64,000 nucleotides of DNA, taken from positions 1,696,001 to 1,760,000 of the forward strand of contig CAVTNB010000001.1 in the NCBI GenBank assembly GCA_963736005.1, read 5' to 3'. Below the pieces are notes generated by a model, which was given only the letters and a program-made list of their open reading frames with translations, was not told the DNA's origin and did not search any database. Each line of letters begins with the position of its first letter. The first letter of the stretch is position 1. Positions 1 to 64,000 of this stretch are shown one piece after another. A program made the translations under genes and the position numbers. The stretch is from an uncultured Pseudomonadota bacterium. Lineage in GTDB: Bacteria; Vulcanimicrobiota; Vulcanimicrobiia; Eremiobacterales; Eremiobacteraceae.

Positions 1-518
1 ACACCACGGAAAGCAGCCCAACCGGTAACATTCACGGGATGTCTATGGCCGCTGCGTTTGGACAGGTGACCGATATTTTTCCGGCGCCCGAGTTTCCGAC
101 GCCCGCTGCCGATCGACGGCGCACCGTGTTCATCGGCTTGCGCGAACTCGATCCGCAAGAAAAGCGGACCATCATCGAGCACGATATTCTGTGCTTCACG
201 ATGAGCGACATCGACCGCCTCGGTATGGCAAAGGTGATGGAGCGGGCGATCGAAAGGGCCAGTCAAGGACCGCGCAGCGTGCATATCAGCTTCGACATCG
301 ATTGCCTTGACCCAACCCTCGCGCCGGGAACTGGTACGCCCGTGCGCGGGGGCATCACCTATCGAGAGGCTCACTTCATCATGGAAGCGCTTTGGCAGAG
401 TGGCGTGGCTCATTCGCTCGAGCTTTCTGAAGTTAATCCCTTGCTCGACGAACACAACATGACGGCAAAGCTCGCCAACGAACTCATCTGTTCGGCGCTA
501 GGCAAGAGCATTTTGTAA
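1..518 (+). CDS. rocF: Arginase (5' partial, runs off window)
   Basis: In-frame SPTGNIHGM upstream of the listed ORF; SFDIDCLDP, APGTGTPVRGG and EVNP ureohydrolase motifs. Confidence 0.9.
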   Translation, partial: TTESSPTGNIHGMSMAAAFGQVTDIFPAPEFPTPAADRRRTVFIGLRELDPQEKRTIIEHDILCFTMSDIDRLGMAKVMERAIERASQGPRSVHISFDIDCLDPTLAPGTGTPVRGGITYREAHFIMEALWQSGVAHSLELSEVNPLLDEHNMTAKLANELICSALGKSIL

Positions 519-575
519 AGGCTAAAGGAGCACGAAGACAGCACGCACGCATCGATTGTCTTCATCGCTATCGGA

Positions 576-1538
576 TTGGCGGTAGCATTCAACCTTGTCG
601 CCGGATTCAACGACGGTGGTAATCTGCTTGCGGCGGCCACCGCAGGCCGGACGATCTCGCCAGCCGCGGCCTTTTTCATTATCGTCGCAGGCGCGCTAGT
701 CGGACCGCTTGTCGCGGGGACCGCGGTCGCCCAGACGATCGGTCACGGCATCGTCAACTATGAGCGGGTGGGCTTTGTGCCCTTGGCGGCCGGCATGCTC
801 GGCGGGGTGGGGGCCATTTTGCTGGCCTACGCCGCGCGGTTACCGACATCGGCATCGGTCGCGCTCGTCAGCGCCACGATCGGTTCGCTGTGGGTTTTGG
901 GGAAGCTTCAGGAAATCGCGTGGTCCGGCGTCTCCAAAGTTATCCTCAGCTTGTGTGGTTCCATTGTGATCGGCTTCTTGGCGGGAGCCATCATCTACAC
1001 GATGGCGTGGATCATCTTCTCAAAGGTGAGTTTCAAGACCGGTAACCGACTGATGCAGTTTCAGTATGTCACGGTCTTCTTGCAAGCGATTGGGTATGGT
1101 TCCAATGATGCGGAGAAGATGATGGGGCTCATCGTCGCGGCGACGCTCATTGGAACCACGACCTCTGTTTTTGCCGTTCCCTTTTGGGCGATTGCGGTTT
1201 CCGTCTTCTCGTTCGCGCTTGGCATGGCCATCGGGGGGAGACGGGTCGCGAAAACCATCGGAGGGAAGCTCTTCCGCATCATGCCGCTCCACGCGTTATG
1301 TTTCCAGCTTGCCGCTGCAGCCACGGTGATCACAGCATCGTCGCTAGGAGGTCCGCTCAGCACGACGGAAAGCACCGCCAGCGCAATCATGGGCGTCGGC
1401 GCCGCGACCAACCCTCGCGCGCTCCACTGGCGCATCGCGCGCGAACTCGTGGCTGCTTGGTTCTTGACCGTGCCCGTTGGTCTCGCGAGCGGCGCTGCTG
1501 CAACTTTGATTCTTCGCGCTTTCACCCACGGGAGATAA
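576..1538 (+). CDS. pit: PiT-family inorganic phosphate transporter (true start probably slightly upstream)
   Basis: GFNDGGN and GSNDAEK signature repeats, PLSTT motif, many TM segments; followed by a DUF47 gene. Confidence 0.85.
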   Translation: MAVAFNLVAGFNDGGNLLAAATAGRTISPAAAFFIIVAGALVGPLVAGTAVAQTIGHGIVNYERVGFVPLAAGMLGGVGAILLAYAARLPTSASVALVSATIGSLWVLGKLQEIAWSGVSKVILSLCGSIVIGFLAGAIIYTMAWIIFSKVSFKTGNRLMQFQYVTVFLQAIGYGSNDAEKMMGLIVAATLIGTTTSVFAVPFWAIAVSVFSFALGMAIGGRRVAKTIGGKLFRIMPLHALCFQLAAAATVITASSLGGPLSTTESTASAIMGVGAATNPRALHWRIARELVAAWFLTVPVGLASGAAATLILRAFTHGR

Positions 1539-1546
1539 CGCAAGCC

Positions 1547-2161
1547 ATGTGGTTATCTGACTTTTTCTTGCCCAGACGAAACGATCGGTTTCTCACCCTA
1601 CTGCGAGATCATGCTGCGATTTTAGTAGACGCGGCTCGCGCATTTGAGGAATACGTCAGCGCCGGAACTCCGCTTCCCGATAAGGTCGACGAATTTGAAA
1701 GTAGCTCGGCGGCGATTCTCAGCCAACTGACGACCTCGTTGCGTGACGCTTTTGTTACGCCTATGGACCGACAGGATATCTACGGTTTAGGCGAGGCGAT
1801 CGACGACATGATCAGGTATATCGATAACGCAGCTCGAGAGATCAAGCTTTTTGCGGTGCAACCGACTCCGCAAATTCAACAGATGGCTCGACTCTTAAAG
1901 GGAGCCGCCGAACAGGTCTCTGAAGCCGTGGGTAGCCTGCCCAACGCTCCCCAAACGGCCTGGAAGTGCGCGCAGGAAGCGCAGAAAGCCGAAAACTTCG
2001 TGGAAGATTGTTACCGCAATGCGCTCGTCGACCTCTTCGATGGGTCGGATGTTCCGCACATCCTGAAACTCCGCGAAGTGTATCGCCATCTGAGCAATAG
2101 CGCCGACCGCGCTCAGTCGATCGGACGATTGATCGGCAAGATCGTGGTCAAAGCGACCTAA
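1547..2161 (+). CDS. DUF47 / PhoU-like phosphate transport regulator
   Basis: ATG at 1547 after GGAG; FVTPMDRQDI and REVYRHL..AD motifs; usual partner of PiT. Confidence 0.85.
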   Translation: MWLSDFFLPRRNDRFLTLLRDHAAILVDAARAFEEYVSAGTPLPDKVDEFESSSAAILSQLTTSLRDAFVTPMDRQDIYGLGEAIDDMIRYIDNAAREIKLFAVQPTPQIQQMARLLKGAAEQVSEAVGSLPNAPQTAWKCAQEAQKAENFVEDCYRNALVDLFDGSDVPHILKLREVYRHLSNSADRAQSIGRLIGKIVVKAT

Positions 2162-2177
2162 AACGTGAGGGGAACGA

Positions 2178-2915
2178 TCAGGCGGGGACCAGGCGCTTGA
2201 GCTCGCCAGTCAGCGTTTCGCCGGGTTTGAGATCGATAATTTGCAATCCGCTGATGTCTTTTGTTAGCTCGCGCAGTTTCTCGGGCGTGCCCGTGAGAAT
2301 CGGGAAGGTCCCGTAATGCATGGGCACGACCACTTTGGTTCCCAACAGCCTGATTGCGTGAGCACCCTGCAGCGGATCCATCGTGTAGTGATCGCCGATC
2401 GGCAACAAAGCAAGGTCAGGCTTAAAGAGCTCGCCGATGAGCTTCATATCTGAGAAGATCATCGTATCGCCGGCATGATAGAGGCGTAAGCCGTTTTCGA
2501 GCGTCACCACGTAGCCGGCAGCTTCGCCGCCGTACAGAATATCGTCACCATCCGCAATGCCGCAACTGTGCACCGCGTGGGTCATCGTGACCTTGACACC
2601 CTCGTGCTCGATCGTGCCGCCTTTGTTGAAGCCGATGATCTTCTTGACCCCTTTTTTCTGCAGCCACGCGACCGTTTCGAAAATGCCGATAGCCGTGGCG
2701 TCGTGCTTCGTCGCCAAACGAAGCGCATCACCGATATGATCGCCGTGCGCGTGGGTGATGAGGAGCGTGTCGACCTTGGCGGGATTCTTCAGCCTCGTTG
2801 GACAGGCGGGATTTTGTTCGAGCCATGGATCGATGATCCAGTGCTTGCCGCTTTGCGTCTTGATGGCAAAAGTCGCGTGCCCGCAGAACGTCAGTTCGTT
2901 GGATCCCAGATTCAT
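2178..2915 (-). CDS. Metallo-beta-lactamase-fold metal-dependent hydrolase (UPF0173-like)
   Basis: GHATF, IDPW, THAHGDH, HAGDT, LPIGD.YTM and PMHYGTF motifs; GGAGGG RBS before ATG at 2915. Confidence 0.88.
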   Translation of the reverse strand: MNLGSNELTFCGHATFAIKTQSGKHWIIDPWLEQNPACPTRLKNPAKVDTLLITHAHGDHIGDALRLATKHDATAIGIFETVAWLQKKGVKKIIGFNKGGTIEHEGVKVTMTHAVHSCGIADGDDILYGGEAAGYVVTLENGLRLYHAGDTMIFSDMKLIGELFKPDLALLPIGDHYTMDPLQGAHAIRLLGTKVVVPMHYGTFPILTGTPEKLRELTKDISGLQIIDLKPGETLTGELKRLVPA

Positions 2916-2965
2916 GAATCCGTCCCTCCAGCGTTGATCGAGTGTGGTCGAATGATTTCGAGCGA

Positions 2966-4117
2966 CTACCTCAGGGCAAGTTCCGCTTCCTCTCGCACCC
3001 ACGCATCGGTCTCAACAGCGAGTAGGTCCTCGAGGGCGCGATGCGCCTCTTGGCCACCGAGTTGGCCCAACGCCCACGCGGCGTGACCTCGAACGAGCGG
3101 CTTGCGGTCACGTAAGGCCGCGACGAGCGGGGGTACCGCTGCTGGGTCGCGCGAGTTGCCCAAAGCCACGGCGGCATTGCGCTGCAGGACTGCCTTACCG
3201 CGCCAAGCCATGGCCGTGGAGCCAAACCAGCGCCGAAATTCCGCCTTGCTCATGAGCAAAACGGACGGTAGGTCCATCGCCGTGCCTATGTGAGATTGCG
3301 GAGCGAATTCGGGATGCGTATGCGCTGCTCTGCGGTCGTTGACGGGGCAGACGGTCTGGCACGTGTCGCACCCCCACAATCTGTTGCCAATGATCTTGCG
3401 ATAGTCGTGCGGGATCGGCCCTTTTGCTTGCGTGAGGTCAGAAATGCAACGCCTGGCATCGATCTCGCCGTTGGGGCCAATGGCTCCCGTCGGACAGTCA
3501 ACGATACACTCGACGCATTGGCCGCAGTTGGTTTGCAAAGGTTCATCCGGCTCGAGTTCGAGTGTGGTGATCAGTTCGGCCAAGAAGACGTACGAGCCGA
3601 ACTGCTTGGTCAGCACGTTGCCGCTCTTGCCGAACCAGCCGATGCCCGCGCGCACGGCAGCGGCGCGATCCATGAGCGGTCCAGTGTCCACACACGCAAG
3701 ACATCGTGATCCTGGAAACTCGCGGGTGATGAAATCGGCGAGTTCTTTCAGCCTCCGGCCGATAACCTTGTGATAGTCTTGGCCCCACGCGTAGTTTGAG
3801 ATCGCGCCTTCGAGCCCAGGTGCTTGCGGATCGTGCGGCGTCACGTCGCTGTAATAGGACGTTGCGGTGCAGACGATGGAGCGTGCATCCCGAAGCGACA
3901 GCGACGGCCTGCAATGTGTTTGGATCGTTCGATCGTCGTAGTGCCATCGTTCCAGGTATTTGCGATCGCGGCGATCCTTGAAGATTCGCTCTTCTTTGAT
4001 GAATGGCTGCGCCGAGGCGATGCCAACCAGATCGAACCCAAGTTCTTTCGCCCGGGCAACGATGCGCGCTTTCGTGTGGGAAGATGGTCGCGAATGAATT
4101 CGCGACACGACAGTCAT
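2966..4117 (-). CDS. queG: tRNA epoxyqueuosine(34) reductase with C-terminal HEAT repeats
   Basis: YAWGQDYH, VDTGPL, CGQCVECIVDCPTGA and WGCDTCQTVCP Fe-S motifs; VRGHAAWALG HEAT repeat. Confidence 0.93.
   Translation of the reverse strand: MTVVSRIHSRPSSHTKARIVARAKELGFDLVGIASAQPFIKEERIFKDRRDRKYLERWHYDDRTIQTHCRPSLSLRDARSIVCTATSYYSDVTPHDPQAPGLEGAISNYAWGQDYHKVIGRRLKELADFITREFPGSRCLACVDTGPLMDRAAAVRAGIGWFGKSGNVLTKQFGSYVFLAELITTLELEPDEPLQTNCGQCVECIVDCPTGAIGPNGEIDARRCISDLTQAKGPIPHDYRKIIGNRLWGCDTCQTVCPVNDRRAAHTHPEFAPQSHIGTAMDLPSVLLMSKAEFRRWFGSTAMAWRGKAVLQRNAAVALGNSRDPAAVPPLVAALRDRKPLVRGHAAWALGQLGGQEAHRALEDLLAVETDAWVREEAELALR
4087..4112 (-). repeat. REP-like palindrome, family A, inside the queG 5' end
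   Basis: GTCGCGAATGAATTCGCGAC-ACGACA. Confidence 0.8.
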
Positions 4118-4866
4118 GTGGTCGTGGGGGTCGGGGGATATTCCAAAACGATCGTGCCATGGACGGGAAGACCATTGAGGGTGGCTGGTGCGAACACAGT
4201 TTTCCGCGCCGCATCGAGCGCCATGGCATCGAGATTCGCGTCCCCGCTCGATTGCAGTATACGCACATTGACAATATTTCCATCAGGGCCAACATCGACT
4301 TCGATTTTAATCGGTTGTGGCGGTGGCGAGGCAAGCGAGAGATCCGCCAATTTGAGCACTCGCACGGGATTATCGTCACCCCAAACCGTTGCTCCGTTCA
4401 CCTCATCGTTATTGCCACCGGTATCGACCTTTGCACCCGCGACCCCAGGCGACGGCGTCGGCTGGACTCCATTTGAAACCGCAGGCGCTTCTTTCGATCC
4501 TGGTTTCGGAAGTTTGGGTCCGACGATGATGAGATTGGACTTGCGCCGCGCGGGCGCGTGAATGGATTTAAGCAAGGCCGCCTGGTTTTGGAAAGCCATT
4601 TCTCGATATTTCAGCGGCGCGATGTGCGTTGACGTTCGCATGACAAGCTTCGGCGATGGCGGCGGTGGGGTGGGTCTTGGTGTAGACTCCTCGCGCACGT
4701 TACGAGAGAGCGAAATAATCGAGATGGCTTGATCGGGCGGTGTCGCGTAGCGCCAAGTTGGGAACAAGGTCGCGACGGTCGAGCCCAAGGTGAAGTGCAA
4801 TGCAGCTGACACGGCAACGAATGCGAGAAACCCGTAGACTGCGACGCGCCGGACTCGGTTGCGCAT
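4114..4866 (-). CDS. TonB-family protein (N-terminal TM, Pro-rich linker, TonB_C domain)
   Basis: VGPDGNIVNVRILQSSGDANLDAMALDAAR..F.PA..NG.PV; GGAGG RBS before ATG at 4866. Confidence 0.8.
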   Translation of the reverse strand: MRNRVRRVAVYGFLAFVAVSAALHFTLGSTVATLFPTWRYATPPDQAISIISLSRNVREESTPRPTPPPPSPKLVMRTSTHIAPLKYREMAFQNQAALLKSIHAPARRKSNLIIVGPKLPKPGSKEAPAVSNGVQPTPSPGVAGAKVDTGGNNDEVNGATVWGDDNPVRVLKLADLSLASPPPQPIKIEVDVGPDGNIVNVRILQSSGDANLDAMALDAARKTVFAPATLNGLPVHGTIVLEYPPTPTTT

Positions 4867-4902
4867 CTCGCCTCCAAGAGACAACAAAGGTACTAGTATT
4901 TT

Positions 4903-5087
4903 CGGTGGCTGTCAGGGAGAACCTGTGGCCTCTTTGCCCCGCTTGGGTCCACCACGTTCCTGGGGAGGGCGCCAAAGCGAGCAAATCAGAGCCTGCCCCC
5001 ACAATGACAAAACCGGCGGAGCGCTGCCGGCCCGCTGTGGGATGGCAGCTCCGCGCCGTTGCGGAGGGCACAAACTCCCTGGCGCCG
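4903..5087 (+). ncRNA. Structured ncRNA candidate, ~185 nt (possibly 6S RNA)
   Basis: Ends pair (GUCAGGGAG/CUCCCUGGC, UGUG/CACA, CCUC/GAGG); internal GC hairpin at 5013-5058; G-U pairs favour the + strand; intergenic. Confidence 0.5.
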
Positions 5088-5100
5088 CAAGCATGTCAGC

Positions 5101-5361
5101 GTGCCTTCAGACGGAAAGCCGCGGATCAAGCTCTACAATGCATCATGGTGTTGGTATTGCCAGCGCGTTCGCGACAAGCTCGACGAGTTGGGATTACCTT
5201 ACGAAGCGATTGAGGTTCCCATCCGGCACAGCGAGCGCACCGAAGTGATTGCGGTTTCCGGTCAACCGAGCGTGCCGGTGCTGGTGGACGGCAGCACCGT
5301 GCTTGACGACGACGACGTCATCATTCCGTATTTGGAAGACAAATATGGCAAGCGGACCTAA
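5101..5361 (+). CDS. Glutaredoxin / GST N-terminal domain protein
   Basis: CWYC active site, SGQ..VPVLVDG motif; start uncertain. Confidence 0.85.
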   Translation: MPSDGKPRIKLYNASWCWYCQRVRDKLDELGLPYEAIEVPIRHSERTEVIAVSGQPSVPVLVDGSTVLDDDDVIIPYLEDKYGKRT

Positions 5362-5376
5362 AGGTCCGCTGGTACA
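5351..5376 (-). repeat. REP-like palindrome, family C
   Basis: AGCGGACCTAAAGGTCCGCT-GGTACA, overlapping the glutaredoxin stop. Confidence 0.75.
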
Positions 5377-5398
5377 TATTTTGTTTTGTTCGCTACCT

Positions 5399-6712
5399 CT
5401 AGGCGTAGATGCCACGCGTCATCAAGCTATCGACCACGCGCCGGATGGCGAGCATGTAGGCCGCCGTTCTCAAGGTAACCTTGCGGTTCTCCGCTATATC
5501 CCAAACCGCCTCAAAGTTTTCTTTGAGCACGTCGCGGAGCCGCTCATTGACCTCGCTCTCTTTCCAATAGAACCCCATGCGGTCTTGGGCCCACTCGAAA
5601 TACGAAACCGTCACCCCGCCGGCGTTGGCGAGAATATCGGGGATCACGGTTACGCCCGCTTGTGAAAACATTCCATCGGCGGCGGGTGTCGTGGGACCAT
5701 TTGCCCCTTCCGCGATCAGGTGTGCTTTGATCTTCGACGCGTTTTCCACCGTCAGTTGGTTTTCGATTGCTGCCGGAACGAGAATGTCGCAGGGCAACTC
5801 GAGCAGTTCAGTATTGCTCACTCGCTCTCCCGAAAACCCCTCCAGCGAACGCCGCTGGTTGTTGGGTGAGTTCACATACGCGATGGCCGCTTCCACGTCG
5901 ACGCCAGTCTTGTTGTATAAACCCCCGAACTGATCGCTCAACCCAATGACAATTGCGCCATGCTCGTGCAGAAGTTTTGCCGTGATAGAACCGACATTCC
6001 CAAAGCCCTGCACGACCACTCGTTGTCCGGCGAGCGACTTGCCCATTTTCTCGAGCGCCGACTGAATGGTAATCATAACGCCGCGGCCGGTCGCCTCAAC
6101 TCGCCCGCGCGATCCGCCCACGTTGAGCGGCTTCCCCGTGACCACCCCCGGCGTATGGTAGCGGTTGTGCATGGAAACCGTGTCCATGATCCAGGCCATC
6201 GTCTGCGGATTCGTGCCTACGTCAGGCGCAGCTACATCCTTGTCCGGCCCGATCACTTCGATGATATCGGCGGCATAGCGGCGCGTGAGACGTTCCAGCT
6301 CGCCTCGCGAAAGTTTGGATGGATCGCACGTCACCCCACCTTTACCACCGCCGAACGGAATATCGACCACGGCACACTTCCAGGTCATCCAAAAGGCGAG
6401 CGCCGTCACTTCATCCAGTGTCACATCGGGGTGATAACGAAGGCCGCCCTTCGCTGGGCCCCGGGCGAAACTATACTGCACGCGATACCCCGTGTACACT
6501 TCAAAATCGCCATTGTCGCGCTGAAAGGGAATTGAGATGATGACTTGTCGCGCTGGGTGCGTGAGGATGCGCTTGATATTAGGGTTGAGATCTAAGTTGG
6601 CGGCCGCTTCATTGAAATAGTCCATCGCCTCGCCGAAGACCGATTCGTGGTCGGTCTTGTGGGGATCTGCGGAAGTGGTTCCTTTTGGGCTGTCGCCGCT
6701 TGCGGATGCCAT
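5399..6712 (-). CDS. gdhA: Glu/Leu/Phe/Val dehydrogenase (glutamate dehydrogenase)
   Basis: GPAKGGLRY, PFGGGKGG, QGFGNVG, EGANGP and ANAGGVTVSYFEW motifs. Confidence 0.93.
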   Translation of the reverse strand: MASASGDSPKGTTSADPHKTDHESVFGEAMDYFNEAAANLDLNPNIKRILTHPARQVIISIPFQRDNGDFEVYTGYRVQYSFARGPAKGGLRYHPDVTLDEVTALAFWMTWKCAVVDIPFGGGKGGVTCDPSKLSRGELERLTRRYAADIIEVIGPDKDVAAPDVGTNPQTMAWIMDTVSMHNRYHTPGVVTGKPLNVGGSRGRVEATGRGVMITIQSALEKMGKSLAGQRVVVQGFGNVGSITAKLLHEHGAIVIGLSDQFGGLYNKTGVDVEAAIAYVNSPNNQRRSLEGFSGERVSNTELLELPCDILVPAAIENQLTVENASKIKAHLIAEGANGPTTPAADGMFSQAGVTVIPDILANAGGVTVSYFEWAQDRMGFYWKESEVNERLRDVLKENFEAVWDIAENRKVTLRTAAYMLAIRRVVDSLMTRGIYA

Positions 6713-6727
6713 GCTCGTCTCTCCAGT

Positions 6728-7819
6728 TCAAACATTAAATCGAAAGTTGACGACGTCACCTTCCCGCATCACGTAGTCTCGCCCCTCGCTGCGCAAGAGA
6801 CCGGCATCTTTGACGGCGTTGAGGCTGCTGAGGCGCTGCAAGTCTTCAAACGAAGCGATTTCTGCGCGAATGAAACCTCTCTCAATGTCGCTGTGAATCT
6901 TGCCCGCAGCCTCTGGTGCCTTGGTTCCTTGCGTGATCGTCCAGGCCCGCGTCTCCTTTTCTCCTGCGGTGAGAAATGTCATGAGCCGGAGCAGGCGGTA
7001 GGCCGTCACAATGAGCCGATCGAGTCCACGCGACTCCATCCCAAGTTCGCGCGCAAACGCATCTGCCTCCGCTGGTGGAAGACCCGAAAGCTCTTCTTCA
7101 AGTTTCGCAGACAGCGCTATGACTTCTGAACCTTCGGTGCGCGCGCGGTGTTGAAGCTGTTCTACACCATGCGATGACGAAGCAGTGGATGCTTCATCAA
7201 CGTTGGCGACGTAGAGCAGCGGCTTTGCGGTGAGGAGTGACAGTTCCTTTGCAAGCGAAGCTTCCTCCGTCTGCGGACCAAACGTCCGCGCGGGCGTACC
7301 TTCGTTGAGCACCGATGCGATGCGTTCGAGCGCGCTAACCTCTTCTGCGAGCTTCGCATCCGCCTTGGCTCGCGGACGCGATTTTTCCAGACGCCGTTCA
7401 ACGGTGGTGAGGTCAGCGAGCGCGAGTTCGATTTGGAGAATCTCAACGTCTCGAATGGGATCGGGGGCACCCTCGACGTGGATGATGTTGCGATCTTCAA
7501 AACAGCGCACGACCATCGCGACGGCGTCGACCTCGCGGATGTGCGAGAGAAAAGCGTTGCCGAGCCCCTCGCCTTTTGAAGCGCCACGGACTAAGCCTGC
7601 GATATCAATGAAGGTGGTGGTCGCGGGCACGATTTGTTTGCTCTTGAAAATGTCCGCCAGCACCGCAAGCCTTGCATCCGGCACTGGCACAATGCCAAGG
7701 TTTGGGTCGATGGTTGCAAAGGGATAGTTTGAAGCCACCACGCTGCTGCGCGTCATGGCGTTGAAGAGCGTCGACTTTCCCACGTTGGGCAAGCCAACGA
7801 TGCCGCAGGCGAGCGACAC
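6728..7819 (-). CDS. ychF: Redox-regulated ATPase YchF
   Basis: GIVGLPNVGKST, NYPFATIDPN, DIAGLV.GAS.GEGLGN.FL; TGS domain AGKIHSD..RGFIRAE. Confidence 0.97.
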   Translation of the reverse strand: MSLACGIVGLPNVGKSTLFNAMTRSSVVASNYPFATIDPNLGIVPVPDARLAVLADIFKSKQIVPATTTFIDIAGLVRGASKGEGLGNAFLSHIREVDAVAMVVRCFEDRNIIHVEGAPDPIRDVEILQIELALADLTTVERRLEKSRPRAKADAKLAEEVSALERIASVLNEGTPARTFGPQTEEASLAKELSLLTAKPLLYVANVDEASTASSSHGVEQLQHRARTEGSEVIALSAKLEEELSGLPPAEADAFARELGMESRGLDRLIVTAYRLLRLMTFLTAGEKETRAWTITQGTKAPEAAGKIHSDIERGFIRAEIASFEDLQRLSSLNAVKDAGLLRSEGRDYVMREGDVVNFRFNV

Positions 7820-8637
7820 TACGTTTGTGTGGGCAACGCTTGGGCGTCTGCCTGGTCCACCTTGGGCAGAAATCCTTGGTCTTGCAGATCCGTTGCGATG
7901 AGCTCGCGCAGGGATGAGGTCGCTGCGTGTGCTTGCTTGCGCTTGACTTGAAAGTGGACTCGAAACGTTGCGCCGCTGGGTGTCACATCGGTCAGCATCA
8001 CGGCCAGATCGTCGACGTCGATGCCGCTCTTCTTGACGGCCTTTTCTGCGATGTTGGTGAGCTGTTCGCGCAGCGATCCAATGCTGCCACGCAAAGGAAC
8101 GATGAAATCGACGCTGAGCCGAAGCGGCAACCGGGTCGAATTGGCCGCGTACACAATGCTGCCGTAGGGAACCGAGACCAAGTAACCGCGGTCGTCCACC
8201 AAGCGCACCTCTCGTAGGCTTATTGCCTCGATGACGCCGTGAATGACGCCATTCCCGGTCGTCAACTCGGCGCCATCGCCGACGTCGAACGTGTCCTCAA
8301 AGAGATAAAACGCGCCGGTGAGCACGTCGCGAACGATGGACTGCGCGCCGACGCCGATCACGATTCCGAAGACGCCGGCCGAAAAGAGCGCCGGCGCCAC
8401 GTTGACGCGCCAAATATTGAGCAGTTCGAGGATGAGAAAAAAGAAAATGAGGACGCCGCTCATGGACCGCGTTATGCCGAAGTACGTCGAAACTCGCGGA
8501 ATGATCCGGCTCGCAAAGCGCCGCGCGTAAAATTTTGTGATTCCGGCTTCAATAAGGCGCCACAGGAGGAATGCAACGACGATTGCGATGACCGTCGCGA
8601 ACCATTCATGGCTAACGTTGAGCCTAAAAAACTGCAC
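7819..8637 (-). CDS. mscS: Small-conductance mechanosensitive channel family protein
   Basis: Three TM segments; G.GAQSIVRDVLTG..FDVGD..G.IE.ISLR motif. Confidence 0.85.
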   Translation of the reverse strand: MQFFRLNVSHEWFATVIAIVVAFLLWRLIEAGITKFYARRFASRIIPRVSTYFGITRSMSGVLIFFFLILELLNIWRVNVAPALFSAGVFGIVIGVGAQSIVRDVLTGAFYLFEDTFDVGDGAELTTGNGVIHGVIEAISLREVRLVDDRGYLVSVPYGSIVYAANSTRLPLRLSVDFIVPLRGSIGSLREQLTNIAEKAVKKSGIDVDDLAVMLTDVTPSGATFRVHFQVKRKQAHAATSSLRELIATDLQDQGFLPKVDQADAQALPTQT

Positions 8638-8753
8638 GCTTGGGCGCTTTCACCCTATGTGGAGGCTGTCCTGTCATATGCGTTTCGCACGATAGGAACC
8701 GGTTTTTTTGAAGCGAAGGCCTGCCGGCAATCCCATTGTGAGGCGGGAGCTAC

Positions 8754-9230
8754 ATGCGGCAGATGAAGGTGGACAAACTCGGCATCGACTTGCTGACGCA
8801 TGATCCTGTTGTCATTCTCAAGGATCTCGAAGGCAAGCGCTATCTGCCCATCCTCATCGGGCCGTTCGAGGCGACCGCCATCATGTTGGCCCTCGAAGCT
8901 CAGTCGGTGCCGCGCCCGCTCTCGCACGATCTGATGAAAGCCATCTTGGATAACCTCAACGCCAAGTTGACCAAAATCATCATCCACGATATCAAGGATA
9001 GCACGTTCTATGCCAAGCTCGTGGTCGAGGCGGGTGGAGAAGACCAGGAGATCGACGCTCGGCCAAGTGATTGCATCGCGCTTGCGCTGCGCGCCAACGC
9101 TCCTATCTTCGTCACCGATAAGATTGCGCTCGAAGAGTCCGTCTACGACAAGAAGACGGAGGAAGAAGAAATGCAGCGCTTCCACAAGTATATCGAGAAC
9201 CTCAAGCCGAGCGACTTCAAAGAATCCTAG
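8754..9230 (+). CDS. Bifunctional nuclease family protein (DUF151)
   Basis: LPILIGPFEA.AI, RPLSHDL and IDARPSDCIALALR motifs. Confidence 0.92.
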   Translation: MRQMKVDKLGIDLLTHDPVVILKDLEGKRYLPILIGPFEATAIMLALEAQSVPRPLSHDLMKAILDNLNAKLTKIIIHDIKDSTFYAKLVVEAGGEDQEIDARPSDCIALALRANAPIFVTDKIALEESVYDKKTEEEEMQRFHKYIENLKPSDFKES

Positions 9231-9243
9231 CGTTTCCTTTGGA

Positions 9244-9297
9244 ATGTAGCGGGCGACTGTCAAGTCGCCCATCTAGTCGCGCGAATTTATTCGCGCG
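9244..9297 (+). repeat. Tandem REP-like palindromes, families B and A
   Basis: GTAGC-GGGCGAC-TGTCAA-GTCGCCC followed by CTAGT-CGCGCGAATTTATTCGCGCG. Confidence 0.8.
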
Positions 9298-9308
9298 TGG
9301 AGATAAAC

Positions 9309-10109
9309 GTGAAAGAGCAAGCCGAAATCGGAGTCTTTGGAGGCTCAGGCTTCTACTCGCTGCTGGAAAATCAGCGTGACGTCAAAGTTGAAACTCCCTA
9401 TGGCTCGCCCAGCGATGAGTTCGCACTCGGCGAGATCGCGGGCAAGCGCGTTGCTTTCTTACCGCGGCACGGGCGAGCGCACTCCCTGCCTCCTCACATG
9501 ATCAACTACCGCGCAAATCTCTGGGCGATGAAGGAACTCGGGGTGCAGCGCATCATCGGGCCATGCGCCTCTGGGTCGCTCAAGGCGAGCGTCAAGCCAG
9601 GTCACTTTGTCGTGTGCGATCAGCTGGTCGATCGCACGAATGGCCGCAAAGATACCTTCTACGATGGGCCAGTGACCACGCACGTTTCGTTCGCTTACCC
9701 ATATTGCTCGCAGTTGCGTCCCCTGGCAGTCCAGATCATCAAGGATGCGGGCATTGTCTGCCACGATCGCGGCACGGTGGTGACGATTCAGGGTCCGCGC
9801 TTTTCCACCGTGGCAGAGAGCCGCTGGTACTCGTCGCACGCCTGGGAAGTGATCAATATGACGCAGTATCCCGAGGCGTACTTGTCGCGCGAGCTGGAGA
9901 TGTGTTACGTCAATATCTCGCTCATCACCGACTTCGATGTGGGCCTTGAGGGGCAGGCCGGCATTGAGCCCGTGACCCATGAAGGCGTGATCGCTGTTTT
10001 CCAAGCTAACAACCAAAAAGTGAAGGCAGTCATCTTGGCCATGATCGAGCGGATGCCTCAGCAACGTGAGTGCGCGTGCGGCTCTGCTCTACAAGGGGCG
10101 CGCCTTTAG
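9309..10109 (+). CDS. mtnP: S-methyl-5'-thioadenosine phosphorylase
   Basis: GGSGFY, TPYG.PS, FLPRHG..H..PPH.INYRAN, GPRFST.AES and INMT motifs; GTG at 9309 after GGAG. Confidence 0.92.
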   Translation: MKEQAEIGVFGGSGFYSLLENQRDVKVETPYGSPSDEFALGEIAGKRVAFLPRHGRAHSLPPHMINYRANLWAMKELGVQRIIGPCASGSLKASVKPGHFVVCDQLVDRTNGRKDTFYDGPVTTHVSFAYPYCSQLRPLAVQIIKDAGIVCHDRGTVVTIQGPRFSTVAESRWYSSHAWEVINMTQYPEAYLSRELEMCYVNISLITDFDVGLEGQAGIEPVTHEGVIAVFQANNQKVKAVILAMIERMPQQRECACGSALQGARL

Positions 10110-10117
10110 TCAAAAAG

Positions 10118-10144
10118 GTCGCGAATAAATTCGCGACACTACAT
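10118..10144 (-). repeat. REP-like palindrome, family A
   Basis: GTCGCGAATAAATTCGCGACACTACAT between convergent genes. Confidence 0.85.
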
Positions 10145-10166
10145 AGCTAGGGCCGCTGAGCCTAGT

Positions 10167-11342
10167 TCAGTACTCCCATTGCGACTCTGGCACCACGTTG
10201 GGATTAACCACTGGCGGGGGCGTCTGATTGCCGGGGTAATCGAAGGTTGCGTTACCGCCACCATTCATTGTGACGTTGTTGGGAGTGTAAATTGCGCCGG
10301 TGAAATTCCCGTGCCCCCCGCCATTGATTGTCACGTCTGAATTGGCAACATAAAAGATGCCAACCGTCGTTGGCGTTCCGTGGAGCACGGTGCCGCCCGT
10401 CCCAAACACGTAGATAATATGCGTAAGGCTGACCGGTAGAGCCTGATAATCGGCATTGCCGCCGATGTTGACGTCGCCCATGACGACGGTCGTCGCGCAA
10501 TAGTTTGTGAGGCTGCCATTGCCGATAAGCGTGATGCTGCCACCAATGTAGGCGACGCAATTCGCACCATTGGAGCCAATCGTCCCACCGGTCACGCTGC
10601 CTGACGTGTAATAGTTCGCTCCGCCGCTTTGTGCTTGTTGTAGTGTGTTGCTTTGAATCGTCGCAAGCTGCGCTGAAGTCAGAAACGTCGGTGGCGTTGC
10701 GTTGATGTGGGCCACGTGGTCATAGCCGACGATGGCATTGCTCGTGCCGGTCGCATAAGAGTTGCCATCCGGAGTTTGGCCGCCACCACTGGAAGCGATT
10801 GTGCCGCAGCGGATATCAGCGCTGTGCTTGCCTGAAGTATCGGTTATCTGCTGGTGACTGATCTGGCCCGTCTTGCCGCAAGTAATCGCACCTGGAAGCA
10901 AATATGTCGGAGGACCGGGTATGACCATCTGCTCAACATACACCGTCCGCCCGCCCAAGATCGACGATGCCCAACCCGCAAGCAGCGCCTGGCCAGCCGG
11001 AACGTTGATTTTTGCTGATACCTTGGGATCTGGATCGTTCACGTTTGAGGCACCGCCTCCGTGCAATTGGTTTGACCAGATACTCCAATTGTACGTGTAG
11101 CCATTCACGACGCCACTGCCTGAAGTCGCCACCGAATTCCCATCGATGCTCCATTGGGCGACGTTGACGCCCGTCTCAGCCGCGTCAAAGGTCTGGTTTT
11201 TGGTCTGAACGCTCAGGGCATCGCTTGCAGAATACGAAGAATTCGACAACACTGCCACTGCAACGAGTAAGAGGATAACGACGAGGAACAAGGCGAGGAC
11301 CATCGACATGCCCCGTTGTCTGCGCGAGTTCGAAATCTGCAT
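10167..11342 (-). CDS. PilX-like minor pilin with large Gly/Thr/Asn-rich C-terminal domain
   Basis: RQRG|MSMVLAL prepilin site lacking Glu5; FDAAETG PilX_N motif; ends in SQWEY. Confidence 0.75.
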   Translation of the reverse strand: MQISNSRRQRGMSMVLALFLVVILLLVAVAVLSNSSYSASDALSVQTKNQTFDAAETGVNVAQWSIDGNSVATSGSGVVNGYTYNWSIWSNQLHGGGASNVNDPDPKVSAKINVPAGQALLAGWASSILGGRTVYVEQMVIPGPPTYLLPGAITCGKTGQISHQQITDTSGKHSADIRCGTIASSGGGQTPDGNSYATGTSNAIVGYDHVAHINATPPTFLTSAQLATIQSNTLQQAQSGGANYYTSGSVTGGTIGSNGANCVAYIGGSITLIGNGSLTNYCATTVVMGDVNIGGNADYQALPVSLTHIIYVFGTGGTVLHGTPTTVGIFYVANSDVTINGGGHGNFTGAIYTPNNVTMNGGGNATFDYPGNQTPPPVVNPNVVPESQWEY

Positions 11343-11349
11343 ATCGCCT

Positions 11350-11997
11350 CTAGTTTCTCGTTTCTATATCGGTCTGGTAGGTCGTTTCATTCAGGGCGCC
11401 GTTGACGGTACTCTGCGCCTGCATCTGAAAAGTCACTTTGCGTCCAGGCGCAGGAGCGGAGAGCGAAAGCCGCTCAACGAAACGCGCAAGCTGCATACCG
11501 CCGCGAGCAGTTACATCGATCACCGCGTTTTGAGCGTCTACTGAGTTCAACAAGCGATCCGTGGTATACGTGCTCGGTTGATCAAACGCAACGTTGAGAT
11601 TGCCGACCGCATCCACCCAATAGACCGTTGCGCCTTGCCAATCTGGCTTAGCCACTGCGTCCAATTGGAACGGTCCAGTTCCCGACAAATAGGCACTCGA
11701 CATGACAATGGCTGACGTACTGGAGAGCGTCGGTCCAGGAGTAGCGCACGCTGGCGACGCGCCGGTCGTGCACGCGTAAATAGAACCAACGTCAGTATTT
11801 CGCAGGTCACGCTGAACGCGGTAGAGCGCCATCGCCGCCGCCTGAACGGTATCTACTTTTGCCTGGGTTTGGTCTTGGGAGCGCAGCAGTGGACCAATGA
11901 TGAACGCGATCGCGCTCATGATCAATCCCAAGACAAAGATCGTCGACAACATCTCGGCAATTGTATATCCTCGTTGCGCGGCGCTACTTCGTGACAT
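11350..11997 (-). CDS. PilW/PulJ-like minor pilin
   Basis: QRG|YTIAEML prepilin motif, hydrophobic helix, RDLR motif. Confidence 0.8.
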   Translation of the reverse strand: MSRSSAAQRGYTIAEMLSTIFVLGLIMSAIAFIIGPLLRSQDQTQAKVDTVQAAAMALYRVQRDLRNTDVGSIYACTTGASPACATPGPTLSSTSAIVMSSAYLSGTGPFQLDAVAKPDWQGATVYWVDAVGNLNVAFDQPSTYTTDRLLNSVDAQNAVIDVTARGGMQLARFVERLSLSAPAPGRKVTFQMQAQSTVNGALNETTYQTDIETRN

Positions 11998-12421
11998 AGC
12001 TTTGCACGGTAACAGATCGAGGTGCGTTTACTTCTGTCCAGGAAACGATAACAGAGCACAAGTAGACGTTGGCACCGCTGGTGCCGGTGAACTGCTTCGT
12101 TGAACACCCATCCGGCGTCACAGCGAAGTTACCGTAGTTTGAATTGTTTTGCCCGTTGGCCATGAATGACTGGCCCGCATCAATGGGAACTGTTGTCGCC
12201 GAGGGCATTGCATTTGCTTGGAGCAAAGCGTCATGTTCGTCGTCCAGGTATTGTTGGGCGACTGCAACTGCCTGCACGTGAATCGCATTCGTCTGGACGC
12301 TGTTAAACCCAAACGGAACCACCGAGAGCATTGCCAAAATAGCGAGAAGCAAGACGATCATCGCGATCATCGTTTCAATAAGGGTGAAGCCACGTTCTCG
12401 TTTGCTTGAGCGACGACGCAT
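11984..12421 (-). CDS. PilV/PulI-like minor pilin
   Basis: ERG|FTLIETMIAM prepilin motif; C-terminal V.VSW. Confidence 0.82.
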   Translation of the reverse strand: MRRRSSKRERGFTLIETMIAMIVLLLAILAMLSVVPFGFNSVQTNAIHVQAVAVAQQYLDDEHDALLQANAMPSATTVPIDAGQSFMANGQNNSNYGNFAVTPDGCSTKQFTGTSGANVYLCSVIVSWTEVNAPRSVTVQSYVTK

Positions 12422-12565
12422 ACTTATAGTCTAACCTTTTCTCTGTGCGTGCGAAAGGCAAGCGACCACTTTCATCTTAGGTCCGAACGTAGATGCACGC
12501 TATGAGCAGTGCGCTAGGTCACACTGGGACCCTTGGTCGTGCATGTCATATGCGATGGTTCGTGG

Positions 12566-13654
12566 TTAAACGGAGCGGAGCTGGACTTGGAGCCAGCCCA
12601 ACACGTTTACTGGAGGAATGTTCGTCTCGTCTGCAATGCGCGCCGCCTCGTTCACCGCAGACAACGCCACGATGAGCCGTGTGGCTGCGTCGGAACCAAG
12701 TGCTTGCGCTGCCGTCCGATACGTGCGAAGCGATTCTCTGTCAAGGACCTGATCCTCGGTTCCAAGCGCAACCATAAGGACGTCTCGCACAGCCAGCCGG
12801 GCACCGCGCAGCACCTCGACGATCTCGGCCCGTGCGTTGTCCTTTGAGAGCTCAGGTATGGTGGATATCGCACGCGGGGTGCGCAGGCACGCTAGCGCCC
12901 AGTCTCGCGAAGCCTGAGAGAGCGAATCGCCCACTTCATCGAGCGCAGCGATCGCATCGCCGAGGCTACCTTGCGCCTTGCGAGCCAGCAAACGCGCACG
13001 CTCGCCCTCGACTTCATGATGCGCAACCAGCGAGTCAGCAATCTCTGACTCTGACAGCGCGTTGAAGCGCAGGCTGGTGGTGCGCGAGCGGATGGTCGGC
13101 AAGACTTTGTCGGGTCGCTCGGCGGTCAACAAAAAGAGCTTGCCGGGATTTGGCTCTTCGAGCTCTTTGAGCAGCGCGTTGTAGACCGCATCGTTGGTCA
13201 CGAAATCGAAATTTGGAATGATGCAGATCATCCTTCCGCCTTCGTAGCTGTGCATCTGCATGAGCGTAATGATGCGGCGAGACGTTTCAATTCCCATGAC
13301 GTCGGTTTTGCGCTCGATGCTCTTGCCGGCCAGCCGGTCGGCTTCCCGGATGAATTCCTCGCTGATGACGATCGTATCCCCGGAGGACCCCGCAAGCGCG
13401 CGCTGGCAGGGGCCGCACTCGCCGCAAAAGCCCAGCGGGAAACTGCGCGGCCGCTCGCAATGCAGCGTCATCGCGAGCATCTTCGCAAACGTGAGCTTGC
13501 CGACGCCGCGTTGACCCCAAAAGAGATATGCTTGGGCGAGCTTATTCGGACCAACGCGGGTGAAATAGTCAATCACCGCCGGCTGACCGACAAACGGCGC
13601 GAGCGGCTTCGGCCGCGATGGTTCCTGGGGCTTGGGTTCCTTCGTCTTAGCCAT
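12566..13654 (-). CDS. holB: DNA polymerase III delta' subunit
   Basis: AYLFWG..GVGK, Zn module CGECGPC, NALLKELEEP, LPTIRSR; downstream of tmk. Confidence 0.88.
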   Translation of the reverse strand: MAKTKEPKPQEPSRPKPLAPFVGQPAVIDYFTRVGPNKLAQAYLFWGQRGVGKLTFAKMLAMTLHCERPRSFPLGFCGECGPCQRALAGSSGDTIVISEEFIREADRLAGKSIERKTDVMGIETSRRIITLMQMHSYEGGRMICIIPNFDFVTNDAVYNALLKELEEPNPGKLFLLTAERPDKVLPTIRSRTTSLRFNALSESEIADSLVAHHEVEGERARLLARKAQGSLGDAIAALDEVGDSLSQASRDWALACLRTPRAISTIPELSKDNARAEIVEVLRGARLAVRDVLMVALGTEDQVLDRESLRTYRTAAQALGSDAATRLIVALSAVNEAARIADETNIPPVNVLGWLQVQLRSV

Positions 13655-14267
13655 GCCAGCGCGAGAGCACCTCGGTGCGAATCTTCACGGCGAGCTCCTC
13701 CTCGGGCAGCGTGCCGTCCACGACGACAAAGCGCTCGGGCTCGACGGCCGCGAGTTTGCGATACCCTTGGGCAACTCGCTCGTGGAAATTGTTCGCTTCA
13801 CCTTCAAGCCGGTCGGCGCTGCGCCCCCGCAGGCGTTGCCGAGAAACATCAAGTGGAACGTGCAACAGGAAGGTGACGTCGGGGCTCAAGCGCCGCGCCG
13901 CAAACATCGTCAGGTACATCAAGGAATCAATTGGGAGACCTCTGCCGTATCCCTGATAGGCGATCGTCGCATCCCAAAAGCGGTCGCAAACGACAAGCCG
14001 GCCTTCTTGTAGGGCGGGCTCGATCACCTTGTCGACGAGTTCTGCCCGCGAGGCGCAGAGCAGCAAGGCTTCGGTTTCCCTTGACATCTGACCCAGCGGA
14101 TCGATGAGGAGCTCGCGAACGCGCTCGCCGAGCGGCGTGCCGCCCGGCTCGCGGGTGAATACAAACGGAATGGTAGTTTCTTCCAGCGCTTTGTGCAGCA
14201 GTCGAACCTGCGTCGACTTGCCCGCACCCTCGATGCCTTCGAAGGTAACGAACAGCCCGCCCTTTAT
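13647..14267 (-). CDS. tmk: Thymidylate kinase (apparent ATA start)
   Basis: In-frame FVTFEGIEGAGKSTQ and TREPGGT upstream of the listed ORF; CDRF...AYQG; AGGAGG 7 nt before ATA at 14267. Confidence 0.92.
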   Translation of the reverse strand: MKGGLFVTFEGIEGAGKSTQVRLLHKALEETTIPFVFTREPGGTPLGERVRELLIDPLGQMSRETEALLLCASRAELVDKVIEPALQEGRLVVCDRFWDATIAYQGYGRGLPIDSLMYLTMFAARRLSPDVTFLLHVPLDVSRQRLRGRSADRLEGEANNFHERVAQGYRKLAAVEPERFVVVDGTLPEEELAVKIRTEVLSRWHG

Positions 14268-15845
14268 CGAGCCGCCTCCTGAAAGACACGCACCCGACGA
14301 TTAGGTTCAATGCCGGTCGAGCGAGACTGCAAATTGTATTTCTCCACGAGTTGATGCTGCAGGCGGCGGATATACGACGATTGCGGCGAGAGCTCCACGG
14401 GCTTGTGGTGGAGCATGACTTGATAGGTCGCTTCCTCCGCCTCGCGAAGGGCGACCTCTTCTTCGTCGCCCGATGGCATGTCGTAGAGGTCCTTCAAGCA
14501 ATTCTGGATCTGCGCCGTGGTGTTTGTCTTGATTGCATAAATGGGAACGTTCTGGGCCGCGATGTCTCGCAGCTTTCCGTTGTCGCGGCGCTCGAGCGCC
14601 TTGAGGGTCAGCACGACGTCGGCATCATCCCACTTTCGGGCGACCGCCGCCGGGACGCGAAGGTTATTGATAGCCCGCTCGATCTTTGCGCGGCTCACGC
14701 CGTACGGAAAGATGCGAACGATGTCACCCGATTCCTCTTCGCTCTCGCCGTCGGCAAATGCCGCCTCGCGTTCGTAGACTTGGCGACGTGCAGGGCGCGT
14801 AGCGCGTCTGCACCGTTTGTTTTTCGGCTTGTTGGAACACTTCGACGCCGCCCGAGGCATTGCGAACTCGCACTTCAGGCCGCGGCTGTTGGCCGCGCAG
14901 CATGGCGTCCACCACTTCGTCGATGGGCGCGTGAATGGCCAGGCGATTGCGGTCTTGTATTTCGATGACCACGTCAAACGTCGGCGAGGCCTTGCGCTCG
15001 AGCACGGTCTTGCGCGTGCCGCGACGGCGCGCTTCTTCATCGGAGAGCGTTACCGCACCGATGCCGCCGATGAGATCGCATAACGTCGGATTCATGAGCA
15101 GGCTCTCAAGATCGATGCCATGTGCGGTGCCGATCAGCTGAACACCCCGCTCAGCGATCGTCCGCGCCGCGATCGCTTCGGCTTCTGTGCCGATCTCATC
15201 GATGACGACGACTTCGGGCATGTGATTTTCGACCGCTTCGATCATAACTGCGTGCTGGTTCGCGGGCATGTCGACTTGCAATCGTCGCGCGTGCCCGATG
15301 CCGGCATGAGGAACATCGCCGTCTCCCGCGATCTCGTTGCTCGTGTCCACGACGACCACGCGCTTTCGAAGATCTCCTGAGAGGACGCGCGCAACCTCGC
15401 GCAGCATGGTCGTCTTGCCGACGCCCGGTTTGCCCAGCAACAGCAAAGATTTTCCCGAACGCACCACATCAAGGATGATGTCGATCGTCCCATACACGGC
15501 TCGACCGACTCGACAGGTCAACCCCACGATCTTGCCGCCTCGGTTGCGCAGGCATGAGATGCGGTGCAGCGTTTTTTCAATGCCCGCTCGGTTGTCTTTG
15601 CCAAATTCGCCAACCCTGCTGGTCACGTGCGCGATGTCTTCCGGCGTGACCGGCACGTCTGCTAGGTAGCCAAAGTCACGCGGGAACCTCGCCTCGGGCA
15701 GTCTGCCCAAGTCCAAGATGACCTCGATGAGTTGGTCGAGGTGGGGAAGACGCGTCAGCGCTTGGCAGATATTTGGCGGGAAGATGTCGAGGAGGGCTGC
15801 TAGTTCCCAGTCGCTCGATTGAGTCTGGGCAAGGTCCTCTTTCAA
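14264..15845 (-). pseudogene. Ycf45/SpoIIIAA-like AAA ATPase with C-terminal R3H domain, split by a 1-nt frameshift near 14793 (mutation or sequencing error)
   Basis: GKPGVGKTT, VDTSNEI, DEIG and GTAHG in ORF 14724-15845; R3H motif RRLQH and EPNRRV in the other frame (14264-15040). Confidence 0.75.
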
Positions 15846-15867
15846 AAAATCGTCACCTCAGTGGACG

Positions 15868-17361
15868 TTAGGATTGGAGCACGCGAATCCTTCGCAGCTT
15901 TGCGTCAGCCGGACCCTGCATGTGGACCCCAGCCTTCAATTCGAGCCGCACGTAGTTAATGATGTTTGGTGTTATTCTCTCTCCCGGGCATAGAATCGGT
16001 ATCCCGGGGGGATAGGGCGTCACCACCTCAGCGCAAACTTTACCAGCACTTTTCCCAAATGGAATTTCGACGTGGTCGGCGAGAAAGGCCTCCCGCGGCG
16101 TGACAACTTGTTCGGGTATCTTGGGGAGCTCGTACGTTCCCTGCTTCAAACGTCGCTCGAGGATGCCGGTGGGAGCGTAGATGTCGATTGGCCGCTTTTC
16201 ACGAGCCAGCTCTGCAACGGCCTTGACCAGCCGGTCGATGCTCTTCTTGCGGTCGCCAATCGTGACGAGCGCGACGACGTTGAACAGATCGGCAAGCTCC
16301 ACTTGGACATTGTAGCGCAGACGGAGGATTTGTTCGGCCTCATAGCCGGTGTAGCCGAGGTCCTTCACGGTGATGACGATGCGGGTTTCGTCGTAACCAG
16401 CGATGCCAGGCTTGCCAACGTGGTCGGTGCCCATGCAGTAGACGCCGGGGATTGCGTTGAGCCGCCGCCGCGCATCGCGCGCCAAGGCAAGCGTTTGCGT
16501 GAGGAGTTCCTCGCCTTGAGTCGACATTTGCATCCGGGCGACATCAAGTGACGCCAGCATGACAAGCGAAGGGCTGGTGCTTTGAAAAAGTCGCAAGGTG
16601 CTTCGCAGCCGCCCTTGATCGATGCGCTCGCCACATGTGTGCAACATGGATCCCTGGCTCATGCCACCGAGTAGCTTGTGTGTGGAGTTGACGCACACGT
16701 CTGCTCCGACTGAGGTCGCAGACGGCGGAAGCTCGGGATGAAAGTGCAAATGCGGGCCCCAGGCTTCGTCCACAAGCAGCAGCTTGCCACGCGCGTGGAC
16801 GATGCGTTCGATTGCAAGAAGGTCGGCCGTCGCCCCGTAGTAGGTTGGGCTCGTGATGAAGACCGCGCGGGCATCGGGGTGCTGCTGGAGCGCTGCTTCG
16901 ACGGTCGCCGGCGTGACGCAATGATCGATGTGCAGCGCCTGGTCGACCTCCGGCTGCATGTACACAGGTCTGGTCCCGCTCATGATCAACGCGCTCGTCG
17001 CAGATTTGTGGCTATTGCGCGGCAAGAGGACGGTATCACCAGGCCGTAGCGCGGTCATGAGCATCGCCTGATTGCCCGCCGTCGAGCCATTGACAAGAAA
17101 GTACGAGTAATCCGCGCCGTAAGCCGCCGCGGCAAGGGCGTGCGCTTCCCGAATCGGACCTTCCGGTGCATTGAGATCGTCCAGCCCGCGAATCTGCGTC
17201 AGATCGATGGAGAGAACGTTGTCCCCAATGAAATCGCGCAACCGTCGGTGCATGCCGACGCCGTGCTTGTGCCCGGGCGTGTGGAATGACACGGTGCCCG
17301 ATCGAACGTAATCTTGTAACGCTTCAAAATATGGGGTTTTGTGCTGATCTAACCCGCTCAC
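15868..17361 (-). CDS. PLP-dependent Orn/Lys/Arg decarboxylase (YaaO/SpeA-like)
   Basis: FHTPGHK, VNGST, RNSHKS, DEAWG, STHK (PLP lysine), STSPS and YPPGIP motifs. Confidence 0.92.
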   Translation of the reverse strand: MSGLDQHKTPYFEALQDYVRSGTVSFHTPGHKHGVGMHRRLRDFIGDNVLSIDLTQIRGLDDLNAPEGPIREAHALAAAAYGADYSYFLVNGSTAGNQAMLMTALRPGDTVLLPRNSHKSATSALIMSGTRPVYMQPEVDQALHIDHCVTPATVEAALQQHPDARAVFITSPTYYGATADLLAIERIVHARGKLLLVDEAWGPHLHFHPELPPSATSVGADVCVNSTHKLLGGMSQGSMLHTCGERIDQGRLRSTLRLFQSTSPSLVMLASLDVARMQMSTQGEELLTQTLALARDARRRLNAIPGVYCMGTDHVGKPGIAGYDETRIVITVKDLGYTGYEAEQILRLRYNVQVELADLFNVVALVTIGDRKKSIDRLVKAVAELAREKRPIDIYAPTGILERRLKQGTYELPKIPEQVVTPREAFLADHVEIPFGKSAGKVCAEVVTPYPPGIPILCPGERITPNIINYVRLELKAGVHMQGPADAKLRRIRVLQS

Positions 17362-17372
17362 TAAACTCTCCC

Positions 17373-17400
17373 ATGTAGCGAATGAAGTTCGCGACTACAT
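17373..17400. repeat. Degenerate REP family A with inverted ATGTAG/CTACAT ends
   Basis: ATGTAG-CGAATGAAGTTCGCGA-CTACAT. Confidence 0.7.
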
Positions 17401-17541
17401 TGGAGGCGAGTTTAAGGGAATTCCCAAAAGCGCGAGCACGGCGCGAGGAGGCTGTAACTAGCATGGGCATAGCGATCTTCGGCCATCACAACGGCTAGTT
17501 TGGCGGGCGAACCTGGTTACCTTCGCCTGGGAGTTCGGGAA

Positions 17542-18498
17542 ATGAAGGCTTTACGAATTGGCGATGCGGGCGAGCTCGCCATCGTTGACGTGGCAAAACC
17601 AAAGCCAAAGCCGAAAGAGGCGCTGGTGCGAATTTTGGCTGCAGGCCTCAATCGCGCCGATGTTTCACAGCGGCGTGGCAAGTATCAGGCGCCGCCGGAC
17701 GTGCCGGCCGACATCCCTGGTTTGGAATTTGCGGGCGTGATCGAGGAGGCAGCCACACGCTTGCAGCCGGGCCAACGCGTTTTTGGCTTGACCGGTGGTG
17801 GAGCGCAAGCCGAATATATCGCGATTCCTGAGGATCTGCTCCTCGCCGTGCCTGATGGTATCAGCGACATTGAAGCGGGAGCAATTCCTGAAGCCTACGT
17901 CACTGTGCATGATGCCCTCTTCACCCAGGCCGCGTTGCGACGCGGTGAGCGTCTGTTGGTTCATGCCATTGCGTCGGGGGTTGGCTTGGCAGCGCTACAG
18001 GTCGCCAAGGCGTTTGGTTGCGAGGTTTACGGCACGTCGCGCAGCCCTGAAAAACTGGAGCGAGTGCGCTCGATGGGCATAGACCTTGCGTGTGGTCCCG
18101 ACGAGTTTGAGCAGCGCATTGGCAGCGCGACCCATGGCGAAGGCGTCAACGTCATCCTCGATCCTGTGGGTGGCGCTTATTTCAAGTCCAACTGCAATGT
18201 GCTCGCGACGTGCGGACGCTTGGTGATTCTTTCCACCATGGGCGGATCAAATGTTGAGATGTCTTTAGCCTTGTTGATGACCAAGCGGCTGCGTGTCTTT
18301 GGCACGATGCTGCGCAATCGCTCCCTTGAGGAAAAAACTGCCGCAATGCGCGCATTTGCGCGTGACCTCATGCCGCTCGTTGAATCAGGGCAGCTCAAGC
18401 CAGTCATCGCTGCGACCTACCCGCTCGAGCGCGCCACCGAAGCGTACGAGATGATGGAGCGCAACCGCAACGTCGGTAAGATCGTTCTCGTGTTGTAG
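17542..18498 (+). CDS. NAD(P)H-quinone oxidoreductase (MDR superfamily)
   Basis: AGLNRAD..QR.G.Y, PGLEFAG, ASGVG and GKIVL motifs. Confidence 0.9.
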   Translation: MKALRIGDAGELAIVDVAKPKPKPKEALVRILAAGLNRADVSQRRGKYQAPPDVPADIPGLEFAGVIEEAATRLQPGQRVFGLTGGGAQAEYIAIPEDLLLAVPDGISDIEAGAIPEAYVTVHDALFTQAALRRGERLLVHAIASGVGLAALQVAKAFGCEVYGTSRSPEKLERVRSMGIDLACGPDEFEQRIGSATHGEGVNVILDPVGGAYFKSNCNVLATCGRLVILSTMGGSNVEMSLALLMTKRLRVFGTMLRNRSLEEKTAAMRAFARDLMPLVESGQLKPVIAATYPLERATEAYEMMERNRNVGKIVLVL

Positions 18499-18546
18499 GG
18501 GGGATTGGAAATCGCGTGTTGTAGGGGGCGATTGGAAAATCGCCCC
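18489..18546 (+). repeat. Tandem pair of GTAG REP-like units (family B-like)
   Basis: CGTGTTGTAGGGGG(G/C)GATTGGAAA(A)TCGC twice; the second forms a GGGGCGATT/AATCGCCCC hairpin. Confidence 0.75.
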
Positions 18547-19119
18547 TTAGTGCAAGCGCGTGGGCGTTGGGCTTGGTGATGGCGCAATCACGCTTTCCAT
18601 GTCGTAATTCATTGCGGTCATCGAGAAGCGTCGCAGGCGCGCGCGAGCTTCAGGCTCTGGACCTGTCTTCAATTCCTTTGGGTTCTTCCAAATCGTGCCG
18701 TCGGCGAACTTCACCGCCAGGACTTCGAAGCTGACGTGATCGACGCTGTGATACGAGAACGGAGGATGAAACGCCCAGACTGCTCCATCGGAATCACCGT
18801 TGCCAAGATTCGCATTTTCAATGATGGGCACGGAAAGCAGCACGTCGCCAAACGCATCCATGACGTTGGTTTGCATCTTGAGGGCGACCGTGCGCCGCTG
18901 CCCTTGATTTGTCACCTTGAACGTCACCAAGTACCAGTTGCGCTCATGCTCGTAGAGCGGACCCGCGGTGACGCAGTCCCATTGAAAGGGCAGGTCGGGC
19001 GGCGTGAAAACCATATTTCGCGGCTGATGCGCAATACAATTGGCCAGAGCTGCTTTGCCGAGCAGAGCGATGACTCCGATTGCCAGGAGCGCAAAAAGCG
19101 GCGAACTTAGATGTCTCAT
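18547..19119 (-). CDS. Hypothetical exported protein
   Basis: GGAGGT RBS, signal peptide, D.FG and VKFADGTIW motifs, PSPSPTPT tail. Confidence 0.65.
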   Translation of the reverse strand: MRHLSSPLFALLAIGVIALLGKAALANCIAHQPRNMVFTPPDLPFQWDCVTAGPLYEHERNWYLVTFKVTNQGQRRTVALKMQTNVMDAFGDVLLSVPIIENANLGNGDSDGAVWAFHPPFSYHSVDHVSFEVLAVKFADGTIWKNPKELKTGPEPEARARLRRFSMTAMNYDMESVIAPSPSPTPTRLH

Positions 19120-19172
19120 CAGGCAGACCTCCGATGGATTGCGTTTCGGTGAGCAGACATGAAGCTCCGCTG

Positions 19173-20021
19173 CTAGGTCTGCGATGCGTCTGAAAAGAGG
19201 ATTTCGAATTTGAGCATCTCGTGACCACGATGGATAAGTCGACTTGTCTTGCACATGCCAAGGCGCTCCGCGAGCACAATCGAGCGCACATTATCGGGCT
19301 GCGTCAGCGCAATGAGACGACCCAATCGAAGCGTGCGCTCAGCATACTCCTTCACGGCATCCGCGGCTTCGAACGCCAGGCCTTTGCGCCAGTGGCTAGG
19401 CAAGAGCATCCACCCAATTTCGATCTCATCGGTACCCTCAAGCATCCCGAGACCACTCTCACCGATGATGGCTCCCGAATCGCGCTCAATGATGGCCCAA
19501 TCGCCAAAGCCAAGTTGTTCGTATCGCTCGATCGTACTGACGAGTGCCGAGTCGGCCTCCCGATCTGAAAGCGGTACATTTTCGTGGATGAAGCGCATGA
19601 CATCCGGATCTTGGGTCATGCGCCGAAATGCGTCTCGGTCGGCAAAGGTCCAGCGGCGCATAAGCAGTCTCGGTGTTTCGATCACGGGCTCAGGGAATGT
19701 CAGAGTGTACAACCACCAGGCTTTGCGTTTCGTTCGATCGCTCGGATTGCGCTCAAAATACAAGGACATGCGCAGCGCGTCAGTCGTTTCAACGTCATAA
19801 TAGTGCCGACGAATGTAGGCGTCGCCGCGATCCTCGCCCATGGTGCGCTTCGAACCGTGCGTGCGAGCGACATCGAAGCGTTGATTGCGCCAGACGAAGG
19901 CCTTTGGCACCGCGGGTTCGCCACGCGCCAGCGGCGCGATGTCGAAGTATCCGGGCTCGGGGGTGATTCGTTCGCTCACAAAGACGGGTCGCGAATAAAT
20001 TCGCGACACTACATCAACCAA
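19173..20021 (-). CDS. DUF6504-like domain fused to RimJ/RimL GNAT acetyltransferase (start at 20021 or 19979)
   Basis: N-terminal GEP.VP..F.WR and YIRRHYYDV; C-terminal ETPRL.MR, EIGW and G.GLAFEA...N.RS..LAERLG. Confidence 0.8.
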   Translation of the reverse strand: MVDVVSRIYSRPVFVSERITPEPGYFDIAPLARGEPAVPKAFVWRNQRFDVARTHGSKRTMGEDRGDAYIRRHYYDVETTDALRMSLYFERNPSDRTKRKAWWLYTLTFPEPVIETPRLLMRRWTFADRDAFRRMTQDPDVMRFIHENVPLSDREADSALVSTIERYEQLGFGDWAIIERDSGAIIGESGLGMLEGTDEIEIGWMLLPSHWRKGLAFEAADAVKEYAERTLRLGRLIALTQPDNVRSIVLAERLGMCKTSRLIHRGHEMLKFEILFSDASQT

Positions 20022-20111
20022 CGCGGCGAATGAATTCGCGACACTACATCACTGCGTGGCGAATGAATTCGCGACATGAACCTACGTCGCGAATAAATTC
20101 GCGACACTACA
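19988..20111 (-). repeat. Four-unit head-to-tail array of REP family A
   Basis: GCGAAT(A/G)AATTCGCGACA at 19991, 20026, 20059 and 20089, with 7-9 nt variable linkers. Confidence 0.9.
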
Positions 20112-20637
20112 CTTCGATGCGCTCTTCGATGGAAACGTCATACAAGAATAAGAATTTATACCATTCGCCGGGCACCGTATGGCGTTTGATCTGGATCCAG
20201 GGAATGTATTTGGGCGTGCGCGGTTTGCGGCGCAGAGACATATTGGCGTCATGCGGTGTCCGGTTGTTCTTGCGATTATTGCAGATGAGGCACGCGCAGA
20301 CAAGATTCTCCCAGCTCGAAGGACCACCATTCGAACGGGGGATGACGTGATCCACCGTCATCTGGCCCTCCCCCTTTCGGCCGCAATACTGACACATGTA
20401 ATCATCGCGCAAGAGCACGTTCTTTTTTGTCAATGCTACCTTCTGGCGCGGCCTGCGAATGTAGTACAGCATGCGAATGATCGAGGGCATTCGCATCGCA
20501 ATGGTGGCCGAGCGAAGCAGCCGCTCGTTGTGGTGGAGGATCTCGGCTTTACCCGCAAACACGAGTTTGACCGCGCGTTGCAGCGATGTGACGTTGAGCG
20601 CTTCGTAGGTGGCGTTGAGCACGAGAACGTCAGTCAC
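20107..20637 (-). CDS. HNH endonuclease (McrA-like)
   Basis: VLVLNA.YE, RD..CQYCG, TVDHVIPRS.GG...WENLV.AC..CN.RK motifs. Confidence 0.93.
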   Translation of the reverse strand: MTDVLVLNATYEALNVTSLQRAVKLVFAGKAEILHHNERLLRSATIAMRMPSIIRMLYYIRRPRQKVALTKKNVLLRDDYMCQYCGRKGEGQMTVDHVIPRSNGGPSSWENLVCACLICNNRKNNRTPHDANMSLRRKPRTPKYIPWIQIKRHTVPGEWYKFLFLYDVSIEERIEV

Positions 20638-20987
20638 GTCGCACGACCGGCTCGCCGAACGAATTCTATCTGGAGTTGGGTGAGCATACCCTCAACCGCG
20701 CGCAGCGCGTCAAGCTCCATAATCTCGCGCATGGCCGCGAGGAGTGCATTTGCCCCGTCAATCGCTGCGCGCGCCTCACGCATGCTAGAGGCAGTGACGT
20801 TCGTCTCCGCCGTGACCGACGGCGCAACGCCTGCCATCTCGATGCGCATATGCGCAGCAGCAGCGTCGATCAAGAGCGAGAGCATGCTGAAGGCAAGGTC
20901 TCGCATGGGCGGGATGTCGCTGGTTGCAACATCGCCCGCAGCTTCACGTTGAGGTGTCTCGTCGTGCATTTGCGTGATAGACTCCAC
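20634..20987 (-). CDS. Hypothetical protein (DUF1844-like)
   Basis: AR.AID and L..LQ..FV helical motifs; GTGA overlap with the HNH gene. Confidence 0.55.
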   Translation of the reverse strand: MESITQMHDETPQREAAGDVATSDIPPMRDLAFSMLSLLIDAAAAHMRIEMAGVAPSVTAETNVTASSMREARAAIDGANALLAAMREIMELDALRAVEGMLTQLQIEFVRRAGRAT

Positions 20988-21064
20988 GCTTTGTCTTAAG
21001 CGTGTGGGGGTATATGCCCCTGCTGGGCCATGCGCGTGGGCGATGTGACAAGTGCCCGCGCGCG

Positions 21065-21694
21065 CTAGTGTTTCGCGGCGGACACCATCTGCAGGAAATA
21101 CTTATGAATCCTAAGATCGTCGGTTAACTCGGGATGAAACGATGTTCCCAGCAGATTGTTCTGCCAGACCATCACGCCCTTACCATCCAGAGATGCAAGG
21201 ATGTGAGCGCCGCCCCATGCAGACTCGATCCATGGCGCGCGAATAAAGACACCGGGAAATGGCTTGCCGTCCAAGCCTTCAATCTCCAGCGGCTCCTCGG
21301 CGCTCTCGATCTGCCGGCCAAAAGCGTTGCGCTTTACTTCGATATGCAGCATGCCGAGCGTCGCCTGCTTCGAACCGGCAATCTTCTCGGCCATGACGAT
21401 CATGCCCATGCACGTGCCCCACACGGGCATGCCAGCCTTTGCGCGCTCGACGAGCGGCTTGGCAAGTTTGAAATGTTCGAGCAAGTTCGCAACGGTCGTC
21501 GACTCACCACCCGGAATGATGAGGCCATCAACCGCGCGCAAGTCATCCGCAGTCTTGACCCGGACGCCTTCGACCTTGCAGGCGTGCAATGCCGCCAGAT
21601 GTTCCTCGATGTCGCCCTGTAAAGCAAGGACGCCGACGCGCAGGTTCGACTTGGCCGCGGATTCCGCCGCTTTCGCGCCCTTGGTTGCAGGCAC
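21065..21694 (-). CDS. pdxT: PLP synthase glutaminase subunit
   Basis: GVLALQG, PGGEST, GTCMG, RNAFGRQ, FIRAP and FHPEL motifs. Confidence 0.96.
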   Translation of the reverse strand: MPATKGAKAAESAAKSNLRVGVLALQGDIEEHLAALHACKVEGVRVKTADDLRAVDGLIIPGGESTTVANLLEHFKLAKPLVERAKAGMPVWGTCMGMIVMAEKIAGSKQATLGMLHIEVKRNAFGRQIESAEEPLEIEGLDGKPFPGVFIRAPWIESAWGGAHILASLDGKGVMVWQNNLLGTSFHPELTDDLRIHKYFLQMVSAAKH

Positions 21695-21697
21695 GGT

Positions 21698-22582
21698 CTA
21701 CCAGCCGCGGCCGGCGAGCAATTGCTCTTTGGGTATCTGGCTGATCTCAAGCCCGGGCATTGGGGCACCGAGCTCTTTGCTGACTTCCAAAACAACTTTC
21801 GGATCATCGAAGTAGTGCGTCGCTTCAACGATAGCCTTGGCCGTCTTGGCTGGATTCGCGCTCTTGAAGATCCCCGAACCAACAAAGACCCCTTCGGATC
21901 CAAGCTGCATGCACAGCGCTGCATCCGCGGGCGTGGCAATACCTCCGGCGACGAACATCACGACCGGCAGACGTCCGTGCTCGGCGACCTCGCGCACGAG
22001 CTCAACCGGAGCACCTAAATCGCGCGCCGTGCTCACGAGTTCTTCTTCCGGCAGAACGGAGAGCCGTCGAATGTCATCGTTGACCTGACGGAGATGGCGA
22101 ATCGCCTCAACGATGTTTCCAGATCCCGCTTCGCCTTTCGTACGAATCATTGCGGCACCCTCAGCAATTCTTCGTAAGGCCTCCCCAAGATTGCGCGCGC
22201 CGCAGACGAACGGCACGGTGAACGGTCGTTTGTCGATGTGATATGAGTCGTCGGCCGGGGTGAGGACTTCACTTTCATCGATGAAGTCGATACCTAACGC
22301 TTCGAGCACCTGCGCCTCGACAAAGTGGCCGATGCGCGCTTTCGCCATCACGGGAATGGTGACGGCATCCATAATGCGCTGAACGATTTCGATTGCCGCC
22401 ATGCGGGCAACGCCACCCTCTTTGCGAATGTCGGCCGGCACGCGCTCGAGCGCCATAACGGCCACAGCACCGGCCTCTTGAGCGATGATGGCTTGCTCGG
22501 GAGTCGTAACGTCCATAATGACGCCCGCTTTGAGCATTTGCGCGAGCCCGCGCTTGACTTTCTCCGTACCCTTTTGTTTCAC
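21698..22582 (-). CDS. pdxS: PLP synthase lyase subunit
   Basis: [26 protein letters not shown] and [10 protein letters not shown] motifs; GTG at 22582. Confidence 0.97.
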
Positions 22583-22640
22583 GATCTTACCTCTGAGCGG
22601 ACATTGCTTGCACCGCAAGGCCCGCCTACTCTATTGGCGG

Positions 22641-22665
22641 AGCGGACGTAAAGGTCCGCTGCTAC
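22641..22665 (-). repeat. REP-like palindrome, family C
   Basis: AGCGGACGTAAAGGTCCGCT-GCTAC. Confidence 0.78.
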
Positions 22666-22768
22666 GTTGGTCACTTGCTACATCTAGGGAGCCTTATAAT
22701 GCTAGCAAAATCACCGGGCGCTGTGTACCCCCGGCAACCACATTTCGGCGGGACGGATGATACAGGCG

Positions 22769-23029
22769 CTAGTGTTGTATGTTGGCCGAAGGTGACAGGT
22801 TTGGGTGTTCCGGGAGCGCATGATGTGTCACTTTTGTCGGCGCGATGTGTTGGACGGGCTCGGTAAGGTTCACGCGCGGAGCATACCGGCTCTTGTCGCG
22901 CTCGATCATGACGTTGCCGGCGTACCTACCCGCCGAAACCGATACCACAATAACCAGGACGCCAACGACGATGGTTGACGGCGCGAAATAGGGTGAGTAC
23001 CAATCGCCCGATCGTTTTCGGGCGGGCAT
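22769..23029 (-). CDS. Small membrane-anchored hypothetical protein
   Basis: ATG overlaps the upstream stop; one TM segment. Confidence 0.5.
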   Translation of the reverse strand: MPARKRSGDWYSPYFAPSTIVVGVLVIVVSVSAGRYAGNVMIERDKSRYAPRVNLTEPVQHIAPTKVTHHALPEHPNLSPSANIQH

Positions 23030-24162
23030 TAGAACGTCCCCATCTCCTGCATGTCTGCGCCGCTCGTGATGTGCCCTTCGATCGCTAAGCGAAATTCCGT
23101 CGGACGGTCGGCCTTCGAGTATGCCTCTTTCTCCGTCACGAGGCCGCTTTGGTAGAGATCGATGAGCGACTGCGTGAAGGTCTGCATGCCGTCGAATCTG
23201 CCACCCGAAATGTACTGGTACATTTCGCTGAACTTGCCTTCCATGACGAGGCTCTTGATGGTTGGCGTGGCAATGAGCACTTCCACTGAAGGCACGAGTC
23301 CTGATCCATCCAAACGCGTCAGGAGTCGCTGCGAGACGATGCCGCGCAAACTCGTGGCGAGCTGGACCATGAACATTTTCTTGTTGGCTTCAGGCAATGC
23401 GTCCATGATACGCTCGAGTGCTTGCGTCGTGTTCTGCGTGTGAAGCGTCGAGAGGACCAAGTGGCCTGTCTCGGCGGCGGTGAGCGCGGTGATGATCGTT
23501 TCAGGGTCGCGCATCTCACCGATGAGGATGACGTCTGGGTCCTGCCGCAGCGCTTGCTTGAGCGCTATCGTAAACGACTCAGTATCAATGCCCACTTCAC
23601 GCTGCGAGATGATGCAGAGCTTGTCGACGTGGATGTACTCGATTGGATCCTCGATCGTGACGATGTGCCTGCGCTGCGTCGAATTGATATAGTCGATCAT
23701 GCAGGCCAGCGTCGTCGACTTCCCGGTGCCGGTTGCGCCGGTCAAAAGGACGATGCCGTCGCGATGATCGCAAAGGGTTTTGAGCGACGTCGGCAGCCGC
23801 AGCTCTTCAAACGTGGGGATGTCCAGCCGCACCGAGCGGAATGCCGCGCTGACCGTGCCGCGTTGGAAGTAGGCATTCACGCGGAAGCGGCCGTGACCGT
23901 GCAAGCCGTAGGCATAGTCGAGCTCTTTTGTCTCCATAAACTCTTGCTGCTGCGCGTGCGTCATCGAAGAAAAAATGAGATTTTCGCATTCGGGAAGCGA
24001 CAGCGGCCGCTCGGAGAGAGGTTTGAGAATGCCGTGTGCGCGCGCCATGGGTGGTGCGGCTGCTTTCAAGTGCAAGTCAGAAGCGCCAAGCGCGAGCATC
24101 TGCCGAAGCAGGCTGTCGAGATCCGGCGGTTTTTGTTGTTCGCGAACGACCATCGTATCCAC
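23029..24162 (-). CDS. pilT: Type IV pilus retraction ATPase, PilT/PilU family
   Basis: ASDLH, GRFRVN, TGATGTGKSTT, TIEDPIE, LRQDPD..GEMRD and AETGHLV.STLH motifs. Confidence 0.9.
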   Translation of the reverse strand: MDTMVVREQQKPPDLDSLLRQMLALGASDLHLKAAAPPMARAHGILKPLSERPLSLPECENLIFSSMTHAQQQEFMETKELDYAYGLHGHGRFRVNAYFQRGTVSAAFRSVRLDIPTFEELRLPTSLKTLCDHRDGIVLLTGATGTGKSTTLACMIDYINSTQRRHIVTIEDPIEYIHVDKLCIISQREVGIDTESFTIALKQALRQDPDVILIGEMRDPETIITALTAAETGHLVLSTLHTQNTTQALERIMDALPEANKKMFMVQLATSLRGIVSQRLLTRLDGSGLVPSVEVLIATPTIKSLVMEGKFSEMYQYISGGRFDGMQTFTQSLIDLYQSGLVTEKEAYSKADRPTEFRLAIEGHITSGADMQEMGTF

Positions 24163-24217
24163 GGGTAAAGTGCTCCTCAGGAGGGAACTGATGCCCCGAT
24201 GTTCTGGCCAGGCGTAA

Positions 24218-24243
24218 GGGGCGACCTTACAGTCGCCCGCTAC
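24218..24243 (-). repeat. REP-like palindrome, family B
   Basis: Reverse complement GTAGC-GGGCGAC-TGTAAG-GTCGCCC matches the 9246 copy. Confidence 0.8.
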
Positions 24244-24337
24244 GTGGACCTTACTAGGATTATCGGCACTTGAGCCTGTGCCCCGAACAGCCTTGGCGGG
24301 ACATTTCCATCAAGTACTTGGCCTCCCGGAGATGCCC

Positions 24338-25231
24338 ATGAAAACGGCCGCCGGCGCGTTTTCCCGCCGCGCGCATGCGAAGCTTAATCTACGCCTCGAG
24401 GTCGGCGAGCGCGTGGGGGATCTGCACTCCCTCGTGTCCGTGATTGCTCCGCTCGAGCTTGCGGATGAGCTTCGATTCTCTCCGGCGTCCGACGGCTTCA
24501 CCGTCGTGTGCGATGGGGTTGCCATACCCGAGCGCACCAATCTTGTCTGGCGCGCAGCGCATGAACTTGGGGTGCCTCCACCCATCGCCGTTGCGCTCGT
24601 CAAGCACATACCGCTCCAAGCGGGGCTTGGCGGTGGCAGCGCAGATGCGGCTGAAACACTGTTGGGCATCGCGCGCTTTCTCCATGACGGTGGACGCGAT
24701 ATTTCTCAAAGCATTCTTCATGATGCGGCGACCCGACTTGGATCCGACGTGCCAAGCGCTCTCGTTCCTGGCTTGAAGATTGTGGCGGGCGTCGGAGAAA
24801 AGGTCACGCCTTATCCGTGCACTCCGCCCAACTGGGGTATCGCTCTCCTCAAACCACGTGTTGGAAGCGATACCGCTCGTGCGTACGCGCTGCTTGATGC
24901 AACGCATTCGATGGTTCCCATTGTCGAACAGGCATTTGAGAACGCACGCGCGATGTGCCGCGCCTTTGCATCGCACGACTTCTCGAAGTTCCTAGCCTTA
25001 CTGCACAACGATTTCTGCGCAGCGATCGGGCAAGCGTTGCCCGATGTTGCCTCCGCACGCGAGCGTCTCGCGGACGCGGGCGCCACTGGAACGATTGTGT
25101 GCGGGAGTGGCTCGGGTGTTGCTGGTTTCTTTGAAGATGTCGACGCTGCGCGGCGTGCCCACGAGCGCATCTCGCTCGGCGAGGGTGAGTGGTCTACCGT
25201 CACTCGCTTTCAGAAAAGTTCGCATGTCTAG
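24338..25231 (+). CDS. ispE: 4-diphosphocytidyl-2-C-methyl-D-erythritol kinase
   Basis: AKLNL, IPLQAGLGGGSADAA, LGSDVP, HNDF and GSGS motifs. Confidence 0.9.
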   Translation: MKTAAGAFSRRAHAKLNLRLEVGERVGDLHSLVSVIAPLELADELRFSPASDGFTVVCDGVAIPERTNLVWRAAHELGVPPPIAVALVKHIPLQAGLGGGSADAAETLLGIARFLHDGGRDISQSILHDAATRLGSDVPSALVPGLKIVAGVGEKVTPYPCTPPNWGIALLKPRVGSDTARAYALLDATHSMVPIVEQAFENARAMCRAFASHDFSKFLALLHNDFCAAIGQALPDVASARERLADAGATGTIVCGSGSGVAGFFEDVDAARRAHERISLGEGEWSTVTRFQKSSHV

Positions 25232-26018
25232 CAGCGGACCTTGCGGTCCGCCAGCTTCCGAACGCTTCTCTGTCGTAGCACTCGCCGGCGGGTCGCTTGA
25301 AGCGGATTTTCGCCGAGCCCGGTATGACGTGCCAAATAAGGCCTATCTTCCAATCGGCGATGAGCTGATGATCGTTCGAGTGCTGCGGGCGCTCAAAGGC
25401 GCAGCTGGCGTGAAGGAGATCCGCTGTGTCACGCAACCCGATGCGCTCGCGTCACAACCGCAGATTCAGCGATTGTGCGACGCCGTGATTCCCCCGGGTG
25501 CAGACCTCATCGGCAGTGTGATCGCAGGACTCGAGGGTCTGCGCAATGACGAGCGTGTTCTTGTGGCTGCAACCGACATGCCGCTCCTCACGAGCGAGGC
25601 GGTCGATTCCTTTGCCGATCTCGCGTCCAGCACGCCGTGCGACGTGGGCTATGGCTTCGTGGAACGAAAGATTCACGATCGGAAGTATGCTGGCGTGCGA
25701 CACACCTGGGTGCGACTACGCGAAGGCACTTTTTGCGGCAGCGGTTTCAGCGTGCTGCGGGTTGGCGCAGCCAAGCGCATTCAAGATGCCTTGCGTCGGT
25801 TTACCGACGCGCGCAAATCGCCGGCGAAGATGGCGTCTTTGTTTTCCTTTGGCTTGGTCGTTCGTTTGCTGATGGGCCAGCTCAGTGTGAAAGAACTGGA
25901 GCAGCGCGCCAACACACTCACCGGTCTCACCTGTCGCGGTCTCATGTGCCCGTATCCGGAAGTGGCAGTGAATGTCGACCGCGTCAGCGATCTGCGGCAG
26001 ATCGAAGGTTTTTTATAG
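25224..26018 (+). CDS. MobA-like nucleotidyltransferase family protein
   Basis: LAGG...NKA.LPI, DMPLL and C-terminal NVD motifs. Confidence 0.8.
   Translation: MSSSGPCGPPASERFSVVALAGGSLEADFRRARYDVPNKAYLPIGDELMIVRVLRALKGAAGVKEIRCVTQPDALASQPQIQRLCDAVIPPGADLIGSVIAGLEGLRNDERVLVAATDMPLLTSEAVDSFADLASSTPCDVGYGFVERKIHDRKYAGVRHTWVRLREGTFCGSGFSVLRVGAAKRIQDALRRFTDARKSPAKMASLFSFGLVVRLLMGQLSVKELEQRANTLTGLTCRGLMCPYPEVAVNVDRVSDLRQIEGFL
25228..25251 (+). repeat. REP-like palindrome, family C, at the ispE/NTP-transferase junction
   Basis: CTAGC-AGCGGACC-TTGC-GGTCCGC. Confidence 0.7.
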
Positions 26019-26552
26019 ACGATCTTCGGGGCGGCCGATGCCTTGGTCGCGATAGGCTTTCGTCAACCGGACATACGCGGATGCGCCAACCTCGAGCCAT
26101 TTCTTCGAACTACCCTCGAGTGCGCGCTTGACCTTCGCTGGCGCACCCGCCGCGAGCATACCTGCGGGGATCTCCTGACCCTCGAGCACAACCGAGCCCG
26201 CCGCCACGAGCGCCTGCCTTCCCACAACCGCCCTATCTAAGATAACTGCATTCATACCGATGAGCGCGCCGCTGTGGACGTGACAGGCTTCAAGGATGGC
26301 TCCGTGACCGATCGTCACGTTATCTTCGATGACCGTATCGTGCCCTTCATAAACATGAATGACCGAGTTGTCCTGCACCGACGTATTCGCGCCGATCCGA
26401 ATGGCGGCTTCATCGCCGCGCAGCACGGCCCCGAACCACACGCTCGCTCCGTCGCCGAGTTCAACGTCTCCAATGACCGACGCCGTGGGCGCGATGAAAA
26501 CCCCTTTGCCGATTTTTGGCGTCTTGCCGTTGTACGTTAAAATACAGGCCAT
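26013..26552 (-). CDS. Gamma carbonic anhydrase family protein
   Basis: IGDV, WFGAVLRGD, QDNSVIH and TIGH motifs in hexapeptide repeats. Confidence 0.92.
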   Translation of the reverse strand: MACILTYNGKTPKIGKGVFIAPTASVIGDVELGDGASVWFGAVLRGDEAAIRIGANTSVQDNSVIHVYEGHDTVIEDNVTIGHGAILEACHVHSGALIGMNAVILDRAVVGRQALVAAGSVVLEGQEIPAGMLAAGAPAKVKRALEGSSKKWLEVGASAYVRLTKAYRDQGIGRPEDRL

Positions 26553-29500
26553 TCATCGTTCTCGCCGCGGGGAGCATCATACGGCGCATTCTTTCCTGCG
26601 TCGCCATCTGCGGGTTCCCCAGAGGATTCATCGTGTGCACGGCGCCTCGCCTCAGCGCGTTCGCGCGCGCGAAGACGACGATCCTCAAGCTCCTCAGCGT
26701 CGCTGACGAAGACCGATTGCTCGGCCTCGTCCCCGGCCTCATCGAAAGCAACGCGATCGTAGATTTCAGTCTCTTCACTGAGGCTTTTCCCACCGCGAGC
26801 TCCTTCATCCGGAATGTCAGGCGGCGGGGGATAGAGTTGACGAACCTTTCCCTTTTGCACCGGGGCGACATCTGCGGGCCGCATGAGCGGGCCGCGTGGC
26901 TGTCGTCCGAGTCCCTGCTTTTTGCGAGTATCAGGTTCGCCTTGTGGTTCTTCTTCGCGTTCGAAGTCTGGCGGCGGGTACACCTGACGAACCGCTGGTC
27001 CTTCGCGTTTCGGCTTTGGTGGCGCGGAGCGATCGCCGCGACCAAACCCTCGGCCGCCGCGCTCGCCTCGGTCGCTTCGGCCGCCACGCTCGCCTCGGTC
27101 GCCACGATCAGGCCGGACGCGTTGTGGCCCGCGCTCGCGATCCTCTTCGGGTCCTTTGCGGCGCGGGGGCAGCTCGACTTTTCGCGTTTCCACACGAATC
27201 ACCGCGGGTGCCTTCGGCTTGATGACCACATCCAACTCATCTTCGTCAACACGCCTGACCGGAACTCTCGGCTTGGGTTGCGAGCGCGATCCTCGATCTC
27301 GTGAAATCGGCTCCTTGACCCGGCCGTGCTCCGCCCGCGGGCGCGACTCGTCAATCTGTACCGGGCGCCCGTAGAGCTGACGAACGGGGCCGAACCGTTT
27401 CGGCTCGCGCATGCGCTCCGCCGGCCGTCTTGGATCGACGATCGTCTCCAACTCGTCATCCCCGCGCGCGTCGCCTTCGAAAGCGGGACTCGGACGACGC
27501 ACGACGAGCTCGTCCCCATCGTACACCGCTTCGTCTTCGTCCGCGTCGATGCGGGCGGGCGTGTCCACGCGCTGTACTCCTCGCCCTTTTCCTCGACCGC
27601 GATGCCGGCGGCGTCTCCGCCCCGCTTCTGACTCAGATTCGCTTTCGCTGAGAGGTTGACGCGGCGAAACGGCGCTTGCAGCAGGAGTGGTCACAATCGA
27701 CTCTTCATCACCGTCGTCGTAATCGATTTCTCCCTCGCCGCCGACCACAAGTGGTTGATGTTCTTGCGAACCTCGGCGCGGCGGGCCCGAGCGTCGGCGC
27801 CCGCTATCTCGGCGCTTGGCATCACTGGGCTTTTCCGTCCGCGTGCTACGGCCGCTTTGGACCGTGACTCGCGGGAAACGCTCAGCCTCTTCGTCGGCGA
27901 TCGAGAAGGCAACGTCTTGCAGTCTGCGTCGTGCGGCGGGCGCGCGCCGTTCTTCTGGCTTGCGACGTCCGTCCTCGGGGGCTTCGATCGGGCGCGGGAG
28001 TGGTGTCGGGGGCGCAATGGGCGCTTCGCCCGCAGCGATATCCTTCGCGCGTCCGCGGTCGCGGCGCCGGCGGCGCGATGCACCTGCGAGTGGCTCGGCC
28101 AGAACCGCTTTCACGAGATTGCCTTCGACGTTCTCTATTTTGAGTTTGATGGTTTGACCCGTTGCGTTGGCTGCGTCTTTGACTTCAATGAGATAACCGT
28201 TGATTTCCCCAACGCCTGATGCCGGATTGGGAAGTCGCACGGGCAGCAGTTCTACCTCGACGAAGCTCCCGACCACCGGTGCGGCGCGCATGCGGCGCGC
28301 ATCTTCAACAATAACATGCTCGCGGTGACGCTGCGTGTCGACATAGACTGCCACGTCGGCATCGTGATCTCGCGCGAGTTTTTGAAATTCATCCTGATAC
28401 CAGCCCAGCAGTTGCGTGGCGACTCCTGGATCGGCGACCACATCGAGCTTGCGCACGCTGCCAGTGTGCTCGAGGCGGTCGCGAATTTGTCGCAACACGC
28501 CGATGGCAACGGTTTCGCTCGACATCACGTTCCCCAGACCGGTGCAGTACGGGCAGTCTGAGCGTAATTGCCCTTCGAGATCCTTGCCCACACGCTTGCG
28601 GGTAAATTCCAGCAGGCCGAGTTTGGAAAATACTTGGATGGTGCTGCGCGTGCGGTCTCTGCGCAGCGCTTCGGTGAGCGTGGTGATCACCTGCTCCCGG
28701 CTACGCTCGTGGGTCATATCGATGAAGTCGACCACGATAATGCCGCCAATATCGCGCAGGCGGACCTGACGGGCAATTTCTGCGGCAGCTTCGATGTTCG
28801 TCTTCACGATCGTGTCTTCGAGGTTTCGACCACCGGTAAACTTCCCGGTGTTAACGTCGATGACCGTGAGCGCTTCTGTGTGTTCGAGGACGAGGTGCCC
28901 GCCCGATGGCAGCGGGATCTTCGGTTTGAGCAGCTTTTGAAGCTCGACGTCGATGCCGCGCTGTTCGAAGAGCGAGTTCGAACCATCCACGAGCTTCAAA
29001 CGATCGATGTATTGTGGTCCGAGCAGCGACATCGTTGAGCGAATTTCGTCGTACTGCTCTTTCGAGTCGATATAGACTGCGGTCACGTCGCTCGTGAGAA
29101 AGTCGCGCACGGCTTTGAAGACCAAGTTCAAATCTTTGTGCAGCAGTGCCGGCGCGCTTGAGCGCTTGTAACTCTCCAAGATGCCGTGCCAGAGCCGCAG
29201 CTGCACCCCCAGATCGGCGATGAGTTCAGCTTCGCTGACGCCTTGCGCCGCAGTGCGCACGATCGTGGCCATGCCTTCGGGTCGAACGCGCCGCATAATC
29301 TGCTTGAGGCGGGCGCGCTCGTTTGCGTCCTCGATTCGAGACGAAACGCCGGAGTAGCGACCCGTGGGCATCAGGACGAGATAGCGGCCGGGGAGAGAAA
29401 TGTTGGTCGAAACGCGAGCGCCTTTGAGGCCGCGCGGTTCTTTGACGACCTGGACCAAGACATCGCCGCCCACCTTGAGCAGCTCGTTGACGGTGTGGCC

Positions 29501-29764
29501 TTTGCGGCGGTCGGTGATCTCGGTTTCGCCGATGTTGATGGGATCGCGGAGGATATCGTCGACATACAGGAACGCGTTGCGACCCAACCCGATGTTGACG
29601 AAGCACGCGCCCATGCCGGGGAGCACATTTTCAACCCGGCCTTTGTAGATGGATCCTATTACCTTTTCTTCGCGCTCGAAATAGATCTCCGCAAGTGAAC
29701 CTTCTTCAAGAACGGCGACGCGGTTCTCCCACTCGTCGCATGAAATCAAAATCTCGGTTTTCAA
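26537..29764 (-). CDS. rne: RNase E/G family endoribonuclease with TRAM-like domain and long disordered C-terminus
   Basis: GSIYKGRV, QVVKEP..KGAR, IDVNTG, LRDIGGIIVVDFIDM and CPYC.G motifs; about 500 aa R/E/G/P-rich tail. Confidence 0.92.
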   Translation of the reverse strand: MKTEILISCDEWENRVAVLEEGSLAEIYFEREEKVIGSIYKGRVENVLPGMGACFVNIGLGRNAFLYVDDILRDPINIGETEITDRRKGHTVNELLKVGGDVLVQVVKEPRGLKGARVSTNISLPGRYLVLMPTGRYSGVSSRIEDANERARLKQIMRRVRPEGMATIVRTAAQGVSEAELIADLGVQLRLWHGILESYKRSSAPALLHKDLNLVFKAVRDFLTSDVTAVYIDSKEQYDEIRSTMSLLGPQYIDRLKLVDGSNSLFEQRGIDVELQKLLKPKIPLPSGGHLVLEHTEALTVIDVNTGKFTGGRNLEDTIVKTNIEAAAEIARQVRLRDIGGIIVVDFIDMTHERSREQVITTLTEALRRDRTRSTIQVFSKLGLLEFTRKRVGKDLEGQLRSDCPYCTGLGNVMSSETVAIGVLRQIRDRLEHTGSVRKLDVVADPGVATQLLGWYQDEFQKLARDHDADVAVYVDTQRHREHVIVEDARRMRAAPVVGSFVEVELLPVRLPNPASGVGEINGYLIEVKDAANATGQTIKLKIENVEGNLVKAVLAEPLAGASRRRRRDRGRAKDIAAGEAPIAPPTPLPRPIEAPEDGRRKPEERRAPAARRRLQDVAFSIADEEAERFPRVTVQSGRSTRTEKPSDAKRRDSGRRRSGPPRRGSQEHQPLVVGGEGEIDYDDGDEESIVTTPAASAVSPRQPLSESESESEAGRRRRRHRGRGKGRGVQRVDTPARIDADEDEAVYDGDELVVRRPSPAFEGDARGDDELETIVDPRRPAERMREPKRFGPVRQLYGRPVQIDESRPRAEHGRVKEPISRDRGSRSQPKPRVPVRRVDEDELDVVIKPKAPAVIRVETRKVELPPRRKGPEEDRERGPQRVRPDRGDRGERGGRSDRGERGGRGFGRGDRSAPPKPKREGPAVRQVYPPPDFEREEEPQGEPDTRKKQGLGRQPRGPLMRPADVAPVQKGKVRQLYPPPPDIPDEGARGGKSLSEETEIYDRVAFDEAGDEAEQSVFVSDAEELEDRRLRARERAEARRRAHDESSGEPADGDAGKNAPYDAPRGENDEWPVF

Positions 29765-29806
29765 TACCGTATACCTTTGCTAGTGAGGAATGAGGAAATG
29801 CACAAT

Positions 29807-29945
29807 ACCGCCCTCTGGCAAAACGCCGGGCGGAACCGCCGTGCTTCCTCGAATTTACGTTCAGCCTCGATCCCTTCGCTTTGAAGAGCGGGGTCCGCGA
29901 GCAACCTGCAGCGCGATGCGCACCGGGAACTCGAGCGGAGGGCAA
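29807..29945 (-). promoter_or_regulatory. Structured 5' leader of the RNase E/G gene (candidate)
   Basis: Nested stems UUGCCCUC/GAGGGCGG and CUCGAGUU/AAUUCGAG plus hairpin GGCGGUUCCGCC; wobble pairs favour the - strand. Confidence 0.5.
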
Positions 29946-30169
29946 ATAGGCCGGACAGTCGCGGGTTCTAAAAAAACTTTACACTGGCGTCGCTGTGCGA
30001 CGTGCCGAACCTCAAGCTGTCAGGCTAGTGGGTGGTTTCGGCACCGGAGAGCGTCCCGCCTCTGTACCCAAGCGTGCCGGCACAGTGCCCTTGTATCGGG
30101 CATCACCAATAGCCTCGCGCACCTTCCACTACCTAAGGCCGTTGCTGTTTGCACGCCGATAGTTCGATT

Positions 30170-31432
30170 ATGCGCGAGACCCATTATTTGCGAGTCCTCT
30201 TTGCGTGTTGTGCGATCCTGTGTTCCAGCGGTTGCTTTCCTGCGATCGTGCCGCCGACATTACACATTGTCGTCGACCCGGACGGCGGCGAACCAAAGGA
30301 CGATGCTTGCCGACGTGGCATTGCGTCTTACGATGCTGGCGATTATCCCGATGCGCTGAAGTGGTGGACGCAGTCCGCGAATGCGAACAGCCCATGTGGC
30401 ATCAACAATCTCGGTAAGTATTATTACGAGGGTCTTGCTGTACCGCAGAATCTTCCGCGCGCGATCGCACTTTTTAAGCAGTCCGCTGCCATGAACTATC
30501 CGGGAGCCCAGTATAACCTCGGCGTCAGATATCTCGAAGGTGACGGAGTCCAAAAAAATCATGCCCTAGCGATGGCGCTTTTGCAAAAGGCAGCCAGTCG
30601 GGGGTATAGTGACGCGGAGAACGAGCTTGGCATGGCCTACATGTATGGGACGGAGAGCACAGATTTTGCGACTGCTGAGCGCTACTTCCTCAGCAGCTAC
30701 AACCACGGCAACATGAAAGCTGCTGTCAACCTTGGTCACCTGTACTATCATCACGACATGCCCGACCATTTTGCCAAGGCGCTACGCTGGTATACCATTT
30801 CCAGTATGTACGACCAATCCCAATACCAACTTGGCGTCATGTATTGGAAAGGCGAGGGTGTGAAGCCAGATCTTGTAGTCGCGCGCGACTGGCTCAAGCG
30901 AGCCGCTATGTCGGGCGACGTTGATGGCGAGTATTTGTACGGGCTCATGAATTATGAGGGCGATGGCGGTCCACGCGACGAAGGCAGTGCGCTTCGGTGG
31001 TTCAAGAAAGCGGCTGACCGCGGGAACGCGGCCGCGATGACCGAACTTGCGACGGCCGCCTTGACCACCAACCCCCCGGTCACGGTACCCAGAATGCAAT
31101 TCGCGTTTGTGTACTATCGCGCGGCGGCCATGCTTGGTGACGAGGAAGCGCAGGCCAACCTCGCGTCGATCTACGTGGACGGCCTCTTCTTTCACGATGA
31201 CCCGAATGATCCGTCAAAGACCCACTACGTTATTGCTGCAGATCCCGAACAAGCCTACGTATGGTACTCGGTTGCGGCAACCAAGAGCGGCTTGGGGAAA
31301 CAGTTCTACGCGCAAGCGATGGCAAGAATCGCTGCGCTTCGACTAACTCTCAGCGCGGAGCAGCTCGCACAAGCCAAGGAACAGATTGAACACCAACTGC
31401 GCGCGGAAGCTGCCGCCAGTTGCAACTGCTGA
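30170..31432 (+). CDS. Sel1-like repeat protein, probable lipoprotein
   Basis: Repeated A.YNLG..Y..G.GV..D...A..W...AA units; CSSGC lipobox-like site. Confidence 0.88.
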   Translation: MRETHYLRVLFACCAILCSSGCFPAIVPPTLHIVVDPDGGEPKDDACRRGIASYDAGDYPDALKWWTQSANANSPCGINNLGKYYYEGLAVPQNLPRAIALFKQSAAMNYPGAQYNLGVRYLEGDGVQKNHALAMALLQKAASRGYSDAENELGMAYMYGTESTDFATAERYFLSSYNHGNMKAAVNLGHLYYHHDMPDHFAKALRWYTISSMYDQSQYQLGVMYWKGEGVKPDLVVARDWLKRAAMSGDVDGEYLYGLMNYEGDGGPRDEGSALRWFKKAADRGNAAAMTELATAALTTNPPVTVPRMQFAFVYYRAAAMLGDEEAQANLASIYVDGLFFHDDPNDPSKTHYVIAADPEQAYVWYSVAATKSGLGKQFYAQAMARIAALRLTLSAEQLAQAKEQIEHQLRAEAAASCNC

Positions 31433-31439
31433 TCCTTTC

Positions 31440-32555
31440 TTAGTTGTCCCCAAAGAGCATCTTGTAGCGCTGCAGATGGATATTCAGCAACACACCGATA
31501 GCCAGAAAGCACGTAATAAGGCTCGACCCTCCGTAGGAAACGAAAGGCAAAGGGATGCCGGTGATCGGCATGATGCCGACCGTCATGCCCACGTTGATGA
31601 GCACCTGGAAGAGCAACATGGACACAATGCCGGTAGCCACGAATAACCCGTAACGGTCGCGCGCGGCGACCACCGAGAGCATCGAAAGTCCAAGCAGCGC
31701 TGCGTAGAATACGAGCAGGAGGGTCGCGCCGATGAAACCGAGCTCTTCACCGACCACGGTGAAAATAAAGTCCGTGGCGTGTTCAGGTACGAATCCGAGC
31801 TGCGTCTGCGTGCCCTGATACAAACCTTTGCCGGTCAGCTGGCCAGAGCCGATGGCAATCTTGCTCTGCATCAAGCTCCAACCCGCACCCTGCGGATCGG
31901 CTTCGGGATGCAAGAACGCCAAGAGTCGTTCGCGTTGATAATCTTTGAGCACGAATTTCGTCAAAATGGCAAACGCGCCGACGGCTGCGAGCCCAACAGC
32001 GTAGACGGCGAAGTGCCACAGGTTGGGCAGCGCAAAAAAGAGCATCGCCGTTAAGATGACGACAAAGATCAAGGCGGTGCCAAGATCCGGCTGTTTGAGC
32101 ACCAGCAAGGTTGGGGGCACGATGGCCGCCACCGGCACCCACAGCTCGCGCAGCCGCCGGTAATTCCTCTTTGGATCTGCAAGCAGCGCGGCGATCGAGA
32201 GAATGGTCAGGAGCTTTGCCGGCTCGGATGGCTGAAAAACGATCGGGCCAACTCCTATCCAACGCTGCGCACCCAGCGCCGAATGCCCCGCGACGGCAAC
32301 CGCGCCCAGGATGATGATGTTGACGACGTACACGGGCAACGCCCAGCGCTGCCAGAGATGGTAGTCAATGAAGGCCAGCCCAAGCATCGCCACAACCCCG
32401 ATCGCGAGGTACGCTGTTTGACGAATCAGATCTCCGGAACCATCTGCAGAATGAAGGGTTGCGCTCTTGATGATGACGAGCCCAAATATGCCGAGGGCGA
32501 TTGCCGTTAGCGCGAGTGGATAGTTAAAGCAAAGATACCAAGGCCGCTCGAGCAC
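31440..32555 (-). CDS. rodA: Rod shape-determining protein RodA
   Basis: GAQRWI, FQPSE.AK, QPDLGT, PE.ATDFIF and GIPLPFVSYGGS motifs. Confidence 0.95.
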   Translation of the reverse strand: MLERPWYLCFNYPLALTAIALGIFGLVIIKSATLHSADGSGDLIRQTAYLAIGVVAMLGLAFIDYHLWQRWALPVYVVNIIILGAVAVAGHSALGAQRWIGVGPIVFQPSEPAKLLTILSIAALLADPKRNYRRLRELWVPVAAIVPPTLLVLKQPDLGTALIFVVILTAMLFFALPNLWHFAVYAVGLAAVGAFAILTKFVLKDYQRERLLAFLHPEADPQGAGWSLMQSKIAIGSGQLTGKGLYQGTQTQLGFVPEHATDFIFTVVGEELGFIGATLLLVFYAALLGLSMLSVVAARDRYGLFVATGIVSMLLFQVLINVGMTVGIMPITGIPLPFVSYGGSSLITCFLAIGVLLNIHLQRYKMLFGDN

Positions 32556-32570
32556 GGCACCTCCGAATGC

Positions 32571-33047
32571 CTAGGTTGACGGCTCGTCGAGGCCCGTCTC
32601 TGGCAGAAGGTTTCCGTTGCTGCCCCCGTCACTCGCGGCATCGGCACCGTAGTGGCCATTTTGGGCAGTCTCCTGCGGCTTTACGCGACTGCGGCGGCGC
32701 CGGCGCCGCCGTACGGTGCTTCCATTGCCCACGCGATGGCCGTTGCCTCCAACCGCCAGACGCTGCCGTTCGTGCTCGATCTGTTCGCTGGACTTCACGT
32801 TGACCACCGGGATGTTGGCGAGCAGCATGAAGCGTCGTTCCGCACTTTCAAAATGGAAGTCGAGACCGTGCTCGTCAATGTCCAGATATCGCTGGACCAC
32901 TGACAGCATCTCGGTTTTCATCGCATCGAACGTTTCCGGCGCGAGCGACACACGGTCAGAGAGCAGCACCAAGCGCAAACGCTCCTTGGCAAGGCTGCGG
33001 CTCGATTCTTCGCGGCGGAAAAACTTCGTCAGAAAATCCAGCATCAT
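32571..33047 (-). CDS. minE: Cell division topological specificity factor MinE with disordered tail
   Basis: AKERLRLVLLSDR and ANIPV motifs. Confidence 0.92.
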   Translation of the reverse strand: MMLDFLTKFFRREESSRSLAKERLRLVLLSDRVSLAPETFDAMKTEMLSVVQRYLDIDEHGLDFHFESAERRFMLLANIPVVNVKSSEQIEHERQRLAVGGNGHRVGNGSTVRRRRRRRSRVKPQETAQNGHYGADAASDGGSNGNLLPETGLDEPST

Positions 33048-33048
33048 C

Positions 33049-33993
33049 TCATCCTTTCGCCGCTCTCGATCGCGAGAAGTTTAACTTCGAAAGCACGCCC
33101 GAGAACCAGTCTTTTCTTTCGGTCAAATCAGGAATAGGAACGTCTTCCCCAAGCAAGCGCGAGGCGATGCGCCGCAGCGCCTGACCGGTTGGCGAACCAG
33201 TCATATCGATCACCGGATTGCCGCGGTTGGTTGCGACGATGACCTCTTTGTCGTCTGGGATGACGCCGACAAGGTCCAGCCGGAGAATCTCAAGCACGTC
33301 GTCGACGCTCATCATGGTGCCCTTCTTGACCAGTTGTGGACGCACGCGATTGATGATGAGACGTGCCGGCATGTCATTCGGCAGTAGGCCAGCGACCCGG
33401 TCGGCGTCTCGAACTGCTGAAACCTCGGGGGTCGTCACCACGATCGCTTCCTGGGCGCCAACGACTGCGTTGCGAAAACCTTGCTCGATACCGGCGGGGC
33501 AATCGATGAGGACGACGTCAAAGGTCTCCCGCAGCTCGTCGATGAGATCGATCATGTCCTCTGGCTCGATTTCATCTTTGTCGCGATTCTGCGCGGCCGG
33601 CAGGAGCATGAGCGAGCGGCGCACGCGATCGCGCACGAGCGCTTCGTCGAGCTCGCAGCGTTCTTCGATCACGTCGAGCGAGTGCAGGCGCACCCGGTTT
33701 TCCAAGCCCATGACGACATCGAGATTGCGCAACCCAACGTCTGCATCGACGACGACGACGCGCTTCCCGGAATCAGCAAGCGCAGCGCCCAGGTTCGCCG
33801 TCACCGTCGTCTTGCCAACGCCGCCCTTTCCGGAGGTGATCACAATTGCTCGACCCAAGGTCCCGCTCGCAGGAGCCGATCTTCGGCGCTTGCGCGGAGC
33901 GGGTTCGGAAACAGTCCGCGCCTCTTCAATCGTCGGGGGGACGGGCGCAGGCAGAGCGAGGATTTCTTGTGGTTGATGCACGTCGTTGCTCAT
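33049..33993 (-). CDS. minD: Septum site-determining ATPase MinD, paralog 2 with N-terminal extension
   Basis: TSGKGGVGKTT, DVGLRNLD, DCPAGIEQGF, PEVSAVRDADR; C-terminal amphipathic helix. Confidence 0.92.
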   Translation of the reverse strand: MSNDVHQPQEILALPAPVPPTIEEARTVSEPAPRKRRRSAPASGTLGRAIVITSGKGGVGKTTVTANLGAALADSGKRVVVVDADVGLRNLDVVMGLENRVRLHSLDVIEERCELDEALVRDRVRRSLMLLPAAQNRDKDEIEPEDMIDLIDELRETFDVVLIDCPAGIEQGFRNAVVGAQEAIVVTTPEVSAVRDADRVAGLLPNDMPARLIINRVRPQLVKKGTMMSVDDVLEILRLDLVGVIPDDKEVIVATNRGNPVIDMTGSPTGQALRRIASRLLGEDVPIPDLTERKDWFSGVLSKLNFSRSRAAKG

Positions 33994-34778
33994 CGTTGAC
34001 CCACCACGATGCGGCGTAATCGGTTCCACAATCCATCGTCTTGCAACTCGAGTGCCGGAATATTTTCACCCAACAATCGGCGCGCCATCGTGAAGTAGAT
34101 GGCGGACAGCCTGCGGCTGGGATCCAGCGATACCGGCTGGCCGCGATTGGTCGTATCGATGATTTCTTCGTCGTCAGGCACGACGCCGAGGACTTCGCGG
34201 CTCAAAATTTGCGCAACATCATCAACGCTGAGCATGTCGCCCGTGCGAACCATGTCCGGCCTGACTCGGTTCACGACAAGCCTCGCCCGCCGCGTGCCCA
34301 GCATGCCGATAACTCGATCTGCGTCGCGGATCGCGGACACTTCGGGCATGGTTACCACGATCGCCTCGTCTGCGCCGGCGACGGCATTGCGAAAGCCATG
34401 TTCGATGCCCGCCGGGCAATCGATCAAGACAGCGTCGAAATCTGCTCCAAGGGCGTGCACCACGCGGGCCATCTGCGATTCGGACACCGATTCCTTATCC
34501 TTGGTTTGCGCTGCCGGCATCAAAAAAAGTCCTGGCAGGCGCTTGTCCTTGATGAGTGCTTGCCGCGGCTGGCAGCGGCCTTCGGCAAGATCGACCACGT
34601 CGTAGACAATACGCTTTTCAAGTCCGAGCACGAGATCGAGATTGCGCAGACCGATGTCCGCATCGACGAGCGCCACTTGCTTTCCCAATCGCGCCAGGGC
34701 AACACCGAGATTCGCGGTGGTCGTCGTTTTGCCGACGCCGCCCTTTCCGGAGGTGACGACGAAGATATTGCCTTTCAC
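33990..34778 (-). CDS. minD: Septum site-determining ATPase MinD, paralog 1
   Basis: TSGKGGVGKTT, DIGLRNLD, DCPAGIEHGF; GLWNRLRRIV membrane-targeting helix. Confidence 0.95.
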   Translation of the reverse strand: MKGNIFVVTSGKGGVGKTTTTANLGVALARLGKQVALVDADIGLRNLDLVLGLEKRIVYDVVDLAEGRCQPRQALIKDKRLPGLFLMPAAQTKDKESVSESQMARVVHALGADFDAVLIDCPAGIEHGFRNAVAGADEAIVVTMPEVSAIRDADRVIGMLGTRRARLVVNRVRPDMVRTGDMLSVDDVAQILSREVLGVVPDDEEIIDTTNRGQPVSLDPSRRLSAIYFTMARRLLGENIPALELQDDGLWNRLRRIVVGQR

Positions 34779-35569
34779 CGCGACCTCACTTTATCACGCC
34801 CGGGAACCGCAGCAGCAATGGTAATCTTTCCCTCAACGATGCGCGCTACCTCGGGCACTGCGGGATGCCTCGCAACGTTTCCCTCGGACGGTGCAGACGC
34901 GATCGAACGCGAGATGCGTAGCTGGGTCGGCTCCAATCGCAGAGCGTAGACTGCAGCGCGGTCGTCACCCTCTGCGCCTGCGTGGGCGACACCGCGCAGC
35001 GTACCCCACACGACGATGTCGCCGGTCGCGATGAGCTCCGCGCCCGCATTGACGTCGCCCATCACCACGATGCTGCCGAAGGCGCTCAGGCTCTGACCGG
35101 AGCGCAGGTTTCCTTTATAATAGCAGTGTTGTGCGCTGGCGCTGCTTGAGGCAGTCCGGGGTACGGCCGACCCGTTGCCGGATCGCGCGGCTTCGCGCGC
35201 TGCCGCCTCGCCCTGCTCGTGAGCGGCCCTGCGCACGTGGGCTGGCTCGGTCCGGTCGTCTCGAACTCGTGGTGCGGCCGCCACGCTGGCGGCAACGATG
35301 TGAAGTCCCGCGGCGCGCGCTGCCACCGCCACCTCTTCCGCATCACAGACAGCGCCATCGGCACCAATCCCAAACTCTTCTAAGGTGGCGATGATACCCT
35401 CTAGATCAGCAGCATCAAGCGCTTGGTCGCCAAGCATGAGCACGGCTCGGCCGCCGCGATAGAAATTGGGCAGCGTTGCGAGCCGCTCGCGCAGCTTGCT
35501 GACAATCGGAGTGAGCGGTCGCTCATGCAGGTGAAGCAAGAGACCGGATTTTGTACCTTTGATTTGCAC
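34775..35569 (-). CDS. minC: Septum site-determining protein MinC
   Basis: VQIKGTKSG start (GTG at 35569); LRSGQ, GDVNAGAE and G.LRGVAHAG motifs. Confidence 0.92.
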   Translation of the reverse strand: MQIKGTKSGLLLHLHERPLTPIVSKLRERLATLPNFYRGGRAVLMLGDQALDAADLEGIIATLEEFGIGADGAVCDAEEVAVAARAAGLHIVAASVAAAPRVRDDRTEPAHVRRAAHEQGEAAAREAARSGNGSAVPRTASSSASAQHCYYKGNLRSGQSLSAFGSIVVMGDVNAGAELIATGDIVVWGTLRGVAHAGAEGDDRAAVYALRLEPTQLRISRSIASAPSEGNVARHPAVPEVARIVEGKITIAAAVPGRDKVRSR

Positions 35570-35775
35570 CGGGCGCCTCTGGTGCCGCCTTTGCGGACCG
35601 CCCCTTTTTCCCTTGTGGACGCGGCGGCGAATAGATTGTGGACACACTGTGCACGAAGCTGAATAGCAGCTGTACGAAAGGCGCAGGGAGCCGCAGGCAG
35701 CCTGTCGCAAAGTGCTCATTACATCCCCGCTCCGTGGGCGCCGGAGCACACCTGGGGCATCGCGGGAGACCCACC

Positions 35776-37761
35776 ATGAAGCAGATATATAAACGCAGCA
35801 TCGCCTTAGCCGTGCTGGCCAGCCTCGTCGTGACCAGCACGCCGCTCCCGGCCGGAGCCATCTCAACGGCCACCGAGATTCGCATCGGTCAGGAGGCCGC
35901 TCGACAGGTCGACCAGGAAAACCCGATCCTCACCGACCCAATATTGAATAACTGGGTCAATACCATTGGCGGCAACGACGCGCAGTATCGCGCACGTCCC
36001 GACATCAACTACACGTTCAAGATCATCGACACCAACGACATCAATTCGTTCTCGCTGCCGGGCGGGTTCATTTATGTCAACTATGGCCTACTTAATTTTG
36101 TCAACTCGGACGACGAGCTCGCGGGCGTGTTGGGGCACGAAATCGGTCACACCGAGCGCCGGAACCAACTTACCCTTAACGCCAAAGCTCAGGTGCTCAA
36201 TATCATTTTGGGCGTGTTGTCGTTCATCTCTCCGTTCGTGTGGCGTTTCGGCGGATTGATCAATGGTCTCTCCGTTGAAAAAATGTCGCGAGTCGACGAG
36301 CTCGAAGCCGACCAGTATGGCCTCTTGCTGATGAGTCGAGCCGGCTACGACCCGAATGCGATGGTTTCGTTCATGGAGCGCTTGGGCAACGAAGATGCCG
36401 CACAAGGTAACGATTTGCTCAACAAATATTTTGAAGATCACCCCGAATCACCGGATCGGGTTTCGCACCTGCGCGGTTATCCGGAATTGTCACAGACCAC
36501 ACCCGAGCAACAACTGGCGGAAGCCATTCACGACGAGGACGAGGGCCGCTACGCCTACGCGCAGCACAAGTTCGACATGGTGCTTGCAAAAGAACCCAAT
36601 AACCAACTGGCACTCTTACACGAGGGCCAGGTGGACGTCGCTCTTGGTGACTACAGCGAGGGGCAATTGGCGCTTGGTAAGGTCCAACATGCTCCCGCTC
36701 TCACCTCCGCTGCGCAGGCAGCCGTGCAACGCGAGATGGCGCTGCTACCCGAAGCCCAAACTCCCGGTGGCAAGCTACTCGACCCAGATATTACCCCCCT
36801 GGTGAAACAAGTTGGGAATGCGCTTGCCTCGACCAAGGCCACGCAAGCATCGCTCGACGATCACATTAAGCTTGCCAAGGACGACCTGCATCGATTTAAC
36901 GATCGCTTGAACAACATGTCGTACGAAGTCCCTGACTTCAGCCAGGTTGACATTCAACCCGGCAGCCGGTTGGACGGCGTCTTGAGCGACCTCGCGCATC
37001 TGGCCAAAGACATCAACATCGTTGAAGACAAGGCATATGCGCTGATGCAGAACTCGCCCGACATGTTCAAGGATGACGTCAGCGTTCTCAACGAAATGCA
37101 GGCGCCACTCCATCGCAAGACCATGACGGCGACCGATCGAGAATTGCTCCCGTACTATCCAGATATTCTCACGCAGATGAATACGTCGCAAAGCGACCTG
37201 ATTTCTGGCGTCACTTCGGTTCGAGGTGCACTGGCGCTTGGCTGGGAGGCGATTGCGCCGCTTGACGATTACTTCCGCGAACTCGACCGGTCGCAGCTCG
37301 ATTTTGGCGGTGACATCTCCCCGCGGACGGCTCAGGATCTCAAGCCGCTCGCGGTCAAGGCCGAGACGGCACTCGATGCGGCTGCCGCGGCCGCAGAAGT
37401 AGCTCAGACCTCGTACTTCAACGCTCAGGCTCGTCAACTCATCAGTCAAATCACCATGCTTGGCGTTGGTCTTTCGGAACCAAGGTACGAGACGCTCACT
37501 CACGTTATCTCGCGGAGGATTGGCATCGATCCTCCGAGCTACGAAGAGACGGTCAGGCTGGGACTCTCTGCGGGAGACCTCACAGCAGCAACATGGCTCG
37601 CGGCGGAGGAAAAGGTGCCGGTGAGCACGGTCATCAACGAAGAACGCGCCACTGGTAAAAGCGTCATCGATATGGCGGTTGCGAAGGGCCTCTCCCAAGA
37701 ATCGCTCGAAGTCATCTTGGGTCTCATTTACGAAGGCTACACGGAGAAGCCGCTTGATTGA
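35776..37761 (+). CDS. M48-family zinc metalloprotease (BepA-like) with TPR and long helical C-terminus
   Basis: Signal peptide; IN.F.LPGG, ELAGVLGHEIGH, E.EAD, AGYDP and HP...R motifs. Confidence 0.88.
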   Translation: MKQIYKRSIALAVLASLVVTSTPLPAGAISTATEIRIGQEAARQVDQENPILTDPILNNWVNTIGGNDAQYRARPDINYTFKIIDTNDINSFSLPGGFIYVNYGLLNFVNSDDELAGVLGHEIGHTERRNQLTLNAKAQVLNIILGVLSFISPFVWRFGGLINGLSVEKMSRVDELEADQYGLLLMSRAGYDPNAMVSFMERLGNEDAAQGNDLLNKYFEDHPESPDRVSHLRGYPELSQTTPEQQLAEAIHDEDEGRYAYAQHKFDMVLAKEPNNQLALLHEGQVDVALGDYSEGQLALGKVQHAPALTSAAQAAVQREMALLPEAQTPGGKLLDPDITPLVKQVGNALASTKATQASLDDHIKLAKDDLHRFNDRLNNMSYEVPDFSQVDIQPGSRLDGVLSDLAHLAKDINIVEDKAYALMQNSPDMFKDDVSVLNEMQAPLHRKTMTATDRELLPYYPDILTQMNTSQSDLISGVTSVRGALALGWEAIAPLDDYFRELDRSQLDFGGDISPRTAQDLKPLAVKAETALDAAAAAAEVAQTSYFNAQARQLISQITMLGVGLSEPRYETLTHVISRRIGIDPPSYEETVRLGLSAGDLTAATWLAAEEKVPVSTVINEERATGKSVIDMAVAKGLSQESLEVILGLIYEGYTEKPLD

Positions 37762-37785
37762 AACCCTCGCACAGCGCGCATCCCG

Positions 37786-37814
37786 AAAGGGGCAGCCGAA
37801 CGGTTGCCCCTTTT
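37786..37814 (+). terminator. Rho-independent terminator
   Basis: AAAGGGGCAGCCG-AA-CGGTTGCCCCTTTT directly after the M48 gene. Confidence 0.7.
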
Positions 37815-37843
37815 GCCAATCTTCGCTGAGGAAGCGCTAGACC

Positions 37844-38830
37844 GTGGGCAGCGCGGGGCGCTGGGCATCTCATCTCCGTCGCCAGGTCGACCTCAAACAA
37901 GTTGATGCTGAAGCGCATGAAACAGTAGCCCTCGGCGTTGCAGGTCCTCGTCGCGAAGATTTTCTGCAGGCACTCTTGAGCGCGGGGCCGGCGCGCGATG
38001 GCTCGATCATTGCGTGCAAGACGCCTGACGATGCGGTGAGCCCCTCTGGGGTGTCCGTCAATGCCGCCGTCTATTGCCCGGACTCAGAGTCCCAAAATGG
38101 AGCGCTGGCACGTGTTTCTTCGCTGCCATTTGCAGTCTGCGTCGTGCGCACGGGTGGGTCGGGCGGAGCCGACGAGGCACGACTTGCGACCGCTGCGCCA
38201 CCAAAAAGACCGGTGCTTGGTCAGGCAACCGTCTATTATGTGAGCGCCATGGAACTGGCGCAGTTGCGCAAGTACTTGCTGCCGGACATCGTGCGCCTCT
38301 ATCGCGGCCGCGAGACTGCACTCGCCTCTGCAATTCCGGCATTTCGCCCGGTCGTGGCCGCCAAGCTGACCGCGGACTGCGCTATGACGTGCTTGAAGAT
38401 TGCCGCGGCGTCAGCAGTTGCCGATCATATACCGGTGCTTGGGCTCTTGACCGGTGGCATTGCGTCGGCCGGCGATACCATCGCGATCACCGCCTTGCAG
38501 ATGCGCATGCTGCTGCGCATCGCTGCCGCGTATGGTAAGAAGCAGGAGTTTGCGCGCATCTTAGAACTGCTGCCGGTTGTGGGAGGCGGCTACGGCTGGC
38601 GCGCCCTCGCGCGCGAGGCATCGGGGTTCATTCCGATTGCCGGCATTCCGATCAAGGCTGCGATTGCGTATGCCGGTACGCTCGTGGTCGGACAAGTGGC
38701 CTCTCATTACTATGAGACTGGTCTCCACATGTCGAGCGGTGCCATTGGCGCTATATATCGCGAAGCATCCACCCAAGCGCGTGAATTTGCGCGCAGCCTC
38801 ACGACTCGTTCAAACCGCAAGAGCAAATAA
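37844..38830 (+). CDS. DUF697/EcsC-like membrane-associated protein
   Basis: D.IAITALQMRM...IAAAYG and IPIAG..IK.AIAYAGT motifs. Confidence 0.7.
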   Translation: MGSAGRWASHLRRQVDLKQVDAEAHETVALGVAGPRREDFLQALLSAGPARDGSIIACKTPDDAVSPSGVSVNAAVYCPDSESQNGALARVSSLPFAVCVVRTGGSGGADEARLATAAPPKRPVLGQATVYYVSAMELAQLRKYLLPDIVRLYRGRETALASAIPAFRPVVAAKLTADCAMTCLKIAAASAVADHIPVLGLLTGGIASAGDTIAITALQMRMLLRIAAAYGKKQEFARILELLPVVGGGYGWRALAREASGFIPIAGIPIKAAIAYAGTLVVGQVASHYYETGLHMSSGAIGAIYREASTQAREFARSLTTRSNRKSK

Positions 38831-38855
38831 CCAGCGTTATGTAGCAGAATGGAAA

Positions 38856-38880
38856 AGCGGACCTGAAGGTCCGCTGCTAC
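38856..38880 (-). repeat. REP-like palindrome, family C, containing the recR stop
   Basis: AGCGGACCTGAAGGTCCGCT-GCTAC. Confidence 0.8.
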
Positions 38881-39476
38881 AACGAGCGGCGGCCCTCCAG
38901 AGCTCGAGTGAGGGTCACCTCATCAGCGTAGTCCAGGTCGCCTCCGATCGGGAGGCCGTACGCGAGCCGCGTGACCTTCACCCCGACCGGTGCGAGCAGG
39001 CGCGCAAGATACAGAGCCGTGGACTCACCTTCCGCGTTGGGATTGGTCGCGATAATGACCTCGCTCGTGTTTTCTTTGCCGACTCGATCGACCAGTTCTT
39101 TAATTTTGAGTTGGCCAACACCAATGCCCTCGATGGGCGAGATGAGACCGCCAAGCACGTGGTAGCGCCCGCGATAGCTCATCGTCCGCTCGATCGCGTA
39201 CACATCTTTTGCTTCGCCCACCACGCAGAGCAGGCTCGGATCGCGTCGTTGATCGCTGCAGATCGTGCACGGATCAGCTTCGGTGAGCGAAAAGCACCGG
39301 CTGCAGAATCGCACTTTCTCTTTGACGTCCAAAATTGCGCGGCTGAGCGCCTCGGCATCTTCCTTCGAAGCCGAAAGCAAATAGAACGCTAGGCGCGCGG
39401 CAGTCTTCGGGCCGATGGTGGGAAGCTTCTCGAGTTCGCCAATCAGCGCCGAGAGAGGAGGTGCGAGATAATCCAA
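38877..39476 (-). CDS. recR: Recombination mediator RecR
   Basis: [13 protein letters not shown]4 zinc finger, YHVLGG, EGESTA and GGDLDYAD motifs. Confidence 0.97.
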
Positions 39477-39482
39477 CGTTTC

Positions 39483-39785
39483 TTACAGCCCGGGAAGTCC
39501 GAGACCACCGGCCAGCGGCCCCATCCGCGATGCTGAAAGCTCGGCGACTTTGGCTTGAGCATCTTTGAATGCGATGACGATGAGATCTTCCAGCGTCTCG
39601 ATGTCGCTTGAGTCAACTGCTTGCGGGGCGATCTTGATGCGCTGCGCATGGCCGTGGCCGTTGAGGGTGACCTCGACTGCGCCAGAACCAGCGGTGCCAG
39701 TCACGGTTTCATGGCCGAGATCTTCTTGGATCTTTGCGAGCTGTTCTTGCAGTTTGCGGGCTTGGCGCAAGAGATTTTGGTTCAT
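39483..39785 (-). CDS. ybaB: YbaB/EbfC nucleoid-associated protein
   Basis: G.AG.GAVEV and D.ETLEDLI motifs; lies between dnaX and recR. Confidence 0.95.
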   Translation of the reverse strand: MNQNLLRQARKLQEQLAKIQEDLGHETVTGTAGSGAVEVTLNGHGHAQRIKIAPQAVDSSDIETLEDLIVIAFKDAQAKVAELSASRMGPLAGGLGLPGL

Positions 39786-39795
39786 CGTTCTCGTC

Positions 39796-41436
39796 CTAGA
39801 TTAAGTCGGCACCAAGCACGGACTCGGCAAGGGAGAACGCCCCCGCCTCGGTCACGCGTTTGGCCGTGGCCAGTTCGGGAACGACGATCCATTCGATGCC
39901 TGGCGCGGGGCCCCACACTTCGCCGATGGCGGCAGCAATGACATCGGCCATTGCGGGCTCGGCGAGCAAGTCCCGATTGAACCGGCTGGGCACGCCCAGA
40001 GTGACCATCTGCGCGCTTGCATCGACAATAACCGCGTGCTCGAGGTGACCGTAACATGGCTTGGAACGCTCTTTGACCGCGCTCTTCACTTGGGGCCAGA
40101 GCGCCTGAAGTTTTGAAAGCGTGAGCGGCTCTCGGCCTTGGGCAGCGGCGTTGACCTGCAGCTTGGAGCCCACGTTCGGTATTGAAGCCGCAGGCAGCGC
40201 ACTCTTGCCGCGACGCGTGGTTGGGGTCCCGAGTGCCGGCGTCGGCGCCCCCGGGCTCCCGTTTGGAGAACCTGCGCGTTCCTCAAGCGCCCGCAGCCGA
40301 TCGGAGAGACTTTGTAGACTCAGCTCGTCAGTTGGCAGGACGACGCGCATGAGCGCGAGCTCTAAGTCGATGCGCGGTTGTGCCGAGTAGCGCTGAGAAA
40401 TCGCATCGGAAAGATTGCGCAGCACGGCCAAGACGCGGATGCGCGGGATGCCCGCAGCCTTAGCTGCCAGGCGCTCCGCTGTTTCGGCCGGCACTTCCGT
40501 TTTCAATACCTCTGGACTCACCTGCGCTAGCAGCGCGAGCCGAAACCAGCGCAACAGTTCTTTCGAGAGCCACGCAGGATCCGTGCCTCGATCGATCGCC
40601 TCGGACAACGTCTGGAGAACGGCTTTGGGATCGGAAGCAGCCACGGCCTCAGCAGTGCGCTCGACCAAGTCGTACACCGGAGCGCCGAAGGCTGCGTCGA
40701 GCACGGCATCATCGATCTTGCCATTCCCCGCAAATCCGAGAGCCTGTTCCAGGAGCACGAGCGCGTCGCGAAGCGCTCCGTCCGCAAGAAAGGCGATGCG
40801 TTCGAGTGCGCTCGTCGTCACCGCGATACGCTCTTTTTTTGCAACCTCGGCGAGCCGCTGCCCGATATCCTGTGGCTGCACGCGTCGAAACTCGTAACGC
40901 TGGACGCGCGAGAGAATTGTCTGGGGCACTTTATTCGGTTCGGTGGTCGCAAGCACAAAAACAACGTTATCCGGCGGCTCTTCCAGCGTTTTGAGCAGCG
41001 CATTAAACGCTTCGGCGGTCAGCATGTGGACTTCGTCGACGATGTACACTTTCGTGCGAAATTGGGAGGGTGCAAACTTGACGCGCTCACGAAGTTCGCG
41101 AATCTCGTTGATGCCGCGATTGCTGGCGGCATCGATTTCAACGACGTCGAACGCCGTGCCAGCAGCAATGGAGAGACAGGCTTCGCACGCTCCGCACGGG
41201 TCCGGGCGCGGTCCACCGCGCTGGCAATTCAGACACTTTGCGAGAATGCGCGCCGCGGAAGTTTTGCCGGTTCCACGCGGTCCAGCGAACAGGTACGCGT
41301 GCGCAACTCTAGAGTTCTTGACAGCGGCCTGCAAGCCAGTGACGACAGCTGGCTGCCCCACCAGCTCGTCGAAACCCATCGGCCGATACTTGCGGTACAG
41401 CGTCACAGATTGACGCTCGGGAACAAAGGATGACAC
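39796..41436 (-). CDS. dnaX: DNA polymerase III subunit gamma/tau
   Basis: LYRKYRP, GPRGTGKT, EIDAASN, DEVHML, NALLKTLEEP; start taken as GTG at 41436 (uncertain). Confidence 0.95.
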   Translation of the reverse strand: MSSFVPERQSVTLYRKYRPMGFDELVGQPAVVTGLQAAVKNSRVAHAYLFAGPRGTGKTSAARILAKCLNCQRGGPRPDPCGACEACLSIAAGTAFDVVEIDAASNRGINEIRELRERVKFAPSQFRTKVYIVDEVHMLTAEAFNALLKTLEEPPDNVVFVLATTEPNKVPQTILSRVQRYEFRRVQPQDIGQRLAEVAKKERIAVTTSALERIAFLADGALRDALVLLEQALGFAGNGKIDDAVLDAAFGAPVYDLVERTAEAVAASDPKAVLQTLSEAIDRGTDPAWLSKELLRWFRLALLAQVSPEVLKTEVPAETAERLAAKAAGIPRIRVLAVLRNLSDAISQRYSAQPRIDLELALMRVVLPTDELSLQSLSDRLRALEERAGSPNGSPGAPTPALGTPTTRRGKSALPAASIPNVGSKLQVNAAAQGREPLTLSKLQALWPQVKSAVKERSKPCYGHLEHAVIVDASAQMVTLGVPSRFNRDLLAEPAMADVIAAAIGEVWGPAPGIEWIVVPELATAKRVTEAGAFSLAESVLGADLI

Positions 41437-41655
41437 AATCTTGGCTGTTCTGTCGGACGGATGTGCTTTCCTAGACAGAGGGACTGAGGCTCGCGAAGCC
41501 GTAGGTTTCAAGAGCAGATATCAGGGGTATAACAAAGCAAGCGTCAAGGTTTTTCTGGCAAAGCTACTGGCTGCGGTATGTATGAAGCCGCCGCACTCTT
41601 ATTTTTCCCGCGCGCGCGCCTATAGTACATAAGGAAGGTTCATCACACAAACGTC

Positions 41656-43308
41656 ATGTCTGTCGACATCGACCTCAACGAGGCCTTGAGGCGTCACTTC
41701 GGTTATCGCCATTTCTATTCGGGCCAAGAAGAGGTCATCCATCGGGTTCTCGAGGGTAAGGACACGTTGGCAATTCTGGCGACTGGTGCAGGCAAATCGC
41801 TCTGCTACCAACTGCCCGCATTGTTACTCCCCGGAACGACGGTCGTGGTCTCGCCGCTCATCGCGCTCATGAAAGATCAGCTCGACATGCTGGCGGATGC
41901 AGGCATCAGCGGCACGATCGCTCTCAACAGCACGTTGACCGAGGATGAGGAAATCTCTCACCTCGAGCGCATCGCGCGCGGTAATTTGAAACTCATTTAC
42001 GTCACGCCCGAGCGGCTCGAGGACGAGAGCTTCGTCGATCTGATCAAGCGTTTGCACATTCCACTGTTCGTGGTCGACGAGGCGCATTGCATCTCTCAGT
42101 GGGGTCACGATTTTCGCCCCGCATATTTGAATTTGGGCCGCGTCATTGCTGCCCTCGGACATCCAACCGTGCTCGCGTTGACCGCCACAGCGACACCCGC
42201 AGTCCGTGAAGACATCGTCATGCAGCTCGGCATCCAAAACGCCAAAGCCATCGTGCGCGGCTTTGACCGCCCGAACCTCGTCTATGAGGTGGCGCGGACC
42301 GCAAGTGATGAAGACAAACTGCGAGTGTTGCGCAACAAGCTTGGAGGCCCCCTGCGCAACTCGCTTGGGATCATCTATACCGCCACGATCAAAAATACGT
42401 ACGCCGTCTCTGAGTACTTGCGCGAGGAGCTGGGTATCGACGCGGACGTGTACCATAGCAAGCTGCAAAAAGCGGAACGAGATCGCGTTCACGACCATTT
42501 CATGAATGAAGACGTTAAAGTGGTCGTCGCCACGAATGCCTTCGGCCTGGGCATCGACAAGCCCAATATCCGTTTCGTGATTCACTATGATTTGCCGGGC
42601 AGCGTCGAAGCATATACCCAAGAGGCCGGACGGGCGGGTCGAGATGGTCAGGAGTCGCTCTGTCTTTTGCTCTATCGCCAAAGCGATACGCGGGTGCAAA
42701 ATTACTTCTTAACCGGTAAATACCCAGACGTGGAGGAAGTGCAAAAAGTCTACGGGACGCTGCAGTACTTCGAGCAACAGGATAACGGCGTTTCCCTCTC
42801 CGATCTGCGGAAGATCTCCCAATTGCCGCTCACCAAGCTCAAAGTGATTCTCGCGTTGCTCAAAAAGGGCGGGTTCATCCGCAACGTTTCGAAGGGCATG
42901 TACGGCTTGCCACCAGAGGTCAAAAAGCGCGCCGAGCGTTCTCTCAATCTCGCGAGTTACGAAACGAAGAAATCGTACGACCAGAGCAAGCTCGCGATGA
43001 TGTTGCAATATTGCGAGACACGCAGTTGCCGGCGCAAATTCATCCTCAACTATTTTGGGGAGGAATTCGATCGCCCGAACTGCGGCGCGTGCGACAACTG
43101 TCTGGCAGCGTTGGCCAAAGGGCCGGTGGTAGTGCTGAGCGAGGAAGGCATCGAATTCCGCATCGGCGATGTCGTCCATCATCCGAAGTTTGGCCAGGGT
43201 ACGGTCGAACGAGCAGAGCGAGATTTAGTGACCGTTCTGTTTCCAAGCCACGGCTATAAGACGCTCCTGGCCACCGCCGTCACTCGACAAGTGCAGCAAA
43301 TCGCCTAA
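41656..43308 (+). CDS. recQ: RecQ-family DNA helicase with C-terminal PcrA/UvrD-like Tudor domain
   Basis: [35 protein letters not shown] and CRR..CGACDNC motifs. Confidence 0.92.
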
Positions 43309-45017
43309 TGGGGTCGGGCGCGCTTTTTCGATTGCGCGTGCTTGTGCTTGCCGCCGGCGCCGCGGCGCTGCTCACGTGGAGTAGTTGGCAAGCCGCCCGT
43401 CCGAGCTCAAACGCGCAACCGAGCGAAGCTCCGTCGGCCTCTCCAGCTGCGGCGGCGTCCGTTTCGCCCACTCCAACACCCGGTGAGTCGACGCAGCCAT
43501 CAAGCTCCCCGGGGCCCAGTGAGTCGCCGACCGTCGCGCCGACCCTCATCCCGTCATCGCCGCAACCCGTGCAGCTCGAGCAAGCTTCGCTTGTGTTGAT
43601 CCTCGGTCGAAGCACATCTGTCACTGTGAGCTCGCCACCCAGTGGCGTTCTGATGCTCTCAGGATTCGACCCGACGATCGTGCGCGCGATTTTCAATCCC
43701 ATCGACCGGACGATTGACGTGTCAGCCCTCCACACGGGGTCGACGACCATTACCGCAACTGACAGCTTCGGTCTGAATGCAACGCTTGCGGTCTCGGTCC
43801 TTGCTTACGCAGGTAAGGCATATCCCTCGACGTCGGTGACCATCACCGGAGACCCAGCCTCGTCAAGCTACGTGGCGGAGGCAGCCGCCGCCGCGGCACA
43901 GCTTGTGGCTTATCCGCAGCCCGGCGCGCACGTCATTGCAGCGCCCCAAGACGTGCGCGGGAACATCGAACTCGCACCCGACAATTCCGTGTCAGTGACC
44001 GTTCCGTTATCCATGGCCGGACCCGGCTACGCTCCCTATCATCAAGATATCAGGGTCCTGGTGACGAATCTCGCGCAGCCGGGAATCGGGCCAAAGAATT
44101 TGCTCGTGTCCGACTTTCCCGAAACCATCGTCGAGAACGGCACCCTCTTTTATTCCGACGTGACGTTCGAGCAACCAGCACGTCTGCTGTACTACCACTA
44201 CGCCAACTCGGCTTCGCAGCCGCGCATGGTGGTGGTCAAAGCGCAAAACAACGGCATCGAGTCGAGCCTGCTGGAGTTGATATCGGGCATCGCCGGTCCC
44301 AACGCCAACATTCTTGCTGTGGGCCATGAATCGACGAAGCGTTTCTTGGTCAACGAAGCCGCAAGCCAAGGACAAGTGTTCGAAGTGCCTGCGCATGCAA
44401 CGGTGAACGTCGTCGATCAACTGTTGCCTGCGGGCACGCTTGTCAGCGGTCTGATGCAACTGCGCGTGATTTCCGGCAGCGGCGTCCGCGTGGCAGTCGT
44501 CGTGCAAGACGCCTCCGAGATTCCCGTCGGCCCGATATCGGACACGCTGCTCTCGAGCGCGGTCAAACACGCTCGCGGCGTCTATTCAGTTCCGGATTTT
44601 TACTACGACCTCTCCTATAGCGTAGGAAGCGATCCCGCGGTGCTCCTTATCGGGAAACTACCTTTGCCGAATCTTGTGCAAGGCGAGGTGTTGGGAGGCG
44701 ACTACGGGGTGAAGCAATCCGCGTCGCTGACACTGCTCAATCCAACCGGAAGCGACGCGCGGGTAGGCATGTGGTTCGAACCACGCGGGGGCCGCGCAAC
44801 CGGTACCTTTTTGATCAATGGCGAGCTCGTCCAGCTGCACCCGGTCGAATTCGGAAGGCCGGCACTCGTTCGAGGTTTTGAGGTACCGGCACATGGTTAC
44901 CAGCGCGTCAATATCGTGACCATGCCTGAAGGCGGATCGTCGTATCCGGTGAGAGTGCTCTTTGCGTCGCAACCGCCGCCTAATGCCAGTTGGGATATCT
45001 CTTCGTCCGTGTATTAG
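43308..45017 (+). CDS. Exported hypothetical protein with Pro/Ser linker and Ig-like beta domains
   Basis: Signal/TM segment, SPTPTP linker, G.TTITATD Ig-like motif; TAATG overlap with recQ. Confidence 0.7.
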   Translation: MGSGALFRLRVLVLAAGAAALLTWSSWQAARPSSNAQPSEAPSASPAAAASVSPTPTPGESTQPSSSPGPSESPTVAPTLIPSSPQPVQLEQASLVLILGRSTSVTVSSPPSGVLMLSGFDPTIVRAIFNPIDRTIDVSALHTGSTTITATDSFGLNATLAVSVLAYAGKAYPSTSVTITGDPASSSYVAEAAAAAAQLVAYPQPGAHVIAAPQDVRGNIELAPDNSVSVTVPLSMAGPGYAPYHQDIRVLVTNLAQPGIGPKNLLVSDFPETIVENGTLFYSDVTFEQPARLLYYHYANSASQPRMVVVKAQNNGIESSLLELISGIAGPNANILAVGHESTKRFLVNEAASQGQVFEVPAHATVNVVDQLLPAGTLVSGLMQLRVISGSGVRVAVVVQDASEIPVGPISDTLLSSAVKHARGVYSVPDFYYDLSYSVGSDPAVLLIGKLPLPNLVQGEVLGGDYGVKQSASLTLLNPTGSDARVGMWFEPRGGRATGTFLINGELVQLHPVEFGRPALVRGFEVPAHGYQRVNIVTMPEGGSSYPVRVLFASQPPPNASWDISSSVY

Positions 45018-45149
45018 GTCCGTTGTCATCGCTTTGTCATGTGGCTCTCATCAACATTTTAACTGCTGGACCGGCTTGGCTGAAACCAAACGCGAATGCA
45101 TTGCGTCAAACGGTTAGACCCCAAAATTCTCCTAGGAAAGGCATGACCC

Positions 45150-45530
45150 ATGAATCGCAAAGTTTTCGCAGTCTTCGGTCTCGTCGGCTTGCTCGCCAGC
45201 TTCACTGCCCGCGCCGATGCAGCCGTTTTCTACATCTACCGACCAGTGCCCGTGACGGTGCCCGTGCCCATCACTGTGCCCGTCGTTGCCTTTGACGCTG
45301 ACGACCGCTTTACCGGAGCCTACGATGTCCAGGGCGTGGTGACGTCGTTTGTGCCCTACCATCTCACCATGCGTATCAACGATCGTGAGTACCCCGTGCT
45401 CTTGCACGATGGGACGATCATCAATCCACTCGGTACGACGCTGGCCCCCAGCATGATTGTCAACGTCGCTGGCTGGTGGGACCGTTTCGGCGTGTTTCAT
45501 GCCAACCGGATCAACGTTCTCCGCTTCTAA
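45150..45530 (+). CDS. Small exported hypothetical protein
   Basis: RBS, signal peptide ending ARA, LHDGTIINP.G motif. Confidence 0.7.
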   Translation: MNRKVFAVFGLVGLLASFTARADAAVFYIYRPVPVTVPVPITVPVVAFDADDRFTGAYDVQGVVTSFVPYHLTMRINDREYPVLLHDGTIINPLGTTLAPSMIVNVAGWWDRFGVFHANRINVLRF

Positions 45531-45569
45531 ATCACAAACAACCTTAACCCAGACGAGACTGACCGAAGA

Positions 45570-45602
45570 GATCGCGCCACATGAAGGGCGCGATCCCTTT
45601 TT
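45570..45602 (+). terminator. Rho-independent terminator
   Basis: GATCGCGCC-N8-GGCGCGATC followed by CCTTTTT. Confidence 0.65.
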
Positions 45603-45628
45603 GCGCCGCTGACCCATGACATCAAACG

Positions 45629-46660
45629 CTAGGCCAACTCGCGATAAAGGCCAACCAGCCGCTGGGCAACGGCAGTCCAAGTAAACTCTCGCGCCCGCAT
45701 TTGGCCGCGCTCCAGCATCGGGCGCAGCGCCGCGTCATCCCGCAGTACTCGCGTGAGAGCATCAGCAAATGCCCGTTCGTCGCCCGCCTTCGCGAAGAGC
45801 GCGCAGTCACCTAAGACTTCGTGGAGCACGGGTATCGCCGACGCGACCACCGGCAGCCGCGCCGCGATCGCTTGAAGCGGCGGCAGACCGAAGCCTTCGT
45901 AGCGCGATGGAAAAACGAGGACCCTTGCTTTGGCGTAGAGCGTGCGAAGGGTCGGCTCATCAACGTATCCACGCAGATGCACCCGATGGGCAACACCAAT
46001 TTCCTCCGCGACGCTTTGGACTCTTTGAGCATACGGTGTCTGCGCGCCAACGCTCACGAGCGCAAGCGCCGGCACGTGAACAAGGGCTCGCACGGCGGTT
46101 TCCAAGTCCTTTCGCGCCTCGACGGTTCCAACCGCAAGCGCGAACGGCGGATCCTCGGGCTCGCGCGCGATCGCGAACCATTCTTCGTCGACACCCGCGC
46201 CGGCGATCGCGATCTTTTCAGGCCCGATCCTTAAGCGGGCGACGATCTCGTCGCGCGCCGTCGCCGTGTCCGCCGCGATGCGATCCGCCTTACGCACCAA
46301 AAGGCGCTGCGCCGTCGCAAAATACGCTCGGCTGTAGAACTTCCCTCGCACCGCGCCGCTCAACCACGCAAGGTCATGGAGCGTCAGGACGCATGGATGC
46401 GGAGACCAAAGCGATAGGGTACCGCCCGTAAAGTGGGTGACGTCTACCCGCAGCTTTCGGGCAACCCGTGGTGCGATCACTTGATCCCACCATACGCGGC
46501 GGTCAAACCGCCAGATATCGACACCCGGCTGAAAGATTTCCAGCAAGACAACATCCGCGCGTTGGCGCAGCGCAGCGGCGAGCTTGCGAGCGTAGGTGCC
46601 GAGCCCGGTCGGGGTTCCGAACGCAAATTGCGTTTCGAGCGCCACGCGAATGGGTTTCAT
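45629..46660 (-). CDS. Glycosyltransferase family 4
   Basis: TLHDL, VGT.E.RK and FPSRYEGFGLPPL motifs; ATG at 46660. Confidence 0.9.
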   Translation of the reverse strand: MKPIRVALETQFAFGTPTGLGTYARKLAAALRQRADVVLLEIFQPGVDIWRFDRRVWWDQVIAPRVARKLRVDVTHFTGGTLSLWSPHPCVLTLHDLAWLSGAVRGKFYSRAYFATAQRLLVRKADRIAADTATARDEIVARLRIGPEKIAIAGAGVDEEWFAIAREPEDPPFALAVGTVEARKDLETAVRALVHVPALALVSVGAQTPYAQRVQSVAEEIGVAHRVHLRGYVDEPTLRTLYAKARVLVFPSRYEGFGLPPLQAIAARLPVVASAIPVLHEVLGDCALFAKAGDERAFADALTRVLRDDAALRPMLERGQMRAREFTWTAVAQRLVGLYRELA

Positions 46661-47381
46661 GGCGCGTTTTTTGGTCACCCTGCATGCGTCGGAGCGCGGC
46701 TTGTGCGTCTGGCTGATCCGGATGAATGCGCAGGAGCCGTTCGAACGCTGCTCGCGCCTGTTGCTGATTGCCAAAACGCAGTTGGGCAAAACCGTAGGAC
46801 AAGAGGTAGTCCTCATTGAGCGGTGCCAAGTTCGACGCCTTGGAAAAAGCATCGACGGCAAGACGACCACGCGTACGTGCCAGAGCAGGGTCGGCGGCGG
46901 CCAAGGCAGCCGAAACTTGAATCGTTCCCGTCGTTGCGTACGCGGCCGCGAGGTCCGCACGGTCGATAAAATTGTTGTGCAGTCGCTTGATCAACGCGGC
47001 TTCAATGGCGAGCGCCGCGTCGTAGTTCCCCTCCCCGGTGAGATGCCTGGCAACCTCAGCGGTTCGGCCAACGGCCTTCGCTGCAATGTAGCGATCGATC
47101 GCTTCATCCATGCGACCCATAGCCGCCAGTGCGTCGCCTTCCTCGGCCAGGCACGCCAGCCCGCACGCGGCTCGCTCGAATTCTGCGAGCGCTTCTTTTG
47201 GGTCGCGATCCATGAGGGCACGGCCGCGATCCTCGTGCAGCAGTCCCCAGTTTGGCTCTAGGCGAAGGCCCGCATTAAACCGTGCGATCGCCTGCTGGGT
47301 GTTGCCCACAAGCAAGGCGCGGTTGCCCGCATCGTCATCCCACCATGCCCGCAGCGGGTTCAGGAAAAGAACTCCCAACAC
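46503..47381 (-). CDS. TPR-repeat membrane-anchored protein (both ends uncertain)
   Basis: TPR-like helices; N-terminal TM extends upstream in frame to about 47426; 3' end probably at 46657 if an A-run indel is corrected. Confidence 0.7.
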   Translation of the reverse strand: MLGVLFLNPLRAWWDDDAGNRALLVGNTQQAIARFNAGLRLEPNWGLLHEDRGRALMDRDPKEALAEFERAACGLACLAEEGDALAAMGRMDEAIDRYIAAKAVGRTAEVARHLTGEGNYDAALAIEAALIKRLHNNFIDRADLAAAYATTGTIQVSAALAAADPALARTRGRLAVDAFSKASNLAPLNEDYLLSYGFAQLRFGNQQQARAAFERLLRIHPDQPDAQAALRRMQGDQKTRHETHSRGARNAICVRNPDRARHLRSQARRCAAPTRGCCLAGNLSAGCRYLAV

Positions 47382-47434
47382 AATGACGGCCGCAACGCAT
47401 AGCCACGTTGCGGTTCGCTTGGAAATCCTTGACG

Positions 47435-48721
47435 CTAGAATTTGACGCTGAAGTAGAGGTTCTGGCGATTCTCTGTCCAGTTCGACAATGGGGCAGCATC
47501 GTCAGTATATACGTTGCGGTTGAAGAACAGATTGATCGAAGAGTTGGACTTTGGGATGTTGTAGACGAGGCCACCGGCGTACGCCGTGGTGTGCTGCGTC
47601 AAGCTTTGCGTCAGCGTATTGAGGTCGACGCTCCCTGCAAGCTGTTCGGAGAAGCTCCCTTTCACGGTCAATCTCGACGTCACCGGCACCGCGACTGAGG
47701 CTGCACCAACGTATTGTTGCAGATCGGTCGAACTAGGATACAGAACGATCGGCCCAGCTGCCGTCTGCGTCATCGGTATACCGCTCGGCTGATTGAATGC
47801 GCTGGGATCGAACGCAGTACCATTGGTTTGCTGTAGTGTTTGATACAATCCGTCAAGGCTCACCGTGGCTCTCCGGTTGAGGAGCGGCAACGCCAATGTC
47901 AAACCGCCGTTGAACGAATTGTAGTTCGAAGCCGACGCGAAGGCAGGACCGAGAATCTGGTTTGCGAGCGACAACGGCTGCATGGACGTCAGCGACTGTT
48001 CGCCCAGCCGCACCTTGACGCCGAATTTCGCCAATCGCAGCGGGATGCTCAGTTGCACCGAGGAGCCTTGCAACGAGGGCGTATAGCCACCATACCAATA
48101 GGGGCCCTGCGCCGAAAGCGAGCTCACGAGGGGAAACGCCAGGAAACTCGTCGCCGCGGCGTCTGCATCTTGGCGGCCGGTGGCATTCGCTTCCGCCGCC
48201 AGCGCGCCGTTGGCTTGACCAGCAAGTCCGAAGGTGTTGCCCAGCGTCGAACCCGACCCCACTTGTGGAAAATTGTAAAAGGCGAAGACGGCCGGCCCCT
48301 GCGACGCAAACTGGGTAGATCCGGGAGCGTGCAAGTTTGGCGAAGCGTTTTCGAGACTGACCGAACTTTCCGCCCCGAAAAGTTTGAACTTGAGGCCAAG
48401 CACCGAAGCATCAACAGCGGCGAAGGACGGTTGCGCAGCGGAAGAATCGAATGGTTTGGAAATCTCACCAAAGAGCTGCGGAGCAGTCGAACTGGTTGCT
48501 AGCGGAAGGGTGAATTGCAAGCCAGAAGCCGAGCCGGAAAGGGCGTTTGCATTTTGATCGGCGCCGGGGAACACGACGACATCGCCGTGGTTGGATGTGT
48601 CGAGAATTCGGCCAATGGAAAGGCCAGCGGCGTTCGACGAATCGTCGGCGCGGGCTGCGGAAGAGAAGACAGCAACCGCCGCGGCCACGGCGACGGCACC
48701 CAACAGAATCCCCCGCTTCAA
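47435..48721 (-). CDS. Hypothetical outer-membrane beta-barrel protein
   Basis: GAGGAGGG RBS with TTG at 48721; signal peptide; amphipathic strands; C-terminal YFSVKF. Confidence 0.65.
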   Translation of the reverse strand: MKRGILLGAVAVAAAVAVFSSAARADDSSNAAGLSIGRILDTSNHGDVVVFPGADQNANALSGSASGLQFTLPLATSSTAPQLFGEISKPFDSSAAQPSFAAVDASVLGLKFKLFGAESSVSLENASPNLHAPGSTQFASQGPAVFAFYNFPQVGSGSTLGNTFGLAGQANGALAAEANATGRQDADAAATSFLAFPLVSSLSAQGPYWYGGYTPSLQGSSVQLSIPLRLAKFGVKVRLGEQSLTSMQPLSLANQILGPAFASASNYNSFNGGLTLALPLLNRRATVSLDGLYQTLQQTNGTAFDPSAFNQPSGIPMTQTAAGPIVLYPSSTDLQQYVGAASVAVPVTSRLTVKGSFSEQLAGSVDLNTLTQSLTQHTTAYAGGLVYNIPKSNSSINLFFNRNVYTDDAAPLSNWTENRQNLYFSVKF

Positions 48722-48902
48722 AGCGACCCTCCTCGAGTCATAATACTTCAACTTTGTTCGGCCGTCTGTGCGCGCCGCGACAGGTCGTGCGTCATGACTA
48801 GCCACTGACACCGCTTCACATGTTCGCCCGCTCACGCTTTCGGCGGGCCTCAGTTCCATCCCCTGCGACTTTTGGGTCCAGGCCAGTCCGCGCCCTATGA
48901 AA

Positions 48903-49310
48903 TCAGGCTTTTGGTGCTGTTTCGCGGGCCTGATAACGCTCGATGATAAGCAGCGCAGCGTAGCCGTCCAGCGGTTCTTTCGGAACGAGGAGTCCGCGTG
49001 GAACAAGCCGCCACAATCCTTTGGGCGGATGGTCTTCATAGTATCGTCGGCGCGCTTCGAGACTCGTGTTGCGTTCGTCCACGAGGGTCACCGGAAGTTG
49101 TGGCCAGCGCTCGTGAATGATTGCCATCACGAACTCTGACTTCGTCGCATTGCCGACACAGACCATACGGATGTTTCCATTTTTCACGTCATGCGCGAGG
49201 CGCGCCACAAGGCTCCCCGTCGGAACGATTTCGAGTGCCAACCTTGCGCCATCCACCGAGAGCACGGCGTAGCCGCACTTCATCAGACCCGGATCGACTC
49301 CGACGTACAT
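48903..49310 (-). CDS. YqgF/RuvX-like RNase H-fold nuclease
   Basis: GVDPG..KCG.AV, VGNAT, VDER.TS.EAR and P.D..AA motifs; downstream of DUF3084. Confidence 0.85.
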   Translation of the reverse strand: MYVGVDPGLMKCGYAVLSVDGARLALEIVPTGSLVARLAHDVKNGNIRMVCVGNATKSEFVMAIIHERWPQLPVTLVDERNTSLEARRRYYEDHPPKGLWRLVPRGLLVPKEPLDGYAALLIIERYQARETAPKA

Positions 49311-49335
49311 GCTTTGCGCGTCTGGCGGGTTGCCG

Positions 49336-50253
49336 CTATTTGGAGGAGACGGTGAGCTCGGCACTGAGCGGGCCTGCGGCGTAGATGTCGGTTGCCGCGA
49401 CGGCTTTGACGACCGCGGGACCGGCATTCGCGACCAATTTGGTGACGGCGCGATTGAAAACGTCCGGATCGGTCGTGGGATTATCAGCAAGCATGGGCGG
49501 CATTCCGTGATCGATGGCACTGTGGCTGATCGCGGTATTGAGGTTGAACAGCGCGGCTTGATCCGCGCTGATATTTCGACCATCGGCGACCGTTACTGAC
49601 GCAATGATCTCACCCTTGCGGTAGATCAACCCGTCTTTGTAGACCTGGAGCGAAAACTTCCAAGGGCCGCCGCGGAAGATGTTTTCACCCGCCACCGGGA
49701 TGACGATTGCCTGGGTAGGCTGCAGCGATTTGATATAGGCGGCGGTTTGCTCGATCTTTGCTTTGGCATCCGCGCTACTCACGCTCGTCCGGTATGGCTG
49801 CACGGGGAAGTTGCGCGAAAGATTCGCGACGCCCTGGAAAAGCAGTGACAGCCTGTCTTCGATCTGCGGCAGCGAATCGGTCGACCTCACGATGAATGCC
49901 GGCGTGAGGGCTTCGCCCGCGCGCAGCACGACCGGGTCTTGCAAGAGCTGATCCCGTTCGTTCGTGAGGTTCGCGATCTGCGCGTTGAGTTTCGCGATGG
50001 AGAAAAGCGCTTGGCGCGCGTCCTGCGAGACGAGCAAGAGAACACCGACGACCAAGAGCGCAATGATCATGCCGAAGCCAATGGCAAACAGCGTGCTCGT
50101 GTAACGCGGGCGCAGCCCGAAGAGCGTCATGCGCCGGCGACCCACCAAATGTCCGACGCGGTCGCCGATGTAGGCGATCACGCCTGCCACCACAACGATG
50201 CCGACGATGGTTAGAAACGCGCCAAGATCCGGAAACGAAATTGTAAGAAACAT
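49336..50253 (-). CDS. DUF3084 domain protein
   Basis: IAYIGDRVG..VGRRR.TLFGLRPRYT motif; C-terminal D....GPL. Confidence 0.88.
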   Translation of the reverse strand: MFLTISFPDLGAFLTIVGIVVVAGVIAYIGDRVGHLVGRRRMTLFGLRPRYTSTLFAIGFGMIIALLVVGVLLLVSQDARQALFSIAKLNAQIANLTNERDQLLQDPVVLRAGEALTPAFIVRSTDSLPQIEDRLSLLFQGVANLSRNFPVQPYRTSVSSADAKAKIEQTAAYIKSLQPTQAIVIPVAGENIFRGGPWKFSLQVYKDGLIYRKGEIIASVTVADGRNISADQAALFNLNTAISHSAIDHGMPPMLADNPTTDPDVFNRAVTKLVANAGPAVVKAVAATDIYAAGPLSAELTVSSK

Positions 50254-51336
50254 CTACACGCTCGCTGCCTGGCGCAACAGCCAGATCCCGGTGAGTGAGA
50301 AGACGACATTCGGTAGCCACGCCATGACAAGACTGGTCGAGGGGTTGGATTGCCCAATCGCGAGGCAAATGGTCGTCACGACATAGAACGCAAATACGAT
50401 CGCGATGCTGATCCCAAACCCCGCTCCGGATGACGAGCGTTGCGGTCGAATGCCGAGCGGAATAGCCAGAAGCGCAAAGACCAGGCACGCGAACGGGCGC
50501 GCGAGTTTGCTGTGGTAGGTGACGAGCAATCGCGCATACCGAGAAGCATCCTTGGCCTTGACGTCGCCTTGCAACAGGGTACGGATTTCCGCGCGACTCA
50601 TGTCCTCCGGCTGTTTGCCTTGCTCGATAAGCTGGCTTGGATCGGCACCAATGTCGATCGAAAGCTGTGGATTGTCGATTCTTTCACAACACGGGTCGAG
50701 CACGTATTCTGTCGCATCGAAAAATTTCCACGAGTTGCCGTGATACGCCCCTCGCGGGGCAAAAAGGAGCGAGAGGGGCGTGGAGCCGCGGAAGACCTCG
50801 ATCGTGGTATTCTGCAGCTCGTCTTTTTTTGGGTCGAACCCTTGCGCCATGGTGAGCTGCCGGTCGCCATTGGGGAGCGACGTGTTGACAATTTGATCCG
50901 TGAGAATCTGCGTGCCACCCGATTGAATCTCGCTGCGCAGAATCTCCTCGGCCTTCGTGGTGGCCGTCGGCACGATGATTTCCTGGAACCACAATCCGAC
51001 GAGCGAAGCAGCGAGTCCGACGGCTACCATCGGCGCAGCGATGCGGTACACGCTGATGCCGCCAGCGCGCATGGCTGTGATCTCAGAGTCTCCCGATAAC
51101 CGGCTCATAGCCAGCAACACGGCGAGCAACATCGACATCGGAAACGTCAAGACAAGCGTTGCCGGCAACGTATAGACAAAGTATTTTCCAGCGGCCAGGA
51201 GGCTAGCGTGCTCTTCGGAGACGAGACGCGCGATATTGAGGAGCTCGCCCGCCACGAACAACAAGGTGAAGGCAGCCAAGCCAAAGAGAAAAGGACCGCC
51301 AAGCGTCTGCACCATGTAGCGGTCGAGGATCTTCAC
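50254..51336 (-). CDS. lptF: LptF/LptG family LPS export permease
   Basis: MKILDRY, SEITAMRAGG.S, PLG and AWLPN motifs. Confidence 0.9.
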   Translation of the reverse strand: MKILDRYMVQTLGGPFLFGLAAFTLLFVAGELLNIARLVSEEHASLLAAGKYFVYTLPATLVLTFPMSMLLAVLLAMSRLSGDSEITAMRAGGISVYRIAAPMVAVGLAASLVGLWFQEIIVPTATTKAEEILRSEIQSGGTQILTDQIVNTSLPNGDRQLTMAQGFDPKKDELQNTTIEVFRGSTPLSLLFAPRGAYHGNSWKFFDATEYVLDPCCERIDNPQLSIDIGADPSQLIEQGKQPEDMSRAEIRTLLQGDVKAKDASRYARLLVTYHSKLARPFACLVFALLAIPLGIRPQRSSSGAGFGISIAIVFAFYVVTTICLAIGQSNPSTSLVMAWLPNVVFSLTGIWLLRQAASV

Positions 51337-52076
51337 AGGCGAAAACTTTCGCCCAAATAAAATTGCCGGGCTACCGGCGACTCGGCAACCTCGGATGCAC
51401 TCCCCGACACCTGGATCTTTCCGCGGTTGAGGATATATGCTCGGTCGACAATCGCGAGCGTCTCGCGCACTGCGTGGTCGGTGATAAGAATACCGAGGCC
51501 TTTGGAGCGCAGCAAACGGATGATTTCTTGGATGTCTGCGACCGCAATGGGATCGATGCCGGTGAATGGTTCGTCAAGCAGCAAGAAGGTCGGATCGGTT
51601 GCAAGCGCACGCGCAATCTCGACTCGACGCCGCTCGCCGCCCGAGAGCGTCTCAGACATGGCCCCCGCCAGCGAGTCGAGGCCGAACTCGGCGAGCAAGA
51701 GCGGCAGACGCCGTTCTTGTTCGTGCGACGAAACGCCCCGCTGTTCCCAAATGAGCCGCACGTTATCCGCAACCGAGAGCCGTCGAAAAACCGACGACTC
51801 CTGCGCGAGATAACCGATGCCTTCGCGCGCGCGAATGTGAATGGGTTGGTGCGTGATGTCGGTTTGCGAGCCATCAGCAGACGTGAGGAGTACCGAGCCG
51901 CCGTCCGGCCGCACCAGGCCAACCACCATGTAGAATGTCGTTGTTTTGCCGGCACCGTTGGGTCCGAGCAACCCAACGACTTCGCCAGAATTTACCTCGA
52001 GACTGACGCTGTCAACGACGGTGCGTGGCCCGTACGTTTTCGTGAGCGATCGGACATCAATCGTCCGCATTTGCAT
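51333..52076 (-). CDS. lptB: LPS export ABC ATPase
   Basis: GPNGAGKTT, LSGGERRR.EIARAL, DEPF.GIDP, ITDH.VRETL and YLGE.F motifs. Confidence 0.95.
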   Translation of the reverse strand: MQMRTIDVRSLTKTYGPRTVVDSVSLEVNSGEVVGLLGPNGAGKTTTFYMVVGLVRPDGGSVLLTSADGSQTDITHQPIHIRAREGIGYLAQESSVFRRLSVADNVRLIWEQRGVSSHEQERRLPLLLAEFGLDSLAGAMSETLSGGERRRVEIARALATDPTFLLLDEPFTGIDPIAVADIQEIIRLLRSKGLGILITDHAVRETLAIVDRAYILNRGKIQVSGSASEVAESPVARQFYLGESFRL

Positions 52077-52084
52077 CTTGTCGA

Positions 52085-52666
52085 TCAGGGCTTCGCGCCT
52101 CCGCCGGGTCCTTTTCCGAAAAGTTGTATCTGCTGTAAGTCTAAGTCGGCGATCGCGCGCGTCCCCGTTAGCCGGTAGCCGCCCGGGTCTATCGCGACGA
52201 CGTGTCCGACCGCGGTCAAAAGTCGGGTCTTCTCATCGTACGTCATGTTGTCTGAGTCGAGCGTATCGCCGGCTGTCGTGCGGGCCAGCACACCGCCCGA
52301 GAGGGCGACGTCGTGGCTGCCCTCGTCCACAATCGCTACCGGTGCGGTTACCGTTAGCCTCGGCTTGCCTCCTTTAAAGAAGTGCAAGGTGTTATCGTGG
52401 AACGTTCCTTGCTGCAAGTTGGTCGCATAGAGTACGCTTGCTGCTTCCAGCGTGTACTCTCGCTGACCATTCGTGATGTTGCTAATCGTGACGGGACGCT
52501 GCTTTGTCCCCTGCGCGCTGATCTGATAAACGGGTCCGGTTTTGACGCTCCCGGGCGACGGGGATTCCCGCGCGGACTGGTTGCTTGCGCACGCTGCACA
52601 ACACAGCGCAAGCGAGAGAGCGATCATCTGCGAGCGGACCAAAACCTCGGCTGCTCCCCTCTTCAT
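52085..52666 (-). CDS. lptC: LptC-like beta-jellyroll protein
   Basis: N-terminal hydrophobic/lipobox segment, beta-jellyroll pattern, directly upstream of lptB. Confidence 0.7.
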   Translation of the reverse strand: MKRGAAEVLVRSQMIALSLALCCAACASNQSARESPSPGSVKTGPVYQISAQGTKQRPVTISNITNGQREYTLEAASVLYATNLQQGTFHDNTLHFFKGGKPRLTVTAPVAIVDEGSHDVALSGGVLARTTAGDTLDSDNMTYDEKTRLLTAVGHVVAIDPGGYRLTGTRAIADLDLQQIQLFGKGPGGGAKP

Positions 52667-53904
52667 TGCACGCGCTCCATGCTTTTGCCAAGCGCGAGCG
52701 TTAGACCAAGCATGGGCCACGCGACAATGAGCAGGAAGGTGGTCACAACGTCGATCGCGTTCTGCGCCGCGGAGGCGACAAAGCCACAGACGAGTGCGGC
52801 GAACAACAACGTGCGCTCGCGATCGGCGGGATCGATCGACCTCTTGACCTTCGCGCACTCAGCGATCGCCACAATGGTAAACCATGTGGTTGCAGCCAAC
52901 CCGAGCACGCCATACTCGATGAGGATGTGCAGCGGCAGACTATGCGCGTGGACTTCATTGCTGGAGTATTCGGGCAGGCGAAAGTAAGGGTAGACGAGGT
53001 GAAAGCCAAAGGGCCCGACACCGGTCAATGCAAAACGCTGAGCAATGCGCAGGGCGCCAGCCCACACGGCCAGGCGCGACGCATTCTCGCTTGGGTCATG
53101 CGCGACGTCTCGGAATACCGTGGCGAGCAGCGCCAGCCCCACGACGGCGGCGACGACATATGCAAGTAACGGGCGTCGGCCGAATTTTTGTACGAAGAAA
53201 ACCAGCCCGAGCATGAGGCTCATGATGGCCGCACGCGATACGGAGAGGAGCAAGCCAAGCACTCCGGCAGCAGCAGCCCCAACGCCGATCGCACGCAGCC
53301 AGCCAGGCGACGCCACTTGTGCGAGCGCTATGGGAATCAAGAAAAGCAAATAGCCAGCGAGCTCGTTGGGCTGCAGAAACGTTCCGGACGCTCGGCCGTG
53401 CTCGTAGGCAAACATCGCAGGTGGCAGCTTCATAACGGACAGCACGCAAGCAATAAGTGCTGCGATCGCACCTGAGATGAGATAGCATGCCAGAAAGGCG
53501 TGGCGCGTGCTTTTGTCCCCAAGCACTTCGATCGACGCGACGAGGAGGACACAACCCCCAAGAGTCGTGACAAGAGAGAATATTCCCACTTTGGGTTCGA
53601 TGGCCCACGCGAGGGCGATAAGTTGCGACACGACGATCGCACATAGAGGGAGCCACAGCGCTTTGGGAAATTTGCGAACGCCGCGCAAGAAAAGAAATGC
53701 GAGCGAGACAAGCGTCGCGATCGCGGCTGCGCAGCCCAAGAAGAGGGCGAGCGTCCGGCTCGGATGCGGCGCGGTCGGCGGCAGCGTCCCTGCGAAAACG
53801 ATGAGCAAGGGCAAGAACGGACCGAGGACGGCGAAGGCGAACGGGGCGAGCGCCACCGGCCAGGCGGGAACGCTGCGAGTCGCTTGCATGATAGGCTGCT
53901 TCAC
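52663..53904 (-). CDS. O-antigen ligase family protein
   Basis: RASGTF.QPN.LAGYL, SRAA, R...W, G.G...F and HAHS motifs. Confidence 0.85.
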   Translation of the reverse strand: MKQPIMQATRSVPAWPVALAPFAFAVLGPFLPLLIVFAGTLPPTAPHPSRTLALFLGCAAAIATLVSLAFLFLRGVRKFPKALWLPLCAIVVSQLIALAWAIEPKVGIFSLVTTLGGCVLLVASIEVLGDKSTRHAFLACYLISGAIAALIACVLSVMKLPPAMFAYEHGRASGTFLQPNELAGYLLFLIPIALAQVASPGWLRAIGVGAAAAGVLGLLLSVSRAAIMSLMLGLVFFVQKFGRRPLLAYVVAAVVGLALLATVFRDVAHDPSENASRLAVWAGALRIAQRFALTGVGPFGFHLVYPYFRLPEYSSNEVHAHSLPLHILIEYGVLGLAATTWFTIVAIAECAKVKRSIDPADRERTLLFAALVCGFVASAAQNAIDVVTTFLLIVAWPMLGLTLALGKSMERVQ

Positions 53905-55085
53905 GGTCGGCTCGAAGCCACCGCTAATGCAGCGGCTGCAACCGCTGCGGCGCCTCCCGGAGCGCCCATGCGACTTCGGCCCACCTCGCCCATCAAGGTC
54001 ATCTGGCGTGGATCCTCGATGAGCCGCACGACCCCCCGTGCGAATTCATCCTTGTCGGATGGCAAGACGAGCAACGCGTCGCCGAGCAGCCGCTTCTGGC
54101 GCATCCGGTACCACAACATTTTCTTTGGGTTCTCGCCTGGCTCGAGCGCGGCTACCACCGGGCGCCCGGCACCAGCCGCTTGTTCGTTTGCGGTACCGGC
54201 TTGTCCGAGAACGATCTGCGATGCAGCCAGCACATCTCCGAAAGCGCCACGCACGAGCACCACTTCGAGCGAGCCGTGCGTCGCTTTGGCCACAATGCCT
54301 TCATCTCCGCCCGGATCGGGCATTGCGAATCCCTCCGAGCGCAACGCGGCGACCAAGGCAAGCGCGTCAACGCTCGGAGCGACTGCCATGAAGGCCTGGG
54401 TGGCCTGACCTCGCGATTGTAACAGCTCGGCGATGGCCATCAGGCGTCCCAGCATGGCAGCCGCGACGCGTGGCGCGTCTGCTCTGCTTCCCGGCAACAC
54501 CCCAAACCTCGCGGCTCGCGGGTCCGCCGCCACGTCCACCTGTCCGCTGCGAATGCCATCCATCATCGCATTGCCAGCGTATTCGGCGCGAATCCCGCTT
54601 GCCCGCAGCGAGAGCGCGGTCGGTTCGTCGCGAGCGAACGTGAGCATCGCCTTGCGCGCGATCCATCGCTCGATTGCCGAATGCGCAGAGACGTAATCCG
54701 ACTTGGCAGTCGCAACAAAGATCGTCGGGCGGCCCGCGACCAGGCTCATGGCGAGGCAGAAAACGTCACCGACCGCGATGATAACGCTGCGTTGTCGCTG
54801 GGCCCGCAGAAAACGATTCTGTCGCATCAAAAGTCTCAACAGGCCGCTGCGCAGATCCAAGATCAGATTTCGCAGATTGATGTTTGCGACGAGGCCCCCC
54901 GAAGGCATGTCTTGCTGCGGCCCTACGGGTTGCAGCCAAGCGTCGGCGCGGGCGCGGCCAACAAGCGGGAAGTGCTCGAGGAGGGTAGACGGGTCGAGGT
55001 TTCCTATGGCGCGCCCAATGTAGCCTGCAATTGCAGCTTCACCATACCCGTTGCTCACGAGCAAAATGTCGGTGCCCGTCTTCAC
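53901..55085 (-). CDS. Lipid-A-disaccharide synthase-related GT-B protein (TIGR03492-like)
   Basis: SNGYGE, PLVG, MPSGG, AVGD, TAKS, LPGSR, AGTANEQ and Q.RLLG motifs. Confidence 0.85.
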   Translation of the reverse strand: MKTGTDILLVSNGYGEAAIAGYIGRAIGNLDPSTLLEHFPLVGRARADAWLQPVGPQQDMPSGGLVANINLRNLILDLRSGLLRLLMRQNRFLRAQRQRSVIIAVGDVFCLAMSLVAGRPTIFVATAKSDYVSAHSAIERWIARKAMLTFARDEPTALSLRASGIRAEYAGNAMMDGIRSGQVDVAADPRAARFGVLPGSRADAPRVAAAMLGRLMAIAELLQSRGQATQAFMAVAPSVDALALVAALRSEGFAMPDPGGDEGIVAKATHGSLEVVLVRGAFGDVLAASQIVLGQAGTANEQAAGAGRPVVAALEPGENPKKMLWYRMRQKRLLGDALLVLPSDKDEFARGVVRLIEDPRQMTLMGEVGRSRMGAPGGAAAVAAAALAVASSRP

Positions 55086-55852
55086 GGAAGCCCGGCGCGC
55101 AAGCGCTCGCGCGCTTCTTCGGAATCGTTACGCCGGAGCGGAAGCAAGCGATACGAAAATATGCTCGAGGTGCCGTTGTCGATGTGCAGCTCCAGTCGTC
55201 CGACATGCGAAGCGTAGGCTCCAGGATGCGCGATTGGGATACCGTTGATCACCTGCGGCTGCCATAATGCTTCATGCGAGTGGCCACCAAGGATGGCGGC
55301 GAGACTGCCGAAACGCTGCGCGATCTCGCGATCCGCGGGCAACCCGAGATGGGAAAGAAGGATGGTGGGCGTGGCCTTTGCCGGTGGTTTGGCCAAAAAT
55401 TCTTCAAGAGCCGTCGTGGGACTCAAAAAGCGCCAGCCAAAAATTTTTTCCCACCCGCTACCGGTTCGATACTGCGGCACTAACAGCGCAAGAATGCGAA
55501 CCGGCACGCCGTTGCGCTCGACCGTCAGAGAACGCGCGAACGCGGGCTCGCGACTGCGCAAGTCAATAAGGTTCGAACACACAAGCGGCATCTGTAACTT
55601 GCGCGCGCGGGCGAGAAAGGCGCCATGCAGGTAGTGAAACTCACGGTTGCCGACCGCCATGGCCGCATATGGAGCTTTGGCGAGCTCGTTTGCGATCGGC
55701 TCGGCGTTGCGATAGAAAACCGACGAACCCGCGAGCGCATCGCCGCAATCCACGAGCAAGCTGCCGGGCTCGACAATCTCAGCCAGCCGCTCGCCAAAAC
55801 CTGCGGAAGCGTGGATGTCGGACGTGTGATAGATAACCAGGCGATCCGTCAC
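55082..55852 (-). CDS. Calcineurin-like metallophosphoesterase (5'-nucleotidase N-domain-like)
   Basis: HTSDIH, DCGD, GNREF, LSHLG and GGHSH motifs; GTGA overlaps with both neighbours. Confidence 0.85.
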   Translation of the reverse strand: MTDRLVIYHTSDIHASAGFGERLAEIVEPGSLLVDCGDALAGSSVFYRNAEPIANELAKAPYAAMAVGNREFHYLHGAFLARARKLQMPLVCSNLIDLRSREPAFARSLTVERNGVPVRILALLVPQYRTGSGWEKIFGWRFLSPTTALEEFLAKPPAKATPTILLSHLGLPADREIAQRFGSLAAILGGHSHEALWQPQVINGIPIAHPGAYASHVGRLELHIDNGTSSIFSYRLLPLRRNDSEEARERLRAGLP

Positions 55853-56997
55853 GAAGCCGCCCGCTCCTCGAGCTGGTCCACCACAAATCCGGCGATCTGT
55901 GCCAGCGTATCCGCCGGGCCGAGAGCGGCGCGAAGCGAGTCGTAGGCCTCCAGCTGCTCTCGCCGCAACGCCTCGCGCTCGAGCAAGGAGGTCGTAAGAT
56001 CGACAAGGTTCGGCACCGTAAAGCGCTCCTGCAGCAGTTCTGGAATGATCTCTCGCTCCATGACGAGGTTTGGTAAGGTGACCCGGTGCAGAAGGTGCGG
56101 AGGAAGCCTGCGCCCAGCTATACGCCGCTGCAGTGTTGACAGAACGTAGAAAGCAATTTGCGGAACTTTGACGAGTGCCGCCTCGAGCACGGCGGTGCCC
56201 GAGGCAACCCACGCGACATTGGCTGACTGCAAGGCTCGCACAGCGCTTGTCTGCGCGATGGTCAAGCTTCCCGGACCACCGCTACGACTCCACAGCGTCT
56301 CAATTCGGTTCGCAAGGCTCGGCGATGCTGCAACCGCGACGAAGGAAACGCCCACGATGCGGCCGAGCTCGCGCGCCGTGCGTGCTAGTGTCGGCACGTG
56401 GTGCTCTATTTCTTCGCGACGGCTCCCTGGCAAGACCGCGATCAGCGGTGCTTGCGATGAAGGCTGCGTGCTTCTGGGAGGGATCACGGAGACGAGCGGA
56501 TGTCCGAAGTACGCAACCCGCAAACCATTGCGAGCATAAAAGTCGCGTTGGTGCGCGAAAGGAGTCAGAGGCACGGTGAGCGCCGCAACCGCGCGAGCTT
56601 GCTCGAGGTTGTCAAGCCATGCCCCCGGCGGGAAATAGTAGACGATGGGTGCGCCGTAGCCTCCCTTGCGCAGCCAGCGCACGAGCGTCAGATTGACGGC
56701 GCCCGCGTCAACCGGAATGAACAAGCGCGGCGGACGCCGGCGCATGGCGGCCTCGAGCCGGCGCAAGACGATGTAGAGCATTGGAATTTTGGGCAGGATG
56801 GAAAGCGGTCCGATGCTCGCAAGCTCGGGCGACTCATAAGAAATCTTCGCGCCCGCTTGGCGCAGCCGCTCCCCCCCGATGCCTGCCAGCGTTAATCCAG
56901 GGTGAAGCTTCCGAGCTGCGCTCGCGAGCAATGAGGCTTGCAGATCGCCCGATGCTTCACCCGCAACGAAGAAGACATCGGCGGGTTCGTACTTCAA
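55849..56997 (-). CDS. lpxB: Lipid-A-disaccharide synthase
   Basis: AGEASGD, GIGG, YFGHPL, LPGSR.EE, ASGTA.LE, LPNL and PELLQ motifs. Confidence 0.9.
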   Translation of the reverse strand: MKYEPADVFFVAGEASGDLQASLLASAARKLHPGLTLAGIGGERLRQAGAKISYESPELASIGPLSILPKIPMLYIVLRRLEAAMRRRPPRLFIPVDAGAVNLTLVRWLRKGGYGAPIVYYFPPGAWLDNLEQARAVAALTVPLTPFAHQRDFYARNGLRVAYFGHPLVSVIPPRSTQPSSQAPLIAVLPGSRREEIEHHVPTLARTARELGRIVGVSFVAVAASPSLANRIETLWSRSGGPGSLTIAQTSAVRALQSANVAWVASGTAVLEAALVKVPQIAFYVLSTLQRRIAGRRLPPHLLHRVTLPNLVMEREIIPELLQERFTVPNLVDLTTSLLEREALRREQLEAYDSLRAALGPADTLAQIAGFVVDQLEERAAS

Positions 56998-57812
56998 CGC
57001 TTGAGAATGCCACGATCGGTTTGCTCTTGCAAGAATGCGAGGAGTTCGCGTCCTTCATCCGTGCGCACGATGTCGCGCAGGCGCTCGAGCGCGCTCGAGA
57101 GATTGAGGTTCGACCGATAGAGAACGCGATACGCTTCTTTGAGATCGGCGAGCGACTCTGGCGAGATATTGACGCGCTTGAGTCCTACCGTGTTCAGACC
57201 GTACACGACCGTGGGGTTGCCTTCCACGAGCACGAAGGGTGGGATATCCTTCACAACCCTGCTCATGCCGCCAATCATTGCCATCCGGCCGACGCGGACA
57301 AACTGGTGCACGCCCGTCATTCCCCCAATGTTCGCGCCGTCGCTGACCAAAACGTGACCTGCGAGCTGGGCGCCATTTGACATGACGACTCCATCGCCGA
57401 TCCGGCAATTATGCGCGATGTGGACGTACGCGAGCAGGAGATTGTTGTTGCCGATGACGGTTTCGGTCTGGGCCCCTGTTCCGCGATGGATGGTGACGTA
57501 CTCACGCAACACATTGTGGTCACCGATGCGCACGTAGGAAACTTCACCCCGATATTTCTTATCCTGCGAAGCAGCGCCGATGACCGCGAAGGGATGAATC
57601 TCATTGTCGCGGCCAATCACCGTGTGACCGTTGACGATGACGTTGGACAACAGCTTCGTTCCATCGCCGATGGAGACGTCGGGACCGACGATGCAAAACG
57701 GGCCAATTTCAACGCCCCGCCCAAGCTTCGCATCGGGATGGACGACCGCGAACGAGTGGATCGATAGCCTCGGACCAGTGGGAACCGAATTGCGCGCGGG
57801 TAGTGGTTTCAT
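56994..57812 (-). CDS. lpxA: Acyl-ACP--UDP-GlcNAc O-acyltransferase
   Basis: QDKKY.GE, REYVTIHRGT, HIAHNC, LAGHV, VHQF and GLN.VGL motifs. Confidence 0.96.
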   Translation of the reverse strand: MKPLPARNSVPTGPRLSIHSFAVVHPDAKLGRGVEIGPFCIVGPDVSIGDGTKLLSNVIVNGHTVIGRDNEIHPFAVIGAASQDKKYRGEVSYVRIGDHNVLREYVTIHRGTGAQTETVIGNNNLLLAYVHIAHNCRIGDGVVMSNGAQLAGHVLVSDGANIGGMTGVHQFVRVGRMAMIGGMSRVVKDIPPFVLVEGNPTVVYGLNTVGLKRVNISPESLADLKEAYRVLYRSNLNLSSALERLRDIVRTDEGRELLAFLQEQTDRGILKR

Positions 57813-58285
57813 TAGAGGTGCAGCACCGAGGCGTCCAGCCGGAAGAGACGCGTATCCGAAACGATGGAGAATGCGAGCTCAGCACTGCAGACCAATTGAT
57901 CGTCGACGCGTGCTTCGGCATTGAGTCGTCCATAGTTCATCCGAATCCACATCACGTTGACTTCCATTTCGAGCTTGTCGCCCGGAACGACAGGCCTCCG
58001 AAACTTTACTTTATCGACCCCGGCCAAATATGGCACTGAGGTGCTGGCGCTGCTGGGCTCGATGACGGTTGTGCCGCCGAGTTGCGCCATCGCTTCGATG
58101 ATCAACACGCCCGGCATCACCGGATTATTGGGAAAGTGCCCCGCAAAGAACCATTCGTTCACCGTCACGTTCTTATATCCCACCGCACGCTGTTGGGGAA
58201 CGAGTTCGGTGATACGGTCGATCAGCAAAAATGGGTAGCGGTGGGGCAGAATCTCCATAATGGAGCGGACGTCAACGTAAGCCAC
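57812..58285 (-). CDS. fabZ: 3-hydroxyacyl-ACP dehydratase
   Basis: LPHRYPFLLID, GHFP..PVMPGVLIIEAMAQ and FRRPVVPGD motifs. Confidence 0.96.
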   Translation of the reverse strand: MAYVDVRSIMEILPHRYPFLLIDRITELVPQQRAVGYKNVTVNEWFFAGHFPNNPVMPGVLIIEAMAQLGGTTVIEPSSASTSVPYLAGVDKVKFRRPVVPGDKLEMEVNVMWIRMNYGRLNAEARVDDQLVCSAELAFSIVSDTRLFRLDASVLHL

Positions 58286-58321
58286 TTTGTCTTCTCCGCG
58301 TTCTAAAGGTCAGGGACGTGC

Positions 58322-59167
58322 TTAGCGCGCCCCGGCGGCCGCCGCAAGTGGGGCGCGCAACTCGCGTGCTGCCGCGACATGCAGCGCGTGACCAGATTTG
58401 AGCGCGATGACTTCGCAGCGCGGATACAGCCCGAGCAACGCAAAGTCGCCGATAAGGTCGAGCACCTTGTGCCGCACGATCTCGTCCGGAAAGCGCAGCG
58501 GCCCCATATAGTCGTCGCGATCGATGACGACGGCGTTATCAAGCGAGCCGCCCAGCGCGAGCCCTTGGGAATAGAGCGCTTCGACCTCAGCCCGAAAACC
58601 AAACGTGCGATTGGGGGCAATCTCCCGCAAGAAATACTCGGGCGTCAGCGCTCCCGTTTCGAGAAATTGATTGCCAACCGGTTCTGGAAACGCAACGAAA
58701 AAGTTAATCTTGAACCGGTCGGCAGGGATGCACACGAGCAGTTTGTCGCCATCGCGGTGCCAAAAGGGGGAGCTCAGCGTCAAGACCCGCCGCGGCACGC
58801 GCTGCTCCTGCAGGCCCGCGTCGGCGATTGCGCGCGCGAACGGAAGCGCGCTGCCATCCATGATCGGAATCTCTTCACCGTCGATGAGAATCTGGGCATT
58901 GTCGACGTCCATGCCCAAGAGCGCCGCGAGCACGTGCTCGACGGTGTTGACTTCAGCAGTCGCCGATCCAAGGGTGGTGCAGCGAACGGTCGATCGAACG
59001 GTTTCAGGCGTCGCGGCGATGCGCGATCCATCGGCCAAGACGAATGAAAAACCGGCATTCGCCGGCGCTGGAGCTATCGTGACGGTGGCTTTACAGCCGG
59101 TATGAAGACCGACGCCTGAGAGGGCGACCTCGCGGGCGAGCGTGTGTTGATATTCCACTTTCACCAA
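58322..59167 (-). CDS. lpxC: UDP-3-O-acyl-GlcNAc deacetylase
   Basis: GVGLHTG, TVEH, PIMDGS, RTFGF, HKVLDLIGD and SGH motifs. Confidence 0.96.
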   Translation of the reverse strand: MVKVEYQHTLAREVALSGVGLHTGCKATVTIAPAPANAGFSFVLADGSRIAATPETVRSTVRCTTLGSATAEVNTVEHVLAALLGMDVDNAQILIDGEEIPIMDGSALPFARAIADAGLQEQRVPRRVLTLSSPFWHRDGDKLLVCIPADRFKINFFVAFPEPVGNQFLETGALTPEYFLREIAPNRTFGFRAEVEALYSQGLALGGSLDNAVVIDRDDYMGPLRFPDEIVRHKVLDLIGDFALLGLYPRCEVIALKSGHALHVAAARELRAPLAAAAGAR

Positions 59168-59173
59168 CGGGCG

Positions 59174-60217
59174 TCACTGAGATTTGCGCGACTCTTCGAG
59201 CATCTTCATCAGCGCGCGCACTTGTTCGAACAGCTTAGGCAACTTCCGAATTAGAACCTCCTGCTCGAGGTTCTCGCGGTGCGGCTTCGCGTAGTAGCCG
59301 GAGACGTTGGAATTGGCCGGCCACGAACCGATGACTTTCGCGCCTGCACCGACGACGCTTCCGTCGCCGATCTCAATATGCCCTGTGACGCCAACTTGCC
59401 CAGCAAGCACGACTCGTTTTCCCAGCTTCGTGCTGCCTGCGATCCCACACTGCGCGCAGATTGTGCAGTCTTCGCCGATCTGGACATTGTGCGCAACTTG
59501 CACGAGGTTATCGATTTTCGTGCCGGCACCAACCGTCGTCGAACCGGTAACAGCTCGATCGATTGTCGTGCATGCGCCGATCTCAACGCGATCGCCGATC
59601 ACAACGTTGCCGATCTGCGGAACCTTGATTTGCTCCAATCCGACCCGCACGAATCCGAAGCCATCGCTTCCAACGACGCAGCTCGCGTTGAGCACGCAGC
59701 TCGTGCCAACGATGCAATCATCCAACACGACGGCATGAGGGTGAAGCAGCGTGCCTGCACCGATGCGTGCGTTCTTGCCGACGTACGAACCACTGAGCAG
59801 CAGGCAACCCCCCTCGAGGGTGGCACCCTCCCGCACGATCACGTTCGGCCCAATCCATACGCCCGCGCCACGCGTGACGCCCGACTCGACGACCGCGCTT
59901 GCATGGGTGAACTCACCACTTGGCAGCAGCGGCGCAAACGATTGCAAAACCTCTGCCAGTGCCGCTCGCACGTTTTGGACCACAATGAGCGTCTTGCCAT
60001 TGCGCTCGGCGTCCTTTGCCCCAGGCGGTGCAAGGATCGCTCGCGCGCGCGAGCGCAACGCTCGCTCGAGCCAACGCTCGTCGACCGCAAACGTCAGGGA
60101 GTCTGCATCCGCTTCGTCGACCGATGCGACACGTTGGATGGCTGCGTCCTCATCGCCGACAACCGTTCCCCGGGTCAGCGCGGCGAGCTCGCCTAGGCGC
60201 CGACTCACGCTCGTCAC
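59174..60217 (-). CDS. lpxD: UDP-3-O-acyl-glucosamine N-acyltransferase
   Basis: GSDGFGF, KVPQIG.V.IGD.VEIGA, IDR and KIDNLVQVAHNV motifs. Confidence 0.96.
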   Translation of the reverse strand: MTSVSRRLGELAALTRGTVVGDEDAAIQRVASVDEADADSLTFAVDERWLERALRSRARAILAPPGAKDAERNGKTLIVVQNVRAALAEVLQSFAPLLPSGEFTHASAVVESGVTRGAGVWIGPNVIVREGATLEGGCLLLSGSYVGKNARIGAGTLLHPHAVVLDDCIVGTSCVLNASCVVGSDGFGFVRVGLEQIKVPQIGNVVIGDRVEIGACTTIDRAVTGSTTVGAGTKIDNLVQVAHNVQIGEDCTICAQCGIAGSTKLGKRVVLAGQVGVTGHIEIGDGSVVGAGAKVIGSWPANSNVSGYYAKPHRENLEQEVLIRKLPKLFEQVRALMKMLEESRKSQ

Positions 60218-60224
60218 AAGACCG

Positions 60225-60638
60225 TTACTGACTCGGCGGGGGCGATGAGGACGTGTCGATCTTTAGCGCTTTTTCGACATCGATCGTGATATCGTCGCCT
60301 CCATAGTCAACACCGAGTTTCGTCACCACGAGTTGGTAGTGCCGGTCGCTCGCGATCTGCTTGACGGCATCGCGCACGTCGCCCGTAACTTCGTCTTGCC
60401 AGCGCTGGCTTTGTTGTTGCCATTGTTGGAACGCTCTGCGCTTCTCGGTTGGGCCAATCTTGCTCTCATTGATGGCATAATAGTTCGCTTGCAGCTGGCG
60501 CGAGTAGTTGATGAACTTCGGCCAGCGCTGTTCGATACTGCTAATGTTGACGACGGCAACCGTGGAGTGCGCCCGTGCGCAACCGCTCGCCACAAGCGCG
60601 AGCAGGAGCGTAGCGGCAAAGGTGTTGTGTATCTTCAT
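60225..60638 (-). CDS. Short Skp/OmpH-like lipoprotein
   Basis: ASGC lipobox; VAVVN and YGGDDIT..V motifs. Confidence 0.7.
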   Translation of the reverse strand: MKIHNTFAATLLLALVASGCARAHSTVAVVNISSIEQRWPKFINYSRQLQANYYAINESKIGPTEKRRAFQQWQQQSQRWQDEVTGDVRDAVKQIASDRHYQLVVTKLGVDYGGDDITIDVEKALKIDTSSSPPPSQ

Positions 60639-62023
60639 GATCCCCCCGAACCGGATGCTTGCGGTGTTGCGGTTGTGGTTTGGAGCGCGCTTAATGCCTT
60701 TGATACTTGATCCGTCACGTTGATGGCAGAACCAGCGCCGCGCACGCTGGTCAGCACGACGGCGATTCCGTCCTTGCGCGCAATGTCTTGTACCTGGGCG
60801 GTAATCTGATCGACGATCTTTTGATACAGGTCCCGCCGCTCGGCCGCGACCTTGTCAGCTTGCGCAGAAAGAGCTTCATTGTCTTGAAACTGCACATGGG
60901 CGATCGAACTGTACTTGGCGACCAAAGCGGCTCGTGTTGCCTCGTAGGCAGTCGTTGCCCGGCTGGCCTCTGCGACATAGCCGGATTGCATTTGGTCGTG
61001 GACGCTTTGTGCTTGGGCTTGATACTTCGGATTGTTTGCGAGTTTTTGATTCACAACGTTTAACTGCTGCTGGAACTTGCCGTTGAGAGCGACCAGTTGC
61101 GGCTGCATCTGCGTTTGCACGTCTTTTTGGCGCGCGACGAGTTTGGCTTGCGTAGCGTCCTGGGTTGCCTTGCGCTCTGCTTCATAGCGGGTGGAAGCTT
61201 GAGCTTGCAACTGCTTGGTGTACTGGGCGAGTTGCGCATTGTCGCGGGACTTCATTGCATCGATCTTCGCCTGCTCGTTTTGTTCGATCGTCTGCAGTTG
61301 CGCATTGTCCTGGGCTCGCTCTTTGTCGGACAGCGCGAGATCTTGCAATTTGGCCTGCAAGTTGAGCTTTTGTTCCTGATCGGCTTTCACAACGCCAACC
61401 TGATACTGCGTCTCTTGGGTTGAAAGCTGGGACGCCCGAAGCGCGAGTTTGCCTCGCACGTCGGCGGCGAGCAACTGTTGCACGTTGCGCAAATGATCGG
61501 CATCCTGCTTGAAAAGTGCGTTGCGATAGTTGTTGAGCGTCGAGAAGGCCTCTTGCTGCATGGCTTTGGCCTGCGAACCGAATTGCTGCTGCAATCCCCC
61601 CAGCACGCCACCCGTGTCGGGGTTTGCCCCAAGCGTGGTTGCCTGCAACTGGCTGATGGCTTGCGCTTCTTTTTGCTCGTAGTAGGTGCGGCGCGCCGAA
61701 AGGTCGGCCTGAAACGTTGTGGCGGCCGCCGACAGCTCATTTTGCATTTGATTGTAGGCAGCGGTTTGCTGTGCCGTCATGTCGGTGGGCTGAAGCGATG
61801 ACTCCTGTTGCAGGAGCGTAATTTGATCTTGCATCGCTTGCAGCTGTGCGTGCAGCGGATGCACCGCCACGACCGCGTCGATGTCCACGTATCCAACCGA
61901 CCCCCCGGCCTGCGGCGAGCCGAGTCCCAAGAGGCCGCCGCCGGCCCGGTGACCGCAGCTGGAAAGACCGAACGCCACTGCAACCAGCAGTGCACCCACA
62001 CGGGAAGCCGTACCCACTGTCAT
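60635..62023 (-). CDS. Long coiled-coil Skp/OmpH-like lipoprotein
   Basis: LSSC lipobox, VGYVDID...HP, about 350 aa Gln-rich helix, IA...GI.VVL...INVTD.V. Confidence 0.72.
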   Translation of the reverse strand: MTVGTASRVGALLVAVAFGLSSCGHRAGGGLLGLGSPQAGGSVGYVDIDAVVAVHPLHAQLQAMQDQITLLQQESSLQPTDMTAQQTAAYNQMQNELSAAATTFQADLSARRTYYEQKEAQAISQLQATTLGANPDTGGVLGGLQQQFGSQAKAMQQEAFSTLNNYRNALFKQDADHLRNVQQLLAADVRGKLALRASQLSTQETQYQVGVVKADQEQKLNLQAKLQDLALSDKERAQDNAQLQTIEQNEQAKIDAMKSRDNAQLAQYTKQLQAQASTRYEAERKATQDATQAKLVARQKDVQTQMQPQLVALNGKFQQQLNVVNQKLANNPKYQAQAQSVHDQMQSGYVAEASRATTAYEATRAALVAKYSSIAHVQFQDNEALSAQADKVAAERRDLYQKIVDQITAQVQDIARKDGIAVVLTSVRGAGSAINVTDQVSKALSALQTTTATPQASGSGGS

Positions 62024-62031
62024 GCTCGTTG

Positions 62032-62832
62032 TTACTGCAGCGCTTTCACGACATCTGCCGTTACGTCGGTGCCGCCATACACTCGGTTGCTCGCATCGAT
62101 GACAAGCAGCAGGTGCTTGTCCTTTGCGACGCTCGCAATCGCTGCGTTGGTCGAGTCGATCACGGGTTGCAGCACCTTTTTTTGCTCGGCGTCCAGTTGG
62201 CTGTTGAAACTCGTCGTGATCTGCGCGCGCTGGTCCGCGCTCTTGCCTCTCAGTTGCGCTTCGAGCTGCGCGGCGAGCGTCTGACGGAACGCCAAAAAGT
62301 CGTCGTTGGCTTTTTTCACCTTCGGCTGCTGATCGAGTTGCGTTTGATCGACGTAGCCCACGGCCGACGGCGGCGGCGAGTTGACGGGCGGCAGCACGGG
62401 TCCCGGCTGGTTGAGCATGGAGATCACGTCCTGGGTGATATCGAGCCCGCCATAGATGACGATCGTCTTGTCGACAACAACCGAGAGCCCGCGATTGGCT
62501 GCGACCGATGCGATGGCGGCCTGAGCGCGACCGAGCAGCGGACCAAACAGCTCGCGCTGCTTTTGCGCCGCTTGGCCGTTGAAAGTTTGATAGATCTGCT
62601 GCTGTTGCGCCGGGGTCTTGCCTTTGATGGCCGCTTGAAACTGCTGCGCCAGGCTGCGTTGATATTGCGCGAACTCTTGTTGCGCCGCGACGAACGGCCC
62701 GAGTTGGCCGAGCGCAGACTGATCGACGAAGCCGATATCGGAGATGTCCGTAGCGAGCACTTGCGGCGTAAAACACAAGAACAACGCGAGCACGATTGCC
62801 GCGACGCCGGGAGTGCGATGGAACCAAACCAT
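62032..62832 (-). CDS. skp: Tandem two-domain Skp/OmpH chaperone
   Basis: Two units: IGFVDQ...YGGLDIT and VGYVDQ...YGGTDVT; follows bamA. Confidence 0.85.
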   Translation of the reverse strand: MVWFHRTPGVAAIVLALFLCFTPQVLATDISDIGFVDQSALGQLGPFVAAQQEFAQYQRSLAQQFQAAIKGKTPAQQQQIYQTFNGQAAQKQRELFGPLLGRAQAAIASVAANRGLSVVVDKTIVIYGGLDITQDVISMLNQPGPVLPPVNSPPPSAVGYVDQTQLDQQPKVKKANDDFLAFRQTLAAQLEAQLRGKSADQRAQITTSFNSQLDAEQKKVLQPVIDSTNAAIASVAKDKHLLLVIDASNRVYGGTDVTADVVKALQ

Positions 62833-62849
62833 GTGGGTGCCTTTCCTTG

Positions 62850-64000
62850 TTAGAACGATTGTCCGATGCCGAACGATGTGTGCGATCCTTGGTTGCCGAC
62901 GGCAAAATCGATACGGATGACTTGCGGCAGCAGCGGCGTCTGGACGCGAATGCCGATGCCGAAGTCGGTCTGGAATTGGATAGGAGCATTCACGTAGGTG
63001 ACGGCCAGCGGTGCCGGAGTGAAGAACGGCGCGTGGGGACCGCCCGGTGGTATTGGGGTTGGCGCCGGTGATGGCCCCAGGACGGGGGTAATGTACGGCG
63101 CATCGCCCGAGTCGGCGAACAGGGCAATGCCGAACTTCTTGTCGCTCGTCACGGGGATCCGCAATTCGGCTTGCGCAAGCACCTCGCGATTGCCGTAGTA
63201 GATGAACTTGGTGCCGCGAAGCTGCTGATCGGAGAGACTGAACAAGTCGTTGTACGGCAACGAATTAGGTCCGCCGGACGCGAAACCATAGTTGAGGTGC
63301 AGCGCGAAGCTCGAGTGACGTCTCACCGGCCAAAAGTGCGAGTAGTCAACATCGGCCTTGCCGAAATTGTAGTCTGAGCCAAAAGCGTGCAGCGACAGCT
63401 CGTCTGAGAAGCTGGCAGTACCGCCGTGCCGCGGGTTTGTGACGTCATCGCGGTTATCTTTGAAGATAGCCGGCGTGATGCTGCGCAGCGAGGTTGAGCC
63501 AAGCTGGTTTGTCGTTCCGGTCGTGCCTTGAATATTCGCCCCTTGCAAGGCAAGGAACGCCTGCGGGAAACCGGCCGCGGTGACGTCCTGGAACAGGCGC
63601 GTCGACGTGAGCCCGATATTCAAGCGTGTCCAGTCTGCTACCGGATGACCAAAGCTAATGGAAAAACCGGCGCTGCGTGCGGTGTAATCGGCGACTTGGT
63701 TGGTACACGGGCTGCCATTAGATGGACACGGACCGCCGCTAATGGTCGTGGACGTGCTCGTGCCAAGCGACGTGTTGATCGAGGGTGCGGTGGGAGTCAG
63801 CGAATAAAACGGGTTGTTCCCTGGAATTTTGTATACCGGACGCGGCTGGTTGGTTTGCAAATTGTTGAATATGTTGAAGCTCAGCGAATCTGCTTTGAAC
63901 TTGTGAATGTACGGGATGCCGATGCCAAAATTGACGTTGCTGAAGAACTGGCCCTTTTGCAGATTGACGGACGCGCTGTTCCCCGTGCCTCCTAAATTAT
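62850..64000 (-). CDS. bamA: BamA/Omp85 outer-membrane assembly factor (5' partial)
   Basis: NLGGTGN, DNRDD..NP..G, AELR.P, FGIGIR..TP, IRIDFA; C-terminal GIGQSF. Confidence 0.9.
   Translation of the reverse strand, partial: NLGGTGNSASVNLQKGQFFSNVNFGIGIPYIHKFKADSLSFNIFNNLQTNQPRPVYKIPGNNPFYSLTPTAPSINTSLGTSTSTTISGGPCPSNGSPCTNQVADYTARSAGFSISFGHPVADWTRLNIGLTSTRLFQDVTAAGFPQAFLALQGANIQGTTGTTNQLGSTSLRSITPAIFKDNRDDVTNPRHGGTASFSDELSLHAFGSDYNFGKADVDYSHFWPVRRHSSFALHLNYGFASGGPNSLPYNDLFSLSDQQLRGTKFIYYGNREVLAQAELRIPVTSDKKFGIALFADSGDAPYITPVLGPSPAPTPIPPGGPHAPFFTPAPLAVTYVNAPIQFQTDFGIGIRVQTPLLPQVIRIDFAVGNQGSHTSFGIGQSF

Follow-up and report, generated by a model that had tools for sequence, protein, structure and literature searches.

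A single-domain UshA-type metallophosphoesterase encoded next to lpxB as a candidate enzyme for step 4 of lipid A synthesis in Eremiobacterota

The disaccharide synthase LpxB needs lipid X as acceptor, and the locus described here raises the question of which enzyme provides it in a lineage that encodes neither LpxH nor LpxI. As far as its account of this step goes, a paper of February 2026 still credits step 4 of the pathway to LpxH, LpxI and LpxG only (PMC13018214). These three enzymes are at most distantly related to one another. Cyanobacteria and Dictyoglomi are listed as phyla without a known step-4 enzyme in the survey of Opiyo et al. (2010, PMC3087551). The Eremiobacterota, of which the cultured strain Vulcanimicrobium alpinus is Gram-negative with abundant 3-hydroxy fatty acids (PMC9758169), are here added to the outer-membrane phyla without LpxH and LpxI. 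The window, i.e. the whole stretch of 64,000 nucleotides that was analysed, contains a lipid A operon in which a phosphoesterase gene follows lpxB, and an earlier note on this DNA had proposed that its product represents a distinct class of step-4 enzyme.

The lpx operon and its phosphoesterase gene

The features of the locus are as follows, in the direction of transcription.

60635..63998, minus strand: an Omp85/BamA gene (3' part) followed by two OmpH/Skp-like genes, all preceding lpxD
59174..60217, minus strand: lpxD (Pfam/NCBIfam)
58322..59167, minus strand: lpxC (Pfam/NCBIfam)
57812..58285, minus strand: fabZ (Pfam/NCBIfam)
56994..57812, minus strand: lpxA (Pfam/NCBIfam)
55849..56997, minus strand: lpxB, lipid-A-disaccharide synthase (PF02684, 185 bits; TIGR00215, 164 bits)
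55082..55852, minus strand: MPE, single-domain UshA-type metallophosphoesterase, 256 aa (PF00149, hhalign, AF2, Foldseek)
53901..55085, minus strand: protein related to lipid-A-disaccharide synthase, GT-B fold, 394 aa (TIGR03492, 240 bits; cut-off 219 bits)
50254..53904, minus strand: co-directional downstream genes, namely a Wzy_C/O-antigen-ligase-like one, lptC, lptB and lptF/G

The gene order thus reads bamA-skp-lpxD-lpxC-fabZ-lpxA-lpxB-MPE-TIGR03492-wzy-lptCB(F/G), and lpxD-lpxC-fabZ-lpxA, which specify the first steps of lipid A synthesis, share one operon with the MPE gene. The coupling is tight on both sides: the GTG start of MPE and the stop of lpxB overlap in the tetranucleotide GTGA, and a second GTGA overlap joins the TGA stop of MPE to the GTG start of the TIGR03492 gene. 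Pfam, NCBIfam and the sequence itself agree with the earlier description of an lpxD-lpxC-fabZ-lpxA-lpxB operon to which a single-domain phosphoesterase is coupled. That description placed lpxB correctly upstream and overlooked the LpxB paralogue downstream (TIGR03492), which turns out to be the most constant neighbour. A longer ORF (55082..56212, 376 aa) was rejected as the MPE gene, since part of it lies over lpxB in a different frame and the start of the orthologues coincides with the GTG at 55852.

Lpx enzymes in the genome and the phylum

The genome to which the window belongs is 84% complete in 6 contigs, and neither LpxH (TIGR01854) nor LpxI_C (PF06230) was found in it; LpxI_N (PF17930) gave matches at noise level only. 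Protein queries with E. coli LpxH and with YaeI, which we took as a stand-in for LpxG and which is absent from the LpxG paper's account, had no match in this genome. Its proteins with PF00149 or PF12850 number four, namely MPE, two CpdA-like and one YfcE-like, and a search of all six-frame ORFs with the A1 profile returned the MPE gene only. The genome offers no better step-4 candidate than MPE. LpxI, which occurs in alpha-proteobacteria and others and whose gene often sits between lpxA and lpxB, serves the same pathway step with an unrelated fold and chemistry, and neither PF06230 nor PF17930 was found in MPE.

The gap extends to the phylum. Profile searches of 151 genomes, 120 of them at least 90% complete, detected LpxH in none and LpxI_C in none, and LpxB, MPE and TIGR03492 in 150 each; the genome without MPE (G131) has a truncated lpxB. 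The absence of LpxH and LpxI, which the earlier note had asserted for the operon, therefore holds for the genome at its 84% completeness and for all 151 genomes of the sample. A second small phylum (n=11) repeats the pattern, with LpxB in 11/11, LpxH and LpxI_C in 0/11 each and a single-domain MPE in 9/11; the two remaining genomes (G156 and G158) have LpxB and only a two-domain 5'-nucleotidase.

LpxK and WaaA were likewise not found in the 84% complete genome, which makes its lipid A pathway a non-canonical one. The gene set is that of the 'four-enzyme' pathway known from Cyanobacteria and Dictyoglomi, which also lacks LpxH, LpxK and WaaA. The description of this pathway by Opiyo et al. (2010, PMC3087551) names no step-4 enzyme in the account it gives, and it reports cyanobacterial LPS of this type as free of phosphate. 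In conjunction with the absence of LpxK and WaaA, such phosphate-free LPS suggests that lipid X may not be an obligatory intermediate here.

An UshA-like scaffold with a GNRE signature

PF00149 is the sole Pfam domain of MPE (33.6 bits, residues 6-194), NCBIfam gives partial matches to the N-domains of SoxB and of UshA-like proteins, and the motifs HTSDIH, DCGD, GNREF, LSHLG and GGHSH are all present. In an hhalign comparison MPE matched residues 31-320 of E. coli UshA with a probability of 99.7 (E 1.2e-26), and the AF2 model of MPE (pLDDT 94.5) aligns along its length with the UshA N-domain, its best Foldseek matches being the E. coli 5'-nucleotidase entries 1oie, 1hp1 and 1ush (E ~1e-17 to 1e-16), with TM values of 0.73-0.77 against UshA/5'-nucleotidase entries. 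By these alignments, MPE is homologous to the N-domain of UshA (5'-nucleotidase/UDP-sugar hydrolase), with which, as with CD73 and SoxB of the same family, it has the N-terminal dimetal domain and five metal-binding motifs in common. All metal ligands are invariant among 36 MPE sequences, and the invariant residues comprise D12, H14, D38, N69, R70, E71, H168, H191 and H193.

Unlike UshA, MPE is encoded in a lipid A operon and is a single-domain protein, in which PF02872 (5_nucleotid_C) was not found and which stops ~20 residues past the N-domain. Its first metal-ligand motif begins at residue 9, leaving no space for a signal peptide, and the N-terminus has no hydrophobic stretch as judged from the sequence. 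MPE is thus predicted to be cytoplasmic, on the same side of the membrane as the synthesis of UDP-2,3-diacylglucosamine (UDP-DAGn). The UshA-like motifs, the GNREF variant and the missing signal peptide and C-domain, all pointed out in the earlier note, could be verified from the sequence and with Pfam. Searches for longer homologues retrieved only two-domain 5'-nucleotidases and SoxB (at most 33% identity) and missed the fusion protein described below; the closest longer relatives all bear PF02872. Loci L020-L028 were set aside; the three inspected among them (L020-L022) encode secreted two-domain nucleotidases of other phyla and no orthologues.

The third motif sets MPE apart. It reads GNREFH in the window and GNREF(H/N/S) in the orthologues, compared with GNHEFD in UshA, i.e. 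the Arg is invariant and the position of the following Asp is occupied by H, N or S. We take the catalytic dyad of 5'-nucleotidases to be the motif III His and the Asp that follows it, and both of these positions are altered in MPE. Within the best 150 representatives GNRE is found in all 68 short matches and is missing from 80 of the 82 long multi-domain ones. A phylogeny places the GNRE sequences on one side of a single split (88 rows vs 79; SH-like support 100), indicative of a clade separate from the two-domain 5'-nucleotidases and UshA-type enzymes. JGI labels homologues of MPE as 5'-nucleotidase or 2',3'-cyclic-nucleotide phosphodiesterase, in keeping with a housekeeping nucleotidase that hitch-hikes in the operon. 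The changes at both dyad positions, the absence of the C-domain and a linkage that is kept across classes, in the second phylum and in metagenome loci render such a role highly improbable.

According to the accounts given in PMC5016852 and PMC3087551, LpxH is the only other place where the His-to-Arg change occurs, and the Arg there forms a salt bridge with the phosphate of lipid X. The match between the Arg of GNRE and this special LpxH residue, on which the original proposal drew, stands as far as the residue is described (PMC5016852). Like MPE, the LpxH of beta- and gamma-proteobacteria belongs to the metallophosphoesterase superfamily and carries a motif III Arg (GNRD vs GNRE), and the function proposed for MPE is that of LpxH. 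Family-level similarity between the two was not found (hhalign probability 2%, E 0.022; no TIGR01854 match), and the top folds retrieved with the MPE model do not include LpxH. Since the scaffold of MPE is UshA-like, the shared Arg would be convergent.

LpxG offers a precedent of a different kind. This enzyme (CT461 of Chlamydia trachomatis) was found only by complementation and stands in for LpxH in a lineage without LpxH and LpxI; its description includes a transmembrane helix at the N-terminus and the motifs GDXXDR and GNHD (Young et al. 2016, PMC4807358). MPE is likewise a calcineurin-like phosphoesterase of a lineage without LpxH and LpxI, and is set apart by that published description, having no N-terminal helix and CGDALAG and GNRE in place of these motifs.

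Our preferred reading, to which we assign a probability of roughly 55%, is that MPE, a strong candidate lipid X-forming enzyme, represents a UDP-2,3-diacylglucosamine pyrophosphatase class of its own, the fourth for this step and derived from UshA. It would be a two-metal cytoplasmic enzyme that arose from the catalytic N-domain of UshA-family proteins and supplies LpxB with lipid X in a lineage without LpxH and LpxI and with a protein distinct from LpxG by description. UshA splits UDP-sugars into UMP and sugar-1-phosphate, and the bond is the same as the one proposed for MPE. We infer that a metal-bound hydroxide would attack the alpha-phosphate, as in UDP-sugar hydrolysis by UshA and in LpxH, and that the invariant Arg70, in place of the catalytic His, would clamp the leaving sugar-1-phosphate in the manner of Arg80 of LpxH. 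If true, an UshA-derived fourth class would close the step-4 gap for at least one phylum, and would offer a clear example of convergence, the same His-to-Arg switch having arisen on a different scaffold. In literature searches on TIGR03492, on lpxH in Eremiobacterota and on cyanobacterial LpxG, LpxI and LpxH no description of the MPE enzyme was found. Gap, linkage, clade and Arg all speak for the distinct step-4 class of the earlier note, which we regard as supported in part; the note had missed two complications, the absence of LpxK and WaaA and the tighter tie to TIGR03492.

The TIGR03492 partner and alternative roles

At class level lpxB lies directly upstream of MPE in 18/18 loci. Of the 13 cross-class loci that contain MPE, 11 also have lpxB within the fetched stretch (same strand in nine, opposite strand in two); the linkage to lpxB is thus conserved across classes. 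The TIGR03492 gene adjoins MPE in 12 of the 13 cross-class loci, and the same adjacency holds for 65 of 80 metagenome loci; P0265, a protein from the representative search, is a fusion of both. The pair is intact away from lpxB in L046 and L047, and with lpxB on the other strand in L036 and L048. TIGR03492, not lpxB, is the tightest and most constant partner of MPE, a circumstance that opens the field to other roles, as the pair may do something else in the non-canonical pathway. ICMT/PEMT-type methyltransferases are also encoded within the lpx clusters of sister classes.

The AF2 model of the TIGR03492 protein (pLDDT 92.6) matches GT-B enzymes in Foldseek, among them UDP-GlcNAc 2-epimerases, including the hydrolysing enzyme NeuC, as well as MurG and GlgM. 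The protein retains the glycosyltransferase-like motifs PGSR and GTANEQ, which we liken to those of LpxB. The profile also matches in Synechococcus elongatus, a cyanobacterium, as it does in Eremiobacterota, and in Deinococcus radiodurans, which is not known to have lipid A, so the role of the partner is perhaps not specific to lipid A. A predicted complex of MPE and TIGR03492 scored 0.00, a value that counts neither for nor against binding.

Steady adjacency to, and one fusion with, a GT-B enzyme of the UDP-sugar type would also suit a UDP or UDP-sugar pyrophosphatase serving glycosyltransferases, with lipid X coming from elsewhere or being unneeded. By hydrolysing a UDP-sugar, or the UDP that LpxB and TIGR03492 release, MPE would ease product inhibition or tune donor supply. 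The homology to UshA fits this role, as does the fact that no lipid-binding element such as the LpxH lid was recognised in MPE, whose nearest folds in Foldseek are soluble nucleotidases. We nevertheless regard it as unlikely: the step-4 gap would persist in 151 genomes, MPE is without the nucleotide-binding C-domain of UshA, and the LpxH-like Arg would go unexplained. To our knowledge, no bacterial cytoplasmic UDPase of this kind has been described.

The absence of LpxK and WaaA bears on a second alternative, in which TIGR03492 and MPE process UDP-DAGn or the disaccharide differently and give rise to lipid A without a 1-phosphate, either by releasing unphosphorylated 2,3-diacylglucosamine and breaking down UDP or by cleaving a nucleotide-linked disaccharide. 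The stronger coupling of MPE to TIGR03492 than to lpxB and the presence of NeuC among the GT-B matches agree with it, and so does cyanobacterial LPS of the four-enzyme type, reported as free of phosphate and Kdo (PMC3087551). This route is conjectural throughout, and the PGSR and GTANEQ motifs retained by TIGR03492 are glycosyltransferase-like. The methyltransferases in the sister-class clusters, by analogy with LmtA of Leptospira, hint at lipid A phosphate there, and we consider the route quite unlikely.

The operon position between lpxB and a glycosyltransferase gene could further indicate a later lipid A-modifying phosphoesterase, which would for instance strip the disaccharide of its 1-phosphate or of a pyrophosphate prior to the addition of a sugar by TIGR03492. 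The known phosphatases for the 1- and 4'-positions of lipid A are membrane enzymes of the PAP2 type that act outside the cytoplasm, which argues against this, and step 4 would still be unfilled. The report of phosphate-free LPS of the four-enzyme type (PMC3087551) is in its favour, whereas the exchange of a general-acid His for Arg would, from what is described for LpxH (PMC5016852), suit a phosphate rather than an alcohol leaving group; on balance this role is very doubtful.

For MPE as step-4 pyrophosphatase, concerted action with the co-translated TIGR03492 enzyme is probable, and the latter might either provide a lipid/UDP-binding surface in lieu of the lost UshA C-domain or perform the next step of a Kdo-free, LpxK-free pathway. 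A bolder version, tentative and on the whole rather unlikely, would make the two proteins halves of one machine, in a new Kdo- and 4'-phosphate-free branch of lipid A synthesis common to the four-enzyme lineages. TIGR03492 would then hold UDP-diacylglucosamine or hand on lipid X while the GNRE domain cuts the pyrophosphate, and together with a third LpxB-like family it would replace the steps that depend on LpxK and WaaA. The constancy of the TIGR03492 partner also points to later steps of Kdo-free lipid A assembly.

As to the wider distribution of the signature, the nearest Protein Atlas clusters, which serve as leads only, are from Vulcanimicrobiota, Armatimonadota, Bacillota and Chloroflexota, with none shown as cyanobacterial, and the ten divergent GNRE proteins are all metagenome proteins.

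Operon setting and the gap before LpxB

The gene for the candidate metallophosphoesterase (MPE) sits within a co-directional run of outer-membrane genes, which Pfam and NCBIfam scans resolve in the following order:

First members: Omp85/BamA gene and two OmpH/Skp genes
Next: lpxD, lpxC, fabZ, lpxA, lpxB
55082-55852, minus strand: MPE; GTG start overlaps the lpxB TGA stop as GTGA
53901-55085, minus strand: TIGR03492, 'lipid-A-disaccharide synthase-related protein' (240 bits, cut-off 219)
Next: Wzy_C/O-antigen-ligase-like protein
End of run: lptC, lptB, lptF/G

The direct coupling to lpxB described in the earlier note is read in the sequence itself, and the TGA stop of MPE likewise shares a GTGA with the GTG start codon of the gene that follows. 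One LptF/LptG-family permease gene follows lptB (50254-51336, minus strand). Downstream of the lpt genes a 534-aa ORF (47435-49039, minus strand) has no Pfam match; it is rich in Ser, Ala and Gly and ends in F, in the manner of an outer-membrane beta-barrel. Upstream of lpxD, a 784-aa ORF (60635-62989, minus strand) overlaps a 266-aa OmpH-like ORF (62032-62832, minus strand) in a different frame and matches OmpH weakly in its 3' part alone (tested as 60635-61900).

For the formation of lipid X, the substrate of LpxB, the searched literature names only LpxH, LpxI and LpxG (PMC13018214). The names of homologues assign the organism to Eremiobacterota/Vulcanimicrobiota. The genome under study (2.84 Mb, 6 contigs, 84% complete) gave no match to LpxH (TIGR01854) or LpxI_C, matches to LpxI_N at noise level alone, and no match with LpxH or YaeI of E. 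coli as query. It encodes four PF00149/PF12850 proteins including MPE, the other three of which are two CpdA-like and one YfcE-like protein, and a search of its six-frame ORFs with the MPE profile recovered MPE only. LpxG is described in PMC4807358 with an N-terminal transmembrane helix, GDXXDR and GNHD; judged by this published description, MPE is not an LpxG. The lpxH/lpxI gap proposed earlier extends to the phylum sample (151 genomes, 120 at least 90% complete), whose tallies count the unpublished genome G128 as one and do not depend on it.

Genomes with a match in the phylum sample
LpxB: 150/151
MPE: 150/151
TIGR03492: 150/151
LpxH: 0/151
LpxI_C: 0/151

G131 is missing both MPE and TIGR03492, and its lpxB is present only in truncated form; G026 is without LpxB, and its TIGR03492 is cut at a contig start.

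A single-domain UshA relative with a GNRE motif

MPE has 256 residues, PF00149 as its sole Pfam match, and partial NCBIfam matches that cover the N-domain of SoxB and of UshA-like proteins. When 36 orthologues are combined into a profile, it aligns with residues 31-320 of E. coli UshA at a probability of 99.7 (E 1.2e-26), and with E. coli LpxH at 2%. AlphaFold models the protein with confidence (pLDDT 94.5); among solved structures the model most resembles CD73 and entries for the E. coli 5'-nucleotidase/UshA, with query-based TM values of 0.67-0.77 and E values of about 1e-17 to 1e-13. Unlike the UshA/5'-nucleotidase family, MPE lacks the C-terminal substrate-binding domain, and its N-terminal sequence reveals no signal peptide, since metal-binding motif I begins at residue 9. 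The earlier description of a UshA-like N-domain, free of both elements and reading GNREF, is thus borne out.

In the 36-sequence alignment the metal ligands D12, H14, D38, N69, H168, H191 and H193 are invariant, as is R70 of GNRE, while the position aligned to the Asp after GNHEF in UshA reads H, N or S. In 5'-nucleotidases that Asp and the GNHEF His make up an Asp-His pair; MPE is altered at both positions. One rival explanation is that MPE is a nucleotidase hitch-hiking in the operon.

Searched with the profile, 1.84 billion representatives yielded 22,983 matches at E up to 0.001. Among the best 150 of these, GNRE occurs in all 68 proteins shorter than 330 aa, and GNH[ED] or other variants in 80 of the 82 longer ones; the two longer GNRE proteins are P0323 (360 aa) and P0265 (650 aa), the latter joining MPE and a TIGR03492 domain into one protein in the order of the genes. 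A FastTree of 167 domain sequences (151 candidate rows, minus six each covering <180 profile positions, plus 22 reference orthologues) parts 88 GNRE rows from 79 others at one branch, whose SH-like support is 100. E. coli UshA falls among the 79.

Linkage to lpxB and TIGR03492

Within the class, lpxB lies directly upstream of MPE in 18/18 loci and TIGR03492 directly downstream in all 17 that extend far enough. Elsewhere in the phylum, 14 loci were taken from other classes and families; 13 contain MPE, followed immediately by TIGR03492 in 12 and accompanied on the same locus by lpxB in 11 (same strand in nine, opposite strand in two, L036 and L048), whereas at L046 and L047 MPE and TIGR03492 keep together away from lpxB. 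The synteny with lpxB that the earlier note proposed to check is found in the class and, on the same locus, in most cases beyond it. In metagenome contigs 359 TIGR03492 relatives were confirmed; among the best 80, which were kept, MPE is directly upstream in 65, and 12 of the other 15 loci have <400 bases upstream; at L108 an opposite-strand gene is inserted between the two, and at L111 and L130 MPE is missing.

Conservation of the TIGR03492 protein is high, with 50 columns invariant across 30 sequences, and the protein is modelled as a GT-B enzyme (pLDDT 92.6), with UDP-GlcNAc 2-epimerases, MurG and GlgM as nearest folds. In a rival reading, MPE would hydrolyse UDP or UDP-sugars in the service of the glycosyltransferases. 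No description of TIGR03492 or of the MPE enzyme was found in the searched literature. Several TIGR03492 proteins (P0160, P0173, P0180, P0184 and others) carry the JGI label 'tetraacyldisaccharide 4'-kinase' (LpxK), which looks like an annotation transfer error because the proteins are GT-B and the genome is without a PF02606 match; such mislabelling could mask the absence of LpxK.

A candidate UDP-diacylglucosamine pyrophosphatase

The best reading of MPE, with a probability of roughly 0.55, is a UDP-diacylglucosamine pyrophosphatase. LpxB requires an acceptor for which no known enzyme was matched; MPE appears to descend from a UDP-sugar pyrophosphatase with its metal site complete, and it is predicted to be cytoplasmic and co-translated with lpxB. 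It also bears the LpxH-type Arg, a His-to-Arg change described in PMC5016852 and PMC3087551 as unique to LpxH among metallophosphoesterases. Arg at this position would suit a phosphate leaving group, which would favour a pyrophosphatase over a monoesterase, and hence over the rival that MPE is a later lipid A phosphoesterase.

Confidence in the pyrophosphatase is held at this level because the most constant partner of MPE is TIGR03492 rather than lpxB, because no lipid-binding lid was recognised in MPE, and because TIGR03492 occurs in Deinococcus, which is not known to make lipid A; the family scores above cut-off in the control genomes of Synechococcus elongatus and Deinococcus radiodurans. 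A further limit is that the pathway might bypass lipid X entirely if the final lipid A is without phosphate. LpxK (PF02606) and WaaA (PF04413) were not matched in the 84% complete genome, which shares this absence and the lpxD-lpxC-fabZ-lpxA-lpxB cluster with the 'four-enzyme pathway' of Cyanobacteria and Dictyoglomi, whose LPS is stated to lack Kdo, heptose and phosphate (Opiyo et al. 2010; PMC3087551). MPE and TIGR03492 might then jointly run an alternative, phosphate-free route. Of the distinct step-4 enzyme class first proposed, the gap, the lpxB linkage and the clade stand; the tighter TIGR03492 partnership and the possible bypass weigh against it.

A second small phylum, reached via locus L019, comprises 11 genomes of 0.9-1.9 Mb with LpxB in 11/11, LpxH and LpxI_C each in 0/11 and a single-domain MPE in 9/11, about 4-5 kb from lpxB in three. 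G156 and G158 possess LpxB and, as sole MPE-type match, a two-domain nucleotidase, a pattern that counts against the pyrophosphatase unless the assemblies are incomplete.

In one family of the main phylum LpxB lies inside an 805-842-aa ORF (L036:5904-8348, plus strand; L048:4306-6834, minus strand; also G003, G012 and other g43/g67 genomes). In other families lpxB is followed by a third LpxB-like paralogue that stands alone (L037:6630-7793), with which the C-terminal half of the ORF (residues 402-810) shares 39% identity (E 3e-69). The genome under study has a 27%-identical relative outside the window (G000:C1:1828970-1830154). In sister classes the interval between lpxB and MPE holds PEMT/ICMT-type membrane methyltransferases (L037:7786-8367, plus strand; L041:5357-7327, minus strand), one of them fused to the third paralogue (656 aa); by analogy with LmtA of Leptospira, they may methylate lipid A phosphate.
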